A stretch of DNA of 64,000 nt from an uncultured delta proteobacterium. GTDB lineage: Bacteria > Desulfobacterota > Binatia > Binatales > Binataceae. The notes beneath the pieces are model-generated. The model was not told where the DNA came from. It worked only from the letters and a program-made list of their open reading frames with translations, and did not search any database. Below, piece by piece: positions 1 through 64,000 of this stretch. Position 1 is the first letter of the stretch; every line of letters starts with the position of its first letter. The translations under genes were made by a program, and so were the position numbers. Location of the stretch: the NCBI GenBank assembly GCA_963851325.1, contig CAWKOR010000002.1, positions 709,859-773,858 on the forward strand, written 5' to 3'.

Positions 1-503
1 AACAGCTCCCCGGTCGAGCGCCGATCGATCAGATCCAGCACCGTGTTGCCCCACTGATGCCTGCGTTGCACGATGACCGGGCGGGGGGCCGAGGCCGCCG
101 GCATCGTGGTCGCCTCCGGCACTTCGTCGGCGATGGTCAACGGCTCGCTTACCAGGGGGCCATTATTCGCTTTCCAATCGGCGATCCCGCCGCGATAATC
201 GCGAACCATCCGGTAACCGAGTTCAAGGAGACGGCGCACGGCCTCTCCGCCCGCAGTTCAGGTGAAGCTTGCGCAGTAAACCGCGATCTCGGCAGTTCGG
301 TCGGGTAGCAGGCTGGGGGCGAGGGTCTCGACTTCGGTGACCGGAATGTTGATCGCGCGCGGAAGATGCTCTTCGTGAAATAGCGCGCCGAAGCGAGCAT
401 CGACGATGGTTAAGGACGGATCGCGCAGGCGGTTCAGGAGCTCGATGCGCGGAATCTCCTGGACGGTTTGCACGGGACTGGCAGCGGCATTCTCGGAAGC
501 CAT
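1..503 (-). CDS. Rhodanese-domain protein with in-frame UGA (probable selenocysteine, YCASFT-U); continues past the window start
   Basis: ATG at 503. The ORF track stops at TGA 260-258 after ...IAVYCASFT, but the same frame continues TAGGEAVRRLLELGYRMVRDYRGGIADWKANNGPL (canonical rhodanese C-terminal motif) and stays open to base 1. Confidence 0.88.
227..248 (-). promoter_or_regulatory. Candidate bacterial SECIS hairpin of the rhodanese gene
   Basis: mRNA GGAGA-GGC-CGUGC-GCC-G-UCUCC begins 10 nt after the UGA; GCCGU at +16..+20. Confidence 0.65.
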
Positions 504-622
504 TGAAAATACATTAGTCCCGCGCCCGATTGAGTTAAATCGCTCGTTTGATCCCTCGATTTTTCCTGGCGAGCGCCTTAAGATCCGCGCGATACTCGGA
601 GCAATCTCGGAGAATCCTTCTG

Positions 623-1006
623 ATGACCTCGCGCAAGATTCAACCAGCATCTCCTTCGCCCACGCGCTCGATTCTCGTGATCGATGACGATGTGGCCGCC
701 ACCGATTCTCTCATCGATATTCTCACCGCTGAGGGTTACGTGGTGGACGCGGCCAAAAATGGCAAGGAAGCACTCCAGCATTTGCGCGATGCGCCTCTGC
801 CCCAGCTCATCATTCTGGATTTGTTCATGCCCGAGATGGACGGATGGGAATTTCGGCGCGCGCAGTTGAAAGATGCGAAGTTGCGCGACATTCCGGTCGT
901 CGTCATGACCGGGGCGAGCGTGTACGCGGGAATCGATGCGAACGTGATCATCCACAAGCCACTGGACGTCGCGCGCTTCGTCAGCCTGGTCGAGCGCTAC
1001 TTCTAA
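623..1006 (+). CDS. Single-domain response regulator (CheY-like)
   Basis: ILVIDDD, LILDLFMPEMDG-like, VMTG and HKP receiver motifs; start at the internal ATG 623 is inferred. Confidence 0.88.
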   Translation: MTSRKIQPASPSPTRSILVIDDDVAATDSLIDILTAEGYVVDAAKNGKEALQHLRDAPLPQLIILDLFMPEMDGWEFRRAQLKDAKLRDIPVVVMTGASVYAGIDANVIIHKPLDVARFVSLVERYF

Positions 1007-2622
1007 ACCCGGTTCGGGCGTGGCTCTGCCCCGCGCCGCCGTCGCCGGATGCGCGTTTCGGCAGCGGCGATTTTTCGAGTTGGCGCAGGCACGTGGGCTG
1101 AGGGCGCCACGTTTCCATCGGCGATTTCCGGATTGCATGCATCGCTGGAAGCTTTGAGCTCCTTGACGCATTCGGGATGAATCAGGAGCTGATGGCGCGC
1201 GCGGGTGAGCGCAACGTAAATCACACACGCTTCCTCGAGGTTGCGCCGCACCACTCCAAGTTCGCGCCGGATAAAGCGATTGAAGTCCGATGCGACCAGC
1301 ACGCGGGGCCATTCCAGCCCCTTGGCCTTATGCACGGTGCTGACTGTGACCTCCGCGTTGGCTGGAGAATCGACGCATTCGCGCAGCCGATCGCACATCG
1401 AAAGAACCCGGACGCCGCGCTCCTCGATAAGCCGCACCAGAATCTGCAGCGAAGGATCGCCGTAGTCTTCTGATCGGTTTCCCTGCGCCGCGGATTTCAG
1501 TTCCTCCCAATTCGAAAAGACCGCGAGCTCGCCGCTGCCTTTTTTTCCTGAATGCAACTTCCACGCACTCTCGATGAGACGCACCAACGGCTCGGCGCCG
1601 CCCATTACATAAACCTTGCGGCCGTGCTCCAGCGCCTTGACCGCCTCGTCCAGAGCGCCCGCATTGGTTCGCGCGAGGACCGCGTCGACGTTGCGGCTAT
1701 CGTCGCTGACGGCGGCCGAGGTCTGATGCGCCGCGGGAACAATGCGATGATCTTCCTCCAGCAGCTCCAACACCCGATTCGCCCATCGAGCTGCACCGTT
1801 GCCGAAGCGGAAGGTCTGGGTGAGCGGCAGCACCGCGGTTTCCACATTCGCTTTGCCCAGCGCGTTCACGGCTCCGCGCCATTGATAGAGCTGCTGATAG
1901 CTGTCGCCTACCAGCACGCGCGGACCCGGATGGCGTTTGACCAGTCCGAGGATGACCGGATCGGCATCCTGCGCTTCGTCCAGCAGCAAAGTACGATCGT
2001 CCTCGGCGACCTGATGATCGCCAAGGTAGAACAGTTTCAGGTAGCAATCGTGACTGACCGGCGCGCTCCCTTTGGGATCGCGAATCGCCGCCCAAAGATT
2101 CGAGGTGGCATCGGCAGTCGAGCCGGCTAATCCGGTGTCACACCAGCTCGGCACGTGACTGAGGCCGATCTCGCGATCGGTGGTGCGCAGAAAATGCTCC
2201 AGCGTCTTGATGATGAGAGCGCCGGCTGCGGAACGCGTGCGACCGCCGCGCGCGACCGAGTTGAGCGCCTTGGGCATCTTCTCGCGCATAAACGGCAGCC
2301 ATGACCACGCGCGATGAGTCAGCCGCGATTCGTAGCGCCATCCGACCTTGCGAAACGCGATCGAGTGGGCGGTGCGGACCTCGACATTGGACGGCATCTT
2401 CGCGCGAGCACTGTCGGCCGCGGCGCGATTGAACACCACGTACAGAAAGCGCGTATGAGGACAAGCCTCGGCAATCGCGGCAAGCGTAGTGGTCTTGCCG
2501 GTGCCGGCGAACGCCTGGATTTTGAGCGCGAGGTTAGCGCCGCCTTGTCGAGCGACATCGCAGATCGCGCGTTGTTCGAGGGTGAGTTCCACGCGCGAAT
2601 CAGTAAAGCCCGACCGAGGCAT
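1003..2622 (-). CDS. UvrD-like superfamily 1 DNA helicase / 3'-5' exonuclease family
   Basis: AFAGTGKT (Walker A), LLDEAQD, VGDSYQQLYQWRG, STVHKAKGLEW, YVALTRAR. Confidence 0.9.
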   Translation of the reverse strand: MPRSGFTDSRVELTLEQRAICDVARQGGANLALKIQAFAGTGKTTTLAAIAEACPHTRFLYVVFNRAAADSARAKMPSNVEVRTAHSIAFRKVGWRYESRLTHRAWSWLPFMREKMPKALNSVARGGRTRSAAGALIIKTLEHFLRTTDREIGLSHVPSWCDTGLAGSTADATSNLWAAIRDPKGSAPVSHDCYLKLFYLGDHQVAEDDRTLLLDEAQDADPVILGLVKRHPGPRVLVGDSYQQLYQWRGAVNALGKANVETAVLPLTQTFRFGNGAARWANRVLELLEEDHRIVPAAHQTSAAVSDDSRNVDAVLARTNAGALDEAVKALEHGRKVYVMGGAEPLVRLIESAWKLHSGKKGSGELAVFSNWEELKSAAQGNRSEDYGDPSLQILVRLIEERGVRVLSMCDRLRECVDSPANAEVTVSTVHKAKGLEWPRVLVASDFNRFIRRELGVVRRNLEEACVIYVALTRARHQLLIHPECVKELKASSDACNPEIADGNVAPSAHVPAPTRKIAAAETRIRRRRRGAEPRPNRV

Positions 2623-2817
2623 AGATGATAGAGGGGCGCCTTATCGCGAGGTGTCCTGTTTCGGGTCGTCCCGTCGAAAGATCGAGTCTAGTGACACATT
2701 GTGATTTTCCGATGACACGTGATCATTCGAGACCTGCGTCGGAGACGGCGAAAACGGCGGCATCGCTCTTGCGTTTACCAGTCATACGGAAGGCCACGCG
2801 ACACTTCCGATTTGCCA

Positions 2818-5583
2818 ATGCCTCAAGCCATCGAAACTCCTGAACTCGATCGCGCGACTGCGGATACGAAGCCGCGACCGTGGCTGAACGCGACCCTGGC
2901 GGATGCCTTTATATACTGGTCGGATGACGCTTCCGGCCTGCCCAAGCTGCGCCGCCTGCTATCGATTGCCCTATGCGTGATCCTGGCGTTTGCAACCGCC
3001 TGCCTCTTCAACGCGACCTGGTACGAAAGGATGGAGCTGGCCCCGCTCCCGCTGCGGCTCTTCAATATTGCGTTTACGCTCGCGGCGCTGGTAACGATAC
3101 CTCGCGTATCGCTACGCCACTGGCGAGGGTGGACGATGGCATTTTGTCTGGTCCTCGTAGCGAGCTCTTTTCTGAGCGCGCTGGCGGTGGGCGATGAAGA
3201 GCCGCTGTTTGTGACGCTGTTTGTTCTGGCTTCTGTGACCGCCTTGATTTTGCCGTGGAGTGGCCGCTGGCAAGCCTGCTTCGCAGTCGCGATGGTGATG
3301 GCCACTATCGCAGCTTGGGGGGTCGGCATTGTTCCTAAAAGCTATACGACTCACTGGCTGATCCTGACCAGGGCAACCATCCTCAGCGTGATTGTCGCAT
3401 ACCTGAAAGACTACGCGCGTCGGCAGAGACTTCTGATCGAGGAGTTGCAGGAGCGGGACGCCAGTTTTCGAGTTGAGTCTGAGCAGCGCAGCCGCGCCGA
3501 GGAACGTTTGCGGATCGAGGTCACCGAGCGCCAGGCCGCAGAGCATCTAGTGCAACGACGCGAGGCAATATTGCGCAAGGTGCTGGAGACCAGCCTCGAC
3601 GTGATCATCATCAGCCGACTTCCGGATTTGACCTACATCTATGCAAACGATCAGTTCGGCGCGAGCGGCTATACCTTTGCGGAGGCGAAAGGCCGCACAC
3701 CCGCGGACTTGAACATTTTCGTCGACCCCGCGAAGACCCAGGAAATGGTTGCGGCCGTCATCAGAGACGGTCACTTGCAGGATTTCGAACTCGATATTCG
3801 ATGCAAATCCGGCAAAATCGTTCCCTACCTGGTGTCGGCGGTGCTGATGGAGCTTGACGGCGATCAGTGCATGGTCTCGATGTCGCGCAACATCACCCAG
3901 AGCAAGAAGCTGGAGCGCGAGCTGGTTGCCACGCGCGAGGAAGCCCTGGCCGCATCGCGCGCCAAGTCGGAATTCCTCTCCAGCATGTCGCATGAGATCC
4001 GCACCCCGATGAACGCGGTGCTGGGAATGGCGGATTTGTTGCTCGACACCAAGCTTACCGCGGAACAGCAGCGCTACATCGAGGTGATGGTCGCCAACGG
4101 CAATTCGCTGCTCGAGTTGATCAACAGCATTCTGGATCTGGCGCGCATCGAAAGCGGCCGGATGCTTATCGAGAAAACCGAATTCGATCTCACCGACCTG
4201 ATCGACAAAACCATTTCGACCTTCGGGGTGCAGGCGCATAGCAAGGGCCTCGAGCTGATCGCACGCATCGCTCCAGGAGTGCCCGCGCATCTGATCGGGG
4301 ATCCGCTGCGATTGCGACAGATCCTGATCAATTTTCTCGGCAATGCGATCAAGTTCACCGAACAGGGCGAGGTGATCCTCGATATCGATCGGGTCGATGA
4401 TTCGCAGGAACCCGCGGATTTGCGCTTCACCGTCTCGGATACCGGCGTCGGCATCTCGCCGGCCAAGCTCGAAACGATTTTTTCATCTTTCACACAAGCC
4501 GATTCCTCGACCACCCGAAAGTACGGCGGCACCGGGCTCGGGCTCGCAATCGCGCAACGGCTGGTAGCGCTGATGGGCGGGACCATTTCGGTCGCGAGCG
4601 AACTCGACAAAGGCACCAAGTTTTCGTTCGTCGCGCGCTTCGGACTCGCGACCCGGGTGATTTCGCCGACTGCTCACGTGGTCCTCAACCTCGACCATTA
4701 CCGAGTGCTGGTGGTGGACGATAACCATATCAATCGTCTCATCGCCCGCGAGATGATTTCCAACTGCGGCGCTGAAGTCAGCGAAGCGGCATCCGGCGAA
4801 GAAGCGCTGGCCGCAATTCATCAAGCCTCCGACCAGGGCAAACCCTACAAGATAATTCTGCTCGACATGCGGATGCCGGGCATGAATGGCCTCGAGGTGG
4901 CACAGAAAATCCGCCAGCAACATCTCCCGACCGAGCCGCTGATCCTGATGCTCTCCTCTGACGATTTGCAGCCGCAGCTCGCGCGCCTGAAGGAACTCGG
5001 CCTCGACGCATACCTGGTTAAGCCGATCACGCGCAGAGAACTCTTCGACGCGATCGCGCGGGTTATCCAGGATGCGAATCACAACAGCCTCGATGCGCTG
5101 CCCGACCGCGGCGCCGAGGATGCTCTCCGCACATCCGCAGGCGAAAAGCTGAAAATCAGGATTCTGGTGGCGGACGATTCGGCGGACAATCGGTTGCTGA
5201 TCGGCGCCTACCTCCGTCGCGAACCCTGCGAGTTGGACTTTGCGGAGAATGGCAGGCTCGCGTTCGAGAAGTTCAAGTCCAATCAATACGACATGGTCTT
5301 CATGGACGTACAGATGCCTGAGATCGATGGGCTTACCGCGACCCGGATGATTCGCCAGTGGGAGACGGAGAACCACCGGATCGGGACGCCGATCATTGCC
5401 CTCACCGCATCGGCGCTCGAGGAAGACGTTCGGCGCGCCATCGCGGCGGGATGCGATCGCCATCTCAGCAAGCCGATCAAGAAAACCGTCCTGCTGAGCA
5501 CTATCCAGAGTGTCAGCCTGATGTCCTCCAAGCCGGCCGCGCAATCGCGCGAGGACGCGAGCCCCGGCGCCTTCACGAGCTGA
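2818..5583 (+). CDS. Membrane hybrid sensor histidine kinase (TM region, PAS, HisKA, HATPase, two receivers)
   Basis: SHEIRTPMN H-box, GNAIKFT, GGTGLGL, two REC domains; start at MPQAIE is inferred. Confidence 0.93.
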   Translation: MPQAIETPELDRATADTKPRPWLNATLADAFIYWSDDASGLPKLRRLLSIALCVILAFATACLFNATWYERMELAPLPLRLFNIAFTLAALVTIPRVSLRHWRGWTMAFCLVLVASSFLSALAVGDEEPLFVTLFVLASVTALILPWSGRWQACFAVAMVMATIAAWGVGIVPKSYTTHWLILTRATILSVIVAYLKDYARRQRLLIEELQERDASFRVESEQRSRAEERLRIEVTERQAAEHLVQRREAILRKVLETSLDVIIISRLPDLTYIYANDQFGASGYTFAEAKGRTPADLNIFVDPAKTQEMVAAVIRDGHLQDFELDIRCKSGKIVPYLVSAVLMELDGDQCMVSMSRNITQSKKLERELVATREEALAASRAKSEFLSSMSHEIRTPMNAVLGMADLLLDTKLTAEQQRYIEVMVANGNSLLELINSILDLARIESGRMLIEKTEFDLTDLIDKTISTFGVQAHSKGLELIARIAPGVPAHLIGDPLRLRQILINFLGNAIKFTEQGEVILDIDRVDDSQEPADLRFTVSDTGVGISPAKLETIFSSFTQADSSTTRKYGGTGLGLAIAQRLVALMGGTISVASELDKGTKFSFVARFGLATRVISPTAHVVLNLDHYRVLVVDDNHINRLIAREMISNCGAEVSEAASGEEALAAIHQASDQGKPYKIILLDMRMPGMNGLEVAQKIRQQHLPTEPLILMLSSDDLQPQLARLKELGLDAYLVKPITRRELFDAIARVIQDANHNSLDALPDRGAEDALRTSAGEKLKIRILVADDSADNRLLIGAYLRREPCELDFAENGRLAFEKFKSNQYDMVFMDVQMPEIDGLTATRMIRQWETENHRIGTPIIALTASALEEDVRRAIAAGCDRHLSKPIKKTVLLSTIQSVSLMSSKPAAQSREDASPGAFTS

Positions 5584-5595
5584 GACGCCTCGCGC

Positions 5596-6063
5596 CTAAT
5601 AAATCATCGTTATCGAGATCGGCTGATCGCCGCCCTTGTAGTCGAATGCGCATTCGGCGAAGTTCGGCGCCATGATGGTCGGCTTCACGTTGTTGGAAAA
5701 GCAGTAGCCTTCCTCGGGCATCCCGAACACGCTCTCGTCGAACTTCCCGTTGCTGTTCTCGTCGTGATAGCAGACCAGCGCATACTTGCCTGGTGGAACG
5801 CCGGTGAAATCGATCTCCGCGTATGCATTCTTGATCGATGGAGCCTCGCCATCCTTGAACGCCTTCTTCCCTTCCTTAGGAAACGCCGCGGGGTCGCTAT
5901 CGTTGAAGAGTGTGCAATGCGCCTTGCCATTGTTGTTGCGAAATCCATCGAGATGGACGCGTAGAACGTCCTGCTGATGTGCGGCATCCTGCGCGCATAC
6001 CGGGGTCGCGATGGCCATCGCGACCGCGAACAGAATCGTGAGCAATTTTACCTGCCGTATCAT
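5596..6063 (-). CDS. DUF2141 family secreted protein
   Basis: Signal peptide; PGKYALVCYHDENSNGKFD..FGMPEEGYCFSNN motif. Confidence 0.85.
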   Translation of the reverse strand: MIRQVKLLTILFAVAMAIATPVCAQDAAHQQDVLRVHLDGFRNNNGKAHCTLFNDSDPAAFPKEGKKAFKDGEAPSIKNAYAEIDFTGVPPGKYALVCYHDENSNGKFDESVFGMPEEGYCFSNNVKPTIMAPNFAECAFDYKGGDQPISITMIY

Positions 6064-6087
6064 GATGAGATGGTTCGCCTTTCGAGC

Positions 6088-6119
6088 AAAAAAACAGGAG
6101 GGACCCTTCGGCCCCTCCT
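6088..6119 (-). terminator. Rho-independent terminator after the alcohol dehydrogenase
   Basis: Minus strand AGGAGGGGCC-GAAG-GGTCCCTCCT followed by G and a T7 run. Confidence 0.8.
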
Positions 6120-6150
6120 TAGTAAGGTTAGCCGCATCGAAGCGGCGCGC

Positions 6151-7209
6151 CTAGTTGTTGTAATTGTTGATGACCGTCACGCCGACATTCTGGAAGGTAT
6201 TCATTTCCTCGAACACCTTGTTGATGCCCGACAGGTTGCAGGTCCCGGTCACCATCTTCTTGGGCGAGATCTTACCCGCCTCCAGCATCTGCAGCATCGC
6301 CGGATAATGCGACGCCTGCATCCCCAACGATGCGATGACCTGCAGCTCCATCGTCACCATGCGATCGATCGGCAATGAAATCTCGCCGCCTTCGGCAGCC
6401 GTGGTCAGCCCGATCTGCAGATGACGTCCCTGCTTGCGCAAGCTCATAATCGCGTTGCGGCAAGTGGCCGCGATGCCGAGCGCGTCGACCGCCACATGCG
6501 CGCCGCCCTTGGTGAGCTCCACCACTGCCGCAACCGCGTCAGTTTTCTTGCCGTTGATGACGTGATTCGCGCCCATCCCCTTGGCGAGTTCCAGCTTGGC
6601 CGAATCGAGATCGATGCCGATGACGTTGGCGCCGACCGCCGCCGCGACGTTGATCGCGGACAAACCGATGCCGCCGCATCCGTACACCGCGACCCATTCG
6701 CCCGGCTTCACCTGGGCGCGATCGACGATGCCGTGAAACGAGGTCATGAAGCGACATCCCATCGAGGCGGCCTCGACGAAGTCGACGCTCTTGGGCAGCG
6801 CCACCAGGTTCAAATCGGCAAACGGAACCGGCACCATCCGTCCGAAGCCACCCGGATACGAGAAGCCCGGGGTCAGCGGCGTCACGCATACGTTGGACTG
6901 GCCGTTGCGACAGTACTCGCAAGTGCCATCGCCCTGGCTGAACGGAACCACCACCCGATCGCCTTTCTTGAAGCCCTTGATGTCTTTGCCGACTTCTTCG
7001 ACGACGCCGCAAAATTCGTGACCGAGAATTGCACCGGGTTGCGCGACCAGTCCCATCCAGTGCCAGTCGCCCGACCATGCGTGCCAATCGGAGCGGCAGA
7101 CACCGTTGGCCTCGACCCTGATCAGCGCGCCATTGGGAGCGCACTCCGGATCGGGCACATCCTGCACCACCAGCGGTTTCTTGGTTCCCTGAAAAACTGC
7201 TGCTTTCAT
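6151..7209 (-). CDS. Zn-dependent alcohol dehydrogenase (MDR family)
   Basis: GVCRSD, GHEFCG, structural Zn CEYC..C, YGCGGIG. Confidence 0.93.
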   Translation of the reverse strand: MKAAVFQGTKKPLVVQDVPDPECAPNGALIRVEANGVCRSDWHAWSGDWHWMGLVAQPGAILGHEFCGVVEEVGKDIKGFKKGDRVVVPFSQGDGTCEYCRNGQSNVCVTPLTPGFSYPGGFGRMVPVPFADLNLVALPKSVDFVEAASMGCRFMTSFHGIVDRAQVKPGEWVAVYGCGGIGLSAINVAAAVGANVIGIDLDSAKLELAKGMGANHVINGKKTDAVAAVVELTKGGAHVAVDALGIAATCRNAIMSLRKQGRHLQIGLTTAAEGGEISLPIDRMVTMELQVIASLGMQASHYPAMLQMLEAGKISPKKMVTGTCNLSGINKVFEEMNTFQNVGVTVINNYNN

Positions 7210-7242
7210 TCGACCGACCTCCTGTGAAACCTTGAAGCGATC

Positions 7243-8241
7243 CTAACTCATCAATGTCTGCACCGTCTTGGCGAACTCGGCTGGATCCCTGGCGTCGATC
7301 TCGACCGCGTGCAAATCGGCGCCCGCTTTCTCATGCTCGATGATCCGCTCGCGCGCGCCATTGACGTCGCCCACGTAGCCGAGCTGCGACAGCATCTTCT
7401 CCGATACTGCCTCGGTCCCGGCCTTCGATCCGCCGCTGTCCCATGCCTGCTTGATGGTGCGGACTTCGTCTCCGAAGCCGAAGCGCGTGAGCTGCTCGGA
7501 ATAGAAGGTGCCCATCCGCGCCGCGTAAAACGCGATGGTGCCGGCCTGCCCCGCCTTGGCACGATCGACATTCTTCGTGATAACGACGCCGCCCGGCGCC
7601 TTGACCTCGACCGACTGGGGATCGCGTCCGGCGGCTTTTGCGATGGCGTGGAATTCCGAAATCGCTTTGCCGAGCCCCGATACGGGAATCATCACCGGCA
7701 GCCATCCGTCGGCTTTCTGCGCGGTGAACTCGACGCTCTTCTGATTGAGCGACGCGATGAAAATCGGGATGTGCTTGCGGACCGGCTCGAAGCGCATCGT
7801 GAATCCGCGCCCCAGCTTGAACAGCTTGCCGTTATAGTTCAGCGGCGTGCCGGCCATGATCATATTGATGATGTCGACATACTCTTTCATGCGCGTGAGT
7901 GGCGGATTGAACTTCACGCCGTGGAAATGCTCGATGACCTGCGGGCCGCTGGTGCCGAGCCCGATGATCATGCGGCCGTTGGAGAGTTCGTCGAGGGTGC
8001 CGAAGTGCTGCGCGAGCGCGGCCGGCGTACGCGAATAGATGTTCACGATCGAGGTGCCCAGCTTGATCCGCTTCGTGTGCTCTGCCAGCAGCGCCAGTAG
8101 CGTGAAAGCATCGTGGCCCCACGCCTCGGCCACCCACATCGAATCGATACCCGCATCGTCGGCGATCTTCACGCGATCGATCAGCGCCTTGAAGTCGAGC
8201 TTCCCCTGCCAGTTCAGTCCCATGGTCAATTTTCTAGCCAT
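7243..8241 (-). CDS. LLM class flavin-dependent (possibly F420-dependent) oxidoreductase
   Basis: WVAEAWGHDA, LGTSIVNIYSRTPA, GRMIIGLGTSGPQVIE; RBS AAGAGGAGA upstream. Confidence 0.9.
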   Translation of the reverse strand: MARKLTMGLNWQGKLDFKALIDRVKIADDAGIDSMWVAEAWGHDAFTLLALLAEHTKRIKLGTSIVNIYSRTPAALAQHFGTLDELSNGRMIIGLGTSGPQVIEHFHGVKFNPPLTRMKEYVDIINMIMAGTPLNYNGKLFKLGRGFTMRFEPVRKHIPIFIASLNQKSVEFTAQKADGWLPVMIPVSGLGKAISEFHAIAKAAGRDPQSVEVKAPGGVVITKNVDRAKAGQAGTIAFYAARMGTFYSEQLTRFGFGDEVRTIKQAWDSGGSKAGTEAVSEKMLSQLGYVGDVNGARERIIEHEKAGADLHAVEIDARDPAEFAKTVQTLMS

Positions 8242-8262
8242 CAAAATGTTCTCCTCTTAAAT

Positions 8263-8578
8263 ATTCCCTCGGGCTCCGCTTCGCTTCTACAAGAGTTGTC
8301 TGCCCTTCCTTATTCCCTCTCCCTTCAGGGAGAGGGTGGCGCTACTGCGCCGGGTGAGGTCGGGAGCGCCACTCAAATTTCGATTCGGCCCTCAGACAGC
8401 CCGAATGGGCCTTCGCGGGCGCGGCGCTTCGCGCCCCCTTCGGGCCTCATTTTCAAAATCGTTTCTGCGCTTAAAGATTCCCTCGGGCTCCGCTTCGCTC
8501 CTACAGGAGTTGTCTGCCCTTCCTTATTCCCTCTCCCTTCAGGGAGAGGGTGGCGCTACTGCGCCGGGTGAGGTCGGG
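8263..8578. repeat. Two near-identical 102-bp intergenic repeats (8263-8364, 8477-8578) containing REP-like palindromes
   Basis: The copies differ at 2 positions; each carries CCCTCTCCC-TTCA-GGGAGAGGG and GCCGGGTGAGG; the spacer has further GC hairpins. Confidence 0.9.
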
Positions 8579-8603
8579 CTTCATTTTGGAAACCGCGTGG
8601 CGC

Positions 8604-9242
8604 TCAAGCGATCGCGCGCACCCGCTCGTACCATCGCATGAGATTGGGAAACTCCGCCACCTTCGCGAAGTTGCCCGGATTGAGCGACAGGAAGAAAAAC
8701 GGATGGTACAGCGACGCATCGGCCATCGTGAAGTCCTTGCCCAGGAAGAAATCCTGGTTGGCGACCTGCTTATCGATCATCGCGCAATGCAGTTTGAGCG
8801 CGTCCAGATGAGTCGCGGATTGAGCGCGCATCTGAGCGGTGGTCATCCCGATCAGCTTCTCGCGATTGGCCTTGAGCTTCGGGTCACCCGCTCCATCCAG
8901 CAGGTCGGGAATCACCAGAAACAGGATCGAGGGAAACAGCGTGTTGTCGGCCCATTCATCGACGATGTCGCAGAGCCCGCGCGCATCGGCCGGAATCACC
9001 GGACGCTCCGGCACCCGCTTATCGATCCATCGGATGATGTCGGCGGAATTCCATACCACCTCGCCATCCCATTCGATGACCGGCACGCGAGTCCATTGTC
9101 CCTTGGTCAGCGCGAGCAGGTTGGTTTTGTCCTCGAAGTGGCAATCGATCGGGTTCCATTTGATCTTCTTGTAGGTGAGGACCCTTCGCAGTTTTTCAGT
9201 GAATGGTGAGATTGGATATTGATAAAGGTTGAGCGTTCCCAT
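8604..9242 (-). CDS. Glutathione S-transferase family protein
   Basis: YPISPFTEKLR, RVPVI, NSADI and FTMAD motifs. Confidence 0.88.
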   Translation of the reverse strand: MGTLNLYQYPISPFTEKLRRVLTYKKIKWNPIDCHFEDKTNLLALTKGQWTRVPVIEWDGEVVWNSADIIRWIDKRVPERPVIPADARGLCDIVDEWADNTLFPSILFLVIPDLLDGAGDPKLKANREKLIGMTTAQMRAQSATHLDALKLHCAMIDKQVANQDFFLGKDFTMADASLYHPFFFLSLNPGNFAKVAEFPNLMRWYERVRAIA

Positions 9243-9424
9243 GAGCCTCCTGATTGATGCGATGCATCCGAGGTTCGCACATCAGCCCAGCGGGTTGAAG
9301 TGCTGTTTGTTCCTACTCCGCCTGCATCTCGCCGTATGATCGTGGGAGATGGACCGACGCGCCAGATTGCCTCGTGACCGGCCGAGAGAGGGACCTCAGC
9401 TCTGGATTCGGTGTCTGATGCTCT

Positions 9425-10198
9425 TCATCGCAGGTCGCGAGCTTTGGTCATGATGTAGAAGACGTAGCCGTAGGCATCGGAGTACTCGCGAAAGAGATCA
9501 TACTCGCGCGCGATTTCATCGAGGCGCTTTGCGATATCGCGGTCGTCTGCATAGCGGGCGCGCACTTTGCGCAGCCGCGCCTCGGCGGGTCCGTAGTAGT
9601 TGGCCCACCAATCCGCGACCGGCAAAGTGAATGCGCGTACGTCCGTATAACCAGCTTCGCTCGCGATGCGACGATTGGCTTCGAGCGTCTGCATCCCGGG
9701 ATAGTTGGTCGCCCAATAGTCCCGCGCCTCTTGCGGAGGAATTTCGACAAGCCACGTCAGCTCCGACACGACCATCGAGCCACCAGGCCTCAGAAAGCGG
9801 CGGCATCGGTCGAGTCCCGTGGCGAAGCCCATGATGTAGATGGCGCCCTCCGACCAGACGAGGTCGAACTCCTCATCGCTGAAGTTCATGTGAAACATGG
9901 ATTCGCATCGCGTGGTAATCCGCCCCGAAACCCCGGCCGCGGCGGCGCGCTCGACAAGTTCGTTCAGCAAACCTTCGCTTCGATCCAGCGCGACGATTTC
10001 GCCACCGGTTGCACGCGCGAGATCGACGGTTTGCGCGCCCGGGCCGCATCCGACATCGAGGATGCGCGGTCGCGGTGGCAGGTTGGCGACCATCGCAAGC
10101 GCACGCAGCGTGGCTTCCGTCGAGCCCGGACCCTGCCGCGGCAGCCCCTCGGTCAATTCGCGAAACAGGTCGATGGATCTATCTTTGGGCAATAGCAT
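9425..10198 (-). CDS. Class I SAM-dependent methyltransferase
   Basis: LPRQGPGS, ILDVGCGPG, FDLVWSEGAIY, YGYVFY. Confidence 0.9.
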   Translation of the reverse strand: MLLPKDRSIDLFRELTEGLPRQGPGSTEATLRALAMVANLPPRPRILDVGCGPGAQTVDLARATGGEIVALDRSEGLLNELVERAAAAGVSGRITTRCESMFHMNFSDEEFDLVWSEGAIYIMGFATGLDRCRRFLRPGGSMVVSELTWLVEIPPQEARDYWATNYPGMQTLEANRRIASEAGYTDVRAFTLPVADWWANYYGPAEARLRKVRARYADDRDIAKRLDEIAREYDLFREYSDAYGYVFYIMTKARDLR

Positions 10199-10320
10199 TT
10201 CCCGGTCTATGAGGTTGCAGGTGGTTCCGATTCACCGCTAGTAGAAATGTGCTATCATATGGTTGCGGCGCCAGCGATGGTGCCGTCGGTCGTTCAGGAG
10301 TCACCGGAAGCGAGGATGCG

Positions 10321-10646
10321 AAATTACACAAACGAACCCACCGCGGACATCGCGAGCGACGGTCATGACCGCCGCGCGAAGGGTCCTCGAATCAGAGTAC
10401 GAACAGCCTCGAGGTGCAAAAACAAACCCACTGCGGAAAGCGTCGTCGATATTCCCGAAATTACGAAACGAAGCCAAATTGTTGAGGAAAATCAACGCAT
10501 GTTTGAATCGCGAACCGGAGAAAGGGCCAGTTGAGGGAACCCACGCCGGCATCAGGCATAGTGGAAAAACAAACCCACTGAAGGCATCGGAGCCGAGGTA
10601 TCATGAGCCGCTACCCGAAGGCGAATTCGCTAAAACAAACCCACTA
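10321..10646 (+). repeat. Five dispersed copies of an AAAC(G/A)AA(C/G)CCA motif in a poorly coding intergenic stretch
   Basis: Copies near 10328, 10418, 10464, 10565 and 10632, all in the same orientation with variable spacers. Confidence 0.75.
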
Positions 10647-10718
10647 AGTTCAGGTTCGACGGACGATTTTTCTTGCTGCTAATTACCGACATGATGTCGA
10701 TAGGCGCGGCGCCGAAGC

Positions 10719-12335
10719 CTATTGCCAGCGCGACACCTTCAGGTTGACCGGGATGTCATCGCGCACCAGTTGCCGGATGTGGCAGCCGCGCTCGGCGACC
10801 TCGACCAGCCGATGCAGCTTGTCCTCGTTCTCGGAGCTTTCAACTTTAAGCTCTACTTCAATTTCCTTGACGTGCCCCTTCGCGTTCGCCCGCGCGACGA
10901 CCGAGGCCCGTCCGACATTCAGCTTGCGCACCCGAGCCCCCACTCGCAGCGACATCAGCAGGCATGATCCGAGAGCGCCGAGAAAGGTGGTAACCGGGTC
11001 GGGAGCGGACTCATCTTCGGCCGACGAACTCCACGCCATCGAACCGTTCGTGATGCGGGTGCGAAGACTGTCGTCGATCGCCTCGACAACGACCTCGCGC
11101 GGACGCGCCGCTGTCGCCTCCACCGCCTTGGCGACGCCGGCGAAGTCAGCCGCCTCAAGCAATGCTTTAACTTTCGTGGTGAAGTGCGAAGCCGCCGCAC
11201 CGTCGATCCCGCGATGGTCATACGCGATCGCGATGTGCATTGCGGGACGCACCTCGGGACGGCCATCGATCGCGAGGACCTCGTCGCGAATCGCACCCAC
11301 GAACATCAGCGCGACCTGCGGCGCGAAGATCACCGGCGTGCCGTTCTCGACGCCATACGCGCCGAGATTGGAGACCGTGAACGTCGCGCCTTCGAGGTCG
11401 GTCGGTCGAAGCCGCCGATTGCGCGCGCGCTCGGCGACCTCGGCGACACGCGCGCCGAGCGCCGGAAGCTCGAGGCGGTCAGCATCGTGGATGACCGGCA
11501 CGATGAGACCCTCGGGCGTGTCGACCGCGACGCCTAAATTGACCTGATCGAAGATGAGCATCTCGCCATTTTCGTAGTTGGCGTTGATGCGCGGGTTGTC
11601 CTTCAGCGCCTGCACCGTGGCCGCGAGGATCAGATCGGTAATGCCGATCCTCGCGCCGCGATCATTGATCGATAAGCGCGCGGCAATCGCGCGGCTCATG
11701 TCGACCCGCACCATCTGTACGAAATGCGGAATCGCATTCCAGCTCGCGGTCAGGTTGCGCGCGCCGACCGCCTGGATGCGAGTCAGCTTCTCGCGCCGCG
11801 ACGGCGTCAGCGCAGCGCTGGCGTTCGCCGCAGGAGCGGCAGCGATTGGCGCCGCGGGTTGCTCGGACGCGCGTTTCACATCGTCCTCGGTAACCATGCC
11901 ATCGGCGCCGGTCCCCGCAACATTCGCGAGGTCGATGCCTCGCTCGGCGGCCAGCCGCTTCGCGCGCGGCGATGCGATCACGCGCTTCGAGGCGATGCGC
12001 TGTGGCGACGCGGTTTCGATCTTCGCAGTCGAAACGTTGGTCGAGGTTGTCGCGGCCGGGCTTGCGCCGCCATCGAACTCGGCAGGCACCGCCTCACCCT
12101 CGGCGGTGATGACGCCCAGCGCGCCTCCGACCGGAACCACCAGGCCTTCGGTGGCGATCAACTTCGCGAACACGCCGGCGGTCGGCGCTTCGACTTCAAC
12201 CTGCGCCTTGTCGGTCTCGACGGTGAGGATCGATTCGCCTTCGCGAATCTTGTCGCCGGGCCGCTTGTGCCATTGAATAACGGTTCCCTCGGTCATCGTG
12301 TGACCGAGTTTCGGCATCTGGATCACGAACGCCAT
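10719..12335 (-). CDS. 2-oxoacid/acetoin dehydrogenase E2 (lipoyl, PSBD, acyltransferase) fused to a C-terminal OsmC-like domain
   Basis: ETDK43 lipoyl site, ASPRAKRLA, DHRGIDG; tail PDPVTTFLGALGSC458...VAERGC518HI. Confidence 0.88.
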   Translation of the reverse strand: MAFVIQMPKLGHTMTEGTVIQWHKRPGDKIREGESILTVETDKAQVEVEAPTAGVFAKLIATEGLVVPVGGALGVITAEGEAVPAEFDGGASPAATTSTNVSTAKIETASPQRIASKRVIASPRAKRLAAERGIDLANVAGTGADGMVTEDDVKRASEQPAAPIAAAPAANASAALTPSRREKLTRIQAVGARNLTASWNAIPHFVQMVRVDMSRAIAARLSINDRGARIGITDLILAATVQALKDNPRINANYENGEMLIFDQVNLGVAVDTPEGLIVPVIHDADRLELPALGARVAEVAERARNRRLRPTDLEGATFTVSNLGAYGVENGTPVIFAPQVALMFVGAIRDEVLAIDGRPEVRPAMHIAIAYDHRGIDGAAASHFTTKVKALLEAADFAGVAKAVEATAARPREVVVEAIDDSLRTRITNGSMAWSSSAEDESAPDPVTTFLGALGSCLLMSLRVGARVRKLNVGRASVVARANAKGHVKEIEVELKVESSENEDKLHRLVEVAERGCHIRQLVRDDIPVNLKVSRWQ

Positions 12336-12348
12336 AATTTAACTATCG

Positions 12349-13323
12349 CTATTTCAGCAACTCGCGGCAGGCCTGGTAGATTTTCTCCTCACTCGGGATG
12401 ACGAACTTCTCGAGGTTGCCGCCGGTCGGCACCGGCACGTCAGGCATCGCGACCCGCCGCAGGGGCGCATCGAGATATTCCAGCGCTTCTTCGAGTAGCA
12501 TCGCACCGATCTCGGCACCGATGCCCAAGGTTTTGTAACTTTCCTCGGCGACCACGATCTTGCCGGTCTTCTTCACCGAATCGATTATCGCGCCGCGATC
12601 GAACGGCACCAGCGAGCGAGGATCGATCACTTCGATACTGTGGCCGTCCGCGGCGAGGCGCTCGGCGGCTTTGAGAGCCTTCGGCACCATGTTGGAAATC
12701 GCGACCAGCGTGAGCGCATCACCCTCGCGGCGAATCGCGGCCTTGCCCAGCGGCACCAGATGATCGCCGCCTTCGGGCACCTCGCCCTTGGTCGCGTACA
12801 ACAGTTTATGCTCGAAGAACAGCACCGGGTTGTCGTCGCGAATCGCACTCTTGAGCAGACCCTTGGCATCGGCGGGCGTCGAGGGCGATACAATCTTGAG
12901 TCCCGGCGCGTGCATGAAAAACGCCTCGGGACATTGGCCATGCTCCGGCCCTACCCCGGCCGCGCCAGAGGGGCATCGGATCACGAGCGGAATCGTGTAC
13001 GCGCCACCGTGGCCATAGCGCCACATGCCCGCCTTGAGCACCACCTCGTCGGCCGCGGTGAAAAGGAAGTCGGCGAATTGCAACTCGACGATCGGACGCA
13101 GCCCGGTGAGCGCAGCGCCAACGCCCGCGCCAACCAGCGCATTTTCGGAAATCGGCGTGTCGAACACGCGCTCCTCGCCGAACTCTTCCTTGAGGCCCGC
13201 GGTAAGCCGAAAGATGCCGCCGAAATTCGCGACGTCCTCGCCATATAGAATGACCGATCGGTCGCGCCGCATCTCCTCGGCGATGCCCTCGTTGATCGCT
13301 TGAGCGTAGGTAATGGTTCGCAT
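12349..13323 (-). CDS. 2-oxoacid/acetoin dehydrogenase E1 beta subunit
   Basis: MRTITYAQAINEG, GEDV, DTPISE, QFADF, DAKGLLKSAIRDDNPV. Confidence 0.93.
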   Translation of the reverse strand: MRTITYAQAINEGIAEEMRRDRSVILYGEDVANFGGIFRLTAGLKEEFGEERVFDTPISENALVGAGVGAALTGLRPIVELQFADFLFTAADEVVLKAGMWRYGHGGAYTIPLVIRCPSGAAGVGPEHGQCPEAFFMHAPGLKIVSPSTPADAKGLLKSAIRDDNPVLFFEHKLLYATKGEVPEGGDHLVPLGKAAIRREGDALTLVAISNMVPKALKAAERLAADGHSIEVIDPRSLVPFDRGAIIDSVKKTGKIVVAEESYKTLGIGAEIGAMLLEEALEYLDAPLRRVAMPDVPVPTGGNLEKFVIPSEEKIYQACRELLK

Positions 13324-13325
13324 GA

Positions 13326-14291
13326 TTATGACACCGTCTCGGCGAAGACATCCTCGAGCGCCGACTCCGGCTTGGGGAACGGCTGCGCGCGCATGAACTC
13401 GCAGGCCTTGTCGATCGCGCTTTTCGCCTCCGCCTCGAACTGCGCCTTGAGCGAATCGTTGAGGACCTTCGCTTCGGTCAGCTTCTGCTCGTAACGAGGT
13501 AGCGGATCCTGGCGCCATCGCATCTCGACTTCCTCGCGCGATCGATAACTCTCAGGATCGCCAATCCAGTGTCCCCATAGCCGATACGTCTTGGCCTCGA
13601 CCAGCGACGGTCCGGCGCCGGAGCGCGCACGCTTCACCGCCTCGGCAACCGCGTCATACACCGCTTCGGGATCGTTGCCATCGACGATGACGCCGGGGAT
13701 GTCGTAACCTGCCGCGCGCGAGGCGATGTCCTTCGCGGCGGTGGAGCGCTCGGTCGGCATCGATACTGCCCATCCGTTGTTCTCGCACAGGAACACAACC
13801 GGCAGCTTTCGTACTGCGCAGAAATTCAGGCTCTCGTGGAAGGTTCCGCGATTCGAGGTCCCGTCGCCGAAGAAGCACAGCACCACCTGGTCGCCACCCT
13901 TCACCTTGATCGAGAGTCCAGCACCGGTCGCGATGGGAAAGCATCCGCCCAGCGTGCCGCTCTCGCCGAGCACGCCCAGCTTCGGGTACACCACCCGCAT
14001 CACGCCGCCCTTGCCGCGATTGGTCCCGCCCTCGCGGCACGCGAGGTCGCACAGGACCTTCTCCAGCGGGACGCCGCGCGCGACCCAGTAGGCCACGCCG
14101 CGATGCGCGTAGAGCAGGTAGTCGTCGGGCCGCAGCGTCGCGATCGCCGCCACCTGCAGCGCTTCCTGGCCGACGCCGGGATGCATGAAGCCTCCGACCT
14201 GGCCGGCCTTGATCAGCTCGGCGACGCGCTCTTCGAGCCGCCGGCTCAACACGATTTTGCGATAGATCTCGAGCTGGAGCTTTTGATCCAT
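13326..14291 (-). CDS. 2-oxoacid/acetoin dehydrogenase E1 alpha subunit (ThDP-dependent)
   Basis: GQEA, HRG, GDG..N...ENN ThDP motif, KTYRLWGH; RBS AGGAGG before ATG 14291. Confidence 0.92.
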   Translation of the reverse strand: MDQKLQLEIYRKIVLSRRLEERVAELIKAGQVGGFMHPGVGQEALQVAAIATLRPDDYLLYAHRGVAYWVARGVPLEKVLCDLACREGGTNRGKGGVMRVVYPKLGVLGESGTLGGCFPIATGAGLSIKVKGGDQVVLCFFGDGTSNRGTFHESLNFCAVRKLPVVFLCENNGWAVSMPTERSTAAKDIASRAAGYDIPGVIVDGNDPEAVYDAVAEAVKRARSGAGPSLVEAKTYRLWGHWIGDPESYRSREEVEMRWRQDPLPRYEQKLTEAKVLNDSLKAQFEAEAKSAIDKACEFMRAQPFPKPESALEDVFAETVS

Positions 14292-14473
14292 ATGCCGATC
14301 CTCCTGCACACCGACCGGGTTGCGTTGATCCTCGAAACCTAGCGAGAAGGAGCAGTTTCTACAAACCGTTCATCAGGCGAAAACATACGGTGGCTTCCGT
14401 TTTTCGTGGTTTAGTTCTATGAAGGATTGGTAAGCCAACAGCTTCGCTCCGCTCTTCTTTCAGGAGGTGAGCC

Positions 14474-16231
14474 ATGAGCGCCAACCAGTCCGATCCCACT
14501 TACAAAGTGACGGCCCAACGCCATCTCCCGATGCGTACTCGGGACGGCGTTACTCTCTACGCCGACGTTTACCGGCCCGACGCACCCGGAAAATTTCCGG
14601 TGCTGGTTTGCCGCACCCCGTACGACAAGAGCCAGGAGCTCGCGCTAACCGAAAAGGATTATTTTCCGCCTCGCGGTTATGTGCTGGTGGTGCAGGACAC
14701 CCGCGGACGCTTCAGCTCCGAAGGCGACTTTTACCCGTTCATCCACGAGGCGAACGACGGTTACGACACCATCGAATGGGCGGCCGAGTTGCCATGGTCA
14801 AACGGCGTCGTCGGCACCGTAGGACAATCCTACCTGGGACTGGTGCAATACTACGCCGCCCCGACGCGACCGCCGCATCTGAAAGCGATGTGCCCTGTTT
14901 CGGGACCGGTGACGTATTTCCAAAACTGCGTCTACCGGCGCGGCGTCTTCGAGCTGGGATGGATGCTGACCTACTTCACCTTCATGGCGCGCAACACGCT
15001 GGCGCGCAAGGGAATTTACGATCGCGAGGGGCCGATCCTCGACGCCTACCTGTCGCGGCCCGAGATTCCACTCTCCGCGCTCAAGGCTGAGGAGTTCGCG
15101 CATCTTCCGCTTTCCGACTGGGCTGAACGCCTCGGCAAGGGCGCGCCCTACTTCGCCGATTACCTGCGCCATTGGACGGATGACGGCTACTGGGCCGCGA
15201 CCGATCTGCGCACCAGATGCGAGACCGTCGCTGCGCCCATCCTCCATGTCGGCTCGTGGTACGACGCTTTTCAGTACGACACGCTGGCGATGTACACCGC
15301 CATGCGCGACAACGCCGCAACCCCGGAAGCGCGGCGCGGGCAGAAACTCCTCATGGGACCGTGGGCGCATCTACTGCCGTATGCGGTTCCGACTTCGCGC
15401 GGAACCGGCGACATCGATTTCGGTCCCGAAGCGAAGATCGAACTCCATGCCATCCAACTGCGATGGTTCGATCAGCATCTAAAGGGCCTCGCCACTGGAA
15501 TGCTGGAAGAGCCGCCGGTGCGCATTTTCGTGATGGGCGAGAATCGGTGGCGCAACGAATCCGAGTGGCCGCTCAAGCGCACCAACTACACCAAGGTTTT
15601 TCTCCACAGTCGTGGCAGCGCCAATTCGCTCAGCGGCGACGGGTCGCTGTCGCTCGCTGCGCCCAGCAGCGACGAGGCTCCCGATCATTACATCTATGAT
15701 CCAGCAAATCCGGTTCCGACTCGCGGCGGCACCACGCTCGGATTGCCGCCCGGCGTCTTCGATCAGCGCGAAATCGAGCATCGCAAGGATGTGCTCGTAT
15801 ATACCGGAGAGCCGCTCGCTGAGCCGCTGGAAATCACCGGGCCTATTTCGATGAAACTGTTCGCCGCATCATCGGCACCCGACACCGACTTCATGGCGAA
15901 GCTGATTGACGTGCGCCCCGACGGCTACGCACACAACCTCGCCGAGGGCGTGGTGCGCGCGCGCTTTCGCGAGTCGCTTTCGGATCCGTCATTGATCGCA
16001 CCAGGCAAGATTTACGAGTACAGCATCGATATGTGGGCCACCAGCCATGTTTTCAAACGCGGCCACCAGGTGCGGATCGAGATCACCTCGAGCAACTTCC
16101 CGCGCTACGATCGCAACCCGAACACCGGCAATGATTTCGGTGTCGATCGCGAATTGCGCGCGGCCCAGCAAACGGTTTTCCATGCGCCGGGAAGCTCGTC
16201 GCACCTCGTGCTGCCGGTGATCCCGCGATAG
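14474..16231 (+). CDS. CocE/NonD family serine hydrolase
   Basis: RDGVTLYADVYRP, RTPY, GQSYLG nucleophile, GPWAH, SSNFPRYDRN. Confidence 0.92.
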   Translation: MSANQSDPTYKVTAQRHLPMRTRDGVTLYADVYRPDAPGKFPVLVCRTPYDKSQELALTEKDYFPPRGYVLVVQDTRGRFSSEGDFYPFIHEANDGYDTIEWAAELPWSNGVVGTVGQSYLGLVQYYAAPTRPPHLKAMCPVSGPVTYFQNCVYRRGVFELGWMLTYFTFMARNTLARKGIYDREGPILDAYLSRPEIPLSALKAEEFAHLPLSDWAERLGKGAPYFADYLRHWTDDGYWAATDLRTRCETVAAPILHVGSWYDAFQYDTLAMYTAMRDNAATPEARRGQKLLMGPWAHLLPYAVPTSRGTGDIDFGPEAKIELHAIQLRWFDQHLKGLATGMLEEPPVRIFVMGENRWRNESEWPLKRTNYTKVFLHSRGSANSLSGDGSLSLAAPSSDEAPDHYIYDPANPVPTRGGTTLGLPPGVFDQREIEHRKDVLVYTGEPLAEPLEITGPISMKLFAASSAPDTDFMAKLIDVRPDGYAHNLAEGVVRARFRESLSDPSLIAPGKIYEYSIDMWATSHVFKRGHQVRIEITSSNFPRYDRNPNTGNDFGVDRELRAAQQTVFHAPGSSSHLVLPVIPR

Positions 16232-16280
16232 GTCCCAAGTATCGGGGGCACGAGGCTATCGCCGCATTGGAGGCTCGCCG

Positions 16281-17117
16281 ATGAAGAAGCAAACACTACT
16301 CGTTGCGGCTTTGGCCACGGTTTTGTTTGGCGCCTTTGCGATCTCGGGTGCGCTTGCTCATGACATGGAGGGGATGGACATGAGCAATGATTCCGCCGCC
16401 TCCGGCGACGCAGGCTCCGGGGCGGTCGGCGGGATGGGTAAGCACCTGAGCATGGGCGCGCACATGACGATGACCAAGTTGCGCGCTCCGACGGCCGAAG
16501 ATTCCGCTCGCGCCGCGGTGATCCTGCAGACCATGCGCGAGCAACTTTCTAAGTACCAGGATTACAAAGTCGCCGAGGCCGACGGCTACGAACCGTTTAT
16601 GGAATCGGTGCCGCAGGACGTTTACCACTTCTCCAGCAAACCCGCGACGCAGGCCGAATACCTCGGCGATGTGGACCTCAAGCGACCGGGCTCGCTGCTC
16701 TATGAGAAGAAAACTTTCGGCGGATACAAACTGGTCGGCGCAATGTATTCCGCGCCGCCCACTTACACCCCCGAGCAGCTCGACCAGATAATTCCGCTCG
16801 GCCTGGCGCGATGGCACGCGCACACCAACATCTGCCTGCCGGCGGGACTCACCGAAGCGGACGTGATGGAAGGTCGCATCATGCCGGCCCATCACCGCAT
16901 GTCAGCGGAGGACCGGGGCACCTTCCACCGTAGCGACCCGCGCCTCGGATATTTCGCGGATCCGCGCTTCGGGTTCACTGGAACGATCTGGCAAGCCGGC
17001 GAATGCGAAGCGGTGGGCGGCACTTTCCACCCGCAGATTTTCGGCTGGATGGTGCATGTCTATCCGTTCGCGGGCACCGATGACGTGAAGGTAGCGTTCG
17101 GAATGGACGCGCCGTAG
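16281..17117 (+). CDS. Secreted His/Met-rich hypothetical protein
   Basis: Signal peptide, HDMEGMDM, WHAHTNIC, GWMVHVYPF; coding-like codon use. Confidence 0.75.
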   Translation: MKKQTLLVAALATVLFGAFAISGALAHDMEGMDMSNDSAASGDAGSGAVGGMGKHLSMGAHMTMTKLRAPTAEDSARAAVILQTMREQLSKYQDYKVAEADGYEPFMESVPQDVYHFSSKPATQAEYLGDVDLKRPGSLLYEKKTFGGYKLVGAMYSAPPTYTPEQLDQIIPLGLARWHAHTNICLPAGLTEADVMEGRIMPAHHRMSAEDRGTFHRSDPRLGYFADPRFGFTGTIWQAGECEAVGGTFHPQIFGWMVHVYPFAGTDDVKVAFGMDAP

Positions 17118-17126
17118 CGTCGGCGC

Positions 17127-17771
17127 TCAGTTCACTGGTGTGATCCGATACGCGCAGCGGCGGGCGCCCGCGAGAATATGATCGATGCGCTCGACGCTCA
17201 CTTCGTCGCCCAGCACAGTTGAAAAAAGCCGCAGCTCCTCGCGACAGAGGCCTTGGCATGCAGTCGCGGCCGCACAAATCGGACAATGATTCTCGATCAG
17301 CAGGAATGAGCCGTCGCGCTGCCGTGCGGCTTCCGCCATATAGCCCTGCTCGGCGCGAATCTTCGCCAGCGCGCTGACGCGCGCCTCGAGCGACTTGCCG
17401 GCGGCGCGCAGCCGCTCTCCGTACGCCTTGGTCTGCAGCCGGGTTCGCTCCGCTATCAAACGCTCGATTCCGCGCTCACCGAAAGTCGCGCGAATTATCG
17501 CGAGCATCTCGACCGTCAGTTCGGCGTGCGAATCCGGAAATCGCGCCTGCGCACTTTCCGTGAGGCGCCAGATCCTTGCGGGACGGCCAACCTTGCGCCG
17601 TTCATCCTCGTAGGTGACGAGCCCACTGTCGCGCAGCGCGTAGAGGTGCTGGCGAACCGCCATCGCGGTCACCGCCAGCCGCTTCGCGATCTGGTTGGCG
17701 GCTTGAGGTCCCTTGCTTTTCAACTGCAACAGGATTCGATCAGATGCGCGATCGGACTCCATGCGAATCAT
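17127..17771 (-). CDS. Winged-HTH transcriptional regulator, SufR-like with a Cys-rich C-terminus
   Basis: AVRQHL...GRP..WRLT, ENHCPICAAATACQGLC..E, RRCAY. Confidence 0.88.
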   Translation of the reverse strand: MIRMESDRASDRILLQLKSKGPQAANQIAKRLAVTAMAVRQHLYALRDSGLVTYEDERRKVGRPARIWRLTESAQARFPDSHAELTVEMLAIIRATFGERGIERLIAERTRLQTKAYGERLRAAGKSLEARVSALAKIRAEQGYMAEAARQRDGSFLLIENHCPICAAATACQGLCREELRLFSTVLGDEVSVERIDHILAGARRCAYRITPVN

Positions 17772-17805
17772 CTTACCCTGAGTTCTTCATTCCGCAAGAG
17801 TTTTC

Positions 17806-17835
17806 TTGACATAGTTAGTAAAGGGCGTACTGTAC
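17806..17835 (+). promoter_or_regulatory. Sigma70-like promoter overlapped by an imperfect palindrome (candidate operator)
   Basis: TTGACA-16 nt-TACTGT; GTAAAG-N6-CTGTAC at 17818-17835, between divergent genes. Confidence 0.5.
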
Positions 17836-17893
17836 AAATGGTCGAGGATGATTGGCCGAGCCGAAGTTCAGGAAGGTTTCCAGGAGGAACGCC

Positions 17894-18170
17894 ATGGCCG
17901 CATTAGCCGACGCATCCGCAAGTTCTCGCGAAGCCTCTCACGAAATCTTGCGCCGCTGGATTCCCGCGGCATCGCTCGCCGAGCTCGAAAGCAAAGGGCC
18001 TCCTCACCGCCAAAGTGGACGACCAAATCGATGCGAGTGTCGCGAGCCATTTCATGATCGCGGCCGCGCGCTACTTCGCCGCGCACACGCCGACGGTGCG
18101 CGCGAAGGGACAGACCTTCCGCATCGCCGAACGGCTGCATTGCGGCGAGCACCTGTTCGACGGGGCATAA
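17894..18170 (+). pseudogene. Small hypothetical gene (~91 aa) interrupted by an apparent 1-nt insertion
   Basis: RBS AGGAGG and ATG 17894. After AAAGGG (17993-17998) the GC3-rich frame shifts by +1 (GLLTAKVDDQIDA...HLFDGA) and ends at TAA 18170, just before the next ATG. Confidence 0.6.
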
Positions 18171-18171
18171 C

Positions 18172-19224
18172 ATGAATCGCGACTACGATTGCATCGACGA
18201 GGCATACTCGATCTTTGCGCGGACCGGCCCGGAATACGGTGGCGGACTCTCCAATCACGGACCGATGGCGGCCGAAGCGATTGCGGCGCTGGGCCGGCCT
18301 GATGCGGTTTTGCAGTGGACGACCCGATATGCGAAGCGCCTCGACGCGCATCCTTCCGCATCGTCGCGAATTTCCGAGGCCGACTGGCGCGCGGTGCTCG
18401 GCAAGGAAAAGCGCGTCGCCGATTGGATCGCGTTTTTCGATGAGTCGCTGACGGATGCACCATGGCGGGTGGTCCTCCAAAAATGGGTGGCGCGGCTCGC
18501 ACCTGGAATCGCGGCTGCCGCATTTCATGGCGTATTGCGCACGGCGCATGCGGCGCGCTCGCTCGGCGATCGCGAAACGCCCCAGCGCATCCATGAACTC
18601 GCCGAGGGCCTCGGCTACTGGGCGGCTTCTTATCAGGCGCTGCCGGGTTCGCTCGATGGGCCCCACGACACCCTGCCCTCGCATGCAATTGAATCAGTCG
18701 AGCGGATGCCGATGGAGCGTCGCAAGGTTGGGGGCTTCCTCACCGATGGCATCGCGCAGCTCGCGACCTTTCCGCCGTTCAACAATGTGCTGGGGACGGT
18801 CGATACGCGCGGCGACCTCCCGGCTCTTTTGTCGGACCTCACCGAGACCTTTGCGCGCGTGTACGTGAAGAATGCGGTCAGCTTCGGTGGCGTCATTGCT
18901 TTCATCCACTGCGTCACGGGCACGCGAGCGGTGCGCAATCTCGCACCATATATAGATGATGCGACCGCGCGCGCGGCGGCTCGATACGCATGGCAAGCCG
19001 CGGCGGGTTTGTATGTGGCATTCGGCGTGGCCGCGCCGCCACGCGATGAGCCTGCGACGGGCGACTTCCGCGCCGGCGAATTGATCGATCGCGCGCTCGC
19101 CAACGCGGATGAGCATGCCATCAAATTCACCGAGGCCTGCATCCACGAACATGCGTTGAATCCCAAGCCGGTCTACCTCGCGGCCGCGGCGCATGCGATC
19201 AGCGCGTTGCCTCCGCTCAAGTAG
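18172..19224 (+). CDS. Questin oxidase family (DUF4243) protein
   Basis: LSNHGPMAAEA, AAAFHGVLR, IHCVTG, DEHAIKF His motifs. Confidence 0.82.
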   Translation: MNRDYDCIDEAYSIFARTGPEYGGGLSNHGPMAAEAIAALGRPDAVLQWTTRYAKRLDAHPSASSRISEADWRAVLGKEKRVADWIAFFDESLTDAPWRVVLQKWVARLAPGIAAAAFHGVLRTAHAARSLGDRETPQRIHELAEGLGYWAASYQALPGSLDGPHDTLPSHAIESVERMPMERRKVGGFLTDGIAQLATFPPFNNVLGTVDTRGDLPALLSDLTETFARVYVKNAVSFGGVIAFIHCVTGTRAVRNLAPYIDDATARAAARYAWQAAAGLYVAFGVAAPPRDEPATGDFRAGELIDRALANADEHAIKFTEACIHEHALNPKPVYLAAAAHAISALPPLK

Positions 19225-19230
19225 CCTCGC

Positions 19231-19641
19231 TCACTTCGCGGGCGGGTCGAGGACCATTTGAGTCTGCGTCACAATGCCAATCAGCTTGCCCGCTTCGGAG
19301 GTGATGCGCGTTTGCCACACCATGGTGCGCCTGCCGCGATGAATCGCGGCGCACTCGGCGGTAACCTTGGTTCCAACCGGGGCCGGCGCCAAAAAGTTGG
19401 TTTTCGATTCGATCGTCGTGGTGCCCTGGCCGTCGCGCAGATTGAGAAACGTCGCATAGGCGCCGAGCGTGTCGGCAAACGCCATCAGCGCGCCGCCATG
19501 CAGCACCGCGGGATTGGTGCATAGCTCCGGACGCACCATCATCTCGGCGGCGACTCGTTCCGGCTCCGCGCTCACGATTTTGATTCCGAGCAATTCACCG
19601 AACGGCATTCGCGCCGCTTCGAGTTTCTGTTGGTCACTCAT
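19231..19641 (-). CDS. PaaI family thioesterase
   Basis: LHGGALMAFADTLG, TTTIESKTNF, GRRTMVWQT. Confidence 0.9.
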   Translation of the reverse strand: MSDQQKLEAARMPFGELLGIKIVSAEPERVAAEMMVRPELCTNPAVLHGGALMAFADTLGAYATFLNLRDGQGTTTIESKTNFLAPAPVGTKVTAECAAIHRGRRTMVWQTRITSEAGKLIGIVTQTQMVLDPPAK

Positions 19642-19754
19642 GGTGCTGATATTTCCACGCGAGGCCACGACGCGTTGTCAACCCGGCGGTGCTCTTGTAA
19701 TGATGACGCTCGAGATCCCGGTCAGGGACACTTCCCAATCGAGGAGAATGCACG

Positions 19755-20849
19755 ATGCTCAAGCCAATCATCTCGGCCGATTCGCATATCACGGAACCAC
19801 CCGGCACTTACGTCGATCGATGCGATCGCAAGTTTCGCGACCGCGCGCCGCACATGGTTCGCGATCCGAAAATGGGCGACATGTTCGTGGTCGATGGGAT
19901 GGAGCGTCCGGTGCCGATGGGGCTGCTGGCGGCGGCGGGCAAGTCGGCCAAGGAACTCGCGGTGGGCGGCGTGAAGTTCGACGAGATGCATCGCGGCGGA
20001 TGGGATCCGGAGGCGCGCATGGCCGACCAGGATCGCGACGGCATAGCCGCCGAGGTGATCTATCCGACTGTGGGCATGCTGCTCTGCAATCATCCGGACT
20101 TCGACTACAAGAAGGCGTGTTTCGATGCGTACAATTTGTGGATCGCGGATTACTGTTCGGCGCATCCCGATCGCCTGATTGGCACCGGCCAGACCGCGAT
20201 GCGTTCGGTCGAGGAAGGCATTTCCGATCTTCGCAGGATAAAGGAGCTCGGCCTCAAGGGCGTCATGATGCCCGGCAATCCCGCGGTCGCCGACTATCAC
20301 GATCCCATCTACGATCCTTTTTATGAGGCCGCGATCGATATGGAGATTCCGCTGAGCTTTCACATCCTGACCAGCAAGGCCGACAGCTTCACTGCGCGCG
20401 GCCCGCGGCTGAACAATTTTCTCGGCATCATTCGCGGATGCCAGGACATCATCGGCACCTTCATTTTCGGCGGCGTGTTCGAGCGTCATCCGAAGCTCAA
20501 GCTGGTGTGCGTCGAGGCCGACGCCGGCTGGGTGCCGCACTATATGTACCGGATGGATCACGCCTACGATCGCCATCGCCACTGGATGACCGGCGCCACG
20601 CTCTCAAAAATGCCGAGCGAGTATTTTCGCGAGAATGTCTACACCACCTTCCAGGACGACTGGGTCGCGTTCCAGATGAAGGATATGTGCAACATTCAGC
20701 GCCTGATGTGGGCCAACGACTTCCCGCATAGCGATTCGACCTGGCCGTGGTCGCAGGAAGTCCTCGCCAAGCACACCAAGAATCTCACTGAGGCGGAAAA
20801 GAACTACATCCTGCACGATAACGCGGCGGAGCTGTATCATCTGAATTGA
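19755..20849 (+). CDS. Amidohydrolase_2 family protein
   Basis: ISADSHITEP, GVFERHP, WANDFPHSDSTWP. Confidence 0.92.
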   Translation: MLKPIISADSHITEPPGTYVDRCDRKFRDRAPHMVRDPKMGDMFVVDGMERPVPMGLLAAAGKSAKELAVGGVKFDEMHRGGWDPEARMADQDRDGIAAEVIYPTVGMLLCNHPDFDYKKACFDAYNLWIADYCSAHPDRLIGTGQTAMRSVEEGISDLRRIKELGLKGVMMPGNPAVADYHDPIYDPFYEAAIDMEIPLSFHILTSKADSFTARGPRLNNFLGIIRGCQDIIGTFIFGGVFERHPKLKLVCVEADAGWVPHYMYRMDHAYDRHRHWMTGATLSKMPSEYFRENVYTTFQDDWVAFQMKDMCNIQRLMWANDFPHSDSTWPWSQEVLAKHTKNLTEAEKNYILHDNAAELYHLN

Positions 20850-20876
20850 TGAGCGCGGAATAGCTGCGTCAAGCCG

Positions 20877-20914
20877 AAGACCGCCGCCATCGCCAGCGGC
20901 GGTTTTCTTTTTTT
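20877..20914 (+). terminator. Rho-independent terminator
   Basis: ACCGCCGC-CATCGCCA-GCGGCGGT stem followed by a T-rich run. Confidence 0.82.
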
Positions 20915-21008
20915 CGAAGGCGCGACGGATTTTGCCCGCGGCGCGCTACTAATCAATGCGAACCAAAAAACGAAATCGGGGCACCGCGGTCCCAAGCGGG
21001 CTTCAGAG

Positions 21009-21599
21009 GTGGGTTCGCAACGGCGTATGCTGCAAGGTGAGCGCAAGCTGTTCGCGCCGGACTTGACGGTGCCAGACTATACCGAGGGCGACGAAACCTC
21101 TCTGCTGGAGCGGTTGCGACGCGGCGATTCCGCTGCCGCGCGCGAGTTTTATGATCTCTATTCGTCGCGCATCCACCGGTTCATCCTGCATGCGCTCGGT
21201 CCCGGCAACGAGGCCGACGCCGAAGACATTTTGCAGGAAACCTTCATGGCGCTGGCCGAGGCGATTCCATTTTTTCGCGGGCAGAGTTCGCTGTTCACTT
21301 TCGCCTGCGCCATCGCACATCGAAAGACGCTTTCGTTCATCCGAACCCGCGCGCGGCGCGGCGAATTCATGAAGGACCATACTATCGAAGCGGTGCGATC
21401 GATCATCGAGCCGCCGCCCGATCAGGATTTGAAAAACGCCCTCGCGTCGCTGTCATCGGACCATCGGGAGGTGCTGCTCTTGAAATACGTCGAGGACCTA
21501 TCGGTGAGCGAAATTGCGGCGGTGCTTTCGCTGACCGAGCATGCGGTTGAATCGCGGCTGGCGCGTGCGCGCAAGGCGCTGAGCAAAGCGCTCGATTAA
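21009..21599 (+). CDS. ECF-type RNA polymerase sigma factor
   Basis: DAEDILQETF region 2; LSVSEIAAVL...VESRLARAR region 4. Confidence 0.9.
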   Translation: MGSQRRMLQGERKLFAPDLTVPDYTEGDETSLLERLRRGDSAAAREFYDLYSSRIHRFILHALGPGNEADAEDILQETFMALAEAIPFFRGQSSLFTFACAIAHRKTLSFIRTRARRGEFMKDHTIEAVRSIIEPPPDQDLKNALASLSSDHREVLLLKYVEDLSVSEIAAVLSLTEHAVESRLARARKALSKALD

Positions 21600-21609
21600 G
21601 AAACCGGAG

Positions 21610-22064
21610 ATGAAGGAAATGAAATCTCAACACGGTGAGGCTGAAATTGCGCGGCGCCTGAAAGGGACTCGCGGGCACCAGGACGCGGCCTCCACGTGAC
21701 CTGGCGTCGCGATTCGCAGCGCGCCTGAGCGAGGTCGCCTCGCGGCCCGATGTGGTCCCGATTCATCTTTGCGGCGCGAAGCTGGAAGCTCGCGCAGGCG
21801 GTACCCTCCTTGCCGCCGCGGTGAAAAATGGTGTGCGCATGATGCATGCGTGCGGCGCGCAGACGCTGTGCGCGACTTGCCGCGTGAAGGTCACCGAAGG
21901 CGTGGAGAATCTCAGCCCGATGAGCCTCAAGGAGAAAATTTTCGCTCCGATACCACTTGTCGGTCAGCCCTCGCGTGCGGCTCGCATGTCAAGCGCGCGT
22001 GCTCGGTCCGGTCGAGGTCGACGCGGTGTTCCCCTTGTGCGGGGCCTTGCCGGGAGAAGCTTGA
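21610..22064 (+). pseudogene. 2Fe-2S ferredoxin with an N-terminal anti-sigma-like extension (~150 aa), split by two +1 indels
   Basis: ATG 21610 (MKEMKSQHGEAEIARRLK); shift at AAAGGG 21661; ...HACGAQTLCATC...; shift at AAAATTTT 21935-21942; SLRYHLSVSPRVRLACQARV...PGEA, TGA 22062-22064. Confidence 0.75.
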
Positions 22065-22065
22065 G

Positions 22066-22305
22066 ATGGCGTGGCCGGTAAAACTTCGTGCGGCGAGTTT
22101 CGCCATCGTCATCGGCGTGGTCCTGATGGAATCGGCAATCGCGTTGATCCCGATCGGACTGGCCCTGTGGTTTTTCGGAGCGATGAACGCGGCACGGGTG
22201 TTTCGCGTTCTGACGATAGTGGCATTCGTGGTCGCGCTAGCGATTGCGATTCACGGCGACCTCGGTCGGCAGGGTTACCGAAAATGGTGGAGGCTACACG
22301 CATGA
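22066..22305 (+). CDS. Small membrane protein (79 aa)
   Basis: MAWPVKLRAASFAIVIGVVL..., hydrophobic; tightly packed between its neighbours. Confidence 0.7.
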   Translation: MAWPVKLRAASFAIVIGVVLMESAIALIPIGLALWFFGAMNAARVFRVLTIVAFVVALAIAIHGDLGRQGYRKWWRLHA

Positions 22306-22736
22306 AGCAATTGCGATGGATAAAGATCCTGCTGTGGATCCTGGGCGGAGTGTCGCTCATCAACGGTATCGAGATGTTCTTTGCTCCCTCAATTTGGTTC
22401 TTTCGCCTGGTGCCCGGCGTTCCCGAGACCGGTCCCTTCAATGCGCACCTGGTCGCGGACAGCGGAACATTTTTCATTGCGGTGGGAGTCGGGCTGCTGA
22501 TCGCTGGATCAGACCCGAGACGTCATGTCGCGGCGGTGATCGTCGCCGCGATGGCCAACCTGTTTCATTCGATTCTGCACATTTACTCGCATGAGGCGGG
22601 ATTGCTGTCGCTCGAGCATCTCGGCACCGAAGTCGTGGGCATCTACCTCCCGACCCTGTTGTTGATCGCGATTGTGATCGTGCTGCTGCGAAGTCCTGCG
22701 CCTCGAGTTGCTGAAGCGACTGTTCACGCAGCCTGA
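22302..22736 (+). CDS. Four-helix membrane protein with a GPFNAH motif
   Basis: ATGA overlap with the upstream gene; ETGPFNAHLVADSG and FHSILH intramembrane His residues. Confidence 0.8.
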   Translation: MKQLRWIKILLWILGGVSLINGIEMFFAPSIWFFRLVPGVPETGPFNAHLVADSGTFFIAVGVGLLIAGSDPRRHVAAVIVAAMANLFHSILHIYSHEAGLLSLEHLGTEVVGIYLPTLLLIAIVIVLLRSPAPRVAEATVHAA

Positions 22737-22752
22737 AAAAGGAGTGATGAGT

Positions 22753-23331
22753 ATGCGGATTCGACCTCTGGAGCGAAACGAAGCAAGTTTTTCGGCGCGG
22801 CTGCTTTTTTCCATGGTCAAGCGGCAGGTCGGCAAAGTGCTGACGCCGCTGAAAGTGCAAGCGCATCGGCCCGGCATCATGTGGGGATTCGCGATCGCGG
22901 GAATGGCACTGGAGTTTTCCAAGAGCGCCGACAAAATCGTCAAGCGGCTGGTGACGATACGGACCGCGCAAATCGTCGGCTGCCCCTTCTGAATTGATAT
23001 CAACTCTGCCGTTGGCAGAGCAGACGGAATCAGCCTCGAGAAGATTGCGGAGCTGGAGAATTTCGAGCACAGCGCGCTATTCACCGATGCCGAGAAGGCC
23101 GCGCTCCGAATGGCCGAGGCGATGTGCGAACGCAGCGTGACAGTGCCGGACAAGGTCTTCGAGGAAGTACGCCGCCACTTCGACGAGAAGGCGATCGTTG
23201 AGCTCGCCGCGATGATCGCGCTGGAAAACATGCGCGCGCGTTTCAATCGCGCACTGGAGATTCCGAGCGACGGATTTTGCGAGCTTCCTGCGGACCATCC
23301 GGCGATGCGCGCCGCGTCGGCGGGGCGATGA
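22753..23331 (+). CDS. AhpD/carboxymuconolactone decarboxylase family protein with CxxU (probable selenoprotein)
   Basis: RBS AAGGAG. GCPF-TGA(22990-22992)-IDINSAVGR; ORF-track pieces 22708-22992 and 23110-23331 share a frame, and the linker is open and family-like (FTDAEKAALRMAEAM, IVELAAMIALENMRARFN). Confidence 0.9.
23004..23020 (+). promoter_or_regulatory. Candidate SECIS hairpin of the AhpD-like gene
   Basis: Perfect stem CUCUGCC-GUU-GGCAGAG after an 11-nt spacer from the UGA. Confidence 0.75.
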
Positions 23332-23373
23332 CCTCACCCCTAACCCCTCCCCTTGAGGCCTTCAGGAGAGGGG
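23332..23373. repeat. REP-like palindrome related to the 8.3-8.6 kb repeats
   Basis: CCTCACCCC...CCCCTCCCCT-N10-AGGAGAGGGG between convergent genes. Confidence 0.6.
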
Positions 23374-23431
23374 AACCAGAGGTGCGCGGGCTCGGGCCTT
23401 CGTAGTGACAAGGAGACGCCTCGATGGCGCG

Positions 23432-24226
23432 CTATCTTCGAAATTTGCGGAAGTCGGGTTTGCGCTTTTCGAGGAACGCGTTTTTTCCCTCCAGCGCTTC
23501 CTCGGTCTCGTAGTAGAGCGACAGGCCGCGCAAGGCGACCGTGCCGATGCCGCGAATCTCCTCGCTGGGCGCATTGAACGATGCCTTCGCGAGTTTGATC
23601 GCGGTCGGGCTCATTGACGCGATCTTCTTCCCCCACGCCAGCGCTTCGTTCATCAGCTCGGCCGCGGGCACCACTTTGTTGACCAGGCCCATCTCCTTCG
23701 CCTCGGTCGCGGTGAACTGCTCGCACAGATACCACATCTCACGCGCCTTCTTTTCACCGACGATACGCGCAAGGTACATCGTGCCGAAGCCGGGATCGAC
23801 GCTGCCGACCTTGGGCCCGACCTGGCCGAACTTCGCAGTGTCGGCGGCAATCGTGAGATCGCAAATCACATGGAGCACGTGCCCGCCACCGATCGCATAG
23901 CCATTGACCGCCGCGATGACGGGCTTGGGGATGTCGCGAATGATGCTGTGTAAGTCCTCGATGTCGAGACCGAGATCCGAGCGCACCGGATTGCCTTTGT
24001 AGCCGCCCTCTTCGCGCGTCGATTGATCGCCGCCGGTGCAAAATGCGCGGTCACCTGCGCCGGTTAGAATGACCGCGCCGACACTCCGATCAGCCCAAGC
24101 CAGCTTGAAAGCCTCGACCAATTCATCGACGGTCTGCGAGCGAAATGCGTTCAAGACGGCGGGACGATTGATGGTGATAATCGCCACCCCGTCATCGGTG
24201 CGATAGAGAATGTCGCCAAAGTCCAT
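23432..24226 (-). CDS. Crotonase-family enzyme, MenB/BadI-like (DHNA-CoA synthase or beta-ketoacyl-CoA hydrolase)
   Basis: AFCTGGDQ, GYAIGGGHVLHVICD, FGQVGPKVGSVDPGFG, KKAREMWYLC. Confidence 0.88.
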   Translation of the reverse strand: MDFGDILYRTDDGVAIITINRPAVLNAFRSQTVDELVEAFKLAWADRSVGAVILTGAGDRAFCTGGDQSTREEGGYKGNPVRSDLGLDIEDLHSIIRDIPKPVIAAVNGYAIGGGHVLHVICDLTIAADTAKFGQVGPKVGSVDPGFGTMYLARIVGEKKAREMWYLCEQFTATEAKEMGLVNKVVPAAELMNEALAWGKKIASMSPTAIKLAKASFNAPSEEIRGIGTVALRGLSLYYETEEALEGKNAFLEKRKPDFRKFRR

Positions 24227-24388
24227 GGTTCCTCCTGCGTGGATCCATTGCGAGATAGGAGCCTCGCCAGAGTACCCCAAGCGATTCGCGCTCGACCACT
24301 GATGCGCCCGGAGCCCGCGCGCCGTTGGCGCCGCTGGGAGACACCAGGCCCGCTGAGGAGGCTCGAAAGCATTTTCCCCGTTTCATAA

Positions 24389-25669
24389 ATGCCTGATAGG
24401 ATTGCAGGATTGCGAAACCGGGCGACCACGGTTTCCCATCAGCAAGGGATAGTGAAAGGCAAATTCTTGAAGGACCGGCGTATATCGCGCCTACGCGCGA
24501 TCCTGATCCACCGCGCGAAAACCATTCTTCGGCAAGGTCGAACAGGCTTCCAACCTCTAACTGCGCTGCTGCTCGCAACGCTATGCCTGATCGGGTGCCA
24601 TCGCGGCGACTCGGGCCAGGGCTTCGGCGGACATGGGCCGGTGCCGGTCCTGGTCGCGAAAGCGGTTCGCAGGACGGTGGCGCAACGGCTTCATGCGATC
24701 GGGCGAGTCGAGGCCTACTCAACGGTCGAGATCAAGGCACAGATTAGCGGTCAGGTGATGCAGGTCCACTTCAAGGAAGGGCAGGATGTCACCAAGGGCG
24801 ACCTGCTTTTCACCATCGACCCGCGCCCTTTCGAGGCTGCGCTCAACCAGGCAATTGCCGCACTCAATCGTGACAAGGCGCAGAAGCTTCAGATGGCCAA
24901 TGATTTCCGGCGCTACGAAACGTTGCTGAAAGAGGGAGTCGGGTCGCGCCAGCAGTATGACGAGGCGAGGTCCAAGTACGAGGCAATCGCGGCCACCGTG
25001 GTTGCCGACGAGGCTAATGTTCAGACCGCGCGGCTCAATCTTCAGTACACTCGCATCGAGTCGCCGATCAATGGGCGCACCGGCAACCTGATTCTACACG
25101 CGGGCAATCTGGTCAAGGCCAACGCGGACACCGCGATGGTGGTGATCAATCAGGTCAGGCCGGTCTATGTCGATTTCGCGCTGCCCGAGCAGGACCTCGC
25201 GGCCGTCCGCGCCAGCATGGCGTCGCATACGCTCGGCGTCGATGTGGTCGCGCCCGGCGACAAGAAAACCGTCATCCAGGGAAAGCTGAGCTTCGTCGAT
25301 AACACCGTCGATCCAACCACCGGCACCATCCAGCTCAAGGGATTGTTCGATAACCAGGATCAAAAACTCTGGCCCGGCCAGTTCGTCGATACTCACCTGA
25401 CGCTCAGCGAGCGGCCGGATGCGGTGCTGGTGCCGAGCCAGGCGGTCCAGACCGGGCAGGAAGGCTCCTACGTATTTGTCGTCGATCCGCAAATGAAAGC
25501 GGCAATTCGCAAGGTCGCCGTCGGCGACACCATTGCGGGCGACACCGTCATCGAAAGCGGTCTGCGCGGAGGCGAAACCGTCGTCACCGATGGACAGCTT
25601 CGCCTGATGCCGGGGGGCACGGTGATGATCAAGAACGCCGACGGCGCAATGCAAAGGGCGGCTTCATGA
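24389..25669 (+). CDS. RND efflux periplasmic adaptor (MdtA-like); true start may be downstream
   Basis: IESPINGRTG, VDPTTGTI, LWPGQFV, VVTDGQLRL. Confidence 0.9.
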   Translation: MPDRIAGLRNRATTVSHQQGIVKGKFLKDRRISRLRAILIHRAKTILRQGRTGFQPLTALLLATLCLIGCHRGDSGQGFGGHGPVPVLVAKAVRRTVAQRLHAIGRVEAYSTVEIKAQISGQVMQVHFKEGQDVTKGDLLFTIDPRPFEAALNQAIAALNRDKAQKLQMANDFRRYETLLKEGVGSRQQYDEARSKYEAIAATVVADEANVQTARLNLQYTRIESPINGRTGNLILHAGNLVKANADTAMVVINQVRPVYVDFALPEQDLAAVRASMASHTLGVDVVAPGDKKTVIQGKLSFVDNTVDPTTGTIQLKGLFDNQDQKLWPGQFVDTHLTLSERPDAVLVPSQAVQTGQEGSYVFVVDPQMKAAIRKVAVGDTIAGDTVIESGLRGGETVVTDGQLRLMPGGTVMIKNADGAMQRAAS

Positions 25670-28600
25670 ATATCGCGGAAGTTTTCATCCGCCGGCCCGT
25701 AATGACGACGCTGATCTCGCTGGCGATCGTCCTGTTCGGGCTGATGGCGTATCGATATCTGCCGGTCAACGACCTTCCCAACGTCGACTTCCCCACTATC
25801 GTGGTGAATGCGGGCCTGCCTGGTGCGAGCCCCGAAACCATGGCGTCTTCGGTCGCGACGCCGCTGGAGAAGCAATTCTCCACCATCGCGGGGCTGAGCT
25901 CGATGAGCTCGACCAACATCCAGGGATCCAGCAACATAACGCTGCAGTTCGACTTAAGCCGCAATCTCGATGCCGCCGCGCAAGACGTGCAGGCGGCCAT
26001 CGTTGCGACGCAATCGCAACTGCCGCTCGGGATGCCGAGTCCGCCGTCGTACAAGAAGGTCAATCCTGCCGATCAGCCGGTCCTGTATTTGTCGCTCGGC
26101 TCGACCCAGATGCCGATATCGAAGGTCGACGAGTATGCCGAGGATTATCTCGGCGAGCGAATCTCGATGGTCAGCGGCGTCGCGCAGGTCCAGATTTACG
26201 GCGCGGCGAAATACGCGGTTCGCATCCAGGTCGATCCCAAGGCACTGGCCTCGCGCGGCATCGGCATCGATGAGGTCGCGCAGGCAGTTGCGGCCGGCAA
26301 TGTGAATATGCCGACCGGAATTCTCTACGGCGCACATCAACAGTTCACCGTGCAGGCGCGCGGACAACTGGTCGATGCGGCGGCGTATCGCCCGCTGATC
26401 GTCACTTATCGCAATGGCTCACCGGTGCGCCTCTCCGACGTAGGCCGCGTCATTGACAGCGTTGAAAATGACAAGACCGCGGGCTGGACCAATGGTCTGC
26501 CGTCGGTGGTGCTCGCGATCCAGCGCCAGCCGGGCGTCAACACCGTCGAGGTAGTGGACAACGTCCTGCGGCTGCTGCCGAGCTTCCAGGCGGAAATGCC
26601 TGCGGGGCTGACAATTGGAAAGCTGGGAGACCGCGCCACCACCATTCGCGCGTCGGTGAACGATGTGCAGTTCACCCTGCTGCTGACGGTTTTTCTGGTC
26701 GTGATGGTGATCTTCCTGTTCCTGCGCAACTTGTCGGCGACCATCATCCCGAGCCTCGCGCTGCCGATGTCGATCCTCGGCACCTTCGCCGTGATGTGGG
26801 TGCTCAACTACACGCTGGACAATTTATCGCTGATGGCGATCACGCTGGCGGTCGGCTTCGTGGTCGATGACGCGATCGTGATGCTGGAAAACATCGTGCG
26901 CCACATGGAAATGGGCAAGGGGGTGCTGGAGGCGTCGCTGGAAGGCTCGCGCGAGATCGGCTTCACCATCATGTCGATGACCTTCTCGCTCGCCGCGGTG
27001 TTTATCCCGGTGCTGTTCATGGCCGGGTTGCTGGGGCGGCTGTTGCACGAATTCGCGATCACGATCGGCGCGGCCATCCTGGTTTCGGGCGTGGTGTCGC
27101 TGACTTTGACCCCGATGCTGTGCTCGCGCTTCCTGCGCCCGCCCAAGAGCGAGCGCCATGGCCACCTGTACGCGGTGACCGAACGCTTTTTCGATGGTTT
27201 GCTGGATCGCTACCAGCGCAGCCTGACCTGGGTGATGCATCATCGCCGAGCCGTCATCGTTCTATCGGGCGTGATGCTGCTCGCGACAGGATGGATGTTC
27301 TACGCGATTCCGAAAGGCTTCATCCCCAGCGAAGACAACAACAACCTGATCATGTTCACCCTCGCGCAGCAGGGAATTTCCTTCGAGTCGATGAAAAAGC
27401 ATCAGCTCGAGCTGGCGGCGATGGTCCGCAAAGAGCCGGCCATTCAGGATTTCTTCGCGAGCATCGGACCGGGAGGTCCCGGCGGCGCAAGCAACAGCGG
27501 CATCTTGTTCTGTCACCTGAAGCCGCGCTCGCAGCGCAAGTTGAGCGTCGATCAGCTCATCGACAAATGGCGCCCGCTCGCCAACACGATTCCCGGGCTG
27601 AACGTCTTCCTCCAGAATCCACCGCCGATTCGGCTCGGCGCGCAGTTCACCCGCAGCATGTACCAGTTCACGATTCAAAGCCCCAACACGGGCGATCTCT
27701 ACCGCTACGCCCCGATTCTCGAAGCAAAAATGCGCGAGCTGAAGGACTTGCGCGGGGTTAACAGCGACCTTCAGATTTCCAATCCGCAGGTCAATGTCGA
27801 AATCGATCGTGACAAGGCGCGCTCGCTCGGCGTCTCGGCACAGGCCATCGAGGACGCGCTCTACGACGCCTACGGCTCACGGCAGATTTCCACCATCTAT
27901 GCCCCCAACGACGAATATAAAGTTGAGATGGAGGTCGAGCCGCAGTACCAGGATGATCCATCGACCTTGTCGCTGCTGTATGTGCGATCGCAAACCGGAC
28001 CGCTGGTGCCGCTGAGCACCGTGGTCAAGTTCACGCGAGGCGTAGGCCCGCTGGCTATCAACCATTCGGGACAACTGCCCGCGGTCACGATTTCGTTTGA
28101 CCTCGCGCCCGGAGTGTCGCTCGCGAAAGGCCTCGACGAGGTGCAAAAGCTTGCGCGCGAGACCCTGCCGGCATCCTTCACCACCAGCTACCAGGGCACC
28201 GCGCAGGCCTTCGAGGATTCGCTGAGCGGACTCGGGATGCTGCTCCTGATGACGATTCTCATCATCTACCTGGTGCTGGGAATCCTGTACGAAAGTTTCA
28301 TCCATCCGATCACGATTTTGTCGGGCCTGCCATCGGCCGGTTTCGGCGCACTCGTGACGCTATGGCTGGTCGGAATGCAATTGGACCTGTTTGCCTTCGT
28401 CGGAGTCATCATGCTGGTCGGCCTGGTCAAGAAAAACGCCATCATGATGATCGACTTTGCGCTCGACGCGCAGCGCACCGAGGGCAAGACCCCCGCCGAG
28501 GCAATTTTTGAAGGCGCCATTATTCGTTTCCGCCCCATCATGATGACCACGATGGCGGCGCTGATGGGTGTGCTGCCGATCGCGTTGGGCGTCGGTGCGG

Positions 28601-28824
28601 GCTCGGAGTCGCGCCGTCCGTTGGGGGTCGCGGTGGTCGGTGGCCTGGCCTTCTCGCAGTTCCTAACCCTCTACATCACGCCCGTAGTTTACACCTACAT
28701 GGAAAGCTTCCAGCATCGGCTCGTTTCGTGGCGCAAGGCACATCATCTGGTATTGCCCGGCGAGGCAGCCTCTATAGAAGCCACCTCGAACCCGGACCAG
28801 GAACGTCGGCGCGCCGCCTCCTAG
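25666..28824 (+). CDS. RND efflux permease (MdtB/MdtC-like)
   Basis: FIRRPVMT, GFVVDDAIV, KKNAIMMIDF, RFRPIMMTT; 1052 aa. Confidence 0.95.
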   Translation: MNIAEVFIRRPVMTTLISLAIVLFGLMAYRYLPVNDLPNVDFPTIVVNAGLPGASPETMASSVATPLEKQFSTIAGLSSMSSTNIQGSSNITLQFDLSRNLDAAAQDVQAAIVATQSQLPLGMPSPPSYKKVNPADQPVLYLSLGSTQMPISKVDEYAEDYLGERISMVSGVAQVQIYGAAKYAVRIQVDPKALASRGIGIDEVAQAVAAGNVNMPTGILYGAHQQFTVQARGQLVDAAAYRPLIVTYRNGSPVRLSDVGRVIDSVENDKTAGWTNGLPSVVLAIQRQPGVNTVEVVDNVLRLLPSFQAEMPAGLTIGKLGDRATTIRASVNDVQFTLLLTVFLVVMVIFLFLRNLSATIIPSLALPMSILGTFAVMWVLNYTLDNLSLMAITLAVGFVVDDAIVMLENIVRHMEMGKGVLEASLEGSREIGFTIMSMTFSLAAVFIPVLFMAGLLGRLLHEFAITIGAAILVSGVVSLTLTPMLCSRFLRPPKSERHGHLYAVTERFFDGLLDRYQRSLTWVMHHRRAVIVLSGVMLLATGWMFYAIPKGFIPSEDNNNLIMFTLAQQGISFESMKKHQLELAAMVRKEPAIQDFFASIGPGGPGGASNSGILFCHLKPRSQRKLSVDQLIDKWRPLANTIPGLNVFLQNPPPIRLGAQFTRSMYQFTIQSPNTGDLYRYAPILEAKMRELKDLRGVNSDLQISNPQVNVEIDRDKARSLGVSAQAIEDALYDAYGSRQISTIYAPNDEYKVEMEVEPQYQDDPSTLSLLYVRSQTGPLVPLSTVVKFTRGVGPLAINHSGQLPAVTISFDLAPGVSLAKGLDEVQKLARETLPASFTTSYQGTAQAFEDSLSGLGMLLLMTILIIYLVLGILYESFIHPITILSGLPSAGFGALVTLWLVGMQLDLFAFVGVIMLVGLVKKNAIMMIDFALDAQRTEGKTPAEAIFEGAIIRFRPIMMTTMAALMGVLPIALGVGAGSESRRPLGVAVVGGLAFSQFLTLYITPVVYTYMESFQHRLVSWRKAHHLVLPGEAASIEATSNPDQERRRAAS

Positions 28825-28939
28825 ACCCGAGACCTGGAATCAAATGGATACTGTCGCGGCGTCGAAATAATACAAAAAGTAGCATAATGATGCTTTAGCC
28901 TATTGCTCCGTCTGACTGCACCAGTCAGACTCTCCACTG

Positions 28940-30976
28940 ATGCGGGAGTCTGCGCTGACTCGCTGGATAACGCCGGGTATTACCAGGAAATTTGTGTATC
29001 TGAATTTCCTGCTCTTCATTTTGGCGGTCACCCTCACCATTCTCACCATGTTCACGGTTACGATTATCTCCGGCGTGCGTGCTTATGTCGCCGGCGAGGG
29101 ACTCTACGCGAAGTATCAAAAGGACGCGGTCTTCTATTTACGTCGCTACGTGCAGGCCGCCAACGAGCTCGATTACCAGCGCTTCTCCGACGCGATTTTG
29201 GTTCCGCTCGGAGATGGCAACGCGCGCCGCGCATTGGACAAGCCCTCACCCGATCGCGACAACGCCGCGAGATTTTTCCGCGATGGGCAAAACTCTCCCG
29301 CCGACGCACCCTCGATGGTCAAGCTTTTTCTGCGCTTTCGGCACCTGAGTTTCATGGCTGCGGCGATTCATATTTGGAAGGACGCCGATGCACTGACCGA
29401 CCAGCTGGCAGACCTCGGCCGCAAGGCGCATGAGCAAGTCGCCACCGGGCGGCTTTCCGCAGAGGAACGCGCCGACCTGATCCGTCGTATCGATGATCTG
29501 AACGAGCGCCTCATCGTATTGGAGAACAACTTCTCGCAGACCCTGGGCGAGGGCTCGCGCTGGATATCCGGAATCGTCTTCAAGGCGCTGCTGCTCGCCG
29601 ATCTGGTTCTGCTGGTGGTCGGGTTCGTGGCTTCCACAATTCTCGGGAGATCGGTGGTCAAGGAGATCGATGGGATCTCTTCGGCGGTCGGCAGGATTGC
29701 GCAGGGCGACCTCTCGAGTCGATGCGCGGTGGAGGGCGGGAGCGACGAGTTCGTCCGGCTGGCCGCGGGGGTCAATCAGATGGCCTCCAGCATCGAGCAC
29801 GCACAGCGCGAATTGAAGCACGCGCGCGACAACGCCTTGCAGGCCTCGCGGGTCAAGTCGGAGTTCCTCGCCAACATGAGCCATGAGATCCGCACTCCGC
29901 TCAATGTCGTGCTCGGATACACCGACGTGCTGGCGGACGAGGTTGACGCGCAGGAAAACGAAGACATGAAGGAGCACCTCGACGCGATCCGACGCGCTGG
30001 GCGGCGCCTCAATCGAACCATCCAGGGAATTCTCGATTTCTCGAAAATCGAGGCACGCGCGTTCGAATTGCGTCCGCAAACCGTCAAGCTCGCGACCATG
30101 CTGGAGCGTCATGTGGACGACATCAGGATTCTCGCCGAGCAGAAGAATCTCAGACTCCGATGCGTCATTGACGAGCTCAAAGCGACGGTGCTGTTCGACG
30201 AATATTGCCTATCCGGCGCGCTGACCAACCTTCTTCAAAATGCCATCAAGTTCACCGAGGAGGGCTTGGTGACGGCGAAGCTGTATCGCGGATCCGATCG
30301 CGCCCTGAAGCTCTCGGTTACCGACACCGGCATCGGCATCGAGCCCGCGTATCTGGCGCGCATTTTCGAGCCGTTCTCGCAGGAGGAATCCGGCTATACC
30401 CGCCGCTTCGAGGGCAACGGCCTCGGCCTCGCGCTGACGCGAAGCTATCTGCATCTCAATAGCGCGACGATTTCCGTGCAGAGTCAGAAGGGGCAGGGCT
30501 CGACCTTCACGATCACTTTCTCACCGGAGTCGGAGCTCAGGCTGACTGCCCCGGATCCATCAGACCCCAAGCCGACCAACGGAACGGCCACTTCGCCGAC
30601 CGGGCGGCGCCCTTGCATCCTGGTGGTGGAGGACGATCCTGACAATCAGATTTTAATTCGAACCATCCTCAAGAAAAGTTATGACGTCCGCCTGGCCTCT
30701 TCAGCCGACGAAGCGCGACGCGAACTCGAGGCACCGGACCATCAAATCGAACTGATACTGATGGACTGGTCGCTCAAGGGCGAGGAGGACGGCGTGACGC
30801 TCACCCGCAATCTGCGCCTGGACGAGCGTTATCGGAAAACCCCGGTGGTCGCGCTCACCGCACACGCATCACCCGAGGATCGCAAGCTCGCGAAGGCCAC
30901 CGGCTTCGATGCATTTCTGGGCAAACCGGTCGATCGCGACGAACTGTTCCGCACCCTCGATTTGCTGGTGCACTGA
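28940..30976 (+). CDS. Hybrid sensor histidine kinase (periplasmic sensor, HAMP, HisKA, HATPase, receiver)
   Basis: SHEIRTPLN, QNAIKFT, GNGLGL, C-terminal REC. Confidence 0.92.
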   Translation: MRESALTRWITPGITRKFVYLNFLLFILAVTLTILTMFTVTIISGVRAYVAGEGLYAKYQKDAVFYLRRYVQAANELDYQRFSDAILVPLGDGNARRALDKPSPDRDNAARFFRDGQNSPADAPSMVKLFLRFRHLSFMAAAIHIWKDADALTDQLADLGRKAHEQVATGRLSAEERADLIRRIDDLNERLIVLENNFSQTLGEGSRWISGIVFKALLLADLVLLVVGFVASTILGRSVVKEIDGISSAVGRIAQGDLSSRCAVEGGSDEFVRLAAGVNQMASSIEHAQRELKHARDNALQASRVKSEFLANMSHEIRTPLNVVLGYTDVLADEVDAQENEDMKEHLDAIRRAGRRLNRTIQGILDFSKIEARAFELRPQTVKLATMLERHVDDIRILAEQKNLRLRCVIDELKATVLFDEYCLSGALTNLLQNAIKFTEEGLVTAKLYRGSDRALKLSVTDTGIGIEPAYLARIFEPFSQEESGYTRRFEGNGLGLALTRSYLHLNSATISVQSQKGQGSTFTITFSPESELRLTAPDPSDPKPTNGTATSPTGRRPCILVVEDDPDNQILIRTILKKSYDVRLASSADEARRELEAPDHQIELILMDWSLKGEEDGVTLTRNLRLDERYRKTPVVALTAHASPEDRKLAKATGFDAFLGKPVDRDELFRTLDLLVH

Positions 30977-31023
30977 TCCGGGCAGCCGAGTTCGCGACGC
31001 TATTTTGGTCCGCGATTCTCGAT

Positions 31024-32139
31024 TTAATCCAATTTGTAAAAACGGATCGCGTTGTCGGTCAGGATGTTTTGCTGCGTGGTCGCAGGAAGTTTGCTGATCG
31101 CGCCGCGTACTTCCTTGAGCACACCTGGGTAAATGCAGTCGAAATGCGGATAGTCCGAACCCCATAGGACATTGCGCTCGACTCCCAACCCAACCATCGC
31201 GGCCAGCGTGCTCTCGTCGGGATCCATCGTGAGATAGCACTGCTCGATGAAGTATTCGCGGGGACGCTTTTTGAGCCACGGCACGTAGGTTCCCATCTTT
31301 TCGAAGTGACCGTCCATGCGATCGAGCCAGTAGCCGAGCCATCCGATACCTGATTCCAGAAACGCGACCTTAAGGCCTGGAAACTTCGCCAGCACACCTC
31401 CGCAGATCACATCCATGCAGGCAGCCTGCTGTTCAAACGGATGACACACCATGTGGAAGAAAAACGGATCGCGATAACGGTCCGCACCCATCGTCGGCAT
31501 CTTGGTGCCGAAGCTTCCGTGCACCGCGACCGGAATATCCAGTTCCTGCGCCTCACGCCAGAACGGATCGTATGCGGGATCGTTCAGCCGTCGTCCGTTG
31601 AACGGATTGGGCCGGATGAAAACCGCCTTGAAATTCAGTTCCTTAACCACGCGGCGCATCTCGCGAATCGATTCGTCGACGCTCTGGAGCGGCATCGGCG
31701 CGACGCCATACAGACGCTTGGGCGAGGCCTTGCAGAAATCCGCCAGCCAGTTGCTGTATGCGCGGCATGCCGCGGCCGCCAGAAGTGGATCATCGATATC
31801 GCCGTACAGCAGCATCAGCGACGGATACATCACCGCCACATCGATGCCCTCTTCATCCATCACCTTGAGGCGATGGCGCGGATCATAGCTGCCGGGCAGG
31901 ACGTCGTCCCAGGTGAGTTTGCGTGCGCGTGCGAGATCCTCGAGGCCGCCGGGAACCATCGAGGCCGTGATCGGAAGCGACGGACGGCTGCGATTTTCGC
32001 CGGCAATCCAGAGTTCATCCATCCCGTCGCGATTGCGTCGGACCTGGATCATCTGTTCACGAAACGCAGGCTCCGTGTATTCCTCCCACACGCTGCGAGG
32101 TTCGACGATGTGGCCGTCGGAATCGATTATCTGCGCCAT
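31024..32139 (-). CDS. Amidohydrolase_2 family protein
   Basis: IIDSDGHIVEP, FLESGIGW, WGSDYPHFD. Confidence 0.92.
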   Translation of the reverse strand: MAQIIDSDGHIVEPRSVWEEYTEPAFREQMIQVRRNRDGMDELWIAGENRSRPSLPITASMVPGGLEDLARARKLTWDDVLPGSYDPRHRLKVMDEEGIDVAVMYPSLMLLYGDIDDPLLAAAACRAYSNWLADFCKASPKRLYGVAPMPLQSVDESIREMRRVVKELNFKAVFIRPNPFNGRRLNDPAYDPFWREAQELDIPVAVHGSFGTKMPTMGADRYRDPFFFHMVCHPFEQQAACMDVICGGVLAKFPGLKVAFLESGIGWLGYWLDRMDGHFEKMGTYVPWLKKRPREYFIEQCYLTMDPDESTLAAMVGLGVERNVLWGSDYPHFDCIYPGVLKEVRGAISKLPATTQQNILTDNAIRFYKLD

Positions 32140-32235
32140 GGCATCCTCCGCTGATATCGGAGTCAATGTCGATAGGCTTCCGAAAGTCAAGCTCACCGAT
32201 GCCCGGTCCCACGCGGAGGAACGAGCCGGGGCTGC

Positions 32236-33870
32236 TCACGATCCGAAGACTGAACCCAGGTACTCGTCCAGCGCGCTCGCAGTCGCAGGCTCGCTTCGGT
32301 AGCCCACGTAGCCGTCAGGCCGAATCAGGTAAAGACTCTCTTTGTCGATGCCGTAGCGATCGTGGAGCACGCATTGCGGATCCCCGATCAGTTCGCCCTT
32401 CAGATCGAGACCAGGCGGAATCGCATCGGCACCCTCGGCGATGAACCATACCTTGAACAATCGGCGCCAGCGGTCGTGTATAGATCGCGAAAGCTCCGCC
32501 ATCCTGCGCCACGATGCTGCCTCATGATATGCGCCGGGGAACAGCAGCAGCGCATGTTGCGGTCCCCTAAGCAGATCGAAGAGCGTGGTGGTGCGCCGGC
32601 CATGGAGGAGCGGCTTCGCATCGAGCGCCTGCGTGCCGGCACGCGGTCCTTGTGCGAAGCGGCGTGCGCCGGTGTGATGCTCGCGGCAGATGGGGCTTTT
32701 CGAGTAGTCGAGATCGAGCTGTTCCTGATGCAGCTTGAGCTGCCTGGCCACCTCCGGCGGCACCGTCAGATTGAAATAAAGCTTTTGCCGCTGCTCGTCA
32801 GAAAGATCGCGAAAAGCTTCGGCTTGGTCGGTGCGCATTTTGCTGAATTTGATCACGTCTTCCCCGACCGGACGCCGTTCCTTTTCATAGCTATCGAGCA
32901 GGCGCTCGGATGCGTGACCGTGGTGGACCAGCGCCAGCTTCCACGCCAGGTTGTACGCATCGTGAATGCCCGTATTCATCCCAAGGCCCGCGAACGGACT
33001 GTGAATGTGAGCCGCATCACCGGCCAGAAAGACCCTGCCGTGGCGGTAGTGGCGCGCGCTCCGATTGTTGACCCGATAGTATCCGAGCCACTGCTCGTCG
33101 ATGAGCTGTATTTTCAGGTGTGTTCGCGCGTCCACCATAGCCTGCACTTCTGCCAAGCTGGGTTTCTCGGTTGCCGAATCATGCAGCGAATCGACGTCGC
33201 CCCCGATAAGCCATCGATCTTCCGGAAGCGGGATCAGAAACAGCACCCCAGCATCGCTGACGAACAAGTTGAGTTCGTCGTGGGCGAGCGAGCTGTCCAG
33301 GCGCACATGGCCAATGAAGAACTGATGGGGGTCTTCGGTGCCGGGAAAATGCAGCCGGTTGAGATGTCGGACTCTGCTATGCGCGCCATCGCATCCGACC
33401 AGCCACGGAGTTCTGACTATCTCCTCGCTTCCGTCCGGACGCCTTATCGTCGCGACAACATGGTCCCCCTCTTCGATGAAGGTCAACAGCTCGGTTTCGC
33501 GTTCCACTTTGACACCTAAACCGTTCAAGAGGTGTTCCAGTTCTTGCTCGGTTTTGCACTGCTCGATACTGATGCTGAAGGGAAACGGGCTTTCGATGTC
33601 GTCGGTGCTGGAGTGCAGAATGCGAGTGCCGTTGGCGTACTGGCTCATTCCGCGCGTTCGTACCCCTCGTTCGACGATGGCTGCGACGATTCCGAGATCG
33701 TCGAAGATTTCGAGGGTGCGCACGTGGAGCGAAGTTGCGCGGCAATGAGGGTCGATTGCGGCGCGCTTTTCGATGATACGCACAGGAGTTCCATGACGAG
33801 CGAGTACACAAGCCATAGCCAGACCCGTCGTGCAGCCGCCCACGATCAGAATCGGCGAATTTGATGCCAT
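32236..33870 (-). CDS. FAD-dependent monooxygenase (aromatic hydroxylase family)
   Basis: VGCDGAHS, LAGDAAHIHSP, GMNTGIHDAYNLAWKL, LIRPDGYV. Confidence 0.92.
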   Translation of the reverse strand: MASNSPILIVGGCTTGLAMACVLARHGTPVRIIEKRAAIDPHCRATSLHVRTLEIFDDLGIVAAIVERGVRTRGMSQYANGTRILHSSTDDIESPFPFSISIEQCKTEQELEHLLNGLGVKVERETELLTFIEEGDHVVATIRRPDGSEEIVRTPWLVGCDGAHSRVRHLNRLHFPGTEDPHQFFIGHVRLDSSLAHDELNLFVSDAGVLFLIPLPEDRWLIGGDVDSLHDSATEKPSLAEVQAMVDARTHLKIQLIDEQWLGYYRVNNRSARHYRHGRVFLAGDAAHIHSPFAGLGMNTGIHDAYNLAWKLALVHHGHASERLLDSYEKERRPVGEDVIKFSKMRTDQAEAFRDLSDEQRQKLYFNLTVPPEVARQLKLHQEQLDLDYSKSPICREHHTGARRFAQGPRAGTQALDAKPLLHGRRTTTLFDLLRGPQHALLLFPGAYHEAASWRRMAELSRSIHDRWRRLFKVWFIAEGADAIPPGLDLKGELIGDPQCVLHDRYGIDKESLYLIRPDGYVGYRSEPATASALDEYLGSVFGS

Positions 33871-33946
33871 GCTTCCCCCAACTTGAGACGAAACGATTAC
33901 TTAGCAGGTAATCGACGCGCGTGATGCTCAACACTATTTTCGTTAC

Positions 33947-34249
33947 ATGGAAAGTTTGCGCAATAGCAAGGCAGTCGTGAAGTGGCAGTCTGGACGGAGC
34001 AAAATTGGTTTCACGCCCGACGAGATTGATCCCGACGCTGTGAAGATCCTCAACGATGCGGGTTTCGTGTGGGATTCCCACACGCTCGGCTTCCGGAGGA
34101 GCACGGGCGGCCGTCCGGCCGAAGCGTTCTCGACCGTCGATCTCCGCTTCATGCGCGATCAGAAGCTCGTGGTGCCCAGTCCTTTGAGCAAGACCGAGCG
34201 CACCGGACAGTTGCAGCGGCTGCGGATTCTTATCCAGAGTATGGACTAG
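33947..34249 (+). CDS. Hypothetical protein (100 aa)
   Basis: Fills the gap between genes with coding-like codon use; no family recognised. Confidence 0.6.
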   Translation: MESLRNSKAVVKWQSGRSKIGFTPDEIDPDAVKILNDAGFVWDSHTLGFRRSTGGRPAEAFSTVDLRFMRDQKLVVPSPLSKTERTGQLQRLRILIQSMD

Positions 34250-34259
34250 GCTGAGACGG

Positions 34260-34511
34260 CTATACGATCTCGCCAATCACGTCGCCGACCACGCGGAACG
34301 GAAACGCGATCACTGTCCAAACGAAGTGACCGGTCGCGCCCAGCAGGCTGTCGTGATCATCGTCAGAAGTGGTGGTAGTCGTCGTCGATGATGCGTTGTC
34401 CGGATAGGTTCGGGTGGTAGTTGTCTCGGTGTGCTGCGAGGAGCATCCGGGCATGATGGGAACTGCCAAAGCGAACACTGCGACCAGGAGTAGGAGCTTG
34501 AGGTGACGCAT
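34260..34511 (-). CDS. Small Thr-rich lipoprotein
   Basis: RBS AAGGAG, signal peptide with MPGC lipobox, C-terminal VIAFPFRVV helix. Confidence 0.75.
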   Translation of the reverse strand: MRHLKLLLLVAVFALAVPIMPGCSSQHTETTTTRTYPDNASSTTTTTTSDDDHDSLLGATGHFVWTVIAFPFRVVGDVIGEIV

Positions 34512-34774
34512 GATGAGGACTCCTTTAGTAGTTACAAGTTTAGACGAAACTGGTGAGCTGATAAATTGGCTAAAGGTACCGGATCACGCAAAATGAGGCT
34601 GCGCGCCGGTTTTCATGCGACGCGCCGAATCCATCCGGCGAACAAACCCGGGCCATCTACCAATCCCGTGCGTCATTGCAGAGTCGCGACGGTCTTGCGA
34701 TCATTCCATTTGGGCCTCATTCACACCCGCTGTCGGGTGCGCGCTTAACTAACAAACTTGCGGCCCGCATCATT

Positions 34775-36145
34775 TTGGAAAAGCGCATTCTGGTTGTAGA
34801 AGACGATCGCACCACTCGCGACGCATGGTCCGAGCTCATCGCGGCGTGGGGCTACAAAGTCAAAACCGCGGAAAATGGCGAAATCGCCCTGGCCGAAGTC
34901 GGCGCCTACGATCCGCATATCCTCCTGCTCGACCTGAACATCCCGAAGAAGAACGGCCTGGCAGTCTTGCAGGAACTCAACGAACGCGGCTTGCGCATCC
35001 CTACCATCGTAATCTCCGGACAGGCCGAGATCTCCGACGTCGTGAAGACCATCAAGCTGGGCGCCTATGACTATTTGCGCAAGCCGGTCGACACCGCGCA
35101 TCTCAAGGTGATGCTCAACAACCTCGCCGCCCACATCACGGTTGCCGAAGAAAACGAGCGCCTGCGGCGCCGACTGATGGAGGCCGGCAAGCTCGGTCCG
35201 ATGATCGGTCAGTCGCGCGCGATGCAACAAGTAATGGTGCAGGTAAAACAGGTCGCACCAACTTCGGCCTCGGTCCTGATTCGGGGCGAAAGCGGTACCG
35301 GCAAGGAAATAGTCGCGCGCACCATCCATGAGCTTTCACAACGCGCGCAGGGGCCTTACGTCGCGATCAACTGCGCCGCACTGCCCGAGAACCTGATGGA
35401 GAGCGAGCTGTTTGGGCATGAGCGGGGCGCTTTCACCGGCGCCGACCGCCGTCGCGAGGGATGCTTCGAGCTGGCCAACGGCGGCACCCTGCTGCTCGAT
35501 GAAATCGCCGAGATGAAGGTGGAATTGCAGGCGAAGTTGCTGCGCGTGCTCGAGGAGGGAACCCTCCGGCGAGTCGGCGGCACCGTCGATGTGCCATTGG
35601 ATGTTCGGGTGCTGGCTGCCACCAATCGCAACGTAGAACAATCGCTCGGAGATGGCCGCTTTCGCGAGGACCTTTACTATCGTCTTAACGTGTTCTCACT
35701 TGAACTGCCCACGCTGGATCGACGGCGCGACGACATCCCGATGCTGGTCGATCATTTCATCCGGGAGCTGGGCTCGCAGATTCGCAACGACATCGTGGGC
35801 GCCGATAACGATTGCCTGCAGGCACTCAAGGAGCGGCGGTGGCCGGGGAATATCCGCCAGTTGCGCAACGTTGTCGAGCGCGCTTTGGTAGTGAGTCGCG
35901 GGCCGCTGCTGGGCGTGGGAGATTTGCCGCCCGAGTCGCCGGCGGGGGCCGAAGCGGCGCCTTCGTTCGAAGTTCCCCTCGGCAGCAGCATCGAGCGAGT
36001 CGAAAAAGATCTCATTCTGCGCACCATCGATCTCACCGATGGGAACAAGGCGCGCGCGGCCGAAATTTTGGGAATCAGCCTCAAAACCTTGTACAACCGC
36101 CTCGAGCGGTATCAGTCAGAAATGCGATCGGCTAAGCTTGGATAG
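34775..36145 (+). CDS. Sigma54-dependent NtrC-family response regulator
   Basis: REC domain, GESGTGKE, GAFTGA, FREDLYYRL, WPGNIRQL, Fis HTH; TTG start is inferred. Confidence 0.93.
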   Translation: MEKRILVVEDDRTTRDAWSELIAAWGYKVKTAENGEIALAEVGAYDPHILLLDLNIPKKNGLAVLQELNERGLRIPTIVISGQAEISDVVKTIKLGAYDYLRKPVDTAHLKVMLNNLAAHITVAEENERLRRRLMEAGKLGPMIGQSRAMQQVMVQVKQVAPTSASVLIRGESGTGKEIVARTIHELSQRAQGPYVAINCAALPENLMESELFGHERGAFTGADRRREGCFELANGGTLLLDEIAEMKVELQAKLLRVLEEGTLRRVGGTVDVPLDVRVLAATNRNVEQSLGDGRFREDLYYRLNVFSLELPTLDRRRDDIPMLVDHFIRELGSQIRNDIVGADNDCLQALKERRWPGNIRQLRNVVERALVVSRGPLLGVGDLPPESPAGAEAAPSFEVPLGSSIERVEKDLILRTIDLTDGNKARAAEILGISLKTLYNRLERYQSEMRSAKLG

Positions 36146-36200
36146 CGTCAAAATCAGCCCCAGGAAGCGCGTAATAACGACTTTCGCACGGACTTTCTTG

Positions 36201-38030
36201 ATGGGTTTTCGCGTCAAGCTGGCTCTGGTGTTCGCTTCTCTGCTGATCGTGGCCGTAACCGCCATCAGTGCGCTCGAGTTCGAGCGTACCACCCACATGA
36301 TGGTGTCCAATCTGAGCGATACCGGCGTTGCCCTAGCCAACCAGATCTTCGAACAGATGCGTGTCGCGCTTTCGCAGCATCAGGGCGACGCGTTTGCAAA
36401 GTTGCACGATGACCCGGCGATAGCGTCGTCGCTCAGATCCGCGCAAGCCTTCACCAAGGGTGTGGTGTACGCGCGGATCGAGTGGGTCGACGGCTCTTTG
36501 ATCGCGGGGACTCCGCTCGACTCTCCAGCCGCGTCGATTCCGGTCCGTCCGTTCGAGGAGTTGTCAGGTCAGGTCGGCGGATGGTTCGCGGCGGGGCAGT
36601 TGCGCTCGCTGTTCGGCGACCGCATCTACGAAATCAGCCGCCCGGTGGAGCTGGATGGCCGGCCATTTGCCGTCATCAAGGTGGGACTCTCGACCGCGCT
36701 CATCGAGCGCGAGGTGCGCGGGACGCTGCACGGTATCGTGACGGTGGCGATCGTGGGCGTGATCCTCGCACTGGCGGGTGGCGCGATCGCCGGGGCGTTC
36801 TTTTTGCGGCCGGTGGCCGCTATCGCCAGTGGGGTAGAGGACTTAACCAGCGGGCGCGGAGATTTTCGGGTAAGCGTCGCAGCGCACGACGAGTTCGGCA
36901 CGCTGGCGGAAAAGTTCAATCAACTGTCGCGGCGAATAAAGAACGACCGCGCGCAGTGGGAAACCGAGCGCGGCCAGTTTTTCAATATCTTCAGGTCGAT
37001 CACGGATGCCCTGTTGCTCCTCGATGCCCGCGGCCATGTGCTTTTCGCCAATGGCGAGGCGCAGGGAAAACTGGGATTGCCCGCGGGCGGCCTTGCTGAT
37101 GGGCGACCGCTGAATATGTTGCTGGGAAGGGAGCATCCGCTCAATCGGATGATCGAAAGCGCCTACACTGTCGGCAGCGAGGTGCGCGATGTCGCGATCG
37201 AGCTGGGGCGCGGCGCCTCTGCGATGCGGGTGCTGGTATCGATATTCTCCCTGGGCCAGGGACCCGAGCCGCCTGGACTGCTGGTCATCGTGCGCGATCT
37301 CGATCCAGTTCAGGAACTAGAAAATGTGGTCAATTATTCGGGCCGGCTCGCGCGCCTCGGCGGCCTGATCTCGGGTGTCGCCCATCAGATACGAAATCCA
37401 CTCAATGCGATGAATCTTCAACTCGAGCTGCTTAACGAGGAAGCCTCGCAGGGCAAACCGGTGGAAGCGCGCGTGATGAAGGTGCGCAACGAGATCATCC
37501 GCCTCGATGAAGCGATCAGCGCGCTGCTTCGATTCATGCGTCCCGAGCAACTGAAGCTGGCGGAAATCGAACTCGGCGATTTGCTGCATGAGGTGGGGAT
37601 CGAGGTTGAACGGCCTGGTATTACGGTGAAACATACCCTTGATGCGGTCGCTTCGCGCGTCACCGCCGACCGCGCATTACTTGGTGAAGCGTTGCGAAAT
37701 ATCGCCAAGAATGCGGTTGAGGCTATGCCCGAAGGCGGCGAAATCGAGTTCGAAACGCAACTGTCCGATGACGGGTTCGTGGAGGTTTCGATCAAAGATC
37801 ACGGACAAGGAATTACGGCGGAACATCTCAGCCACATCTTCAATTTATATTATACGACCAAGGAAGGCGGCAGCGGTTTGGGTCTCTCACTGGCGTTGCG
37901 GGCGGTTGACCTTCACTACGGCATGATGGAAGTTCAATCCAATCCGGGCGCGGGAACCATCGTCAAGATTAAACTTCCGGCGGGGGACACCCTCGCGCAG
38001 CAATTGCCTTCCGGAACCGCAATTCATTGA
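36201..38030 (+). CDS. Sensor histidine kinase (HAMP, PAS, NtrB-like)
   Basis: AHQIRNPLN, KNAVEAM, GSGLGL. Confidence 0.92.
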   Translation: MGFRVKLALVFASLLIVAVTAISALEFERTTHMMVSNLSDTGVALANQIFEQMRVALSQHQGDAFAKLHDDPAIASSLRSAQAFTKGVVYARIEWVDGSLIAGTPLDSPAASIPVRPFEELSGQVGGWFAAGQLRSLFGDRIYEISRPVELDGRPFAVIKVGLSTALIEREVRGTLHGIVTVAIVGVILALAGGAIAGAFFLRPVAAIASGVEDLTSGRGDFRVSVAAHDEFGTLAEKFNQLSRRIKNDRAQWETERGQFFNIFRSITDALLLLDARGHVLFANGEAQGKLGLPAGGLADGRPLNMLLGREHPLNRMIESAYTVGSEVRDVAIELGRGASAMRVLVSIFSLGQGPEPPGLLVIVRDLDPVQELENVVNYSGRLARLGGLISGVAHQIRNPLNAMNLQLELLNEEASQGKPVEARVMKVRNEIIRLDEAISALLRFMRPEQLKLAEIELGDLLHEVGIEVERPGITVKHTLDAVASRVTADRALLGEALRNIAKNAVEAMPEGGEIEFETQLSDDGFVEVSIKDHGQGITAEHLSHIFNLYYTTKEGGSGLGLSLALRAVDLHYGMMEVQSNPGAGTIVKIKLPAGDTLAQQLPSGTAIH

Positions 38031-38039
38031 GCGACTGTC

Positions 38040-38588
38040 GTGCCACGATCAGCGTCACAAAAAGCCCTCATCATGTTTCTGGCGGTGACGCTCGGCGGAT
38101 GCTCGCCGTTCTATGTCGATTGGGACCGTCGCACCATTCGTACCGCACCGGAGGTCATCTCACCTGCCGCAGCACCGGCACCCATCGCAACCCGTCCCGA
38201 AGCTGTTGCGCCGCAGCGCCAAAACCTGTTGGTGCGTCCTCGCAAACACAAGCCGCGCACCGCTCCTTCCGATACGAAAGAAGTGATCGTCGAACCGGAG
38301 ACTACCCAGGATTCTTTGGCGCCAATGGCGACCCCGACCATTTCGATATCGGAACCCGGCGGCACCAATCGAGCGGCCGAGAAAGAGATCGCTGCCACCA
38401 GCCAACGACTGGCAAGCTTCGACCGAAATCGCCTCAGCGGCCCGTCGCTCGCCACATATGACGCGGCGAACGGGTTACTGAACCAGGGCAAGCAGGCTCT
38501 GGCAGAGAAGGATTACGTCGCGGCTTCGGGGTTCGCGCAGAAGGCTTCGGTTCTCGCCGAAAAGTTGCAGGCAGTGACCGCGCGCTAG
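38040..38588 (+). CDS. Putative lipoprotein associated with the two-component system
   Basis: LGGC lipobox, Pro-rich linker, helical C-terminus. Confidence 0.7.
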   Translation: MPRSASQKALIMFLAVTLGGCSPFYVDWDRRTIRTAPEVISPAAAPAPIATRPEAVAPQRQNLLVRPRKHKPRTAPSDTKEVIVEPETTQDSLAPMATPTISISEPGGTNRAAEKEIAATSQRLASFDRNRLSGPSLATYDAANGLLNQGKQALAEKDYVAASGFAQKASVLAEKLQAVTAR

Positions 38589-38629
38589 TCGTGAATCGAT
38601 GCGAGGCGCGAATCTCCCCGCGGCAGTAT

Positions 38630-39475
38630 TCAGGCGGGTTTGTGCGTGCGGAAATCGCGCATCGCGCGAGCCCGAACGTCGCCGAGAAATGCGGAAATCG
38701 TCTCGCGCATGATTCTCATGATGAGCCATCGAAAGCGAATGCCGCGAGAATTGAGCCGATCAAAAATCTCAATCACATCGCGAAACTCATGCGAAACTGA
38801 GTTGACCAGCAACCGCTTCTCACGAAGTTCCGCGACTTGGGTCAGCCGCGCCAGGACCTCGGCATCGCTCAGGTCCTCCGCGTGACCGGCTGATTTGGCA
38901 CGATCGGCAAGCGACTGTAATTTCAGGCGTCCCTGCGGGGTGCGCGGATCGTTGGCAAGAATCCGAGGCACCGGGATGAAACGGTTCTCGTCCATCCCTT
39001 GGTATTCGGCCAGAAAGCGCGAGTTTCCTTCCCCCTCGACGTCGAAGCGAATGTCGTAGCGTTGGGTCACCCTGCCCCACTCCGGCTCCGGGCGCCTTCC
39101 CCACCAGCACGGGCGTTTACCGAACAGCAGGCATAGCGAGGTGAGCCGCTGCTGGCCGTCCGCAATCCACGATCGCGAATCTAGCGCTTCGGACGGCGCC
39201 GCCCATAAGAGCACGAAGCCGGTGGGATAGTTACGCCACATCGAATCGGCCAGCATCGCGGATTGGAACGGCTTCCATACGAAGCCGCGCTGAAAATCCG
39301 GCATGTCCCACCATCCACTGACGCATCTTTCCACCGCGTCGACGAGCTTGAGCGTGTCAAACCGGTAGGTCGCATTCGCGCTTTCACCGGCGACCGATGC
39401 AGTTGGCTCGGAGGTCAGCAGGTTGCCCAAGGCGGCTGGCTCACCCGTCGATAGCGGTTTTGATCTCAGGCGCAT
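38630..39475 (-). CDS. Stand-alone DUF262 (GmrS/ParB-like) domain protein
   Basis: MPDFQRGFVW, DSMWRNYPTG, DGQQRLTS, IFDRLNSRG. Confidence 0.85.
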   Translation of the reverse strand: MRLRSKPLSTGEPAALGNLLTSEPTASVAGESANATYRFDTLKLVDAVERCVSGWWDMPDFQRGFVWKPFQSAMLADSMWRNYPTGFVLLWAAPSEALDSRSWIADGQQRLTSLCLLFGKRPCWWGRRPEPEWGRVTQRYDIRFDVEGEGNSRFLAEYQGMDENRFIPVPRILANDPRTPQGRLKLQSLADRAKSAGHAEDLSDAEVLARLTQVAELREKRLLVNSVSHEFRDVIEIFDRLNSRGIRFRWLIMRIMRETISAFLGDVRARAMRDFRTHKPA

Positions 39476-40875
39476 TCGAGCTGTACTGACTCGCTTTTCT
39501 TGTCGAACAATTCTCGCGCGATTTCTTCCAGCGATCGCCCCGGGAGTCCTTTGGCGGAAGCGAATTCCAGCACCTCATCGAAGTGCGCGAAGGTTCCGCC
39601 CCGCTCAACGATTCGAGAACCGCGCCGCAGCCGCACGTCCTTGGGATGGGCGAATCCCAAAATCGGCATGCCCAGCGCAGCGATCGCCAGCATCCGGTCG
39701 CGGGTCAGGAAATCGGATTCGTAGCGATGCAGGAAGCGCAGTCCCGACTCGTGAACGCACGCCGCACTGCAATAGCTCAGATACTCGGGCGATCCGGGAT
39801 TGCGTTCGTCATGCCGAGGCTGCTCCGCTCCGGCGAGAAATCCTTCCTTGAGAAGCAGTTCCTCGGTGCTCGGATGCGCGCGTTCGTAGGGGAAAATGAT
39901 CACGGGCTGAAGCTTGATACCGTAGCGTCGCGCGTTCATCGCCATCGCGCGCTTCCCAGCATCCAGCTCGGCAACCGGGGCGTCGATTTTTTGATGATCG
40001 ATGTGCCGATGCATTCCATGCCACACGAATCCCGCGCCGTGGCTCTTGAGAATTTCTACGTATCTCCGGCTGATCCATCGGCTGGTAGGAATCCATGCAC
40101 AATCGAGGTGAAGGTCAGCGCCGCGACTTTCGACGTATGCAAAAAAGTCTTTCAGCATCGATTCGTTGAAATAGTCGTATCCAAGCGGGATGTCATCGAT
40201 AGTCAAATTGAATGCCACTTGCCTTTCCAGGTCGCGCCCCGCCGCCCAATCCACCGCGATCAGCGCGCTGACGTTGATGCACCTTTGCACCGGATCGGCC
40301 ATTCGCCAGATGAGTGGCGTATCGGAACTCTCGTCGTCCGGCTGAACATCGCAAATGACCGCACCCCTTCCCGCCCGATATGCAAAAACGACCGGAGACT
40401 CGAGGCTGTCGTGACGTGCAACGAGAATCGGTTCGACAGGGCCACTGAAGTCGCCGGCACAGTTGAGCATGCCGCCGAATGGAGATTCCTCGCCGCGCAG
40501 TATCGCGGGAATCATCGCATGGTGCGTGAAACTATAGGCCTGCAACTGGTGGGCACGGCCGACCGTAAAGGAAACGTCGACTATCGGTGCGAGCTGATAG
40601 CGGACACCATCGTCGAAGCCGCCGCGGATATACAGCGTCGCGCCACCGGTGACTTCGGCACGAAGGACTTCGCGCTCGCGCGGCGTCATCCGCTTGAAAT
40701 CAGCAAAGCTGGTTGCGACTAGAGCATCGCAGTCGCCGGACAGTGATCCGTCAGCGATAGGACCCACCCGCAATCCGAGGCCACGAAGTTCAGCGAATTG
40801 CCCCGCCAGCGTTTGAACGCGGCCGTCCGGCTCAGCGATGAGCCAGCACCTTTGGTTCTCGCGGAGGTTGCGCAT
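39466..40875 (-). CDS. Hypothetical protein with a C-terminal polysaccharide-deacetylase-like domain
   Basis: FNLTIDD, WHGMHRH, IFPYE; located in the EPS operon. Confidence 0.6.
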   Translation of the reverse strand: MRNLRENQRCWLIAEPDGRVQTLAGQFAELRGLGLRVGPIADGSLSGDCDALVATSFADFKRMTPREREVLRAEVTGGATLYIRGGFDDGVRYQLAPIVDVSFTVGRAHQLQAYSFTHHAMIPAILRGEESPFGGMLNCAGDFSGPVEPILVARHDSLESPVVFAYRAGRGAVICDVQPDDESSDTPLIWRMADPVQRCINVSALIAVDWAAGRDLERQVAFNLTIDDIPLGYDYFNESMLKDFFAYVESRGADLHLDCAWIPTSRWISRRYVEILKSHGAGFVWHGMHRHIDHQKIDAPVAELDAGKRAMAMNARRYGIKLQPVIIFPYERAHPSTEELLLKEGFLAGAEQPRHDERNPGSPEYLSYCSAACVHESGLRFLHRYESDFLTRDRMLAIAALGMPILGFAHPKDVRLRRGSRIVERGGTFAHFDEVLEFASAKGLPGRSLEEIARELFDKKSESVQLECA

Positions 40876-41632
40876 GAGCTTTTGAACCGTTTTTCGCCGC
40901 TTCTTCCTTCACTTCGATCGCACGGCGCTGATTGGATTCGAGCACCGCCTCGAGCAAGGGTGCGGATTCGACTTGCAATAGCAGATTGATGTTCGGGATG
41001 ACGCAGTGTCCGCCGATGAAGCCGGGGAAATAGCGTTGACGGGGCAGGAACGCGACCTCTTCAAAAAACTCGGTTGCTTCTTCGTAGTCGCCGCCTGCGC
41101 GCTGGACATAGCGATTGAACTCCTGCGCCCACGCAATGATAACCCCGAAATAGGTGGTCTCACCCAGCTTGGCGACTTCCAGAGTTTCGGGCTTTTCCAG
41201 TTTGCGCGTCTTCATTCCATGTTCCTGGAAATGCGCCGCCGCCTTATTAGCCCACTCCTCCTCGCCTGCCGCGACGAACTTTACGTAATGCAACAGGTCC
41301 TTCGCCATCTTCACGTGCTTGCCGCGGACCGGGCTGTAAGCTATCGGGCTTGCAGTTTTTTCCGAGATTGACCTGGTGGTGCCGGGCAGCACGGTGCTGT
41401 TGATGATGGTAAGTTCCGGTTTGAAGCGCCGGATGTATTCAATCGCTAGCGGTTCGAACTGGGTACGCGAGACGAACGGAATGCAGATATGCATCACCCC
41501 GATCGGATCGTCGAACTCGCAGCGCTCGATATCATGTTTGAGTACCGGATGCTTGCGTTCGAGTACTTCGGCCAAGGCGCCGCCGACTTCCCCGAGTCCG
41601 ACGACGAGCGTTTTACGGTTACTGGACATCAT
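40832..41632 (-). CDS. Short UDP-glucose/GDP-mannose dehydrogenase-like protein lacking the C-terminal domain
   Basis: VGLGEVG, INSTVLPGTT, YSPVRG, EVAKL, GFIGGHC. Confidence 0.8.
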   Translation of the reverse strand: MMSSNRKTLVVGLGEVGGALAEVLERKHPVLKHDIERCEFDDPIGVMHICIPFVSRTQFEPLAIEYIRRFKPELTIINSTVLPGTTRSISEKTASPIAYSPVRGKHVKMAKDLLHYVKFVAAGEEEWANKAAAHFQEHGMKTRKLEKPETLEVAKLGETTYFGVIIAWAQEFNRYVQRAGGDYEEATEFFEEVAFLPRQRYFPGFIGGHCVIPNINLLLQVESAPLLEAVLESNQRRAIEVKEEAAKNGSKAHAQPPREPKVLAHR

Positions 41633-42879
41633 CCCTCCATGCGTGCGCTTGCCACGCCGGCAGCCTTTCGGTTCTCTACAGAATGTACATTTTCACGACG
41701 TGGCAATATTGAGTCTATAGCGCGGTAGAACTCGCCGCGCTGATTTGGCCAACTGATAACGTCTACAACCTGGCGAGCGTTCTCCGCGTAGCTCCGCCGC
41801 AACTCAGGCGAGCGGTACAACTGCTCGATCGCATCCGCCAAATCATTGATGTCGCCCGGCTTGAAGAAACGTACCGAGCCATTGCCGAAATAGTGCTCGA
41901 CCGCCTTGAGCCGGGGTGCGATGGCGGGGATTCCCATCATCGCAAACTCCAGCAACTTCACCGGAAGCATCAGATGAGTCGCGCTGCTCTCGCGATTAGG
42001 CACCAGGCCGAGATCCGCGGTGCGCAGCACCTTGGGCAACTCCTCGATCGGAATCATATCCTTGAAGATTACCCGATCCTGCAAGTTGAGTTCAGTCACC
42101 AAACGGTGAATCTCGCTGAGGTAATCCCCGGCGCCCAGCGCGAGCAGCCGCAGTTGCGGAATCCGATCTCGGAGCAGACCGACCGCACGCACCGCGAGGT
42201 CGAGGCCCATCCGATGCGTGATGGTGCCATGACAAACGACGGTGAAGGTGTTCGGGTCTTTGGTCCCCGCACCGTTGGCGACAAAGATTCGATCGTCCGG
42301 GGAATTGAGAACCACCTTTATCTTGTCGGCCCGGATTCCATAATCCACCAGGCGTTGGCGATGCGGCTCATGGACCGCCAGCACCAGGTCGGCACACCAT
42401 GCGCTCAGGCGCTCCTCCATCTTCATGACTGGAATGCCGAACGTCCCCAGCCATCCGGGGAATTTGTCCCGATACAGTTCGGGCATGGTGTCGTGCACGT
42501 CGAGCACCAGCTTGGTTCCGGCGCGCCGAAGCGGAAGAGCCGCGAGGATCGCAGCATCGGGCATGGTGCATACGATCGCCAGGTCATAGGGACGATCGCG
42601 CGAAAGCTCCATCGCCTTGCGCGCCGCGGCGACAAAGAAATTGACATAGCTCTTCAGGTACGATGTGCGACTCGAGCCTCGATAGCGGGGTATTTCCAGC
42701 CCAACAACGTTTACACCGTTGATCAGCCCGGTCTTTCCTGCTGCCAGGGTTATCGCGTCAACCTGATCGCCACGCCGGGCCAATGCCTCGGCGTGGCGTT
42801 TGACGCGGCCATCATGAATATACGTGGTGTAGGCGATTACTAATGCACGAGCCACGTAGCGGTCTCCTTCAGCCGGCAA
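41629..42879 (-). CDS. Glycosyltransferase family 4
   Basis: DGRVKR, DVHDTMPE, LPVKLLEFAMMG. Confidence 0.9.
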   Translation of the reverse strand: MPAEGDRYVARALVIAYTTYIHDGRVKRHAEALARRGDQVDAITLAAGKTGLINGVNVVGLEIPRYRGSSRTSYLKSYVNFFVAAARKAMELSRDRPYDLAIVCTMPDAAILAALPLRRAGTKLVLDVHDTMPELYRDKFPGWLGTFGIPVMKMEERLSAWCADLVLAVHEPHRQRLVDYGIRADKIKVVLNSPDDRIFVANGAGTKDPNTFTVVCHGTITHRMGLDLAVRAVGLLRDRIPQLRLLALGAGDYLSEIHRLVTELNLQDRVIFKDMIPIEELPKVLRTADLGLVPNRESSATHLMLPVKLLEFAMMGIPAIAPRLKAVEHYFGNGSVRFFKPGDINDLADAIEQLYRSPELRRSYAENARQVVDVISWPNQRGEFYRAIDSILPRRENVHSVENRKAAGVASARMEG

Positions 42880-44086
42880 ACGATTCCTCGCTCACGCGCC
42901 GTGCAACGGCGCGACGTGCGGCGAGGCCTTCGATAGAGGGCTTTCCGTCTTTGATTATGAGGTTCATTCGCGCGCGCTCGCGCCACCATTGCGCAACCTC
43001 GCGGGGAAGCGCGCGCCAGGCATCGAAATCGGATAGCACTTTCAGCAGTTCTTCGTACGCGTTCAGGCTCTCACCCTCCCCGGAATAGTCGGGATGAGTC
43101 AGGGTGAGAATCATCCCACCCAGAGAGCGGATCCAATGGGCCTTGGTCACCCAGGTCGAAAGCGGATTGCGCCGCACCAGGTGAATCAGCGTGTGATCCT
43201 GCGGCAACGTGTAGGGCAGCTCCACCATCTGAGAGAGAAAGAATGGAAAGAGGCTGCAGGTTCCACCCGGCTGCGGTTCGTATGGATCGGTATCCGAGTA
43301 ACTCGAGTCATACTCGAACGCCATGGTGCCGATCCATTCCGCATTACGCAGGGTGGACGGGCCGCGAAAGCCGCGCAGGTCGTGCTCGCCCGCCAGCCGT
43401 TCGACCAGCATCTTGCACACTTCAAAGTCATGACGGCTGCGAAACATCCTGCCATCATGCGCGAGTCCGTGGGCGCCGAACTCGAAGCCCCGCGCGCGCA
43501 ACCGCTCGACCGTTTTCCAATCGATCGGATACTGCGCCAATGGAACATTCCATGACGACTTGAATCCGTAGCGCTCCTCAATGTCGGCCATCCGTTCCAT
43601 ACGGGCGAACCCCGCAGGACTCTCGATGTCGTGGGTGAGCGAAATGCAGCAAGGCTTGCCGCTGGGCCAAAACGCGATGTGCCACGGATCTTCTTGACCG
43701 ATGGTCCTGAGACTCGCGCGAAGCCATTGATGCCACACCTCCACCAGTGCGGTCTCGCATGGCCAGTTGGGGAACACGTCGCGCAGGCGGGTGCGAATCG
43801 CCGCGTAGTTCATCCAATGGCGCAGGAGCAATGGAATGAACTTCTTGATCCGGTAGTAACTCATGACTGTCGAAGAAGGCATTCGCTTGTGTGGTGACAA
43901 ATACTCTTCGAACAGATACCTGCGGATGACGGTTTCAGAGTCCTCGATGGACTGCTCGAGTTGAACACGATAGTTCTCGGGCAGCTTCCAGAACGAGAAC
44001 GCGTCGTTGCGGTAGTCGGCCTGCTCGTCGAAGCGGCGGCCCTCGGTAACCATATTGGAGCGGTCGGATACGATGCTTAGCGCCAT
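42869..44086 (-). CDS. Polysaccharide deacetylase family protein
   Basis: LTHDIES, HGLAHDG, GFRGP, YDSS, LTHPDY. Confidence 0.85.
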   Translation of the reverse strand: MALSIVSDRSNMVTEGRRFDEQADYRNDAFSFWKLPENYRVQLEQSIEDSETVIRRYLFEEYLSPHKRMPSSTVMSYYRIKKFIPLLLRHWMNYAAIRTRLRDVFPNWPCETALVEVWHQWLRASLRTIGQEDPWHIAFWPSGKPCCISLTHDIESPAGFARMERMADIEERYGFKSSWNVPLAQYPIDWKTVERLRARGFEFGAHGLAHDGRMFRSRHDFEVCKMLVERLAGEHDLRGFRGPSTLRNAEWIGTMAFEYDSSYSDTDPYEPQPGGTCSLFPFFLSQMVELPYTLPQDHTLIHLVRRNPLSTWVTKAHWIRSLGGMILTLTHPDYSGEGESLNAYEELLKVLSDFDAWRALPREVAQWWRERARMNLIIKDGKPSIEGLAARRAVARRVSEESFAG

Positions 44087-44940
44087 ACCGACTCCAACAT
44101 TAAGAGACGTCTCAGTTGTTGCCTGCGAATGAACTTGACCAGTTCCGGCGATGCAATTTTTCGATTCCGTCGCAAGTACCCCTCCATGTAGCCCGCCAAC
44201 AGGTACACTCCCCCGATTACGGGCGGCCACGAGAACCCGCGCTTGGCAGCGCGCATCATGAGAAACAACGGGTGATATCCAACGTTGTAGGCGGCTCGAC
44301 CCGCCGCCAGATGCCCCTTTAGATAGCCGCCGGCCGAACCCTGTGGCCGATGATGATAGGCGCGAACATGCCGGAAGCTGCGGCTCTTGAAGCCGAGCAT
44401 CATTGCGAGAGCTTCATCCAGGGTATCCCAGCCCAGGCCGGAGGAGAGTCCCCCGATCGCTTCGAAACATGCGCGCGAGTACATCTTGACCGCGCCGCGG
44501 GTGTGGAAAGCAGGAGATCTTATTTCGCGCCAGGCCGTACCCTCAGGCTCGAACAGCGTCGAGCCAACGATTCCGAGCTTGGGGTCGCGCTTGAATTCAG
44601 CGGCCAGCAAGTCGGCAAAATCAGGCTTGAAACTGATGTCGGCATCGATCCGCAAAATCGCGTCGTATTCCTCCCATACTTCTTTGGGCAGGAATTGCAT
44701 GAGGATTGATTCGCCACCCGGCAGGCGTTCGCGTCCCACCGGCAGATGCTTCACATCGATCCACTGATGCTCCGCTGCGGCGCGGTCGAGGATCTCGGCA
44801 GTCGCGTCGGTGGAACCATCATCGATGACGATCCAGCGCGCCGGTTTCAACGTCTGTGAGGTCATCGAAGCAATCAGCCGCGGCAGGAAGCCTTCCTCGT
44901 CGCGTGCCGGAGTTATCGCGATGAATCGCATCCTGCTCAT
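44077..44940 (-). CDS. Glycosyltransferase family 2
   Basis: ITPARDEE, IDDGSTD, IDAD, GWDTLDE. Confidence 0.9.
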   Translation of the reverse strand: MSRMRFIAITPARDEEGFLPRLIASMTSQTLKPARWIVIDDGSTDATAEILDRAAAEHQWIDVKHLPVGRERLPGGESILMQFLPKEVWEEYDAILRIDADISFKPDFADLLAAEFKRDPKLGIVGSTLFEPEGTAWREIRSPAFHTRGAVKMYSRACFEAIGGLSSGLGWDTLDEALAMMLGFKSRSFRHVRAYHHRPQGSAGGYLKGHLAAGRAAYNVGYHPLFLMMRAAKRGFSWPPVIGGVYLLAGYMEGYLRRNRKIASPELVKFIRRQQLRRLLMLESVWR

Positions 44941-46052
44941 ACCATGTGCCGATAGAGCGCTTCGCCGAGCACCCGGGTGACAGAAAGAGGAAGTCTCTTC
45001 CAAACTACCGAGAGAATTTTTGTTGGACCGCTTAGAACTTCCGGGCTGATGTTGCGCGGGGTTTTGGGAAAGTACGCATAAGGGAGCGGTCGTATGACGC
45101 ATCCCAACTCGGCCTTGGAGCGAACCAGACCCTGATTGCGCGTGTCACAGCGGCCGAAGTCCATCGAACCTGGCCTGCCCGCATACTCCTTGATCAAATT
45201 CGCCACCAGCAGATGGTTGGCGCCCGGATGTGCGTTCTCGACCCGCGCACCCCATTTGTAACAAAGCTGATTTCCATCGCGCAGCAGGACCAGGCCCGCC
45301 TCATCGCGGCCGCCGCGCGTGGCGAACCATACTTCGCAATCGCCGGTGCGGGCGAACTTTTCGTGGACGGCCGCAAAAAACTTGAACGGTTGCGGCGGAA
45401 TGCCGAGTCGGCGCCGCGTCCTGAGCTGAAGATCGAAGAATCGCGAAACGTAGTCGGCGCTGGTCCCGCGATCGATCCGTACGTCGTCCTTGAGGCCGCG
45501 CTTGACGCCGCTTCGAACCGTGCGTGCGAAACCCGATTGCATCTCGCCGAACGGCCGATTCAGGTCCAGCGTCCAATGCGCGAAGCAATCAACATTTTTC
45601 CACGGTGTGGGTCCCGCTGCTCCGCGGATTTCGATTGAGCTGGCCTGATTGGATGAGGCCAAGGCGCGCAAAAACTCGGCGCGTGCATCGTCGTTGATCG
45701 CCAGCGGACCACCGCAATCGGAAAACGGCAGCGATACCAGGCGGGTCGAAAACAAGCCCTTCGATCGCGCGAAGACCGCGGCCGCGCGCAGCACGCCCTC
45801 GCGATGAAGAGTTGCGATTTCCAACTCTAGCGGGTATGACGCGCGCAGTGCCTCGATCCATGACTCGCTATGATAGAAGGTCGCGCCGGTAAGCTGGTTT
45901 AACGCCGCTCTCCAAACCGGCAGCCCCGCAGCCCACGGCATTGTGCTCAATCCGCTGCGCGCAAGAGTGGTCGATCGCTTCGCTGCATCGACCCTCGCAA
46001 AGGGCCTGTGGAGCAGCGCCGCGCTCGATTTGTTGGTCACCGAAAGTTTCAT
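44937..46052 (-). CDS. FemAB-like GNAT family acyltransferase
   Basis: LVSLPFSD, RRRLGIPPQP, DFGR...GL..K. Confidence 0.85.
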   Translation of the reverse strand: MKLSVTNKSSAALLHRPFARVDAAKRSTTLARSGLSTMPWAAGLPVWRAALNQLTGATFYHSESWIEALRASYPLELEIATLHREGVLRAAAVFARSKGLFSTRLVSLPFSDCGGPLAINDDARAEFLRALASSNQASSIEIRGAAGPTPWKNVDCFAHWTLDLNRPFGEMQSGFARTVRSGVKRGLKDDVRIDRGTSADYVSRFFDLQLRTRRRLGIPPQPFKFFAAVHEKFARTGDCEVWFATRGGRDEAGLVLLRDGNQLCYKWGARVENAHPGANHLLVANLIKEYAGRPGSMDFGRCDTRNQGLVRSKAELGCVIRPLPYAYFPKTPRNISPEVLSGPTKILSVVWKRLPLSVTRVLGEALYRHMV

Positions 46053-46072
46053 CGAAGGTAAATCTCTTGTCC

Positions 46073-47632
46073 TTACGCGGCCTGCGAAGAAGCCGGTTTA
46101 AACGCCTTCGTGATCATGTCGAGGAACACGTCCGCTTCCATCCAGAGGAACACCGCCAGAGCCGGAAGCGCCTCCGCCGCCAGCACCGATAACTCATTCA
46201 GTCCGGCGCTCAACGCCAATTGCTTTCCGGCAATTGCGGCGATCCCGCACACAATCGCCAGCTTCAGGCCGGGCAACGCCGCACCCAGCAGATGCGTGAG
46301 CGTGGTATCGATGAGCCTGGCCGCCAGTGAGAGGCCGATCAGACTGACCGCACCCTCAACTATCGCCATGTCCGCGCTCACTCCGCCCAGCCCCATGAAC
46401 ATCGCGAGCGGCAGCACCGTCGCCACGATGAGGATCAGGCGGATGCCGTGGGTCCACATGTCGTACGAGGGATGATCCTTGGAATAGAAAACCGAGCCGA
46501 TCCCGATGCGCAGTCCGAGCAGAGTAAAGCCGATCGAGAGCAAACGAATCGGAACCACCGCCGGCATCCATTTCGCGCCGTATACGACGCCAACGAACTC
46601 GGGCGCCGCGATCGCCGCCATCGCCATTATCGGCAGGACGAAGCGCGCGATATACGAGGTGAACTCGGTGAACGCATGCGCCATCTGCGGGTTGTCGTCT
46701 TGTGCTCGCGAAAAAACCGGAAAAGTGACGCGTCCCGCGATTCTGAAAAGCCGATCGGGAACGAAACGCAAGAGATCCCACGCCATCCCGTAGAAACCCA
46801 ATGCATCGCTGCCCAGGAATCTGCCCACTAAAAGGAAATCGGCGTTTGACGAACAGGTGTAGATAACCCTCGCGCCCCATACGCTGGTGGTGAAGCGGCC
46901 GAAATCGCGCGCCGCCCAAAGTCGCGGCCATGCGGCGGTAAAGCGACGATCGGTGAACCATAGCGCCGCCGAGTACGCTAGGATGCGCGCCGCCAGTGCG
47001 CCTGGCAGGCTCCAGCGTGCATAGCCTTCGAGGAGCAGAATCAGCGCCGCAGCCAAAAACACCATCTCCGCGAAGACCTCGGCGCTGGCGAGCGCGCCGA
47101 AACGCATCTCGCGCCGCAACCGCGCATTGGAAACCATCGCGGAGCCCTGGCACACGATCGGGATGCATAGCAGCCGGATGTAGGGCTCGATGCCCGGCAT
47201 CAGCATCACCTCGGCCAGCAGCGGAGCGGCGAGGTACAAGATTCCCGCCATCGCGAGGGCTACCCCGACGCACAAGCACCATCCGGTCGATTCATGTTCG
47301 GGCAGCAGTTTCTTGCGCTGAATCAGAGCTTCGGGAATCCCGTTTTCGATTGGGATCAGCGCGAAGTACATGACAATCAGCAGGACGCGGAAGATGCCGA
47401 AGTCATTCGGCATCAGTGCGCGCGCCAGGACTACCATTCCGCCAACGCGGATCACCTGAAGAGCGATCTCCGCGAAGACGTTGTCGCGCACGCTGCGGGC
47501 GAAACCCTGCCATAGCGTGCCGGCGGGATCGGCCGATTGCGGCGGCTGCGGCGCCAAAAATTCGGGCCTCGCGCCGGCGTCGTCAATCGGCGGCAATGGG
47601 CGCGCCGCTGCGGACCGCGGGCGCGTACTCAT
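46073..47632 (-). CDS. wzx: Wzx-type oligosaccharide flippase
   Basis: LARALMPNDFG, VGRFLG..ALGFY, multiple TM helices. Confidence 0.85.
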   Translation of the reverse strand: MSTRPRSAAARPLPPIDDAGARPEFLAPQPPQSADPAGTLWQGFARSVRDNVFAEIALQVIRVGGMVVLARALMPNDFGIFRVLLIVMYFALIPIENGIPEALIQRKKLLPEHESTGWCLCVGVALAMAGILYLAAPLLAEVMLMPGIEPYIRLLCIPIVCQGSAMVSNARLRREMRFGALASAEVFAEMVFLAAALILLLEGYARWSLPGALAARILAYSAALWFTDRRFTAAWPRLWAARDFGRFTTSVWGARVIYTCSSNADFLLVGRFLGSDALGFYGMAWDLLRFVPDRLFRIAGRVTFPVFSRAQDDNPQMAHAFTEFTSYIARFVLPIMAMAAIAAPEFVGVVYGAKWMPAVVPIRLLSIGFTLLGLRIGIGSVFYSKDHPSYDMWTHGIRLILIVATVLPLAMFMGLGGVSADMAIVEGAVSLIGLSLAARLIDTTLTHLLGAALPGLKLAIVCGIAAIAGKQLALSAGLNELSVLAAEALPALAVFLWMEADVFLDMITKAFKPASSQAA

Positions 47633-49071
47633 ACACCCTCGCCGCGAAGCAGAACCGGAACCGTTCGAGCGAGTATCTTAATGTCGCTGATGAGCGACCA
47701 ATCCTCGATATACTTGACGTCAAGCCGCACCATGTCATCGAAAGACAGCCGATTGCCGCCGCTCACCTGCCACAAGCCGGTGATGCCCGGGACCGCGTCG
47801 AGGCGGCGTCGATGCCATCCTTTGTAGAGCTCGAGTTCATACGGGAGCGCAGGACGCGGACCAATCAGGCTCATGTCGCCGCGCAGGACGTTGATGATCT
47901 GCGGAAGTTCATCAATGCGGTAACGGCGCAGAATGCGTCCGACGCGCGTGATGCGGTTGTCGTCGGTAAGTTTGAAGATTTTCTCGCCATCAGCTTGCGT
48001 GCCATTGGTCGCCGCGTGATCGCCTAGACTGATCCACTTCTTGACGTATTCGCGATGCGCATTGTCGCCCGCCGCACAGCGCATCGAGCGCAGCTTCAGG
48101 AAGTCGAACTCCTCGCCGCGAATTCCAATTCGGGTTTGCCTGAAGAAAACCGGCCCGCCATCCTCCAGCCAAATCGCTAGCTCGGCCAGCAACAGCAGCG
48201 GGGCAGTCGCCACCAACATGATCGTGGCCGCCAGAATGTCGAACCCGCGTTTGACGATGAAGTTGAGGCCTTCGATATTCGAGCCGCGCAGAGTCAACAG
48301 CGGCACCACGCCCATCATGTCGACCCTGAGGCCGGCCGGCGGTGCATTGAAGACCCACGGCACCAGCCACCAGCGGATACGATTCTCTTCGCACATTTCG
48401 ATGATGTCTTCGTGCTCCGAGCGCGCCGCATCGGGTAGCGCGATCGCAACTTCCAGGCACGGATGCAGCTTGCTCAACTCGGTAAGGCTCGCGATGCCTT
48501 GCAGCACCGGGAGGCCGTGATACTGCAGACCCTCCGGCGCCTCATCGACGAAGCCGACCGGCTCATAAAAGGTCATCTCGCTGGAGACCTGATCGAACAG
48601 GTAGCGACCGACATCGTTGAACCCGATGATGGCGAGCGGGATGGTAATCCGCGGATTGGAGTAGATCCTGCGAACCAGGTTGCGCGCGAGCGCGCGCCCT
48701 ACCAGCACGGACGGAATGCTGAAGACGTACGCCAGCCCTATAGTCAGACGGGATCCGTCAAAATGCAGAAGGAATCCCGCAATCAGCGAAAGCATGGCGG
48801 CGTAGGTGCAGCCGCGGATGACCGCGGCGGCCTCCTTCGGACCGCCAGCGCGCATCCGATACAGGTCTACCGAACGAAAAACCAGAATCCAGGCTGCGAC
48901 AACCAACGCAACGCCGAGGAAGAGCACCCTGGTATCGGTGCCCAGAAGGCGAAGCTCCTGCGCATGTGCGGGATCGTGGATGGCAAGCGCTGCACCGAAT
49001 GCATTGAGCAGCGCTATGCCATCAACGGCCGCAAAGAACGCTTTCTGTTTTCGAAGTTCGCCGGCGAACAT
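47629..49071 (-). CDS. Priming polyprenyl-phosphate glycosylphosphotransferase
   Basis: KRGFDI, KLRSM, RITRVGR, IDELPQ, GDMSLIGPRP, PGITGLWQV. Confidence 0.93.
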   Translation of the reverse strand: MFAGELRKQKAFFAAVDGIALLNAFGAALAIHDPAHAQELRLLGTDTRVLFLGVALVVAAWILVFRSVDLYRMRAGGPKEAAAVIRGCTYAAMLSLIAGFLLHFDGSRLTIGLAYVFSIPSVLVGRALARNLVRRIYSNPRITIPLAIIGFNDVGRYLFDQVSSEMTFYEPVGFVDEAPEGLQYHGLPVLQGIASLTELSKLHPCLEVAIALPDAARSEHEDIIEMCEENRIRWWLVPWVFNAPPAGLRVDMMGVVPLLTLRGSNIEGLNFIVKRGFDILAATIMLVATAPLLLLAELAIWLEDGGPVFFRQTRIGIRGEEFDFLKLRSMRCAAGDNAHREYVKKWISLGDHAATNGTQADGEKIFKLTDDNRITRVGRILRRYRIDELPQIINVLRGDMSLIGPRPALPYELELYKGWHRRRLDAVPGITGLWQVSGGNRLSFDDMVRLDVKYIEDWSLISDIKILARTVPVLLRGEGV

Positions 49072-49074
49072 GCT

Positions 49075-50286
49075 TCAACCACCACATGTGGGGGGGGGTT
49101 CGCACGCAGCAGTATTCGCGATGCGATCGCCGGCGAACAGACCGGTTTCTTTTTTCATGGTTTCCCGGACCACTTCCGCGACCCGATCGACCTCGCCGAT
49201 AGTGAGTGCGGGATGCATCGGGAGCGAGAGTGCGGTATCCGCAACCCTTTCCGCTTCGGGAAAGTCACCGCTCTTGTATCCGAGGTAGCGGCACGCAGGC
49301 TGCAGATGCAACGGGAGCGGGTAATGAATTCCGCAACCGATATTCTTCTCCAGCAGCGCTTGACGAATCGCATCGCGCTTCTCGGTTCGAATCACAAACA
49401 GGTGATAGACCGATTCGTAACCCGCCGGTTCCACCGGCAGTTTTACGCCGCATTCGGCTATTCGCGCGCCGTATGCATCGGCGAGTTTGCGGCGCCGCCC
49501 ATTCCATTCATCGAGTTTCTCCAGCTTGGCGCGCAGCACCGCGGCCTGGATCGCATCCAAGCGCGCGTTATAGCCGATCTCTTGATGCGCATAGTGGGAG
49601 ATGCGTCCATGATCGCGCAGCGAGATGATGCGAGCTCTGAGCTCGTCATCGGCGACCGCGACCGCCCCGCCTTCACCCCACCCGCCCAGGTTCTTGCCGG
49701 GATAAAAGCTGAACGCGCTCGCGGCTCCCATCGCGCCGGCGCGAACCCATCCGGACGGAGTCTCGATGCGTGCGCCATGCGCCTGGCAGGCGTCTTCGAC
49801 CACCAGTGCGCCAAACTCATGCGCAATCGCGTTGAGTTCCGCCATCGCGGCTGGGAGGCCATAGAGATGCACCGGCAGGATCACCTGCTTGTGCGGTTTG
49901 CCGTTGCGATTTTTGTGGGTCTCCAAATAGCGGCGGACCGCTTCCGGACTCAGATTGCAAGTTTGCGGATCGACGTCGACGAAGACCGGTTTGGCGCCAG
50001 TCTGAATGATGCTGGCCGCAGTCGCGATGAAGGTCATCGGGGTAGTGATGACCTCGTCGCCAGGACCGACTTCGAGCGCCATCAGCGCGAGGCGCAAGGC
50101 ATCGGTTCCCGAGCCCACGCCGATGACGTGAGGCACGCCGAGGTATTCGGCGAATTCCTTTTCGAACGCCTCGACATGCGGACCGCCGATGTACGCGGTA
50201 TTCTTGTGGATCTCCGCGAACTCGCGATCCACGCGCTCGCGGATCTCCTCGTTCATTGCGGCGAGATCGACAAACTTAATTTGCAT
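49075..50286 (-). CDS. DegT/DnrJ/EryC1/StrS aminotransferase (WbpE-like)
   Basis: SGTDAL, PVHLYG, EDACQAHG, SFYPGKNLG. Confidence 0.93.
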   Translation of the reverse strand: MQIKFVDLAAMNEEIRERVDREFAEIHKNTAYIGGPHVEAFEKEFAEYLGVPHVIGVGSGTDALRLALMALEVGPGDEVITTPMTFIATAASIIQTGAKPVFVDVDPQTCNLSPEAVRRYLETHKNRNGKPHKQVILPVHLYGLPAAMAELNAIAHEFGALVVEDACQAHGARIETPSGWVRAGAMGAASAFSFYPGKNLGGWGEGGAVAVADDELRARIISLRDHGRISHYAHQEIGYNARLDAIQAAVLRAKLEKLDEWNGRRRKLADAYGARIAECGVKLPVEPAGYESVYHLFVIRTEKRDAIRQALLEKNIGCGIHYPLPLHLQPACRYLGYKSGDFPEAERVADTALSLPMHPALTIGEVDRVAEVVRETMKKETGLFAGDRIANTAACEPPPTCGG

Positions 50287-50812
50287 TCTGACTTCCCCTT
50301 TTCTCTGCAGTGCCGTTTTCCTCGAGCATTAGCCTGCGCACCCGAGCCGGATGACCCGCGACCACCGCGTAGGGCGGTACATCGTGGGTCACCAGCGCGC
50401 CCGCGCCGACCATCGCTCGCTCTCCAACGGTAACTCCACACATGATGATGGCGCCGCTTCCGATTGAAGCGCCGGTGCGTATTCTGGTCTCTTCCAGTTG
50501 CCAATCGCTCTCGCTTTGCAGCGAGCCGTCACCGTTGACGGCTCGCGGAAGGCGATCGTTGATAAAAACCACTCCGTGTCCGATAAACACGCCATCTTCG
50601 ATAACCACGCCCGAACAGATGAAAGTGTGGCTGGAGATTTTGCAGCGCCGGCCGATGCTGGCCTGCTTCTGAACCTCGACGAAGGCGCCGATCCGCGTGT
50701 CATCGCCAACTTCGCAACCATACAAATTGACGAAGGGCGCCAGGCGAACATTCTCGCCGAGCTTCACATCGTCGGCGACACAGACATTGGCCGGTAGCGT
50801 GGAACGATCCAT
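50276..50812 (-). CDS. Hexapeptide-repeat N-acyltransferase (WbpD-like)
   Basis: VNLYGC, KISSHTFIC, GASIGSGA, VGAGALVT. Confidence 0.9.
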   Translation of the reverse strand: MDRSTLPANVCVADDVKLGENVRLAPFVNLYGCEVGDDTRIGAFVEVQKQASIGRRCKISSHTFICSGVVIEDGVFIGHGVVFINDRLPRAVNGDGSLQSESDWQLEETRIRTGASIGSGAIIMCGVTVGERAMVGAGALVTHDVPPYAVVAGHPARVRRLMLEENGTAEKRGSQNAN

Positions 50813-50814
50813 TT

Positions 50815-51933
50815 TTAGACCTCACCTCGCGACACCGGCATCATTGCGCCGCCGTTCTTGAGCGATAGATTGGCTGCCTCGAGCACACTCACTACCCGCA
50901 ATCCTGAGAGGCCGTCGGTGCGCGGCGTCTCGCCCTTGCGGATGCAATCGACGAAGTGCTCGCACTCGAGCTTGAGCGGCTCAGATTCGTCGACTCGCGG
51001 GATCATCACGTTGCCGTAGCGATAGGAGAACTGGAATTCGCCGAAGGTGTCGTAGTACGGCGCCACATCGACGCCCTTGTCGTAGATGCGAATTTTTTCC
51101 TGCAGCGCGAGATCATCGTAAACCAACATCTTTTTGGAGCCGACGATGGTGGTGCGCCGAATCTTGTTGGGATCGAGCCAGCTCACATGGATGAACGCGA
51201 TGACGTTGCGGGGGAAGTGCAGCGAGAGCATCGCCACATCCTCAATTCCGCGCTTGTAGTGACTCTGTCCCTGGCAGCTCACCGCTTCCGGAACCCGGCC
51301 GCCCATCAACATCAGGATTATCGAGATGTCGTGCGTGGCGAGGTCCCACGCGACGTTGACGTCATGCTGGATGAGCCCCAGGTTGGCGCGAATCGAGCTC
51401 AAGTAGAACATGTCCCCCAACTCGCCCGACTCGATGATGTCGCGCATCTTGAGGACCGGGGCGCTGTATTCGAAGGTATGCCCGACCATGAGAACGCGGC
51501 CCTGGTCGCGCGCGATGCGCACCAGTTCCGAGGCCTCGGCCACGGACATGGCGAGCGGCTTTTCCACCAGCACTGACTTGCCCGCGAGCAAGGCCTTCTT
51601 GGCCAGCGGGAAATGCGTGCTGACCGGAGTGGCGATAACCAAACCTTCGATCTCGCGATCTTTGAGGAGATCGTCGAGATTTCCGGAGCTCTCGACTCCG
51701 GTGTATAGACCGCGAACGTGGTCCCGACGCTTGGCGTCGAGATCGCAGGCAACTACTCGTCTCGATTGTCCCAATTGATGAAGATTGCGGACCCAGTTGG
51801 GACCCCAATATCCGAGACCGACGACTCCGATGCCGCTAATTTTGTACTTGGCGGTCTCGCGCCCGTTTCCGTCGCGAGGCGTAGCCACATCGGTAGTGAC
51901 GCCGACCGTACCCAGTCTCACCACTTCACTCAT
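50815..51933 (-). CDS. Gfo/Idh/MocA oxidoreductase (nucleotide-sugar 3-dehydrogenase-like)
   Basis: GLGYWGPN, ATP..TH, VEKP, DLATHD. Confidence 0.9.
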   Translation of the reverse strand: MSEVVRLGTVGVTTDVATPRDGNGRETAKYKISGIGVVGLGYWGPNWVRNLHQLGQSRRVVACDLDAKRRDHVRGLYTGVESSGNLDDLLKDREIEGLVIATPVSTHFPLAKKALLAGKSVLVEKPLAMSVAEASELVRIARDQGRVLMVGHTFEYSAPVLKMRDIIESGELGDMFYLSSIRANLGLIQHDVNVAWDLATHDISIILMLMGGRVPEAVSCQGQSHYKRGIEDVAMLSLHFPRNVIAFIHVSWLDPNKIRRTTIVGSKKMLVYDDLALQEKIRIYDKGVDVAPYYDTFGEFQFSYRYGNVMIPRVDESEPLKLECEHFVDCIRKGETPRTDGLSGLRVVSVLEAANLSLKNGGAMMPVSRGEV

Positions 51934-52694
51934 GATCCGAGAAGTCTCCTCAGGGGTTTGGCAACCGATCTGGTTGCGCCGTTTAGGACCACACCGGCCA
52001 CCGGCCGATTGGCCGCTCGCAGTCCGGCCACCGTCGTCGCAAGTTCGCTGCGCTCGGTGTAACCGTGGCGGACTACCAGCAGGATGGGATCGTTGGGACG
52101 CGCCAGCGGAAGCATCCGCGCGTCTAGTCGAGGAACACCCAGGTCGATCACGGCGGCCTGGTAACGATTCAGAAGACCTTCGAAATCCGCGAGCTGCTGC
52201 AAACGCTCGTCGTCGCTGGAAACCGGGCAACAGGTCGCAAGGTCCAGCCGGGGCCACTCGGTCGCACGAATCTGCAGTGAGCCATCCAGCACCAGTTCGG
52301 GATTGGCGCTGCCCGGCGGCACGAAGGTCCGATGCAAATTCGGGTGGCGCAGATGCGCATCGACGCAGATGGTTCGCAGGCCCAGCCGCTGGCTTAGATC
52401 AATCGCCAGTGCAGAAGCGACGGTTGTAGCGCCGTCACCGGGACGGCATCCACTGATCAGCAAACGCACCGAATGATCGATCACAGCCAACGGTGCGAGC
52501 TGTTCCGCGAGCCGTCGGATGGCCTTGGAACGCGCTACCCGGCCGGGCGCATCATCGAGAATCGGTAGGGGAACCAGTTGCCCGGTGTCGCCCGGTTTGG
52601 CGCCGTTGGTATTGCCGGCGTAATCCAGCGCCAGTCTGACTTGCGAAGCCTGCTCAACCAGGCTGCGGTTTATCGCCTCGTGGTACTTACTCAC
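51930..52694 (-). CDS. CpsD/CapB-like BY-kinase domain protein with a degenerate Walker A
   Basis: RPGDGATT, VDAHLRHP, AVID, GVVLN; no Tyr cluster. Confidence 0.75.
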   Translation of the reverse strand: MSKYHEAINRSLVEQASQVRLALDYAGNTNGAKPGDTGQLVPLPILDDAPGRVARSKAIRRLAEQLAPLAVIDHSVRLLISGCRPGDGATTVASALAIDLSQRLGLRTICVDAHLRHPNLHRTFVPPGSANPELVLDGSLQIRATEWPRLDLATCCPVSSDDERLQQLADFEGLLNRYQAAVIDLGVPRLDARMLPLARPNDPILLVVRHGYTERSELATTVAGLRAANRPVAGVVLNGATRSVAKPLRRLLGS

Positions 52695-52697
52695 GAA

Positions 52698-53909
52698 TCA
52701 CTCGCCCTCGCCGTCGCTAACGCGCTGTTTCGCGAGCCGCACGGCGGTTGGTTTGGAGGTGGATTTTGTCGAGGTGAGTTTGGGCGAACGCGTCGCGTCC
52801 GAAGCAATCTCATCGGACGGCAACGTATAGTCGGGCACCGCTATTGGCGTGGTCGACGATGCCGCCTCCTCGTGCTCGGTCAGCGCAGACTGCGGCTCCA
52901 AGGTCTGCTCGCGCAAGCCGTTGAGCGCTTCTGGAATCGGCATGCGATGATTCCATTTGCCAAGATGCGGACCGAAAGCGATCGCCAGGATCAACAAGCC
53001 CGCCAGCGCGGCAGCGACCGCGGCCACTCGCGGATACCAGCCCAGCCTCGTGCCATCGCGAGGAGTAGGGTTCTCGTTAGAGGAGGCTTTGATCGCAGCG
53101 GTGAAGAGATCCTGGTACTCGGCAACCGCCTCCTTCGCCATCTTGAGGGTGACCTGCTTGGCGCCGGCGGCATACGCGAGCAGCATCGCGTTGTGGCAGA
53201 GCACATTTACCCGCCGCGGCACGCCCGCACTGGCGGCGACGATGTACTTCAGCGCCTTGCTGTTGAAAACTTTCTCGGCAGTCCCGCCTTTGGAGCGCAG
53301 CCGATAATCGATGTATTCAAGCGTTTCGTTCGCATCCAGCGGGACCAGCAGCGTGCGTGCTCCGATACGCTCGTTGAATTGGCGGAGATTCGGCGCCATC
53401 AGGCGTCGCAACAATTCGGGCTGGCCCGCCAGAATCAGTTGCAGTTGGTTTTCGCCGGGCCGACCGTAGTTCGAGAGAAGGCGAAGTTCCTCCAGCGCGT
53501 CGTCGCTGAGGCCTTGGGCTTCGTCGAAAATGACCACTACGCGCTCGGCCGGACGCAACGAACCCAGGAAACTTCCTAGTTCGTCGAGCATTTCGCCCTT
53601 GGACAAACCTGCCGCTTCGACTCCTAGCTGGGTCAGGATGAGGCGCAGCACGTCAGCAAATTCGAGGCGCGGATTAGTTACGTATGCCAGATGCAGCCGT
53701 TGATATTGACGCGACAGTAGCGACGCGATGAGCGTGGTTTTGCCGGTACCGCTTTCGCCGGCGAGTAACGAGAAGCCACTGCTCTCGTGCATCAAGCCCC
53801 ATTCCAGCGCCGCCATGCCCTCGCGATGCGTCTGGCTCATGTAGACCATCGCCGGCGACGGGGTGAACTGAAAGGGCGGTCCATTTAGTCCGAAATGCTG
53901 GTAATACAC
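52698..53909 (-). CDS. ExeA/GspA-like AAA ATPase
   Basis: MYYQHFGL..PF, GESGTGKT, FDEAQ, LAGQPEL, GVPRRVN. Confidence 0.9.
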   Translation of the reverse strand: MYYQHFGLNGPPFQFTPSPAMVYMSQTHREGMAALEWGLMHESSGFSLLAGESGTGKTTLIASLLSRQYQRLHLAYVTNPRLEFADVLRLILTQLGVEAAGLSKGEMLDELGSFLGSLRPAERVVVIFDEAQGLSDDALEELRLLSNYGRPGENQLQLILAGQPELLRRLMAPNLRQFNERIGARTLLVPLDANETLEYIDYRLRSKGGTAEKVFNSKALKYIVAASAGVPRRVNVLCHNAMLLAYAAGAKQVTLKMAKEAVAEYQDLFTAAIKASSNENPTPRDGTRLGWYPRVAAVAAALAGLLILAIAFGPHLGKWNHRMPIPEALNGLREQTLEPQSALTEHEEAASSTTPIAVPDYTLPSDEIASDATRSPKLTSTKSTSKPTAVRLAKQRVSDGEGE

Positions 53910-53918
53910 AGTTGGTCC

Positions 53919-55436
53919 TTAGAACTCGTCGCTCAGTACGGCGACGGTTTCCAATCCGGCTACTTCAGAGATGGTGGCAGACGAGTAGATCTTCGGATCG
54001 TTTTCCTCTTCGCGATACGCTGCTCCGACGCCCAGCAGCAGGCCCAGAATGAGACCGGCGGCGGTGTTGAGCGGAACCTTAGGAAACACCGGCCGCAAGG
54101 GCGTGGTGGCGGGCTGCGCTACGCTGACGTTGAGGATTCGGCTTTGGTTAAGAGCTTCCGCAGCGCGCGCCTCTTCACTCTTGCGCACATAGGATAGATA
54201 CGCGTCCTTGCTGTTTTGCACCGCGCGCTGGAGACGATCCAACACCACGATGTTGCCGGCCATGTCGGTCAGTTGCTGGCGCGCCGCGGCTACTTGTCCG
54301 GCAATCGACGCCTGGCTCGCCTTGAGAGCCGAAACCTGGGCGCGCGCCTGATTCAGGTTGGTATTGATGGTCACCCACAGCGGGTTGATATCAGTGCTCT
54401 TTTCGGAAATCTCCAGGTGATCTTCGGTATCAAGGATTTTTTGGGCAGCAGCGAGTTTCGCATCGATCTGACGGATGCGCTCACTGTTGGGCTGGTAGCG
54501 AGTGAGCAACTCCGCGCGTTCGGCGCGCAACTGCATGACCTGCGGCTTGAGCTGCGCCAACGCCATGTTTTGGACCTGACGTGTTTCCTTGGAGAGGCGG
54601 TCCGGAGTTTGATCGAGCATCGCCTTGAAAGACACCGCCTGCTGATCGTTGAACGCGAGATCGGATTCGTTCTTGTCGAGCAGCAATTGAAGCTGATCGA
54701 GGCGCTCCACGAGACCGGTACGCTGGTCTTCAACGCTGGTGATGCCGCTCTTGACCTGGAACTCGCGCAATTGTTCTTCTGCGGCTTCCAGCTTTGCTTG
54801 CAGCATCTTGGCCTGTTGGTTGAAAAACTGTTCGGCCGCCGGGTCGTGTGAAATGTGCGCGTGATAATCGAGATAGGCGCCGATTAAAAGGTCCAGGAAC
54901 TGCTTGGACCAAGCCGGCTCATGCGACCGGAAGTTCACTTCGATGATGTCGGACTTCTTAATGATCGAGGCCGATAGATGCTGGCTTAGCTCGATTGCCC
55001 ACGCCTCGCGCGGATCAAGCTTCGGCGTATCATGCATCACGCGATAGCCGGCGCCCGGCAGCCCCAGCACATAGTTGACGCCATTGAGCAGCGGCGCCGT
55101 GATTCCCTTGTGATGGACAGGAGGAGGCAAGGACGCGATCGCGCGTCGGATGATGTAGGTGCTGGTCAGCAGTTCCATCTCGGAATTCAGGTCTTCCTCA
55201 TTGACCGGATTGGAGACCACGGCAGGATTCTGCGGGGTAGTCGCCGCCAGTCCGGGCGAAACCAGCAATTCGGCCCGATTGTCACGCACGAAGATCTTCG
55301 CGGTGCCCTGGTAAATCGGCGGCCAGAGCAGGGTTCCGACAACCACCAGGCCGAACACCACAGCGCATACTTCGAGCACCGTCGTGCGGCGCCGAAAGAT
55401 CATTTCTATCCAGTAGTTGAGGTCGCGTGTGTTCAT
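53919..55436 (-). CDS. GumC/Wzc-type polysaccharide chain-length determinant
   Basis: Two TM helices flanking a long coiled coil; P..PVFP motif before TM2. Confidence 0.88.
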   Translation of the reverse strand: MNTRDLNYWIEMIFRRRTTVLEVCAVVFGLVVVGTLLWPPIYQGTAKIFVRDNRAELLVSPGLAATTPQNPAVVSNPVNEEDLNSEMELLTSTYIIRRAIASLPPPVHHKGITAPLLNGVNYVLGLPGAGYRVMHDTPKLDPREAWAIELSQHLSASIIKKSDIIEVNFRSHEPAWSKQFLDLLIGAYLDYHAHISHDPAAEQFFNQQAKMLQAKLEAAEEQLREFQVKSGITSVEDQRTGLVERLDQLQLLLDKNESDLAFNDQQAVSFKAMLDQTPDRLSKETRQVQNMALAQLKPQVMQLRAERAELLTRYQPNSERIRQIDAKLAAAQKILDTEDHLEISEKSTDINPLWVTINTNLNQARAQVSALKASQASIAGQVAAARQQLTDMAGNIVVLDRLQRAVQNSKDAYLSYVRKSEEARAAEALNQSRILNVSVAQPATTPLRPVFPKVPLNTAAGLILGLLLGVGAAYREEENDPKIYSSATISEVAGLETVAVLSDEF

Positions 55437-55459
55437 ACTGCTGCTTCTTCTATGCGTGC

Positions 55460-56344
55460 TTACGGAATTCCCGGTGCGAGATATGGCTGGACCGGTAGTA
55501 GATCCCGGATGTACTGCTTGACGAAGAGATCTACGTTGGCAATCTTGCTGCGCGGCACTACCAGAGTGTCGTGCGGCATCAACATTACGTCCTCACCCTT
55601 GTCGGGCGAATTGGTGGCGGAGGCCAAATCAATCCTGGAACCATCTGCACGTCCGCACGCGTCCCGGCGAATCAGTACCACGTTGGCCAATTCGGCCTCG
55701 TCGGTTTGACCACCGGCGTTGGCGATTGCCTGCATCGCGGTCATTCCAGGTTGAAGTGAAAATGAACCCGGATGATTCACCTGGCCTTCGACGAAGACCT
55801 GACGGCTAGGCATGTTCTGAACATGAACCGTCGCGCTCGGGTTCTTCAGCTCTTTGGAATATGCCTGATTGATTTCCGCGGAGAGCTGTCCCGGGCTGAG
55901 CCCGGCCGCCTGAAGCGGCCCGACCAGGCGCAACACGATGCGTCCGTCCGGCTGTACTGAGACGTTGTCGTTAAATTCGGAATTCAGATAGAAATCGACC
56001 GCCAGCTGGTCCCCGGGCTGGATGCGATAACCGCCGCTGTCCAGCGAGGCCGCCTGAAAGCTCGCACCACTCTCAATGCATTGCTCGGGGCTGATCATCG
56101 CAGTCTGATGTAAATCGCGCTGGCCGGGTTCGTCGCCACGGCTGCTGGATTGTGAAGAGCAGGCCGCCAGAGCGATCGCACAGAAGAACGAGATGAGTGC
56201 GGAGCGGAAGAATTTGTTGCAACAGGATTCCATCTTGGTTGCACTCATGAGTCTAAGATGCCGGCGCGATCGTACAAACATTCTGCACTGAATGTTTCGC
56301 TGAGGCAAACTAGTTGTTTTTCGCGTTTCGTGCAAGTCTTGCAT
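55460..56344 (-). CDS. wza: Polysaccharide export lipoprotein (Wza-like)
   Basis: LAAC lipobox, YRIQPGD, VQPDGRI, VEGQVNHPG; strong RBS AAGGAGGAG before ATG 56344. Confidence 0.88.
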   Translation of the reverse strand: MQDLHETRKTTSLPQRNIQCRMFVRSRRHLRLMSATKMESCCNKFFRSALISFFCAIALAACSSQSSSRGDEPGQRDLHQTAMISPEQCIESGASFQAASLDSGGYRIQPGDQLAVDFYLNSEFNDNVSVQPDGRIVLRLVGPLQAAGLSPGQLSAEINQAYSKELKNPSATVHVQNMPSRQVFVEGQVNHPGSFSLQPGMTAMQAIANAGGQTDEAELANVVLIRRDACGRADGSRIDLASATNSPDKGEDVMLMPHDTLVVPRSKIANVDLFVKQYIRDLLPVQPYLAPGIP

Positions 56345-56555
56345 GAAACGCTCCTCCTTACCTGCGAATAGGTGTTAAGACAGTTCTGATTATGCACTTT
56401 CTTTCTCGATGATACAATAGAGCATTATTTCAATGAATGACATAGCAAGAAGGCTGAGCCTCAATTATTGAGACTATATAAGGCTGTGAGATGTTAAAGA
56501 ACGGCAAGAGCGTCTTTGATGGCGCTTTTGCGCGTTATACTACGCGCTCTCATTG

Positions 56556-56570
56556 GCAACTGACGTGCCA
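56556..56570 (-). promoter_or_regulatory. Sigma54 (-24/-12) promoter for the EPS operon
   Basis: Minus strand TGGCACG-TCAG-TTGC is a perfect consensus pointing at wza. Confidence 0.8.
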
Positions 56571-56633
56571 GCACCGAAATTTCTTCAAACTGCGGTAAAT
56601 CTCAATTGTCACCCCCGAGCAACTTGTTGCGTT

Positions 56634-56669
56634 TGTAACAATTACCGCGGCGGCTGGGTAGGAATTACA
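56634..56669. promoter_or_regulatory. Candidate tandem enhancer (bEBP) sites
   Basis: TGTAA-CAA-TTACC (56634-56646) and GGTAG-GAA-TTACA (56657-56669), 65-100 bp upstream of the -24 box. Confidence 0.45.
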
Positions 56670-56863
56670 AAATTGACCGGATTTGCACCCCCGTCTGATC
56701 AGAAAATTCCATATCGGTCGCTGTTCGTACGATATCCGTCACGCGCGCCTAGAGCCAACGAAAAATTGTCCAATCGGTTGGACATTTGGTTGAGCATGAA
56801 CCTTGCGCAGTGAGTACCCAACCGCGCGAACGCGCACCCAGTTAGCACGAGCGGTGGAGCATC

Positions 56864-58831
56864 ATGGATACGAAATCAGCGACCGGTTTTTTTTCCCGCC
56901 TCGAAAGTTCCCCCCTCGCACGATTCCTCGCTTTCGTGCGACCTCATATGAAGTTAGCTGGTGCCGCCGCGGTGATGGGAATCATCAAGTTCAATCTACC
57001 GCTCGCATTCCCGCTCGCATTCAAATACATCGTCAACGTCTTGGTGGTTCGTGGTCACCAGCTCACCGGACTGAACGCATTCATGGATCGATGGTGTATT
57101 GCGATCGCTACCACGTTTGGGCTGGGCATCTCGATGGCATCCAAACTGGCGGTCTTGGTCGGCGTAATGACCTTGCTGATGCTCATTCAGGCGGCCGCAA
57201 CCTATTGCGCCGAGCATTGGACCGGCATCGCCGGCAACCGGATGATCCTCGACCTGCGCTGCGCGATGTTTCGCCATCTGCAGAGCCTGTCGCATTCATT
57301 TTTCGATCGTAACCCATCCGGTGCAGTAGCCTCGCGATTTATCAGCGACGTCGAGCTCGCGCAGAATTTGGTGAGTGGAACACTGGTCAATGTCTGGACC
57401 GATGCGGTCGCGCTTTTGACGATCGTTCCGATCCTGTTCCTGCTGGATCAACGCCTCGCCCTGATTTCGATTTGCGGATTTCCTTTTTATTTCGCTCTGA
57501 TTCGCCTATTTGCTCCGCGAATCCGAGCTGCCAGCCGCGACGTGCAACACATGATGGGCGAGTTTTCCGGCGAACTGACCGAGCAGGTGGCCGGAATGGG
57601 AATCATCAAGTCATACGGACGCGAATCGTATATCGCCGACAAGTTTCTCGATCGCACAGCTTTGCTGCATGAGCGCACGATCGAACGGGTGCGTCTGACG
57701 GCGCGTCAGCAAATGTATTGCGAATTCATCACCCGTATCGCGCCACTGGCGGTGGTTTCGGCGGCGGCGCTAATGATCGTCAGCGGCGGAATGGAAATCG
57801 GTACCGTGATCGCGTTCATCGGACTGCTCGGCTTCCTGTATGTGCCGATGGAGCGCTTCTCGCAGCTATCCACTATCGTGTCGGCCTCGTTGGCGGCGAT
57901 CGAGCGGATTTTCGAATTCCTCGATTCCAAACCGGAAGTCGTCGAGCAACCCAACGCCGTTCCGCTGGAAGTTAAATCGGGCTCCGTCAGCCTCGAGCAC
58001 GTTGACTTTGGCTATACCCCGCGCGACGGCAAAGATCCTCGCGAGGTCCTTAAGGATATCGATCTGCAGGTCGAAGGCGGCACGACGGTGGCATTCGTTG
58101 GCCGCTCGGGTGCCGGAAAAACTACCATCGCGAGCCTCGTGGCACGTTTTTACGATGCCACCGCTGGTCGCGTAATGATCGATGGCCAAGACGTTCGCAG
58201 CCTTTCGCTCGCCTCCTTGCGCGATACTATCGGTGTCGTGCATCAGGACGCGCTGCTGTTCAGCACCACCATCCGCGAGAACCTCCAGTTCGGCAAACAG
58301 ACCGCGACCGAAAAGGAAATGTGGGAAGCGCTCAATGATGCGAATATCAAGGCATTCGTCGAGGCGCTGCCCCAGAAACTGAACACCGTCATCGGTGAGC
58401 GCGGCGTCAAGCTGTCAGGCGGACAGCGGCAGCGCTTGGCGCTCGCCCGCGCGTTCCTCAAGAATCCGCCGATCCTGATCCTCGATGAGGCGACTTCGGC
58501 GCTCGACTCGGAAGCCGAAAATCTGATTCGCGATGCGATCCGCCGGCTGATGTCGAAGCGCACCTCCTTTATGATCGCGCATCGGCTCGCGATGGCGGTG
58601 AACGCCGACAAGATCGTGGTGCTCGACCAGGGCCGCATCGTCGAGGTCGGGACGCACCAAGAGCTCCTCGAGAAGCGGGGCCTCTATGCCACGCTGTTCA
58701 ACGAGCAGACCCGCGGCCTGGTTCCGCAATCCGCGATGGCAAAGGCACGCGAGGCTCGGCGCGAGAAGACCATTCGCAACACCGGTTTTAGTCCGCGCCT
58801 GCAGATCGTGAGCGGAGGCGCGGCGCGTTAG
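56864..58831 (+). CDS. ABC exporter, fused TMD-NBD (MsbA-like)
   Basis: GRSGAGKT, LSGGQRQR, ILDEATSALD, IAHRL. Confidence 0.93.
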   Translation: MDTKSATGFFSRLESSPLARFLAFVRPHMKLAGAAAVMGIIKFNLPLAFPLAFKYIVNVLVVRGHQLTGLNAFMDRWCIAIATTFGLGISMASKLAVLVGVMTLLMLIQAAATYCAEHWTGIAGNRMILDLRCAMFRHLQSLSHSFFDRNPSGAVASRFISDVELAQNLVSGTLVNVWTDAVALLTIVPILFLLDQRLALISICGFPFYFALIRLFAPRIRAASRDVQHMMGEFSGELTEQVAGMGIIKSYGRESYIADKFLDRTALLHERTIERVRLTARQQMYCEFITRIAPLAVVSAAALMIVSGGMEIGTVIAFIGLLGFLYVPMERFSQLSTIVSASLAAIERIFEFLDSKPEVVEQPNAVPLEVKSGSVSLEHVDFGYTPRDGKDPREVLKDIDLQVEGGTTVAFVGRSGAGKTTIASLVARFYDATAGRVMIDGQDVRSLSLASLRDTIGVVHQDALLFSTTIRENLQFGKQTATEKEMWEALNDANIKAFVEALPQKLNTVIGERGVKLSGGQRQRLALARAFLKNPPILILDEATSALDSEAENLIRDAIRRLMSKRTSFMIAHRLAMAVNADKIVVLDQGRIVEVGTHQELLEKRGLYATLFNEQTRGLVPQSAMAKAREARREKTIRNTGFSPRLQIVSGGAAR

Positions 58832-59012
58832 TTCTGAAGTTTGCCTCCTCGTTTCCTCCTCCTCAGTATGCTCGCGGCGTGCCTCCCCCCACGCCGCGAG
58901 CATCCGCTTCATACCGGCGAGCTCTCTCCACCCGAATCGCGTCCCCCTGCTAGTTACGATTAAACCCGCGCCGGCGATGCCGATCGTCATCAATTTCGCG
59001 TATGGTTTGATT

Positions 59013-59732
59013 ATGTGCGGACGGTTCGGCTTAACTTGGGAACGATCACCCAAGCTCGCAGACCTGCTGGGGGTTGATGAGGGGGCCCTGAGCTTCCATC
59101 GCCCGCGCTACAACATCGCACCGACCCAGGAGCATTTCGTTTTGGTTTCGGAGTACGAGCGGCGCAAGGTGCTGCGCGCCCGATGGGGACTGGTCAACAG
59201 CGGCGCGAAAGACAATTCGCGAGCGGCGCAATGCATCAACGCGGTGTCCGAATCGGTGGAGGCGAAGCCGTCATTTCGCGAGGCTTTCCAAAAGCGGCGC
59301 TGTATCGTGCCGGCCGATGGATTCTATGAGTGGACCGGGCCGAAGAACGATCGGACCCCGATTTGGTTTCACCCGGAGGACGGCGGGCTGCTCTTCTTCG
59401 CGGGACTCTATGAAGAATGGCATCCGCAAGCGGGATCAGCGGAAACCACCTTCACCATCCTGACTTGCAGCCCAAACGCGGTGACTCGACCGATTCACCA
59501 TCGAATGCCGGTGATACTTCCGGACCAGAAGGCGTTGGAAGATTGGATCAATCCGCGCGAGCCGAATCCGATCTCGTTGAAGCGATTGCTGATACCCGCG
59601 CCCGATCAGCTGTTGCGTGCGCAACCCGCCTCCAGTCTCGTCAATAACGCCAACAACGAGGGCCCCGAGCTACTGGTGCCAATTGCAACGGGCCGGACCC
59701 TCGAACTATTTCCCAGCGCAAAGGGCTTTTAG
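59013..59732 (+). CDS. SOS response-associated peptidase (SRAP/HMCES)
   Basis: MCGRF N-terminus, RYNIAPTQ, GFYEW, IHHRMPVIL. Confidence 0.93.
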   Translation: MCGRFGLTWERSPKLADLLGVDEGALSFHRPRYNIAPTQEHFVLVSEYERRKVLRARWGLVNSGAKDNSRAAQCINAVSESVEAKPSFREAFQKRRCIVPADGFYEWTGPKNDRTPIWFHPEDGGLLFFAGLYEEWHPQAGSAETTFTILTCSPNAVTRPIHHRMPVILPDQKALEDWINPREPNPISLKRLLIPAPDQLLRAQPASSLVNNANNEGPELLVPIATGRTLELFPSAKGF

Positions 59733-59857
59733 CCGCTGCGCCCAAGGCTCCAAACGATTCTGTTTCCTGGCAGGGGTCGTTCGCGAACGACCCGCAACGA
59801 AACTGCAATCGCGAAGATTGTCCGCTAGCGCAACATCGCTGCGGGGGGTTCGCGCTC

Positions 59858-61306
59858 TCACGCCCGCATGACGAAAAATGCCACCGTGAAATAAATTACG
59901 AGGCCGGTGACATCGACCAACGTTGCTACGAATGGCGCCGACGACGTGGCCGGATCACCGCCGAGCCTTCTAATCACCAGCGGCAGCAGCGAGCCCGACA
60001 GAGTGCCCCACAGCACCACCCCGACCAGCGATAGCGAAACCGTCATCGCCACCAGGATCCAATGAGGACCGTAAACGCTGCTGAATGCCGACCACAACGC
60101 AATCCGCGCAAACCCGACCACCGCCAAGATCAATCCCAGCGCCAGCCCCGAAAGAATTTCGCGGCCCGCCACTCTCCACCAATCCGCCAGTTTGACTTCA
60201 CCGAGAGCCATCGCCCGGATGATGAGCGTGCTCGCCTGCGACCCGGAGTTGCCTCCGCTCGAGATGATCAGTGGAACGAACAGGGCCAGCACAACCGCTT
60301 TCGCGATCTCGTCCTCGAAGTGACCCATCGCGGTCGCAGTCAGCATCTCCCCGAGAAACAGCAGCACCAGCCAGCTCGCGCGCTTTCTCACCAACGTCAT
60401 GAGCGAGGTTGTCATATACGGCTCATCGAGCGCGCCGGCCTCGACGCCTCCACTACGCAGCGCGCGATTGGTTTCCTGCTCGAGCAATACGTCGATGACG
60501 TCGTCGACGGTTACGAATCCGACCACGCGTCCATCGCCCTCAAGAACCGGGACCGCCAGCAGGTTGTAATGACTGACCTTGTCCGCGACCTCCTGTGGTC
60601 GGTCCTGGACGTGGACCACAATTGGTCGACGCCGCATTATGGCCGATACCGGCCGGCCGGGATCCGACACGATTAGATCACGCAGCGAGATGGCGCCGAG
60701 AAGATGCCCGGTGTCCGGTTCGAGGACATAGCAGGCGTAGATTGTCTCTCGATTGGCAGCAACCTCCTTTATGTGGTCGAGCGCTTGCCGCACGGTCATT
60801 TCAGCGCGCAGGCTCACAAACTCGGTAGTCATGATCCCGCCTGCGGTGTCGTCGTTGTAGCGCAGCAGGACGTCCACTTCCTTGCGGACTGCGCTGCTGA
60901 CGAGCGGAAGAAGGCGATGGCGCTCGTGCTCACTCATATCGCGCAGGATGTACGTAAGTTCGTCGGAAGAAAGTCCTTCAAGGATGTGGGCTGCAAGCTC
61001 GGGCGCGAGGTGTTCGCAGATCAGTGGGCGCCGATTGAGATCCGGGAAGTCGAAGAGCGAAATAGAAACGTCCAACGGAAGACGTCGAACCACCTCGACC
61101 GCGTTTGATAAGCGGAGCTGATTGACCAGCACCGCCATCTCGGGAATCCGAAGCCCGGTAAATGATGACGGCAGCGGAGAATCGGGAGTCTCGAGGCATT
61201 CTTCGAGAATTTCAAGCTGCTCATCGTATGAGGTCTCCTGTACGGATGAGTACAGGTGATCGCTGTGATTTCCCGCACGTTCGTGTGCTTCAGATTGCCC
61301 TTCCAT
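59858..61306 (-). CDS. mgtE: Magnesium transporter MgtE
   Basis: AGGIMTTEF CBS pair, SSGGNSGSQ, DPATSSAPFVATLVDVTG. Confidence 0.95.
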   Translation of the reverse strand: MEGQSEAHERAGNHSDHLYSSVQETSYDEQLEILEECLETPDSPLPSSFTGLRIPEMAVLVNQLRLSNAVEVVRRLPLDVSISLFDFPDLNRRPLICEHLAPELAAHILEGLSSDELTYILRDMSEHERHRLLPLVSSAVRKEVDVLLRYNDDTAGGIMTTEFVSLRAEMTVRQALDHIKEVAANRETIYACYVLEPDTGHLLGAISLRDLIVSDPGRPVSAIMRRRPIVVHVQDRPQEVADKVSHYNLLAVPVLEGDGRVVGFVTVDDVIDVLLEQETNRALRSGGVEAGALDEPYMTTSLMTLVRKRASWLVLLFLGEMLTATAMGHFEDEIAKAVVLALFVPLIISSGGNSGSQASTLIIRAMALGEVKLADWWRVAGREILSGLALGLILAVVGFARIALWSAFSSVYGPHWILVAMTVSLSLVGVVLWGTLSGSLLPLVIRRLGGDPATSSAPFVATLVDVTGLVIYFTVAFFVMRA

Positions 61307-61427
61307 GTATCGTTCCCCTCCTGACCGCAGACGGACGAGCTATACTCGCGAGAGAATCCAGGGACAATCGACGATTGGTGAAAAACGTGACGGACGACCG
61401 CACTTTCGCGTAAGCTATCGATGAACG

Positions 61428-64000
61428 ATGGCGCTAGACCAATATCGGCATAAGCGCGACCCCGAACGAACCCCGGAGCCGTTCGGCGGTGGCGACACCT
61501 CCGCGGCCGTCTTTTCGAAAAGCGGCGGAATGTTTTGCATTCAGAAACATGCCGCCACCCGCCTTCACTACGACTTTCGCCTCGCGATGGAAGGCGTGCT
61601 GCGCTCGTGGGCGGTGCCTAAGGGACCTTCGCTCGATCCGAAAGAGAAGCGGCTGGCGGTGTTCGTCGAGGATCACCCCATCGATTACGGCGACTTCGAG
61701 GGCGTCATTCCGCGCGACAACTACGGCGCCGGCGAAGTCATCCTGTGGGATCGCGGGGTTTACAAGGTCATCGATCCGCCCGATGGCGATGCGGCCGAAT
61801 GCGTTCGCAAGGGCAAACTCGACATTGAGATGCACGGCTTCAAGATGCGCGGCGCCTATACGCTGGTGCGGACTCATCTACAGGACGGGGGCAAGAGCAA
61901 GCAGGAAAACTGGCTGCTGATCAAGAAGCGCGATCAGTACGCGACCGATGAAGAGGACCTCATCGAGGCGCATCCCCGCTCGATACTCTCGGGCCTCACC
62001 ATCGAGGAGATGCGCGATGCTTCCGCCATCGGGCAACAAATTTCAGCACGGTTGGAAGCGCAAGGCGCCGCGCGTCTCCAGGGAGCGCTGAATCCCAAGG
62101 CGTTTCCGCTTACGCTCGCGAAGCCTCATGGGAGTGCGTTTGATGGCGATGCGTGGCTGTACGAAATCAAGTACGACGGGGTGCGCATCCTGGCCATTCG
62201 CGACGGCACACATGTGCGCCTGTTTGCCCGCAGCGGTACCGAGGTGACGGAGCGCTATCCCGAGGTCACCTTGGCCTTCGATGCGATGCCATTCGGCCGC
62301 TTCGTCATCGACGGCGAAATCGTCGCGCTGCTGGATGACGGCCGGCCCAACTTCGGCAAGCTACAAACGCGCATGCATGTGAGCGATCCGGCAACCGCAC
62401 GCAAGCTGAGCTTTTCCACCCCGACCATCGATTTTGTTTTCGACCTGCTTGCGTTCGACGGCTTCGATCTGCGCTCGATGGCTCTGGAGACCCGCAAGGG
62501 CATTCTACAGCAATTGGTGCACGGCGAAGGGCCGATTCGCTACTGCGATCACATCGTCGCGCGCGGCAAGGATTTCTTCCAGGCCGTCGCGCAGGCAGGG
62601 TTGGAGGGAATGATCGCCAAGCGGCGCACATCAAAGTATCGCGGCGCGCGCAGCGACGACTGGCTGAAGATCAAGGCGCCACTCACCAGGAATTTCGTCA
62701 TCGGCGGATTCACCAGTCCCGATGGCTCGCGCACTCATTTCGGCGCGCTGCTGCTGGGGGTCTATGAAGATGACGGTGGGCTCCGCTACGTCGGAAAAGT
62801 CGGCACCGGTTTCAACGGCGACACCCTGAAAAGAATCCACGACCAGCTAAAGACGCTCGAAATCGAGGCCTCGCCATTTCGCATCGGCAAGGACCTCGCG
62901 CAACCAGAGCGCCGCGCTCGCTTCGTGGAACCGAAACTGGTCGCCAGCGTGCGCTTCGGCGAACTCACCAGTGAAGGATGCGTGCGGCATCCGAGTTTCA
63001 TGAAGATGGTCGAGGGCCTCGAGGCCGGTGAATGTACCTGGGAAGCGGCATTCGGCGGAACCGGTAACACACCATCCAACACCGAGCAGACCCCGATGCC
63101 GCTGGAGGAAATCCAGCCGCCGAGTGCGGGCGCCGACGGAAAATCGCGCGAGGTGACGATCACGCATCCGGACAAGGTGTTCTGGCCCAAGGAGGGTTAC
63201 ACCAAGGCCGACCTGGTCGACTACTACCGGAAGATCGCGCGCTGGATGCTGCCCTATTTAAAGGATCGGCCGGTGATGATCGTGCGCTACCCCGATGGCA
63301 TCGAGGGCAAGAGCTTCTATCAAAAAGATGCGCCGGCGTTCGCGCCGGAATGGATCCGTACGGTGACGATCTACTCGCACGACAGTCAGCGCGACATCAA
63401 TTATTTCGTGGTCGAGAACGAAGACGCGCTCGCCTACCTCGCAAATCTGGCGACGATTCCCATTCACATCTGGTCTTCGCGCATCGCGAGTGTGGAGAAT
63501 CCGGACTGGCTGCTCTTCGACATCGATCCAAAAGGATCAACCACCGAGAAAGCGGTGCATACCGCGCGCGAAACAGTGAACCTGCTAAGCGAGATCGGGC
63601 TCAAGTCGGCGATCAAGACATCAGGACAGATGGGCATCCATGTGATGGTGGGGCTCAAGCCGGCTTATACCTATCAGCAGGCGCGTGATTTTTCCGAGAT
63701 CGTTGCCAGGCTGGTGGTAGCGAGGATTCCCGACATCTGCACCATCGAGCGCAACAAGCCGGCGCGCAAGGGCAAGGTCTACATCGATTACCTTCAGCTC
63801 GGCCACGGCAAGACCATCGCCGCTCCATACACGGTACGGCCAAATCCAGGTGCGCCGGTATCGTCACCGATCCGGATGGCCGAACTGAAGCCCGATCTCG
63901 ATCCCGAGAGTTTCACCATCAGAAATATGGTGGCGCGGATGGCCAAGCTGAAGAGCGATCCCTTCCTTGGCGCGATAACCGATCAGCAGCGCCTCGAACC
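61428..64000 (+). CDS. ligD: DNA ligase D (phosphoesterase-ligase-polymerase), truncated by the window end
   Basis: Absent from the ORF track (no stop before the window end). QKHAATRLHYDFRL, SWAVPKGPS, EIKYDG, RYPDGIEG, VYIDYLQ; the start and the last codons are in the same frame. Confidence 0.93.
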   Translation, partial: MALDQYRHKRDPERTPEPFGGGDTSAAVFSKSGGMFCIQKHAATRLHYDFRLAMEGVLRSWAVPKGPSLDPKEKRLAVFVEDHPIDYGDFEGVIPRDNYGAGEVILWDRGVYKVIDPPDGDAAECVRKGKLDIEMHGFKMRGAYTLVRTHLQDGGKSKQENWLLIKKRDQYATDEEDLIEAHPRSILSGLTIEEMRDASAIGQQISARLEAQGAARLQGALNPKAFPLTLAKPHGSAFDGDAWLYEIKYDGVRILAIRDGTHVRLFARSGTEVTERYPEVTLAFDAMPFGRFVIDGEIVALLDDGRPNFGKLQTRMHVSDPATARKLSFSTPTIDFVFDLLAFDGFDLRSMALETRKGILQQLVHGEGPIRYCDHIVARGKDFFQAVAQAGLEGMIAKRRTSKYRGARSDDWLKIKAPLTRNFVIGGFTSPDGSRTHFGALLLGVYEDDGGLRYVGKVGTGFNGDTLKRIHDQLKTLEIEASPFRIGKDLAQPERRARFVEPKLVASVRFGELTSEGCVRHPSFMKMVEGLEAGECTWEAAFGGTGNTPSNTEQTPMPLEEIQPPSAGADGKSREVTITHPDKVFWPKEGYTKADLVDYYRKIARWMLPYLKDRPVMIVRYPDGIEGKSFYQKDAPAFAPEWIRTVTIYSHDSQRDINYFVVENEDALAYLANLATIPIHIWSSRIASVENPDWLLFDIDPKGSTTEKAVHTARETVNLLSEIGLKSAIKTSGQMGIHVMVGLKPAYTYQQARDFSEIVARLVVARIPDICTIERNKPARKGKVYIDYLQLGHGKTIAAPYTVRPNPGAPVSSPIRMAELKPDLDPESFTIRNMVARMAKLKSDPFLGAITDQQRLE

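Follow-up and report, generated by a model that had tools for sequence, protein, structure and literature searches.

Two in-frame UGA codons, one in a rhodanese/K+-channel fusion gene and the other in an AhpD-like gene, lie within a single 64,000 nt stretch of Binataceae DNA (hereafter the window), and the sequence comparisons presented here support both as selenocysteine (Sec) codons and the hairpins that follow them as SECIS elements. Very probably these are two independent hairpins of the standard bacterial kind, each belonging to its own selenoprotein family, and the pentamer GCCGU that both place at +16 to +20 after the UGA is coincident. A sequence-only reading of the window had taken this pentamer for a lineage-specific SECIS signature with which a larger hidden selenoproteome might be mined. 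We confirm that the pentamer follows both UGAs (at 242–238 and 23008–23012), and the genome does contain at least 17 Sec genes, but it is homology that finds them, while GCCGU leads back only to the two genes already known.

Two selenoprotein genes in the window

The AhpD/CMD-family gene, encoding a CxxU selenoprotein (GCPF-U), occupies 22747–23331 of the plus strand, with its true stop TGA at 23329–23331 and its likely start at the ATG at 22753, 8 nt past an AGGAG. The Sec codon, U82 of the CxxU motif, is the in-frame UGA at 22990–22992, conserved in orthologues and followed, on direct reading, by ATT GAT ATC AAC TCT GCC GTT. The Pfam CMD domain extends over residues 44–125, across U82 (score 41.8, cut-off 23), and the PF02627 match to the gene holds one internal TGA. 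Of the NCBIfam models, NF053654 (YciW-related (seleno)protein) scores 125.1 bits against a cut-off of 310 and TIGR01926 scores 36.6 against 81.8; judged by these profiles the protein is related to both families and lies outside those equivalogs, the YciW-related (seleno)protein being the nearest. AhpD-like CxxU and rhodanese-like selenoproteins are both among the families listed in the 2026 review PMC13188914, and the AhpD-like, CMD-like and YciW-related CxxU selenoproteins (its table; NF053654, TIGR01926) have the CMD domain and the CxxU redox motif in common with the window gene. A TGA is present at the same codon across 60 related genomes, and all of the 33 distinct Sec-type sequences assembled after adding further contigs retain it; 10 more distant homologues have Cys (TGY) opposite the Sec codon, giving CPFC. 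Two loci of one genome (L045 and L071, genome G026) were excluded from the orthologue and Sec/Cys-form counts, and L044, a misaligned fragment, was dropped from the alignment.

The rhodanese gene encodes, by translation and Pfam, a 413-residue fusion of a rhodanese domain with a K+-channel pore. Its 5′ part fills positions 1–503 of the window on the minus strand (ATG at 503), and the gene extends past the window start to end at G000:C2:709123 (locus L052:664-1902, minus strand). The Sec codon, residue 82, is the in-frame UGA at 260–258, followed, again on direct reading, by ACT GCG GGC GGA GAG GCC GTG. Pfam places Rhodanese at residues 21–112, with U82 inside, and Ion_trans_2, with the filter sequence TSVGYGD, at residues 182–256; the PF00581 match likewise holds one internal TGA. 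The active-site loop reads YCASFT-U (CX4U), in which the Cys occupies the canonical catalytic position and Sec replaces the Arg of canonical CX4R rhodaneses. All seven of the nearest orthologous loci have TGA at the Sec codon, and TGC occurs there in one orthologue; opposite the U, distant CRGPYC-type rhodaneses have Cys and the canonical CX4R rhodaneses Arg (CGN).

No curated selenoprotein model matched this rhodanese/K+-channel fusion with its CX4U loop: of the two seleno-rhodanese models (NF041203 and NF045694), that for TsoB gives 31 (cut-off 805) and that for LYCAU 29.9 (cut-off 115), both far too low. PMC13188914 lists five forms of rhodanese-like selenoprotein (UxxS, UxxG, CxU, UxxG and UxxxxU/TsoB), with which the fusion has in common the rhodanese domain and a Sec in the active-site loop, and the U-to-U spacing of TsoB equals the C-to-U spacing of the fusion, four residues. 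However, CxxxxU is absent from these five forms as given there, and a channel-pore fusion is likewise unlisted. The fusion matches Pfam Rhodanese but, having no listed Sec motif and both curated scores below cut-off, belongs to none of forms 1–5.

Structure and conservation of the SECIS hairpins

With the U of the UGA numbered 1, +19 and +20 after the TGA correspond to G22 and U23. The rhodanese hairpin (227–248, minus strand; −12.0 kcal/mol) consists of an 8 bp stem (13–20/26–34) with one bulge and the loop CGUGC (21–25), set off by a 17 nt spacer, and the AhpD-like hairpin (23004–23020, plus strand; −11.1 kcal/mol) of a 7 bp stem, CUCUGCC/GGCAGAG (15–21/25–31), and the triloop GUU (22–24), with an 18 nt spacer. 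G22 and U23 are loop bases in both folds, and the earlier description of an apical hairpin with its loop G at +19 is thereby borne out. C21 (C+18) is the last stem base of the AhpD-like hairpin and the first loop base of the rhodanese hairpin. In the AhpD-like gene one arm is supplied by UCU-GCC, coding for Ser-Ala, and the other by GGC-AGA, coding for Gly-Arg, with the Val codon as the loop between them. At gathering thresholds, Rfam returned nothing within the window.

The hairpin accompanies the Sec codon in both families, being present in all 33 AhpD-like Sec sequences (in 29 of them with the loop starting at position 22) and in six of the seven rhodanese Sec sequences. Among homologues with Cys, a hairpin occurs in 3 of 10 AhpD-like and 2 of 8 rhodanese forms, at scattered positions, which supports the view that the structure is tied to the Sec form and is mostly absent from Cys homologues. 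Over 32 distinct AhpD-like orthologues, 94.2% of the cells in the stem alignment are paired, against 33–60% for slid partners. Three of the seven stem pairs show compensatory changes, namely U-A to G-C (five sequences), U-A to C-G (three) and C-G to U-A or G-C (four), and the resulting covariation score was reached by none of 500 shuffles. The consensus structure is retained across the seven rhodanese Sec orthologues, in which G18, G19, C20, G22 and U23 are invariant. These SECIS hairpins are inherited with the gene family, to approximately 35% protein identity.

One Cys-type AhpD homologue (L048, genome G050) carries a strong hairpin past its Cys codon (8 bp, loop UGGU from position 23, −16.4 kcal/mol). 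It may be a remnant SECIS left after Sec-to-Cys conversion, as has been described for other families (PMC1794560).

That the in-frame TGAs are instead nonsense mutations in pseudogenes, or stops between adjacent genes, with the hairpins as incidental structure in GC-rich DNA, seems to us extremely improbable. The 61 nt folds around the two TGAs do have unremarkable z-scores (+0.56 and −1.18), a SECIS-like hairpin is expected by chance at about 11% of the open in-frame TGAs of this 60% GC genome (2369/21044), and the rhodanese U lies opposite the canonical Arg (CGN), which is one mutational step from TGA. Yet each TGA lies inside a single Pfam domain and is kept in 33 AhpD-like and seven rhodanese distinct orthologues, down to 35–40% identity, with Cys there in other homologues; further, the AhpD-like stem has undergone the compensatory changes given above, and the genome carries the full Sec machinery.

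Sec machinery and the selenoproteome of the genome

The genome of this soil bacterium comprises 5.29 Mb at 60% GC in two contigs (C1 and C2). It encodes a tRNA-Sec (C1:3318589-3318684), SelB (374 bits) and SelA (580 bits), each above cut-off, and a SelD (387 bits) whose gene has an in-frame TGA of its own. The selD gene (Sec at ORF residue 36) adjoins selB at C1:3681235-3684288 on the minus strand. The genetic code is standard, because TGA is otherwise a normal stop, terminating 1974 of 4311 confidently coding frames.

In at least 17 genes a protein domain continues across an in-frame TGA: three AhpD-like, four rhodanese, three Prx-like, two WAxxUGC ResA-like, SelD, one SelW/Rdx-like, two GrdB/PrdB-like and one ArsC-like. 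Thirteen were collected first, without any hairpin criterion, from paralogues with Cys opposite the TGA and from family searches counting stops inside matches; these are the three AhpD-like and four rhodanese genes, five of the AhpC/TSA type (the three Prx-like, UxxC, and the two ResA-like, which score above the NCBIfam cut-off) and SelD. Three of the rhodanese genes are CX4U and one has U at the catalytic Cys position. A second screen, combining coding potential with a generic hairpin bearing a loop G at 19–29 and confirmed by Pfam/NCBIfam, added the SelW/Rdx-like, the two GrdB/PrdB-like and the ArsC-like genes. For these four, hairpin statistics are circular since a hairpin was required of them; the GCCGU count is not.

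The figure of 17 is a lower bound, given that a candidate had to show 40 open codons upstream of its TGA and 30 downstream to pass the screens, and that 20 extra candidates were put to test. With 1609 candidates, a codon log-odds screen for coding TGAs lacked specificity, and a dicodon six-frame score took its place. The paralogue screen covered 2179 read-through windows, of which 121 had a non-self match across the TGA and 26 were inspected; most of the 121 matches were set aside as noise, with the TGA opposite Arg or other residues. In the hairpin screen, rows 131–304 were examined on condition of a Cys no more than four residues from the TGA. When 20 further candidates were put to Pfam, four were supported, including two GrdB-like genes with an NCBIfam match across the TGA; five proved to be true stops, where the domain ended ahead of the TGA or the two sides carried separate domains; and the remaining 11 had no family match, among them three that the paralogue screen had supplied (C1:2120419, C1:2836444 and C1:614977). 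Among the candidate families, a Sec codon was found in none of eight molybdopterin (formate-dehydrogenase-type) matches and in none of five thioredoxin matches. By title or abstract, no selenoproteome study of this bacterial group is apparent among the literature matches listed.

Several of these loci have features of their own. The two further CX4U rhodanese genes, C1:2774015 and C1:721646 (both plus strand; L102 and L103), score below every NCBIfam seleno-rhodanese cut-off; one encodes 160 residues with what looks by eye like a signal peptide at the N terminus (a hydrophobic stretch and ASAA), the other 240 residues. At C1:3453406-3454648 (minus strand; L104, L003) the rhodanese that places U where the catalytic Cys would be lies beside a GrdB/PrdB-like gene (LVPA-U-P) on the same strand, and together they may be a small operon of selenoprotein genes. 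At G000:C2:24948-27596 (plus strand), a molybdopterin oxidoreductase gene devoid of Sec is followed directly downstream by the AhpD-like Sec paralogue (C2:27261). Finally, two near-identical repeats about 2 kb apart, C1:4044627 and C1:4046753 (both plus strand), each contain an in-frame TGA (ISARVTG|MNS...); their paralogues have Cys or Ala at the TGA, no SECIS there is convincing, and they may belong to a mobile or degenerate element present in repeated copies.

GCCGU is not a lineage-wide signature

The proposal that GCCGU at +16 to +20 (or, more loosely, GC[C/G]GU) is a lineage-specific motif recognized by SelB and usable for mining is, in our judgement, highly improbable. It has in its favour that the pentamer follows the two Sec codons of the window and only one of 1968 confident TGA gene ends, rare enough at true stops to be called specific; the statement that ordinary TGA stops lack it accordingly holds. 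It is nevertheless missing from 15 of the 17 Sec genes of the same genome, and the enrichment of 2/17 over 1/1968 consists entirely of the discovery pair (0/15 outside it). The near-variants at +16 to +20 are GCCGG in the close AhpD paralogue, GCCGC in one rhodanese paralogue, and ACCGU and UCCGU in the two GrdB-like genes. In the rhodanese family itself, GCCGU is found in two of seven orthologues (that of this genome and one of the same genus), and the five from other genera have GCGGU.

Searching with the motif brought nothing new. TGA-N15-GCCGT occurs at 142 sites genome-wide, compared with 114–148 for the other in-phase spacings and 216 expected from base frequencies. Nine of the 142 lie in an apex hairpin, three of these are flanked by open frames in both directions, and apparent coding character is confined to the two known genes. 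The covariance model that had been suggested as a check fared similarly: the AhpD SECIS model finds the window site at 22990 (66.5 bits) and its paralogue C2:27261 (54.5 bits), and among the non-AhpD-type Sec sites searched it matches, up to E = 10, neither the rhodanese site nor any of the 14 others. Further, C21 pairs in the AhpD-like hairpin and lies in the loop of the rhodanese one. G19, C20, G22 and U23 are reported invariant in the orthologues of both families, which speaks for the motif, and this invariance does take the resemblance somewhat beyond a one-off accident. Taken as a recognition signature of the lineage as a whole, GCCGU is not supported.

What the 17 sites do share is the general architecture. 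All fit the bacterial SECIS (bSECIS) consensus, with stems of 6–12 bp, loops of 3–5 nt and spacers of 16–23 nt, and in every one a G takes the first or second place in the loop, with U as the next base at 10 sites and G at 7. Counted from the U of the UGA, the first loop G falls at position 21 three times, at 22 five times, at 24 twice, at 25 and at 26 three times each and at 27 once; SelB of this organism would evidently accept that range, which itself speaks against a fixed pentamer register.

These positions bear on a second alternative, in which SelB favours a convergent short-spacer sub-class at the lowest spacing that works, with the loop GU at 22–23, closing C-G pairs and the apex NCC-GUN-GGN, encoding x-Val-Gly, that the AhpD-like and GrdB/PrdB-like genes would have acquired separately; the rhodanese would join it by its G22-U23 register only, since its residues +6 to +8 are Ala-Val-Arg. 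In agreement, G22 is used at 5 of 17 sites, the AhpD-like (AVG) and both GrdB-like genes (TVG, SVG) have N-CC GUN GG at +16 to +24, CCGU occurs at +17 to +20 in 4 of 17 Sec sites versus 5 of 1968 true stops, and the minority codon GCC, with C21 and G25 paired, is kept in 30 of 32 AhpD-like orthologues. However, the five G22 sites represent three families only, the AhpD pair and the GrdB-like pair each being paralogues (the two sites that CCGU adds to the discovery pair are these mutually paralogous GrdB-like genes), 12 of the 17 sites have a different spacing and hairpins just as good, and the rhodanese Ala-Val, found in six of eight Cys forms, is inherited and hence not selected by the SECIS. 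We consider this sub-class unlikely, and retain two independent standard elements as the preferred explanation.

Origin of the shared pentamer

The pentamer has a different history in each family. In the AhpD-like family it is, on the evidence of its orthologues, a family character: at +16 to +20, 28 of 32 distinct sequences have GCCGU, two GCCGG and two GCGGU, to approximately 35% protein identity. In the AhpD-like protein, only Sec forms have Val+7, Gly+8 and Arg+9, and Val+7 is found in none of the 10 Cys forms. The Cys-type homologues retain IDIN(S/A)A, with Ala+6 in five of ten, and it therefore looks as though Val-Gly-Arg was imposed by the RNA, Ser-Ala being already there. Alanine is encoded in this genome by GCC in 29% of cases and by GCG in 51%, yet 30 of the 32 AhpD-like orthologues use GCC, and the pairing of C21 with G25 accounts for this choice of a minority codon. 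In the rhodanese family, Ala-Val at +6/+7 is present in the same six of eight Cys forms without a hairpin in register 21/22 (two have a weak hairpin with its loop starting at 24), so that there the dipeptide predates the SECIS. The suggestion that the hairpin forces Ala-Val on both proteins consequently survives for Val+7 of the AhpD-like protein, and fails for its Ala+6 and for the rhodanese dipeptide.

How surprising is the agreement between the two sites? In 200,000 random coding pairs, an in-register shared 5-mer arose in 5.9% within 40 nt and in 2.7% within +10 to +30, and 13 of the 136 pairs among the 17 Sec sites share one; a single shared 5-mer is therefore only mildly unusual. Since, in addition, both elements must place GU in a G-C-closed loop at a similar distance, the coincidence is unremarkable.

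We suggest the following mechanism. The hairpin just 3′ of each UGA would be bound by SelB-GTP-Sec-tRNA(Sec), and the UGA of both genes would be read as Sec. The short UGA-to-loop spacer of 17–18 nt would put the G and U contacted by SelB at 22 and 23. GCCGU would then have three sources, namely the functional loop GU, the G-C pair at the top of the stem and an Ala codon at +6, Ala being common at this place in Cys-type relatives too, and the third base of that codon, C, would play a different structural role in each hairpin. Because loop GU, top stem pair and Ala codon suffice to account for the 5-mer, there is no call for a separate recognition signature.

Relation to known SECIS elements

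The bSECIS consensus (the bSECISearch model of Zhang and Gladyshev), as set out in PMC13188914, specifies a loop of 3–9 nt, a stem of 4–16 bp, an MFE of at most −7.5 kcal/mol, a G as first or second loop base, after which G or U usually comes, and 16–37 nt spacing from the UGA. Neither hairpin differs from it structurally, their 17–18 nt spacers falling at the short end of the range, and it covers everything that the two have in common. Both hairpins belong to the consensus by position, loop, stem, spacer and MFE, by the presence of the Sec machinery and by a structure linked to the Sec form. To our knowledge, the particular sequences of the two hairpins are undescribed.

The E. coli fdhF SECIS, as presented in PMC8659212, has a minimal upper hairpin of nt 15–31 in which U17 is bulged and the apical loop holds G23 and U24; SelB is stated to bind at U17 and G23, and most other positions are free to vary. 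Compared with this description, the AhpD-like hairpin likewise spans exactly nt 15–31 with an 11 nt spacer and carries GU in its loop, but GU lies at 22–23 rather than 23–24, a triloop takes the place of the larger loop, and there is no bulged U. In the rhodanese hairpin, by the same comparison, a bulged G on the 3′ arm stands in place of the bulged U.

Implications

Both elements appear to be ordinary instances of a known mechanism; the result for the motif is mainly negative and the by-products are modest. In practical terms, a 5-mer common to two SECIS elements makes a poor search pattern, which here would recover two of at least 17 Sec genes. A more far-reaching possibility, which we regard as unlikely, is that Binataceae-like bacteria have a distinct short-spacer SECIS class (GU at 22–23, NCC-GUN-GGN, x-Val-Gly), taken up on separate occasions by AhpD-like and GrdB/PrdB-like genes and representing a SelB optimum, and, as a separate point, that the rhodanese is an undescribed selenoprotein form carrying a Cys-X4-Sec selenenylsulfide switch on a K+ channel's cytoplasmic domain. 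If such a short-spacer class were real, the apex would impose x-Val-Gly on the protein, reflecting the optimum of this lineage's SelB, and the rhodanese would share the register and not Gly+8.

Finally, considering the selenoproteome that accompanies these two standard SECIS elements, none of the 17 genes is a formate dehydrogenase, and thiol-redox folds (AhpD, Prx, ResA-like, rhodanese, ArsC and SelW) dominate. Reading UGA as an ordinary stop codon would truncate these at least 17 genes at the UGA.

Follow-up and report, generated by a model that had tools for sequence, protein, structure and literature searches.

Does the TGA codon that interrupts a rhodanese-like reading frame at the very start of this DNA mark a broken gene, or is it decoded as an amino acid, and if so, what kind of protein carries the resulting residue? 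The DNA analyzed, referred to below as the window, is a stretch of 64,000 nucleotides (G000:C2:709859-773858), and at its start the minus strand carries the 5' part of a gene for a rhodanese domain fused to a potassium channel. Almost every selenoprotein known from bacteria is a soluble redox enzyme, and selenocysteine (Sec) in the sensor of a K+ channel, if true, would mean that selenium is put to a new use and that a channel is gated in a new way. We conclude that Sec is almost certainly the residue inserted at codon 82, because the UGA is conserved, because it alternates with Cys and because it is accompanied by a codon specific to the Sec forms, and we judge these three observations to be decisive. 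It is also very probable that the locus encodes one 413-residue selenoprotein, with Sec at UGA 82, in which a rhodanese domain, a K+ pore and a CxxC domain follow one another, the presence of Sec in the protein being a prediction from sequence.

The gene and its in-frame stop

With the flanking genome DNA included, the frame comprises 413 codons and ends with a TAA at G000:C2:709123, beyond the window start, and the TGA at codon 82 is its sole internal stop (Table 1). A first-pass annotation of this DNA had described an in-frame TGA at codon 82 directly after YCASFT, with the rhodanese continuing in the same frame; the translation of the minus strand reproduces this description and supplies the strand of the feature, which was absent from that annotation. 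The protein reads MASEN...EIAVYCASFT before the TGA and, in the same frame after it, TAGGEAVRRLLELGYRMVRDYRGGIADWKANNGP, then a Pro/Ala-rich EVPEATTMPAASAPRP, past which the frame stays open and runs off the window start; the pore, the selectivity filter and the C-terminal domain are encoded outside the window. In the search of 61 related genomes, the window gene itself came up as one uninterrupted match over residues 1-413 with one TGA. The first-pass annotation had named TGC or TGG in the reads as an outcome that would speak against Sec; contigs of other runs have TGA at the codon: a DNA contig (X1, 245-395) and two RNA-library contigs (X3 and X4, 170-414, which may be one data set and are no proof of transcription) cover the position with no difference. 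Because contigs of other runs contain the same TGA, an assembly slip is excluded.

Table 1. Features of the rhodanese/K+-channel gene located within the window
Feature	Position in window	Strand	Basis
5' part of the gene, codons 1-167 of 413	1..503	-	Translation; remainder at G000:C2:709123-709858
ATG start codon	501..503	-	N-terminus MASE... common to orthologues G001 and G010
Rhodanese homology domain (residues 21-112) on both sides of the TGA	168..443	-	PF00581; AF2 pLDDT mostly >90; Foldseek
Cys77 codon, first residue of the rhodanese active-site loop	273..275	-	Invariant in 92 sequences; counterpart of the loop Cys in rhodaneses of known structure
TGA codon (U82), sixth and last residue of the loop C-A-S-F-T-U	258..260	-	Conserved TGA; Cys in other orthologues
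SECIS-like hairpin, nt 13-34 (U of UGA = 1)	227..248	-	Fold; family-wide hairpin at the same place
Apical loop of the hairpin, CGUGC, nt 21-25	236..240	-	Fold
Pro/Ala-rich flexible linker, residues 121-146	66..143	-	AF2 pLDDT <50 at residues 122-146
Helix start (residues 147-167) ahead of the first membrane helix	3..65	-	AF2 helices 146-161 and 164-185; Ion_trans_2 at 182-256

Alternation of TGA and cysteine in the family

Full-length orthologues, with identities of 49-100%, are present in 8 of the 61 related genomes, a set that includes the unpublished genome G026; seven carry exactly one TGA, at 49-74% identity, and these TGA codons fall in one column, YC[AG][SK][FD]T-U, at which the eighth orthologue (G029) has Cys (YCGKLTC). 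Among the best 80 of 206 relatives from species-representative genomes, which overlap the orthologues just described and are not independent of them, the column is TGA in 69 loci, TGC or TGT in nine and unreadable in two (L093 and L107). When 301 genomes of the class were drawn evenly, 27 of them proved to be carriers, with 28 places in total, 23 with one TGA, four with no stop (among which Cys was confirmed for G029) and one broken. The protein databases contain 769 relatives at E <= 1e-3, and 91 of the 95 full-length homologues among the top 120 matches have Cys at the column (87 identified by regular expression and four by eye). An alignment of homologues had been expected, if the first reading of the locus was correct, to give Cys or a conserved TGA at this position, and both were found. 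Trp, Arg or Gly at the column had been named as an outcome that would speak against Sec; the column is mostly Cys or TGA, and this objection is touched by the W in two of the 95 full-length database homologues (P0035 and P0053, YCGKFTW), both of which carry the Sec-form signature QAVALL. The codon behind the W could be TGG, or it could be a TGA that the gene caller rendered as Trp, and the latter is the likely cause; a metagenome scan for the DNA of P0053 found only a 63% relative (L115), which itself has TGA.

There is a negligible chance that the locus is a pseudogene or a sequencing error, with a TGA that arose by nonsense change from TGC or TGG in a dead frame: one stop within a frame is what would ordinarily be taken for a broken gene, and broken copies do exist among the relatives (L101, with a frameshift, and a second copy in G201, with both a TGA and a TAG), but the same TGA stands in 69 of the 78 readable species-level loci with 43-74% protein conservation on both sides, is also present in the contigs of other runs and is followed by a conserved hairpin.

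Standard gene callers had been predicted to split such a gene, and they do so: 26 of the top 120 database matches are truncated calls, proteins of 268-339 aa that begin just after the column, and the window gene's own database entry (P0003) is a 325-aa call from a GTG downstream of the TGA. Calls of this kind would be expected of a locus with two products, namely an 81-residue peptide ending at the UGA and a channel translated from an internal GTG or ATG. Such an arrangement, however, would cut the rhodanese fold in half, as both the Pfam match at residues 21-112 and a confident AF2 domain straddle the stop; moreover, the internal starts vary among orthologues in position and codon (M, V or L), and the Cys forms are single proteins of 400-430 aa. 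We consider two separate products very unlikely.

A SECIS-like hairpin within the coding sequence

In the window gene, nt 13-20 (counted from the U of the UGA) pair with nt 26-34 to form eight base pairs (8/8 in register C) with G29 bulged, and the apical loop begins 17 nt past the UGA. Bacterial SECIS elements are spaced 16-37 nt from the UGA according to the consulted part of PMC10778597, and the spacing in the window gene falls within this range; a stem-loop inside the open reading frame, an apical loop at such a distance from the UGA and a G in the loop are all found here.

The hairpin is a property of the family. The apical loop of its lowest-energy form begins with nt 21 or 22 in 63 of 70 Sec genes, and the other seven adopt another register; G18, G19, C20, G22 and T32 are invariant in all 70, and U23 is present in 65. 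The 28-nt segment containing it folds at a mean of -12.1 kcal/mol, compared with -5.9 kcal/mol for segments of the same genes, and no more than 10% of same-gene segments fold as well in 59 of the 70 genes (more than 25% do so in two). At least six of the eight pairs can be formed in the best register in 68 of 70 Sec forms but in only two of nine Cys forms. The codon at +8, which supplies G22-U23, is the most informative control: it encodes Val (GUN) in 65 and Gly in five of the 70 Sec forms, whereas Val is found there in 4 of 90 Cys forms; because Val is frequent in the Sec forms and rare in the Cys forms, the constraint on G22-U23 must lie in the RNA and not in the protein. A loop codon with GU is a specific mark of the Sec forms, and the Cys forms have no GU-loop hairpin.

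Covariation in the hairpin is not significant (a score of 0.122 against 0.123 in shuffles, with 263 of 500 shuffles scoring as high) in an alignment that was fitted to the hairpin model, the stem being conserved rather than covarying. A 68-nt stretch of the window gene, taken alone, folds no better than its shuffles (z 0.60; 140 of 200 fold as well). A covariance model built from 33 family hairpins located the expected site in 61 loci, missed the window gene's own hairpin and that of selD at E <= 1, and gave no match in the whole genome, in which 150 of 7478 candidates were scored. RNAalifold returned only four pairs on the ungapped alignment, because the hairpins occupy three or four registers.

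Two Cys forms that belong to Myxococcota by record title, L061 and L071, can form six and eight of the eight hairpin pairs, respectively, with no GU loop, and these hairpins look like relics of a lost SECIS.

Selenocysteine machinery of the genome

The first-pass annotation had proposed to look for selA, selB, selC and selD, and all are present: the genome contains tRNA-SeC, selA (580 bits), selB (374 bits) and selD (387 bits). Among the 61 relatives, again with G026 included, selA scores above the cut-off in 57, and all seven TGA carriers are among these. The selD gene (G000:C1:3681334-3682260, minus strand, locus L011) adjoins selB (C1:3682396-3684288) and itself has an in-frame TGA, in the motif ...AAG-U-AGK; its hairpin has the same geometry as that of the channel gene, with a loop that opens at nt 21 with GG and with U29 bulged. 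A search of the genome with PF00384 for a Sec-type formate dehydrogenase gave eight matches, none of which has an internal stop.

The UGA might alternatively be read through without Sec, as Trp or Cys, by near-cognate decoding or under a variant code, and the W written at the column in two database homologues could be taken in this sense. The genome, however, carries the anticodon UCA only on tRNA-SeC, its tRNA-Trp has CCA, and both W entries bear the Sec-form QAVALL; the complete Sec machinery, the SECIS-like hairpin and a selD of the Sec type point the same way, and there is very little likelihood of such decoding. The proposal from which this work started, a hidden selenoprotein consisting of a rhodanese with a CxxxxU loop, is upheld by the TGA in seven of eight orthologues, by the Cys homologues, by the hairpin and by the Sec machinery.

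Architecture of the protein

The Pfam Rhodanese profile (PF00581) matches residues 21-112 with an E value of 1.7e-12 (48.1 bits against a cut-off of 22.2), and such a match across the TGA is far beyond chance. Further along the protein, Ion_trans_2 (PF07885) matches residues 182-256 with an E value of 1.6e-14 (53.9 bits against a cut-off of 22.5), the K+ selectivity filter reads TATSVGYGD, and KcsA matches the pore by sequence at an E value of about 1e-6. An AF2 model computed from an alignment of 92 sequences (mean pLDDT 87.5) begins with a rhodanese fold, after which residues 122-146 form a disordered linker; helices follow at 146-161 and 164-185, then the pore helix (204-219) and an inner helix that extends from 231 to 296, into a helical C-terminal domain. 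The N-terminal part is a rhodanese homology domain by its profile, by its fold and by a catalytic Cys at the start of a six-residue loop, and in a Foldseek comparison with solved rhodaneses it superimposes on 6mxv (E 4.4e-6; rmsd 1.9 A over 108 columns); its rhodanese sulfurtransferase activity is putative. The central part is a two-helix K+ channel of the KcsA kind, with the profile, the GYGD filter and a pore helix flanked by two membrane helices; a K+-conducting tetramer is its putative assembly. The second domain to which the rhodanese had been said to be fused thus turns out to be a two-helix K+ channel pore together with a helical CxxC domain.

The C-terminal domain, of about 160 residues, forms five helices when folded alone (pLDDT 90.7). 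It matches no Pfam family and has no specific structural relative in the PDB (best Foldseek match E 0.035); in a wide comparison with VIA the best Z was 11.3, to generic helical proteins and below the meaningful level for helical bundles, and the ESM Atlas gave no usable match. A complex prediction for the C-terminal and rhodanese domains of the Cys-form protein P0009, for which only database proteins were aligned, returned an uninformative score of 0.00.

Three cysteines, C77, C386 and C389, are invariant in the family alignment, the latter two forming the CxxC, and at least 90% of the aligned sequences have Cys at the position of residue 82. C77 aligns with the loop cysteine of solved rhodaneses, including 6mxv, and residue 82 corresponds to the sixth loop position, at which canonical loops in the same alignment have Arg, Ser or Thr; a two-residue insertion relative to the solved rhodaneses follows it. 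One family member, P0016 (634 aa), has an extra N-terminal methyltransferase domain (UbiE-like) before the rhodanese and the channel.

Comparison with known systems

Rhodanese selenoproteins fall into five forms in a 2026 review (PMC13188914, consulted in part), with the motifs UxxS, UxxG, CxU and UxxG and, in TsoB, UxxxxU. The words potassium, channel, PF07885 and CxxxxU occur zero times in the main text of that review, in which no form with CxxxxU or with a channel is described. The window protein is a variant of these rhodanese selenoproteins, and in the sources searched no second case of a selenoprotein joined to an ion channel came up; a literature search likewise gave no prokaryotic K+-channel selenoprotein, and the window protein scored far below the cut-off of every NCBIfam model that it matched.

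A close counterpart in design is TsoB (NF045694, 'rhodanese form 5'), which, as far as the consulted part of PMC13188914 describes it, is also a Sec rhodanese with two chalcogen residues spaced by x4 and a fusion to a membrane protein. TsoB, however, contains Sec twice and has a membrane part that resembles DsbD, whereas the window protein has Cys in the first position, a K+ pore and no DsbD domain, and it reaches only 31 bits against NF045694, for which the cut-off is 805. We infer that the x4 motifs of the two proteins occupy the same loop columns. Forms 1-4, as presented in the same part of PMC13188914, resemble the window protein in having a single rhodanese domain with Sec in or next to the active-site loop, and none of them is listed there with a channel. 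In forms 1, 2 and 4, the motifs of which start with U, we infer that Sec replaces the catalytic Cys; in form 3 (CxU; NF041203, rhodanese_LYCAU), Sec stands two residues after the catalytic Cys, while in the window protein it stands five after and the Cys is kept. The score against NF041203 is 29.9 bits, compared with a cut-off of 115, and the motif is CxxxxU rather than CxU.

The Cys forms (P0009-P0120, from Candidatus Binataceae, Binatus sp. and others) share the three-part architecture at 46-56% identity, including the invariant C77, C386 and C389 and the K+ filter; they differ in having Cys at the column and no GU-loop hairpin, and they are annotated whole, whereas the Sec forms are annotated as fragments. 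Nature offers a Sec/Cys pair of otherwise identical channels with which the contribution of selenium could be tested. KcsA-type channels (PF07885; PDB 1f6g and 1k4c) have the same pore helix and T-x-x-T/S-V-G-Y-G-D filter between two membrane helices, but they have no rhodanese sensor, and their C-terminal part is a simple helical bundle in contrast to the five-helix CxxC domain of the window protein.

A possible role of the Cys-x4-Sec loop in gating

Sec replaces redox-active Cys in proteins, and the domains fused to K+ pores in other channels are gating sensors. On these two grounds, we suggest a mechanism that starts from the recoding of UGA codon 82 by SelA, SelB, SelD and tRNA-Sec, with the SECIS hairpin placed within the coding sequence. 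As sequence and model show, residue 82 is the end of the six-residue loop, five residues past the catalytic Cys77 (C-x4-U, the equivalent of C-x4-C in the Cys forms), in a cytoplasmic rhodanese that is tied by a flexible linker of about 25 residues to the KcsA-like two-helix K+ pore, and the inner pore helix runs straight into the five-helix cytoplasmic domain with the invariant CxxC. The Cys77/Sec82 pair might then act as a sensor that is redox-active or takes up sulfane sulfur, by way of a selenenylsulfide or a persulfide, and its state would gate the K+ pore, such that K+ flux is coupled to thiol, reactive-sulfur or selenium status. That the state of the pair gates the pore, a reading built on analogy with other Sec proteins and other channels, seems to us quite possible, if somewhat short of an even chance. 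Slightly more tentative is the full form of this idea, namely that the protein may be the first ion channel with a Sec sensor, a tetramer that the Cys-x4-Sec loop would open or close through its redox or persulfide state, and that this state might be passed on to the gating domain at the C-terminus by way of its invariant CxxC.

The main rival to gating accepts the selenoprotein and disputes only its function. The rhodanese part could be a sulfur or selenium transferase or reductase that is anchored to the membrane and has no influence on the pore; its task in the neighbourhood of the channel might be, for instance, the delivery or detoxification of sulfur, selenium or arsenic species. Most rhodanese domains are enzymes, the family has kept its catalytic Cys without exception, and the same genome encodes an apparently membrane-anchored CxxxxC rhodanese without a channel (C2:677210-677548), all of which is compatible with an anchored enzyme. 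Against it stand a fusion to a complete K+ pore that has been kept across several phyla (by record titles), the part that pore-fused domains play as gating sensors in other K+ channels, and the lack of a conserved partner gene at the locus. We regard an anchored enzyme without gating as somewhat less likely than gating. If, instead, the Cys77/Sec82 loop does gate the pore, the membrane potential and K+ balance of soil bacteria would be tied to reactive sulfur species or to the supply of selenium.

Distribution and genomic context

The family is a genuine selenoprotein family, widespread in soil bacteria, that has been annotated as fragments and is absent from the selenoprotein lists examined. 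It is common, as judged from the 769 database relatives and the 27 carriers among the 301 genomes of the class, and by record titles it extends to Acidobacteriota and other phyla: the titles name Binataceae/Binatia, unclassified 'delta proteobacterium' MAGs, Acidobacteriota, Myxococcota, Verrucomicrobiia, Eisenbacteria and Methylococcaceae. The distribution is nevertheless patchy, with carriers in 2 of 10 genomes of the window's own genus and in 27 of the 301 of the class. Because the gene is systematically misannotated as two fragments, the family has been missed both by selenoproteome counts and by the channel inventories of soil metagenomes.

In a quick IQ-TREE search on 74 rows, made without the frameshifted or truncated L101, L089, L103, L112 and L086, seven Cys forms lie in three clusters nested among 67 Sec forms, which corresponds to at least three changes, the direction of which is not readable from this midpoint-rooted tree. 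One of the loci set aside, L101 (1697 onward), has TGT (Cys) at the column, followed by a one-base frameshift, and keeps the SECIS-like GGUCG hairpin sequence; it may have switched from Sec to Cys recently, be a copy in decay or reflect an error in the long reads.

The genes next to the channel gene are not conserved outside the genus. A 384-aa gene located just before the window (G000:C2:707958-709112, plus strand) converges on the channel gene and is read as a putative M50-type site-2 protease with CBS domains, and a 127-aa response regulator consisting of a stand-alone receiver domain (window 623-1006, plus strand) diverges from it; the M50/CBS protease and the response regulator each recur in one of 80 loci, only in a relative of the same genus. 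As there are no conserved neighbours beyond the genus, the genomic context gives no hint of function. A hybrid histidine kinase of 954 aa (window 2719-5583, plus strand) lies 1.7 kb beyond the response regulator.

The channel-less rhodanese paralogue mentioned above (C2:677210-677548, plus strand) is apparently membrane-anchored and has the Cys-x4-Cys loop YCSGGAC. It had come up as a candidate with two TGA codons and proved to be an ordinary Cys protein, the TGAs lying at and after its end. A rhodanese with a Cys-x4-Cys loop, YCRGPYC, is also found fused to an ArsR-type HTH protein at another locus (L023, G031:C406), which points to a use of this kind of loop as a sensor module in further regulators.

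Follow-up and report, generated by a model that had tools for sequence, protein, structure and literature searches.

Does an OsmC-like domain appended to the E2 subunit of a 2-oxoacid dehydrogenase complex allow that complex to pass electrons to peroxides and, if so, does it act in place of dihydrolipoamide dehydrogenase (E3) or beside it? The question is raised by a cluster of E1α, E1β and E2 genes in a 64,000-nt stretch of DNA (C2:709859-773858; hereafter the window), for which the original prediction proposed a peroxidase driven by a 2-oxoacid or acetoin, in which the OsmC domain reoxidizes the lipoyl arm with hydroperoxide and thereby bypasses, or competes with, E3 and NAD+.

ORF calling yielded three tightly packed reading frames on the minus strand, encoding E1α, E1β and E2; the Pfam domains agree with these calls and the cluster is real. 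The E1α subunit (13326..14309, minus strand; 327 aa from a GTG start) is PDH-like and thiamine-diphosphate dependent. It matches Pfam E1_dh (E = 1.3e-79), scores 294.5 bits against NCBIfam TIGR03182, under the cut-off of 393.85, and has mitochondrial-type PDH E1α as the nearest solved chains (E = 2e-54). Position 14291, where the cluster was originally taken to end, is an in-frame ATG at residue 7 of this protein. The E1β gene (12349..13323, minus strand) encodes 324 aa when counted from an internal ATG 2 nt past the E1α stop, which is also the length of the orthologues in related genomes; the product carries the Transket_pyr and Transketolase_C domains and exceeds the cut-off of NF006667 (PDH E1 beta subfamily; 348.9 vs 321 bits). 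The E2::OsmC gene (10719..12335, minus strand; 538 aa plus stop) starts 13 nt beyond the E1β stop, and its four Pfam domains share a single open frame. The order E1α–E1β–E2::OsmC is kept in 11 of the 12 fused loci, the twelfth of which ends at a contig edge.

Within the fusion protein, the lipoyl domain (residues 5–76; 12108..12323, minus strand; Pfam Biotin_lipoyl, E = 5e-18) carries Lys43 in the motif ETDKA (codon 12207-12209). It is followed by the peripheral-subunit (E3/E1) binding domain (residues 119–154; 11874..11981, minus strand; Pfam E3_binding, E = 9.2e-14, 51.8 bits vs a cut-off of 23.7) and by the acyltransferase catalytic domain (residues 179–396; 11148..11801, minus strand; Pfam 2-oxoacid_dh, E = 4.2e-68, 229.7 bits) with DHRGIDG at residues 373–379. 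As originally claimed, both the lipoyl Lys43 and this motif are intact: Lys43, Asp373, His374, Arg375, Asp378 and Gly379 are each found in 103 of 103 full-length fusions, and the core residues of the subunit-binding domain are invariant or near-invariant in the same set. None of the NCBIfam E2 equivalogs (PDH, OGDH, BCKDH) scores above its cut-off, the best being TIGR01349 with 279 vs 445 bits; the closest solved chains are PDH E2p. Solved E2 chains match up to about residue 394–400, and between the E2-matched region and the first strand of the OsmC model lies an Ala-rich linker (residues 397–412; 11100..11147, minus strand) whose sequence differs among relatives. Judged from its sequence, the E2 part is probably a working core subunit of a PDH-like complex, with lipoyl arm, binding domain and CoA acyltransferase intact, to which an OsmC domain has been added.

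Analysis of the distribution of this architecture showed that the fusion is real and conserved. A domain-architecture search found 2-oxoacid_dh combined with OsmC in 119 of the 120 listed homologues, and among 48 representatives of this OsmC clade that were scanned with Pfam, 32 have the domain joined to an E2 catalytic domain. Lost-stop merging of two neighbouring genes, whether an error of assembly or of annotation, would fit the frame breaks or truncated forms of the related loci L072, L108 and L124. The 103 full-length fusions, however, come from independent assemblies, so that the fusion is not unique to this one; the lipoyl, catalytic and OsmC parts share a single frame in 24 of 80 named Binatia loci; and the same architecture is found in RefSeq proteins of cultured haloarchaea (Halorubrum, Halomarina, Halovalidus and Halolamina) as well as in Candidatus Binatia. 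We therefore reject an artefact, whose probability is practically negligible. In alignment A1, the lipoyl-Lys column holds Lys in 43 rows, all of which are fusions (21 diverged ones are listed with Lys). The lipoyl Lys is missing from seven of seven short proteins that join a lipoyl-like domain to OsmC, and that architecture is thus no proof of reduction by lipoate in cis. A further 34 of the 80 Binatia loci have a stand-alone OsmC gene without E1 or E2. An orthologous E1β was not found in four genomes with stand-alone OsmC, where the best matches are 52–53% identical, at the level of paralogues. Evidently, then, the domain can work without its own E2.

The C-terminal part of the protein (residues 413–538; 10722..11099, minus strand) is an OsmC-fold, two-Cys domain. 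Pfam OsmC (PF02566) matches residues 441–533 over model positions 2–100 of 100 (E = 1.5e-14, 54.6 bits vs a cut-off of 27.5). The suspicion that the domain is trimmed proved wrong: the AlphaFold2 model of residues 403–538 (mean pLDDT 95.8) has the complete OsmC topology and superposes on the 140-residue Ta0195 (2onf) with a TM of 0.84. Foldseek returned 64 PDB matches at E ≤ 0.001, the best 48 of which are all OsmC/Ohr-family or structural-genomics chains; the OsmC/Ohr matches span TM 0.63–0.85, with 0.84–0.85 for 2onf and 1lql. The two Cys residues are as originally described, Cys458 in LGALGSC (codon 10962-10964) and Cys518 in AERGC (codon 10782-10784), 60 residues apart; according to passages of PMC5384416, two Cys about 60 residues apart are a hallmark of the OsmC/Ohr family. 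Their conservation was borne out as well: both occur in every one of the 103 full-length fusions and, in a wide alignment of 99 sequences down to about 19% identity, Cys458 is kept in 99 and Cys518 in 98. Some relatives have an in-frame TGA at the position of Cys458, as does locus L014, exactly there and with the second Cys retained; this TGA probably encodes selenocysteine.

The original prediction left open whether the domain has the catalytic Arg and Glu of Ohr, and profile alignment found neither at its homologous position. The Arg (Arg19 in XfOhr, in the loop between strands 1 and 2) aligns with the Asp421–Asp422 region; Arg413, found in 77 of 95 sequences and placed inside the modelled dimer interface, is not its homologue. 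At the position of the Glu (Glu51 in XfOhr), ten residues ahead of the first Cys, the domain has Val448, as judged by profile alignment to V. cholerae Ohr, in which the Glu of the NPE motif stands opposite this residue; 84 of 99 relatives likewise have Val there. Ohr and OsmC have a conserved Glu at the same position, and proteins without this Arg and Glu are uncharacterized, according to the available passages of PMC5384416; with Val448, the domain falls outside the OsmC subfamily in the strict sense, which is marked by this Glu together with an Arg at a position of its own. It also scores far under the cut-offs of the NCBIfam models for Ohr (TIGR03561; 16.6 vs 88.85 bits), SACOL1771 and seleno-OsmC, the nearest named model being NF041052, OsmC-related (seleno)protein (52.2 vs 95 bits). 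On these sequence comparisons, the domain is a member of a poorly studied third OsmC group. Since the Arg and Glu are missing, peroxidase activity is something that we infer. A homodimer model of the OsmC part scored 0.92, against 0.00 for the best of three controls, a pass that may reflect likeness to solved OsmC/Ohr dimers; among proteins of solved structure, 20 of 30 same-chain pairs reach this mark, as does 1 of 23 single chains. The dimer runs gave contact agreement of at least 92% and a partner pLDDT of at least 89, again in a model that may owe its pass to the solved dimers.

As originally stated, there is no E3 gene in the cluster or anywhere in the window. Nor was an E3 homologue found in 20 OsmC-containing stretches of up to 20 kb, of which 12 have the fusion, or in 80 further Binatia loci with flanks of up to 6 kb on each side, and within the Binatia loci examined the fused E2 is always accompanied by E1αβ. 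These observations favour a strict version of the proposal, in which the complex lacks E3 and hydroperoxide is the obligatory terminal oxidant of the lipoyl arm, making the whole a 2-oxoacid:hydroperoxide oxidoreductase. Yet the caveat that E3 is often encoded elsewhere turned out to be apt: the genome has three E3-like genes outside the window (Pyr_redox_dim matches at C2:815297, C1:3390343 and C1:1546536). Four of its five E2 genes have no adjacent E3, so that E3-less clusters are the rule here and the absence of E3 from the window says little. The subunit-binding domain is conserved, although in α-β type complexes this domain also binds E1, and on a plasmid of Haloarcula ordinaria the genes for OsmC, E2::OsmC and lpdA adjoin one another, with no E1 within 8 kb of the fused E2 and the nearest E1α about 30 kb off. 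A catabolic complex limited by peroxide would, moreover, be very slow. The argument from the missing E3 thus finds no support here, and we regard the strict version as quite improbable.

On balance, the OsmC domain is likely to be a built-in lipoyl-dependent thiol peroxidase, an added electron outlet beside E3 and not a replacement for it. Given a conserved fusion, invariant Cys residues and an intact lipoyl Lys and catalytic His, a redox link between lipoyl arm and OsmC domain is the natural reading, and available passages of PMC5384416 and PMC5962072 describe reduction of Ohr and OsmC by lipoylated proteins. The idea that the domain reoxidizes the lipoyl arm is supported in part, by the conserved fusion and by the Cys pair, Lys43 and the catalytic His, residues that all 103 sequences keep; its extension to a bypass, drawn from the missing E3, is not. 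In the mechanism that we propose, the OsmC domains would pair as the usual OsmC/Ohr homodimer, and a hydroperoxide would oxidize Cys458, which would then form a disulfide with Cys518. This disulfide would be reduced by dihydrolipoyl arms of the same E2 assembly, and the arms could be recharged in either of two ways: E1αβ of the operon could act on a 2-oxoacid, the acyl group then passing to CoA, or NADH could supply the electrons by way of a reverse-running E3 whose gene lies elsewhere. We infer all three elements of this scheme, the lipoyl arm as reductant, the peroxide as oxidant and the source of the electrons; the fusion probably lets the complex pass electrons to peroxides. Counting against a peroxidase are the missing Arg and Glu, the low scores with the NCBIfam Ohr and seleno-OsmC models, the stand-alone OsmC genes and the neighbouring glutathione S-transferase (GST) gene.

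The neighbourhood of the operon deserves attention in this respect. The GST-like gene (8604..9242, minus strand; Pfam GST_N_3 and GST_C_2) has a conserved place immediately behind OsmC in Binataceae, in both fused and stand-alone loci: it was seen in at least 13 of 24 complete fused loci and in 33 of 34 Binataceae-type stand-alone loci, and in six of eight fused f1 loci it lies on the OsmC side, 4–30 nt past the stop in five. In the window, a SAM-methyltransferase gene (9425..10198, minus strand; Pfam Methyltransf_25) stands between E2::OsmC and GST; it is flanked by a 520-nt spacer containing dispersed repeats, and no homologue of it was matched across 80 related loci. Two further neighbours are conserved by synteny, a luciferase-like (LLM class, F420-type) oxidoreductase (7243..8244, minus strand; Pfam Bac_luciferase), which comes closest to the NCBIfam models of F420-dependent LLM families, each of them under cut-off, and a Zn-dependent alcohol dehydrogenase (6151..7209, minus strand; Pfam ADH_N and ADH_zinc_N). 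In Binataceae, GST, F420-type oxidoreductase and alcohol dehydrogenase usually come after OsmC, even where E1 and E2 are missing. One protein, P0104, is a single OsmC::GST chain that shares 68% identity with the GST of the window over its GST half. As the most constant Binataceae neighbour, once fused to OsmC, GST hints at a different partner or substrate.

Such a partner is central to another explanation, in which the domain would be a lipoyl-coupled dithiol–disulfide oxidoreductase whose oxidant is not a peroxide but a disulfide, a glutathione conjugate or another electrophile, processed jointly with the neighbouring GST, F420-type oxidoreductase and alcohol dehydrogenase, so that the E2 arm would power a small catabolic or detoxification pathway. 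The recurrence of these three genes after OsmC in most Binataceae loci, with or without E1 and E2, the OsmC::GST protein, the absence of the Arg–Glu pair that confers peroxide reactivity on Ohr and the closest solved folds (Ta0195, MPN625 and YhfA), whose entry titles assign no activity, are all consistent with it. It is nonetheless doubtful: the GST neighbourhood is missing around the fusions of Binatia family f4 and of haloarchaea; fold, Cys pair and Cys spacing all correspond to the peroxidase family, for which the available passages of PMC5384416 and PMC5962072 give no other activity; and the TGA found at the first Cys position suits a rapidly reacting redox nucleophile and is silent on the oxidant. 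A regulatory or structural domain, that is, a redox switch on the activity or assembly of E2 under oxidative stress, or a dimerizing module that alters how E2 trimers join, with no net catalytic electron flow, seems quite improbable to us. The E2 C-terminus makes the trimer–trimer contact, and an OsmC part modelled as a tight dimer must affect the geometry of the core, and here, too, the missing Arg and Glu would be in keeping; but an invariant Cys pair, together with relatives that carry the TGA, speaks for catalysis, and the stand-alone gene persists after loss of E1 and E2, when no E2 is left to regulate.

A broader version of the peroxidase reading, distinctly speculative and rather unlikely, would make E2::OsmC complexes modular electron routers built on one swinging arm. 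In Binatia, E1αβ would load the arm from a 2-oxoacid and the OsmC dimer would unload it onto hydroperoxide or another oxidant, so that the complex could run, without E3 or NAD+, as a 2-oxoacid:hydroperoxide oxidoreductase; in haloarchaea, the fusion would be an LpdA-paired NADH peroxidase. If true, this would be the first defined physiological role for the third OsmC group lacking Arg and Glu, and it would put the C-terminal dimer at the trimer–trimer contact of the E2 core.

Comparison with solved proteins places the domain closest to third-group OsmC-like proteins: Ta0195 (2onf), MPN625 (1lql), YhfA (1ml8) and 3cje are the nearest folds (TM 0.77–0.85), and 3cje and 2onf also rank among the top sequence matches. 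These proteins share the Cys pair and likewise lack the Glu, but they are stand-alone proteins of about 130–170 residues, with no assigned function and none fused to E2. The best profile match to the OsmC clade is PDB 9wo1, a 400-residue chain named 'Osmotically inducible protein C' (E = 4.8e-26, residues 262–390), on which we found no paper. There, as in the fusion, the OsmC domain is C-terminal in a larger protein; its N-terminal 260 residues are not E2, given that the E2 part of the window protein did not match 9wo1.

With the Ohr/OsmC peroxidases, the domain shares the OsmC fold, a peroxidatic-type Cys within the central helix and another Cys 60 residues on, and the model suggests the same tight homodimer; lipoylated proteins are the known reductant of this family. 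It differs from Ohr in lacking the catalytic Arg and Glu at the homologous positions, and Ohr chains are only 12–21% identical to it (TM 0.63–0.75). In 2010, Cussiol reportedly found that Ohr of Xylella fastidiosa is reduced by a lipoylated E2 together with Lpd. In Ohr systems, peroxidase and E2 are separate proteins, whereas here they form one chain. OsmC of Trichomonas vaginalis is said (in work by Nyvltova in 2016) to reduce peroxides with a lipoylated H protein and L protein. It resembles the present domain in lacking the canonical Arg and Glu and in having a lipoyl protein as reported donor, although, unlike in the fusion, the two are separate. According to a passage of PMC5384416, this Arg/Glu-less TvOsmC was inactive in the authors' assay and active in that of another laboratory.

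The haloarchaeal gene arrangement has its own counterpart: the Haloarcula cluster of OsmC, E2::OsmC and lpdA follows the logic of the Lpd–DlaT–AhpD–AhpC NADH peroxidase of Mycobacterium tuberculosis, in which a peroxidase draws on the lipoyl arm of a PDH E2 and NADH drives E3 backwards. The M. tuberculosis system differs in working through AhpD as adaptor and AhpC as peroxiredoxin, neither of which has a fold related to OsmC, and in keeping all of its components as separate proteins.

In the window, the gene for E2::OsmC (10719-12335, minus strand) belongs to a tightly packed three-gene set with those for the 2-oxoacid dehydrogenase subunits E1alpha (13326-14309, minus strand) and E1beta (12349-13323, minus strand). 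The E1beta ATG lies 2 nt beyond the E1alpha stop, and E2::OsmC starts 13 nt beyond the E1beta stop. The 538-aa fusion protein has Pfam matches above the cut-offs to Biotin_lipoyl (residues 5-76), E3_binding (119-154), 2-oxoacid_dh (179-396) and OsmC (441-533; 54.6 bits against a cut-off of 27.5). The residues named in the original prediction are all in place, with K43 in ETDKA, DHRGIDG at 373-379, C458 in LGALGSC and C518 in AERGC, and the E2 chemistry is intact. The nearest solved chains of E1 and E2 are pyruvate-dehydrogenase-like, and no solved E2 chain reaches past about residue 400 of E2::OsmC. With the exception of the PDH E1beta subfamily model, E1 and E2 fall under all NCBIfam equivalog cut-offs. 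A promoter and terminator scan of 8200-14700 gave 2 and 6 sites (1.5 and 5.8 expected), that is, no signal, and an Rfam scan of 8000-14800 gave zero matches.

As the original prediction had proposed looking for, the combination of an E2 catalytic domain with OsmC recurs in other proteins. Residues 400-538, searched against proteins of 295-942 aa, had 147 matches, and 119 of the 120 listed homologues contain both 2-oxoacid_dh and OsmC, the sole exception being P0104, which consists of OsmC and GST. The listed fusion homologues come from sources named Candidatus Binataceae or Binatus and are labelled in the databases simply as E2. All 103 fusion proteins with 500 aa or more have C458 and C518, and likewise K43, D373, H374, R375, D378 and G379; conservation of the subunit-binding domain is strong. 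Selection acts on both halves of the fusion.

When 1.84 billion representatives were searched exhaustively with the OsmC domain alone, 98 matched at E<=0.001. A Pfam scan of 48 of them, chosen as the longer proteins and the best of the short, found an E2 catalytic domain with OsmC in 32, a Biotin_lipoyl-type domain with OsmC in 7, OsmC alone in 8 and neither domain in 1. This wider scan includes haloarchaeal fusions; named members of the clade include Halovalidus salilacus/Natrialbaceae, Halomarina ordinaria, Halorubrum sp. 48-1-W, Halolamina, Haloferacaceae and Candidatus Binatia. Within a sample of the window genome's class, a domain match was found in 123 of 401 genomes, a tally that counts in G504 and G635, two genomes flagged as unpublished. 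By family, the matches are in 40 of 94 genomes of the window's own family (f1), 53 of 55 of family f4, 17 of 27 of f106 and 8 of 63 of f6. In a sample of the wider phylum, just 4 of 301 genomes have a match and all four belong to the same class. The fused gene is present in 12 of 20 fetched stretches (each up to 20 kb); in 11 of these the order is E1alpha-E1beta-E2::OsmC, and a contig end cuts the twelfth. The conservation of the fusion rules out a lost stop codon or an assembly artefact, and we give an artefactual origin of E2::OsmC virtually no chance. In a tree of the OsmC domain (134 columns, 118 rows), 51 of 111 inner branches are unresolved, so that the number of fusion events cannot be counted. 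Its three subclades comprise haloarchaeal fusions intermixed with forms that lack the lipoyl Lys; f4 fusions; and f1 fusions with nested stand-alone forms, plus f4 stand-alone forms.

The OsmC domain had been described as trimmed, which proved wrong: the AlphaFold2 model of residues 403-538 (mean pLDDT 95.8) has the complete OsmC fold, with three strands, a long helix that carries C458, two strands, two helices flanking C518 and a final strand. Ta0195 (2onf, TM 0.84), YhfA (1ml8, TM 0.77) and MPN625 (1lql, TM 0.85) take the top Foldseek ranks, and Ohr and OsmC proper rank lower (TM 0.63-0.75). Taken singly, the domain sequence has scarcely a match among solved chains (best E 0.0015). A 52-sequence profile has its best match in 9wo1, a 400-residue chain titled OsmC (E 4.8e-26), followed by 3cje, 2opl, 2onf and then Ohr (3eer, E 5.6e-15). 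In the profile alignment to Vibrio cholerae Ohr, V448 (Val in 84 of 99 relatives) faces the Glu of the NPE motif and the D421-D422 region faces the Ohr Arg. According to passages in two papers, the Ohr/OsmC catalytic triad consists of the peroxidatic Cys, Arg and Glu, and OsmC-type proteins without this Arg and Glu form a third, uncharacterised group (PMC5384416, PMC5962072). Because the triad Glu and Arg are missing at the aligned positions, the window domain, as judged from its sequence, is a member of the OsmC superfamily that lies outside both the Ohr and the strict OsmC subfamilies. Beyond the Cys pair, a wide alignment has conserved R413 (77/95), W435 (70/99), P447 (97/99) and R470 (75/98) and, immediately ahead of C518, E515 (72/99) and R516 (73/99). 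The only other OsmC-family gene of the genome (G000:C1:3452905-3453201; L004 1480-1974, minus strand) encodes a 164-aa protein which, in contrast to the fused domain, has a Glu ten residues ahead of the first Cys.

Two copies of the OsmC domain were modelled as a symmetric dimer with a score of 0.92, against 0.00 for the best of three controls, a result that may reflect only likeness to solved OsmC/Ohr dimers; of proteins with solved structures, 20 of 30 that are pairs of one chain reach this score mark, as does 1 of 23 single chains. Contact agreement between runs was at least 92% and partner pLDDT at least 89. The modelled interface includes the C458 helix from one copy and, from the other, the first strand with R413. 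E2 cores assemble via their C-termini. Since the extra, putatively dimerising domain is attached exactly at this end, the fusion raises a structural question about core assembly.

In L014, a stand-alone OsmC relative of family f6 (G291:C113), an in-frame TGA lies exactly at the position aligned with C458 (GLSLAF*LLTQLSR versus GALGSCLLMSLR), and the second Cys of the OsmC domain is retained. Exactly one in-frame TGA was also found in seven further matches of the 401-genome class sample, the placement at residue level being that of L014 alone; stand-alone relatives with one in-frame TGA include those in genomes G472, G624, G592, G428, G646 and G548. The nearest NCBIfam model of the window OsmC domain is an OsmC-related (seleno)protein, with a score under the cut-off. 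The TGA at the first redox Cys in L014 probably marks a selenocysteine form of this OsmC clade, and we count the TGA-bearing relative and the nearest (seleno)protein model as evidence for a putative catalytic Cys pair.

In Binataceae loci, with or without E1 and E2, the genes that come after the OsmC part encode GST, an LLM-class (F420-type) oxidoreductase and a Zn alcohol dehydrogenase (ADH). In stand-alone loci the OsmC and GST genes have an 8-nt overlap or a 3-nt gap, and the public protein P0104 (350 aa) holds both in one chain, its GST half being 68% identical to the window GST (8604-9242). Thus, the GST-LLM-ADH synteny and P0104 give the OsmC domain a second constant partner. GST is on the OsmC side in six of the eight fused f1 loci, five of which have a gap of 4-30 nt. 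In the window, a methyltransferase gene (9425-10198) and repeat-bearing spacers separate E2::OsmC from GST. For this methyltransferase the 80 related loci gave no homologue, and it therefore appears to have entered the operon as a lineage-specific insertion. In the 520-nt spacer between it and the E2::OsmC stop (10199-10718) there is a further dispersed repeat, partly matched at 21 other places in the genome. The GST-LLM spacer contains a 116-nt direct repeat in two copies that are 96% identical (8249-8364 and 8463-8578). The element is a dispersed intergenic repeat, as a core of some 56 nt turns up at about 20 further sites in the genome. Beyond the other end of the cluster (16281-17771) are genes for a 278-aa protein without a Pfam match and an ArsR-type regulator (best NCBIfam match SufR, under the cut-off). 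Both adjoin the OsmC gene in stand-alone loci too, and the regulator could provide redox-responsive control of the module.

The loci with and without E1 and E2 were compared in 80 named loci, out of 161 confirmed, that were found from a narrower alignment. In 24 of the 80, the lipoyl, catalytic and OsmC parts are in one frame; in 7 the catalytic tail alone is in frame (3 apparent frame breaks, 2 contig-end cuts and 2 remnants); 34 have a stand-alone OsmC gene without E1/E2, and 15 a more distant stand-alone type. In 33 of the 34, OsmC is accompanied by GST, LLM and then, where the contig extends, ADH; L093 has LLM and ADH only. The stand-alone OsmC genes of genus g3 were considered as a split form of the operon, which was ruled out as there is no E1/E2 within 10 kb. 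For E1beta, four genomes with stand-alone OsmC have best hits of 52-53% identity, compared with 50-51% for the window genome's own paralogues and 82-94% (f1) or 64-65% (f4) for orthologues in fused genomes. These four genomes have no orthologous E1beta, and thus the OsmC domain can outlive its E2. The two remnant loci, L074 and L111, retain in frame ahead of OsmC only the final 40-70 residues of the catalytic domain of E2, with an E1alpha fragment just upstream, which suggests deletion of the E1-E2 module from a fused ancestor. In L124, a very close relative with a 100% identical E1alpha, the OsmC match ends after about 77 residues and is out of frame with E2, and the GST, LLM and ADH genes are found upstream in opposite orientation; this could be an assembly frame error or a rearranged locus.

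Seven two-domain proteins of 216-258 aa (P0126, P0132, P0134, P0135, P0145, P0170 and P0195) combine a lipoyl-like domain with OsmC. They were considered as a second Rosetta stone for reduction by lipoate and rejected, because none of the seven retains the lipoyl Lys, its column holding E, Q, A, G, G, Q and H. The Lys is present in 43 rows, every one of them a fusion protein from the searches, with 21 diverged full-length ones among them. The short proteins cannot carry lipoate and therefore give no evidence for reduction in cis; they may be decayed E2::OsmC remnants or may retain the domain for docking.

The original prediction had taken the missing E3 (dihydrolipoamide dehydrogenase) as a sign that the OsmC domain bypasses or competes with it. 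There is indeed no E3 among the window genes. The genome has three E3-like, five E1alpha and five E2 genes, and E3 (814208-815659) adjoins just one E2 (C2:812764-814179). The other four E2 genes, E2::OsmC among them, have no adjacent E3, and therefore its absence from the cluster carries no signal. No E3 homologue was found in the 20 stretches of up to 20 kb (blastp against the genome's own E3, E<=1e-6), and no E3 in the 80 named loci with flanks of up to 6 kb per side. In the cultured haloarchaeon Haloarcula ordinaria ZS-22-S1, a locus on a 335-kb plasmid (NZ_CP119790.1, 7471-11267; L145) encodes a 141-aa OsmC family protein, a 583-aa E2 with lipoyl, E3-binding, catalytic and OsmC domains (Pfam) and, adjoining it, the E3 gene lpdA. 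No E1 was found within 8 kb, the plasmid's only E1alpha being about 30 kb away, so that this cluster of OsmC, E2::OsmC and lpdA without an adjacent E1 is the mirror image of the Binatia operon. It is consistent with a route from NADH through E3 and the lipoyl arm to OsmC, in a gene context known from this single plasmid record; the 80 related loci are all from Binatia-type or other uncultured MAGs. The fusion and the conserved Cys pair of the original prediction stand, and its argument from the missing E3 does not.

On balance we lean towards E2::OsmC being a putative lipoyl-coupled two-Cys peroxidase tethered to its own reductant, with an outlet that adds to E3 and does not replace it. As to the electron path and the oxidant, we infer that the lipoyl arm would be loaded either by the operon E1 with a 2-oxoacid or by E3 with NADH, and that the OsmC domain would serve as an extra electron outlet of the complex beside E3. 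A strictly E3-less, peroxide-driven complex would agree with the absence of E3 from the window; with that absence being the rule in the genome and lpdA next to the Haloarcula fusion, such a complex is improbable. The constant GST partner and the missing Ohr Arg and Glu would suit a non-peroxide oxidant handled together with the GST module, which we consider unlikely beside the peroxidase-type fold and Cys pair. A regulatory or assembly role of the OsmC domain, to which the modelled dimer at the core-assembly end is pertinent, appears quite doubtful beside a Cys pair found in every full-length fusion.

If peroxides can take the electrons of the lipoyl arm, the cost of peroxide detoxification would fall directly on central 2-oxoacid metabolism, and the dehydrogenase complex could turn over without NAD+. 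A conserved fusion of OsmC to an intact E2 that occurs both in a bacterial class and among cultured haloarchaea is evidence from nature for a joint function of the two. It bears on how tightly OsmC and E2 are coupled in cells and on the role of the large third OsmC group without Arg and Glu, and a single protein that holds both reductant and acceptor makes the coupling directly testable. Our literature searches found no description of an E2::OsmC fusion, although supplementary tables (e.g. Table S1 of PMC5384416) might list such architectures. In the known Ohr/OsmC systems, peroxidase and E2 are separate proteins. Lipoylated E2 reduces Ohr and OsmC in vitro, and what is new here is the covalent fusion of the two as a variant of that principle.

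Follow-up and report, generated by a model that had tools for sequence, protein, structure and literature searches.

Pairs of ECF sigma and anti-sigma factors form one of the major signalling systems of bacteria, and every sensor domain newly found in an anti-sigma is a new route for a signal to reach RNA polymerase. CnrY, the class II anti-sigma acting with CnrH in Cupriavidus metallidurans, is anchored in the membrane and signalled to by periplasmic CnrX. As described in PMC7406223, it contacts sigma-4 with its first helix and sigma-2 with its second, the latter being comparable to helix 4 in class I domains. Among the class I anti-sigmas, zinc-binding redox sensors of the ZAS type (RsrA, RshA) have their genes immediately behind that of an autoregulated ECF sigma, and RshA is reported to hold an Fe-S cluster instead of zinc (PMC3427169). 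The same paper cites RsmA from Streptomyces coelicolor, a [2Fe-2S] HATPase-type anti-sigma of sigma-M with cluster-dependent binding. Thus, Fe-S anti-sigmas are not without precedent.

Two further described systems are close to the locus presented here. CxxU AhpD-like selenoproteins (AhpD-like 1 and 2 of Zhang and Gladyshev) are an established family according to PMC2398784, and ECF41 sigmas are described in PMC3426412 as having neighbouring carboxymuconolactone decarboxylase genes, a fused C-terminal regulatory domain and no anti-sigma. A search of the literature revealed neither a ferredoxin-type ECF anti-sigma nor an account of this operon. Ferredoxin, Fe-S, Fer2 and CMD each go unmentioned in the main text of PMC7826278, whose group-by-group context tables could list such a neighbour.

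In the window (the whole stretch of 64,000 nucleotides that was analysed) we find five coupled genes on the plus strand, encoding an ECF sigma, a 2Fe-2S ferredoxin, the small membrane proteins mem1 and mem2, and a CMD/AhpD-like protein whose reading frame contains a TGA (Table 1). The intergenic gaps are, in this order, 10, 1, -4 and 10 nt, and the ATG of mem2 overlaps the stop codon of mem1 (ATGA). The terminator lies 3' of the upstream amidohydrolase gene and marks the 5' border of the operon. The original prediction had described five tightly coupled plus-strand genes after a terminator, and every element of it was found in the sequence, leaving hardly any doubt about this architecture. Soil RNA libraries contain the operon, which indicates its presence only, not its transcription.

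Table 1. Features of the operon, in positions of the window
Feature	Position	Strand	Remarks
Intrinsic terminator	20876..20907	+	12-pair stem (8 G-C), then TTTTTTTCGA; T run
Candidate ECF-type autoregulated promoter	20924..20952	+	GACGGA 20924-20929, 16-nt spacer, CTACTAA 20946-20952
ECF (group 4) sigma factor	21009..21599	+	196 aa from GTG 21009; Pfam, NCBIfam, orthologues in 28/28 related loci
Ferredoxin N-terminal extension	21610..21751	+	Residues 1-47 (P0003 numbering); candidate sigma-binding segment; assembly insertion near 21667
[2Fe-2S] ferredoxin domain, ISC/adrenodoxin-type	21752..22064	+	Cx5Cx2C...RLAC; assembly insertion near 21934; stop TGA 22062-22064
mem1	22066..22305	+	79-aa hydrophobic protein, membrane-like segment from the very start; 28/28 related loci
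mem2	22302..22736	+	144-aa multi-span membrane protein, DUF4345/DUF6632-like; 26/28 related loci
CMD/AhpD-like selenoprotein	22747..23331	+	194 aa; active-site motif C79-P-F-U82
UGA selenocysteine codon	22990..22992	+	TGA in 19/26 related loci, TGT or TGC in 7/26
bSECIS-like hairpin CTCTGCC-GTT-GGCAGAG	23004..23020	+	Loop begins 18 nt past the UGA

The sigma factor was matched by Sigma70_r2 (E 7.8e-11, residues 48-117), Sigma70_r4_2 (E 8.7e-16, residues 139-191) and Sigma70_ECF (E 2.3e-12, residues 30-195) of Pfam. In NCBIfam it scored 87.5 bits against TIGR02937 (cut-off 42.9), and no specific NCBIfam subfamily was above its cut-off. It belongs to the ECF (group 4) family, having domains sigma-2 and sigma-4 only within a length that falls in the range of about 170-220 aa used for this family. 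ECF41 sigmas are likewise linked to a CMD-family gene; in contrast to these, the Binataceae sigma has nothing besides domains 2 and 4 in its 196 aa. Comparison of loci makes the ATG at 21027, the start common to L018 and L020, a more likely start codon than the GTG at 21009.

Upstream of the sigma gene, a -35-like block, GCGACGGA, was found in 26 of 27 aligned upstream regions (two with one mismatch; absent in L017). A -10-like block, CGACTAA, is conserved across the aligned regions, and the sequence of the spacer is variable. A strict pattern of the type GACGGA-N16-CGACTAA has a single occurrence in the 5.29 Mb genome, at the front of the operon. No sigma-70-type promoter was found within 20750-23500. 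Judged by its conservation, GACGGA-N16-C(G/T)ACTAA is a candidate promoter. Looser patterns give 3 further sites in the genome, of doubtful meaning.

The ferredoxin gene (21610-22064) is split over three reading frames in the window: frame 1 from 21610, frame 2 at 21662-21940 and frame 3 at 21942-22064. Joining the pieces gives a reading that corresponds to intact homologues of 145-150 aa, with P0003 being 95% identical across the middle piece; 97 intact relatives, mostly 145-150 aa long, were found in the databases. For comparison we used Illumina contigs from strains that are 95-100% alike to the window. The letter at 21667 is absent from contigs X1 and X5 (both runs covering the site), and the letter at 21934 is absent from X1, X3 and X5 (all three covering the site). 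Because the Illumina contigs of near-identical strains omit one base at each site and the relatives are intact, the two +1 shifts are almost certainly assembly errors. The two indels named in the original prediction are both present in the window; they are absent from close kin of the organism and are not biology.

A gene that is truly broken, or one that is read by means of two programmed +1 frameshifts, would agree with the presence of both shifts in the assembled window and with the +1 break that the ferredoxin gene also has in each of two related MAG loci, L035 and L044. These breaks are, however, at other base runs than those of the window, the same long-read-style MAG loci are broken in many other genes (amidohydrolase, sigma, AhpD), and the reading frames downstream of the shifts are still fully conserved. 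Together with the lack of the extra bases in every Illumina contig covering the sites, this makes a pseudogene or programmed frameshifting very improbable. Indels in long-read MAGs and a Sec codon can in this way make an annotation based on ORFs miss three genes out of five.

The C-terminal part of the joined protein is a complete ferredoxin domain. The cluster ligands C81, C87, C90 and C126 are invariant in all 24 aligned sequences, and Fer2 of Pfam matches all 24 members (E 1e-10 for P0003). The best PDB match is the ferredoxin 1i7h (E 4.5e-14, profile positions 52-129). The protein scores 47.4 bits against TIGR02007 (fdx_isc), and since this is below the equivalog cut-off of 132 it is by sequence a ferredoxin of the adrenodoxin/ISC type, yet not the ISC ferredoxin itself. 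One more cysteine, C143 in the motif FPLCG, is invariant outside the cluster ligands.

In front of this domain all 24 aligned homologues carry an extension of about 45 aa, with five invariant residues (R16, F35, R38, L39 and P46); the ATG at 21619 is the probable conserved start. Thus, the full Cx5Cx2C...RLAC ferredoxin that had been placed in the anti-sigma position is there, and its N-terminal extension is conserved. Helices are predicted at residues 7-22 and 29-44 in a low-confidence AF2 model of the monomer (mean pLDDT 58.7). With so poor a monomer model, it is uncertain how the Fer2 domain is placed with respect to the sigma.

For none of the 24 members did the extension have a Pfam match at E<=5, anti-sigma and HTH families included. 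A profile search of the PDB gave 21 matches at E<=10, the best at E 0.1 and none of them an anti-sigma. The extension contains no HxxxCxxC or other His/Cys motif, residues 1-48 had no usable match in the protein Atlas, and no paralogue was found in the own genome (next best E 0.2). With nothing in Pfam or among the PDB matches, an assignment of the extension to a known anti-sigma or HTH family was rejected. The segment had been called helix-turn-helix-like; two helices are predicted, and a DNA-binding HTH is unsupported.

The extension adjoins the sigma gene in 28 of 28 Binataceae loci. All of these keep the gene order sigma-ferredoxin-mem1-(mem2)-AhpD, mem2 being present in 26. Among 165 genomes of the family, the extension was found in 44 and a sigma orthologue (E<=1e-30) in 45; 43 genomes have both and 46 have either, so that the homologous ferredoxins of the Binataceae do keep both the extension and the ECF neighbour, as the original prediction implied. 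In 400 sampled genomes of the phylum (396 of them outside the family, the window's own left out) the extension was not found once.

Outside the family, matches to mem1, mem2 and AhpD are missing from 52 of 52 other loci with ferredoxin homologues, and a sigma-like match occurs only at L047, on the opposite strand and with 32% identity. Homologues in Nitrospira, Acidobacteriota and others align only over residues ~46-136 and adjoin ETF-QO-like or NuoF/IscA-like genes. Furthermore, when 1.84 billion representatives were searched, a match beginning at profile position 1-5 was seen in about 8 of the best 150. By these comparisons the extension is specific to ferredoxins adjoining this sigma. The module thus has a narrow distribution, occurring in some uncultured soil Binataceae (44 of 165 genomes of this one family).

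Structure prediction of the sigma-ferredoxin complex with a single predictor gave ipSAE values of 0.79, 0.76 and 0.80 in three runs, and the best of three controls reached 0.27. In the calibration of ipSAE, 58 of 80 solved complexes passed the mark, as did 2 of 110 mismatched pairs; the complex was predicted with alignments of our own making, and these counts are therefore only rough. The runs have at least 79% of their contacts in common, and the pLDDT of the partner is at least 75. On the ferredoxin side the predicted interface covers residues 10-50 together with 62, 96, 99-100 and 131-133, and on the sigma side residues 36-92 and 105 (domain 2) and 136-163 and 188-191 (domain 4). All five invariant residues of the extension are within this interface. 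Helix 2 is modelled (F35, R38, L39, V42) on residues 44-48 and 79-87 of sigma-2. This means that the modelling suggested for the N-terminal segment did place it on the sigma.

As the extension resembles no PDB chain, the complex is not a remembered one on the partner side. The solved structures do, however, include many complexes of ECF sigmas with anti-sigmas, so that any amphipathic helix might be drawn to the sigma side.

Like CnrY, the Binataceae ferredoxin has a short two-helix segment, which in its case is a candidate for binding sigma. The class II (CnrY-like) geometry fits the predicted complex, which is a prediction only, and the extension has no sequence relation to any PDB chain; no sequence similarity to CnrY was found in Pfam or PDB. 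Unlike the membrane-anchored CnrY, the Binataceae protein is soluble and has its own ferredoxin domain.

The class I/ZAS sensors are similar in the position of their genes and in the redox control that we propose here. With about 45 aa and two predicted helices the extension differs from the class I (ASDI/ZAS) domain, which has four helices and at least 50 aa; nor does it have HxxxCxxC or a match of the Pfam zf-HC2 or RskA type. The metal site of the Binataceae protein does not lie inside the predicted binding helices; it is an entire ferredoxin fold that follows them on the C-terminal side. RsmA, an anti-sigma of the HATPase_c (RsbW/SpoIIAB) type, has a non-ECF sigma as its target, and HATPase_c is found in 0 of 24 members here.

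On the predicted binding, we suggest that the ferredoxin acts as the anti-sigma of the adjoining ECF sigma, with a probability of roughly 55%. The operon would then contain a self-contained, autoregulated ECF sigma/anti-sigma module, present in part of the Binataceae. The sigma would be co-translated with a soluble protein of 147-150 aa, made up of the two-helix segment of ~45 aa and the ISC-type [2Fe-2S] domain. The two helices would span the sigma, with helix 2 on the sigma-2 surface (regions 2.1-2.2) and helix 1 towards sigma-4, and the clamped sigma would be barred from RNA polymerase, as happens with CnrY, a class II anti-sigma of two helices. The role of sensor would fall to the ferredoxin domain, for which the model likewise shows contacts with the sigma. 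The hold on the sigma would weaken when the cluster is oxidised, nitrosylated or lost, and the freed sigma would transcribe from the GACGGA-N16-C(G/T)ACTAA promoter ahead of its own gene. The sole recognisable regulon would be the operon itself, i.e. the sigma, the ferredoxin, the two small membrane proteins and the CxxU AhpD-like selenoprotein.

That the Fe-S cluster is the signal is a tentative part of this proposal. It is likewise possible, and we put it forward with reserve, that the protein represents a new class of ECF anti-sigma, in which a full [2Fe-2S] ferredoxin-fold domain, serving as the sensor, is joined to a sigma clamp of no more than two helices. The ferredoxin of the module is likely a new ferredoxin-type ECF anti-sigma. 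The original prediction spoke of an undescribed Fe-S-sensing ECF switch; the ferredoxin with its extension in the anti-sigma slot and the predicted binding agree with this, and the precedent of RshA and RsmA limits the novelty of Fe-S anti-sigmas as such.

The ferredoxin could instead be an ordinary electron carrier reducing the AhpD-like selenoprotein, possibly with mem1 and mem2, its extension docking to a partner or to the membrane, and the sigma would then be without an anti-sigma, its only control being how strongly its own operon is transcribed. A core of typical ISC/adrenodoxin type with all four ligands, the presence of a redox enzyme in the same operon at 28 of 28 loci, the lack of any matching anti-sigma family for the extension and the low confidence of the monomer model are all in line with this. 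We nevertheless consider it unlikely, given that exactly the invariant residues of the extension are set on the sigma in the predicted complex, which exceeds the best control by 0.52, that the extension occurs only in ferredoxins adjoining this sigma, and that the gene is in the canonical anti-sigma slot 10 nt past the sigma stop; electron-carrier homologues elsewhere have no need of the extension.

A further explanation is that the ferredoxin does bind the sigma and the cluster is not the signal. In that case mem1 and mem2 would pass on the stimulus (redox stress of the envelope or membrane), the ferredoxin would be proteolysed, or it would be a positive adaptor instead of an inhibitor. Here the membrane proteins are conserved in the operon, the predicted interface is mostly extension with only about 7 residues from the Fer2 domain, and the extra invariant C143 could act as a thiol switch. 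However, mem1 and mem2 lack a cytoplasmic domain of recognisable anti-sigma type, the operon has no protease gene, and a complete, ligand-conserved cluster domain fused to binding helices is most simply a sensor, which makes this explanation rather improbable to us.

If the ferredoxin is the anti-sigma and its cluster the signal, a sigma would be gated directly by a cluster of the ordinary electron-carrier kind, through its redox state or its integrity, and a selenium-dependent peroxide/thiol defence operon would be switched on. A soluble anti-sigma made of a short clamp and a ferredoxin would be a compact Fe-S transcription switch, distinct from the Zn-thiolate ZAS proteins and from RsmA. The single promoter and the 45-aa binding module may serve as an orthogonal redox-responsive part, and the module is open to heterologous expression because it consists of only five small genes.

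For mem1, no Pfam match above cut-off and no NCBIfam match was found. For mem2, Pfam gave two matches that fall short of the family cut-offs, DUF6632 with E 0.0053 and DUF4345 with E 0.021; the nearest clusters in the protein Atlas carry the name DUF4345 (score 0.95; a lead only). With no cytoplasmic domain of recognisable anti-sigma type and no family above cut-off, both were rejected as the anti-sigma, and they could still be part of the signal path.

The AhpD-like protein matches CMD of Pfam (PF02627) with E 1.1e-10 over residues 44-125 when the TGA is read through, and with E 0.099 for the N-terminal piece alone. It has the combination of CMD domain and CxxU motif (GCPF-U) that defines the AhpD-like selenoprotein family. 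Against the NCBIfam model NF053654, 'YciW-related (seleno)protein', it scores 125.1 bits, below the cut-off of 310; by sequence it is thus a relative of this family and no member by the curated threshold. With AhpD-like 1 and 2 it shares the CMD/AhpD fold, the CxxU motif and Cys-containing homologues; its position under an ECF sigma with a ferredoxin is a context absent from the account of AhpD-like 1 and 2 in PMC2398784. The protein is likely a hydroperoxide or thiol-selenol oxidoreductase.

The UGA codon is covered by record 7 of Illumina contig X1 and record 9 of X3, with 0 differences. The machinery for selenocysteine is present in the own genome, all parts scoring above their cut-offs (selB 373.9, tRNA-Sec 69.6, selA 580.1 and selD 387.1 bits). 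Along with the Cys-codon relatives and the covarying hairpin described below, this argues very strongly for reading the TGA as Sec, and the operon does end with a real CxxU AhpD-like selenoprotein, as had been claimed.

The hairpin downstream of the UGA fits the spacing and loop-G criteria for a bSECIS. The seven loci with a Cys codon have unrelated sequence at this site and no hairpin. In the TGA-bearing sequences the hairpin is kept in 20 of 20, with 91.4% of cells paired. Pair 25-39 is UA in 11, GC in 8 and GU in 1 of them, i.e. the changes are compensatory. The covariation is 0.171, compared with a mean of 0.048 for shuffled alignments, and this value was reached by 0 of 500 shuffles.

Positions 20850-23340 form a single plus-strand operon, separated by a terminator from an upstream amidohydrolase-like gene (19755-20849, 364 aa), whose synteny with the operon is kept in most related loci. 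On the downstream side the operon is followed by a convergent minus-strand ORF, enoyl-CoA hydratase-like. The original prediction of five tightly coupled genes holds, with intergenic distances of 10, 1, -4 and 10 nt. Relatives of the sigma factor share a start at the ATG at 21027. Matches of mem2 to DUF6632 and DUF4345 are weak and under the Pfam cut-offs, and its closest Atlas clusters carry the name DUF4345, which is a lead only. The AhpD-like protein matches Pfam CMD (E 1.1e-10) only when the in-frame TGA is read through.

Features of the operon and its upstream border
Feature	Position	Strand	Description
Terminator of the amidohydrolase gene	20876-20907		12-pair stem and T run; upstream border of the operon
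Candidate promoter	20924-20929; 20946-20952		GACGGA; CTACTAA
ECF sigma factor	21009-21599	+	Pfam Sigma70_r2, r4_2, Sigma70_ECF
Ferredoxin gene	21610-22064	+	three reading frames in the window
mem1	22066-22305	+	hydrophobic, 79 aa
mem2	22302-22736	+	multi-span protein, 144 aa
CMD/AhpD-like gene	22747-23331	+	in-frame TGA at 22990-22992, within motif GCPF-U
Hairpin	23004-23020		CTCTGCC-GTT-GGCAGAG; loop starts 18 nt past the UGA

A set of 80 loci was fetched with the ferredoxin profile, 28 from Binataceae-type MAGs and 52 from other organisms. Gene order is the same in all 28 Binataceae-type loci, each with the sigma factor, the ferredoxin, mem1 and the AhpD-like gene in both its halves. mem2 was found in 26 of them and went undetected in the interval from mem1 to the AhpD-like gene in L030 and L043; it is therefore dispensable for the module. 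In the remaining 52 loci (Nitrospira, Acidobacteriota, cyanobacteria and others) the match is confined to the ferredoxin core; mem1, mem2 and AhpD gave no match, and the single sigma-like match is on the opposite strand at 32% identity. Two ferredoxins inspected among these are without the N-terminal extension and adjoin ETF-QO-like or NuoF/IscA-like genes.

Among 165 genomes of the family (counting the unpublished G553) the extension occurs in 44, a sigma orthologue (E<=1e-30) in 45 and both in 43; the three exceptions (G412, G455, G539) are fragmentary assemblies or weak, cut-off matches. The pair is present in 8 to 9 of 30 genera. The extension is absent from all 400 genomes sampled from the phylum besides the window's own, 396 of them outside the family. 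Extension and sigma factor thus form an obligate, family-restricted and patchily distributed pair. Among the best 150 matches from 1.84 billion representative proteins, only about 8 have a match that begins at the first profile positions. Three ferredoxins of 130-153 aa from this global library (P0116, P0126, P0169) match from profile position 23-26, having the second helix without the first; they may be remote relatives in which the extension is shorter. In the family genome G541 the sigma orthologue lies on contig C28 and a partial extension match on contig C30, which may be a rearranged or second copy.

In the window, reading the ferredoxin requires a change from frame 1 to 2 near 21660-21667 and from frame 2 to 3 near 21934-21941. 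Illumina-derived contigs from four soil runs (three RNA libraries plus a run that is probably DNA) were compared with the window over 21000-23400. One letter is absent at 21667 in contig sets X1 and X5 and at 21934 in X1, X3 and X5, that is, in every contig covering the sites, and the same contigs otherwise differ from the window by 0-4 letters. The middle piece of the ferredoxin has 97 database relatives, mostly of 145-150 aa. The closest relative is 95% identical and uninterrupted across both junctions, and the second junction is in frame in 26 of 28 related loci. Ferredoxin breaks in L035 and L044 fall in different base runs from those of the window. The two indels reported originally are assembly errors, and the ferredoxin gene is therefore read as intact in the organism. 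A pseudogene or a programmed frameshift is highly improbable, being contradicted by the Illumina contigs and the intact relatives. The genome comprises 5.29 Mb in 2 contigs, which suggests, and does not prove, a long-read assembly. Frame breaks spread over several genes (amidohydrolase, sigma factor, ferredoxin, C-terminal part of AhpD) were also seen in L028, L030, L032, L035, L036, L042 and L044, the MAGs of L035 and L044 having broken amidohydrolase, sigma or AhpD genes as well; this suggests a general indel error rate of the assemblies. The ferredoxin also has a frameshifted copy among public proteins, P0066.

The C-terminal ~100 residues of the ferredoxin are an ISC/adrenodoxin-type [2Fe-2S] domain, with Pfam Fer2 matched in all 24 aligned members and the ferredoxin 1i7h as best PDB match (E 4.5e-14, profile positions 52-129). 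The cluster ligands C81, C87, C90 and C126 (numbering of the intact relative P0003) are invariant among the aligned members, as is a fifth cysteine, C143 in FPLCG. The first ~47 residues are without counterpart in ordinary ferredoxins and are conserved within the family (invariant R16, F35, R38, L39 and P46; consensus RFAARLxEVA(S/A)RPD). Helices are predicted at 7-22 and 29-44, from a weak monomer model (mean pLDDT 58.7). The extension matched no Pfam family at E<=5 in any of the 24 members; against PDB at E<=10 it gave 21 chains (best E 0.1), with no anti-sigma factor among them. No paralogue was found in its own genome. The fusion to a full ferredoxin was read correctly from the start; 'helix-turn-helix-like' is not to be taken as a DNA-binding domain, a reading that we rejected.

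We folded the sigma factor with the ferredoxin using alignments of 27 and 24 sequences, respectively. Three runs gave ipSAE values of 0.79, 0.76 and 0.80, compared with 0.27 for the best of 3 controls; of 80 solved complexes 58 attain the ipSAE mark, as do 2 of 110 mismatched pairs, a calibration that is only rough for our own alignments. The runs share at least 79% of contacts, with a partner pLDDT of at least 75. As had been envisaged, the extension is placed on the sigma factor: the predicted interface covers ferredoxin residues 10-50 and a few Fer2 residues (62, 96, 99-100, 131-133), and sigma residues 36-92 and 105 in domain 2 and 136-163 and 188-191 in domain 4. Confidence is highest for contacts between helix 2 (F35, R38, L39, V42) and sigma residues 44-48 and 79-87, and the predicted interface contains each of the five residues that are invariant in the extension. 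Because many solved structures are sigma/anti-sigma complexes, the score may in part reflect likeness on the sigma side. The model supports binding of the extension to the sigma factor.

We put the probability that the ferredoxin binds and inhibits the sigma factor at roughly 0.55-0.6. The extension would clamp the sigma factor across domains 2 and 4 and so block binding to core RNA polymerase. The [2Fe-2S] domain could then be the sensor, its cluster being oxidised or lost under peroxide, oxygen, NO or iron stress; the sigma factor would be released and would amplify its own operon, supplying the AhpD-like selenoprotein and the two membrane proteins. The cluster as the signal is a tentative proposal. 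A ferredoxin acting only as electron donor of the selenoprotein, in keeping with its complete Fer2 domain and the shared operon, is unlikely beside an extension that occurs with the sigma factor and is modelled on it. Slightly less probable still is that the ferredoxin binds the sigma factor and the signal enters elsewhere, e.g. through mem1 and mem2 or the extra cysteine.

For inhibition by the ferredoxin, the closest likeness is to class II anti-sigma factors. CnrY is described as two helices, the first on sigma-4 and the second on sigma-2 in the manner of helix 4 in class I domains (PMC7406223); the predicted complex has this geometry on the sigma domains, and sequence gives no support for membership of the extension in the CnrY family. 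The system would likely work like an ECF sigma factor with a class II-type anti-sigma. A class I/ZAS anti-sigma is excluded, as the extension has neither the four-helix domain nor HxxxCxxC. The switch had been called undescribed. Fe-S anti-sigmas have precedents in RshA, for which a cluster is reported, and in the HATPase-type [2Fe-2S] protein RsmA, as cited in the same paper (PMC3427169), neither being described there with a ferredoxin fold. A ferredoxin-type ECF anti-sigma was not found in literature searches or in the main text of the 2021 ECF reclassification, whose supplementary context tables might bear on this. ECF41 sigma factors also have CMD gene neighbours; in ECF41, however, a regulatory domain is fused to the sigma factor (PMC3426412). 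The operon is a conserved, predicted candidate for a new sensor class, limited to one uncultured family.

Upstream of the sigma gene, GCGACGGA, ~16 variable bases and CGACTAA are common to 26 of 27 aligned loci, L017 being the one without the motif; L032 and L036, with a split sigma match, were left out. A genome-wide search with the strict pattern gave one site in 5.29 Mb, the one before the operon, and no sigma-70-type promoter was found in the operon region. From this putative promoter, the operon is inferred to be positively autoregulated and to make up the whole regulon. A second -35-like block, GCGACGGATTTTG, at ~23265-23277 within the 3' end of the AhpD-like gene, is without a matching -10 block and is probably due to chance.

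The in-frame TGA of the AhpD-like gene encodes selenocysteine, as originally proposed. All of selB (373.9 bits), tRNA-Sec (69.6), selA (580.1) and selD (387.1) score above curated cut-offs in the genome, and the TGA is confirmed by two Illumina contigs that show no difference from the window. The homologous codon is TGA in 19 of 26 related loci and TGT or TGC in 7 (L031 and L036, where the alignment is short of the codon, are not counted). The hairpin is kept in 20 of 20 TGA-bearing sequences, its closing pair being U-A in 11, G-C in 8 and G-U in 1; covariation is 0.171 versus a shuffled mean of 0.048 and was reached in none of 500 shuffles. Cys-codon loci have unrelated sequence at this position. 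Of the NCBIfam models, 'YciW-related (seleno)protein' comes nearest (125 bits, cut-off 310). This part of the operon is real but of an already known kind, since CxxU AhpD-like selenoproteins have long been listed as AhpD-like 1 and 2 (table in PMC2398784). Outside the window (G000:C1:3681334-3684288), selD directly adjoins selB and has one in-frame TGA, so that SelD is probably a selenoprotein itself. The loci with TGT or TGC and loss of the hairpin (L034, L037, L038, L039, L041, L042 and L044) give a natural series of Sec/Cys replacements inside a single operon family.
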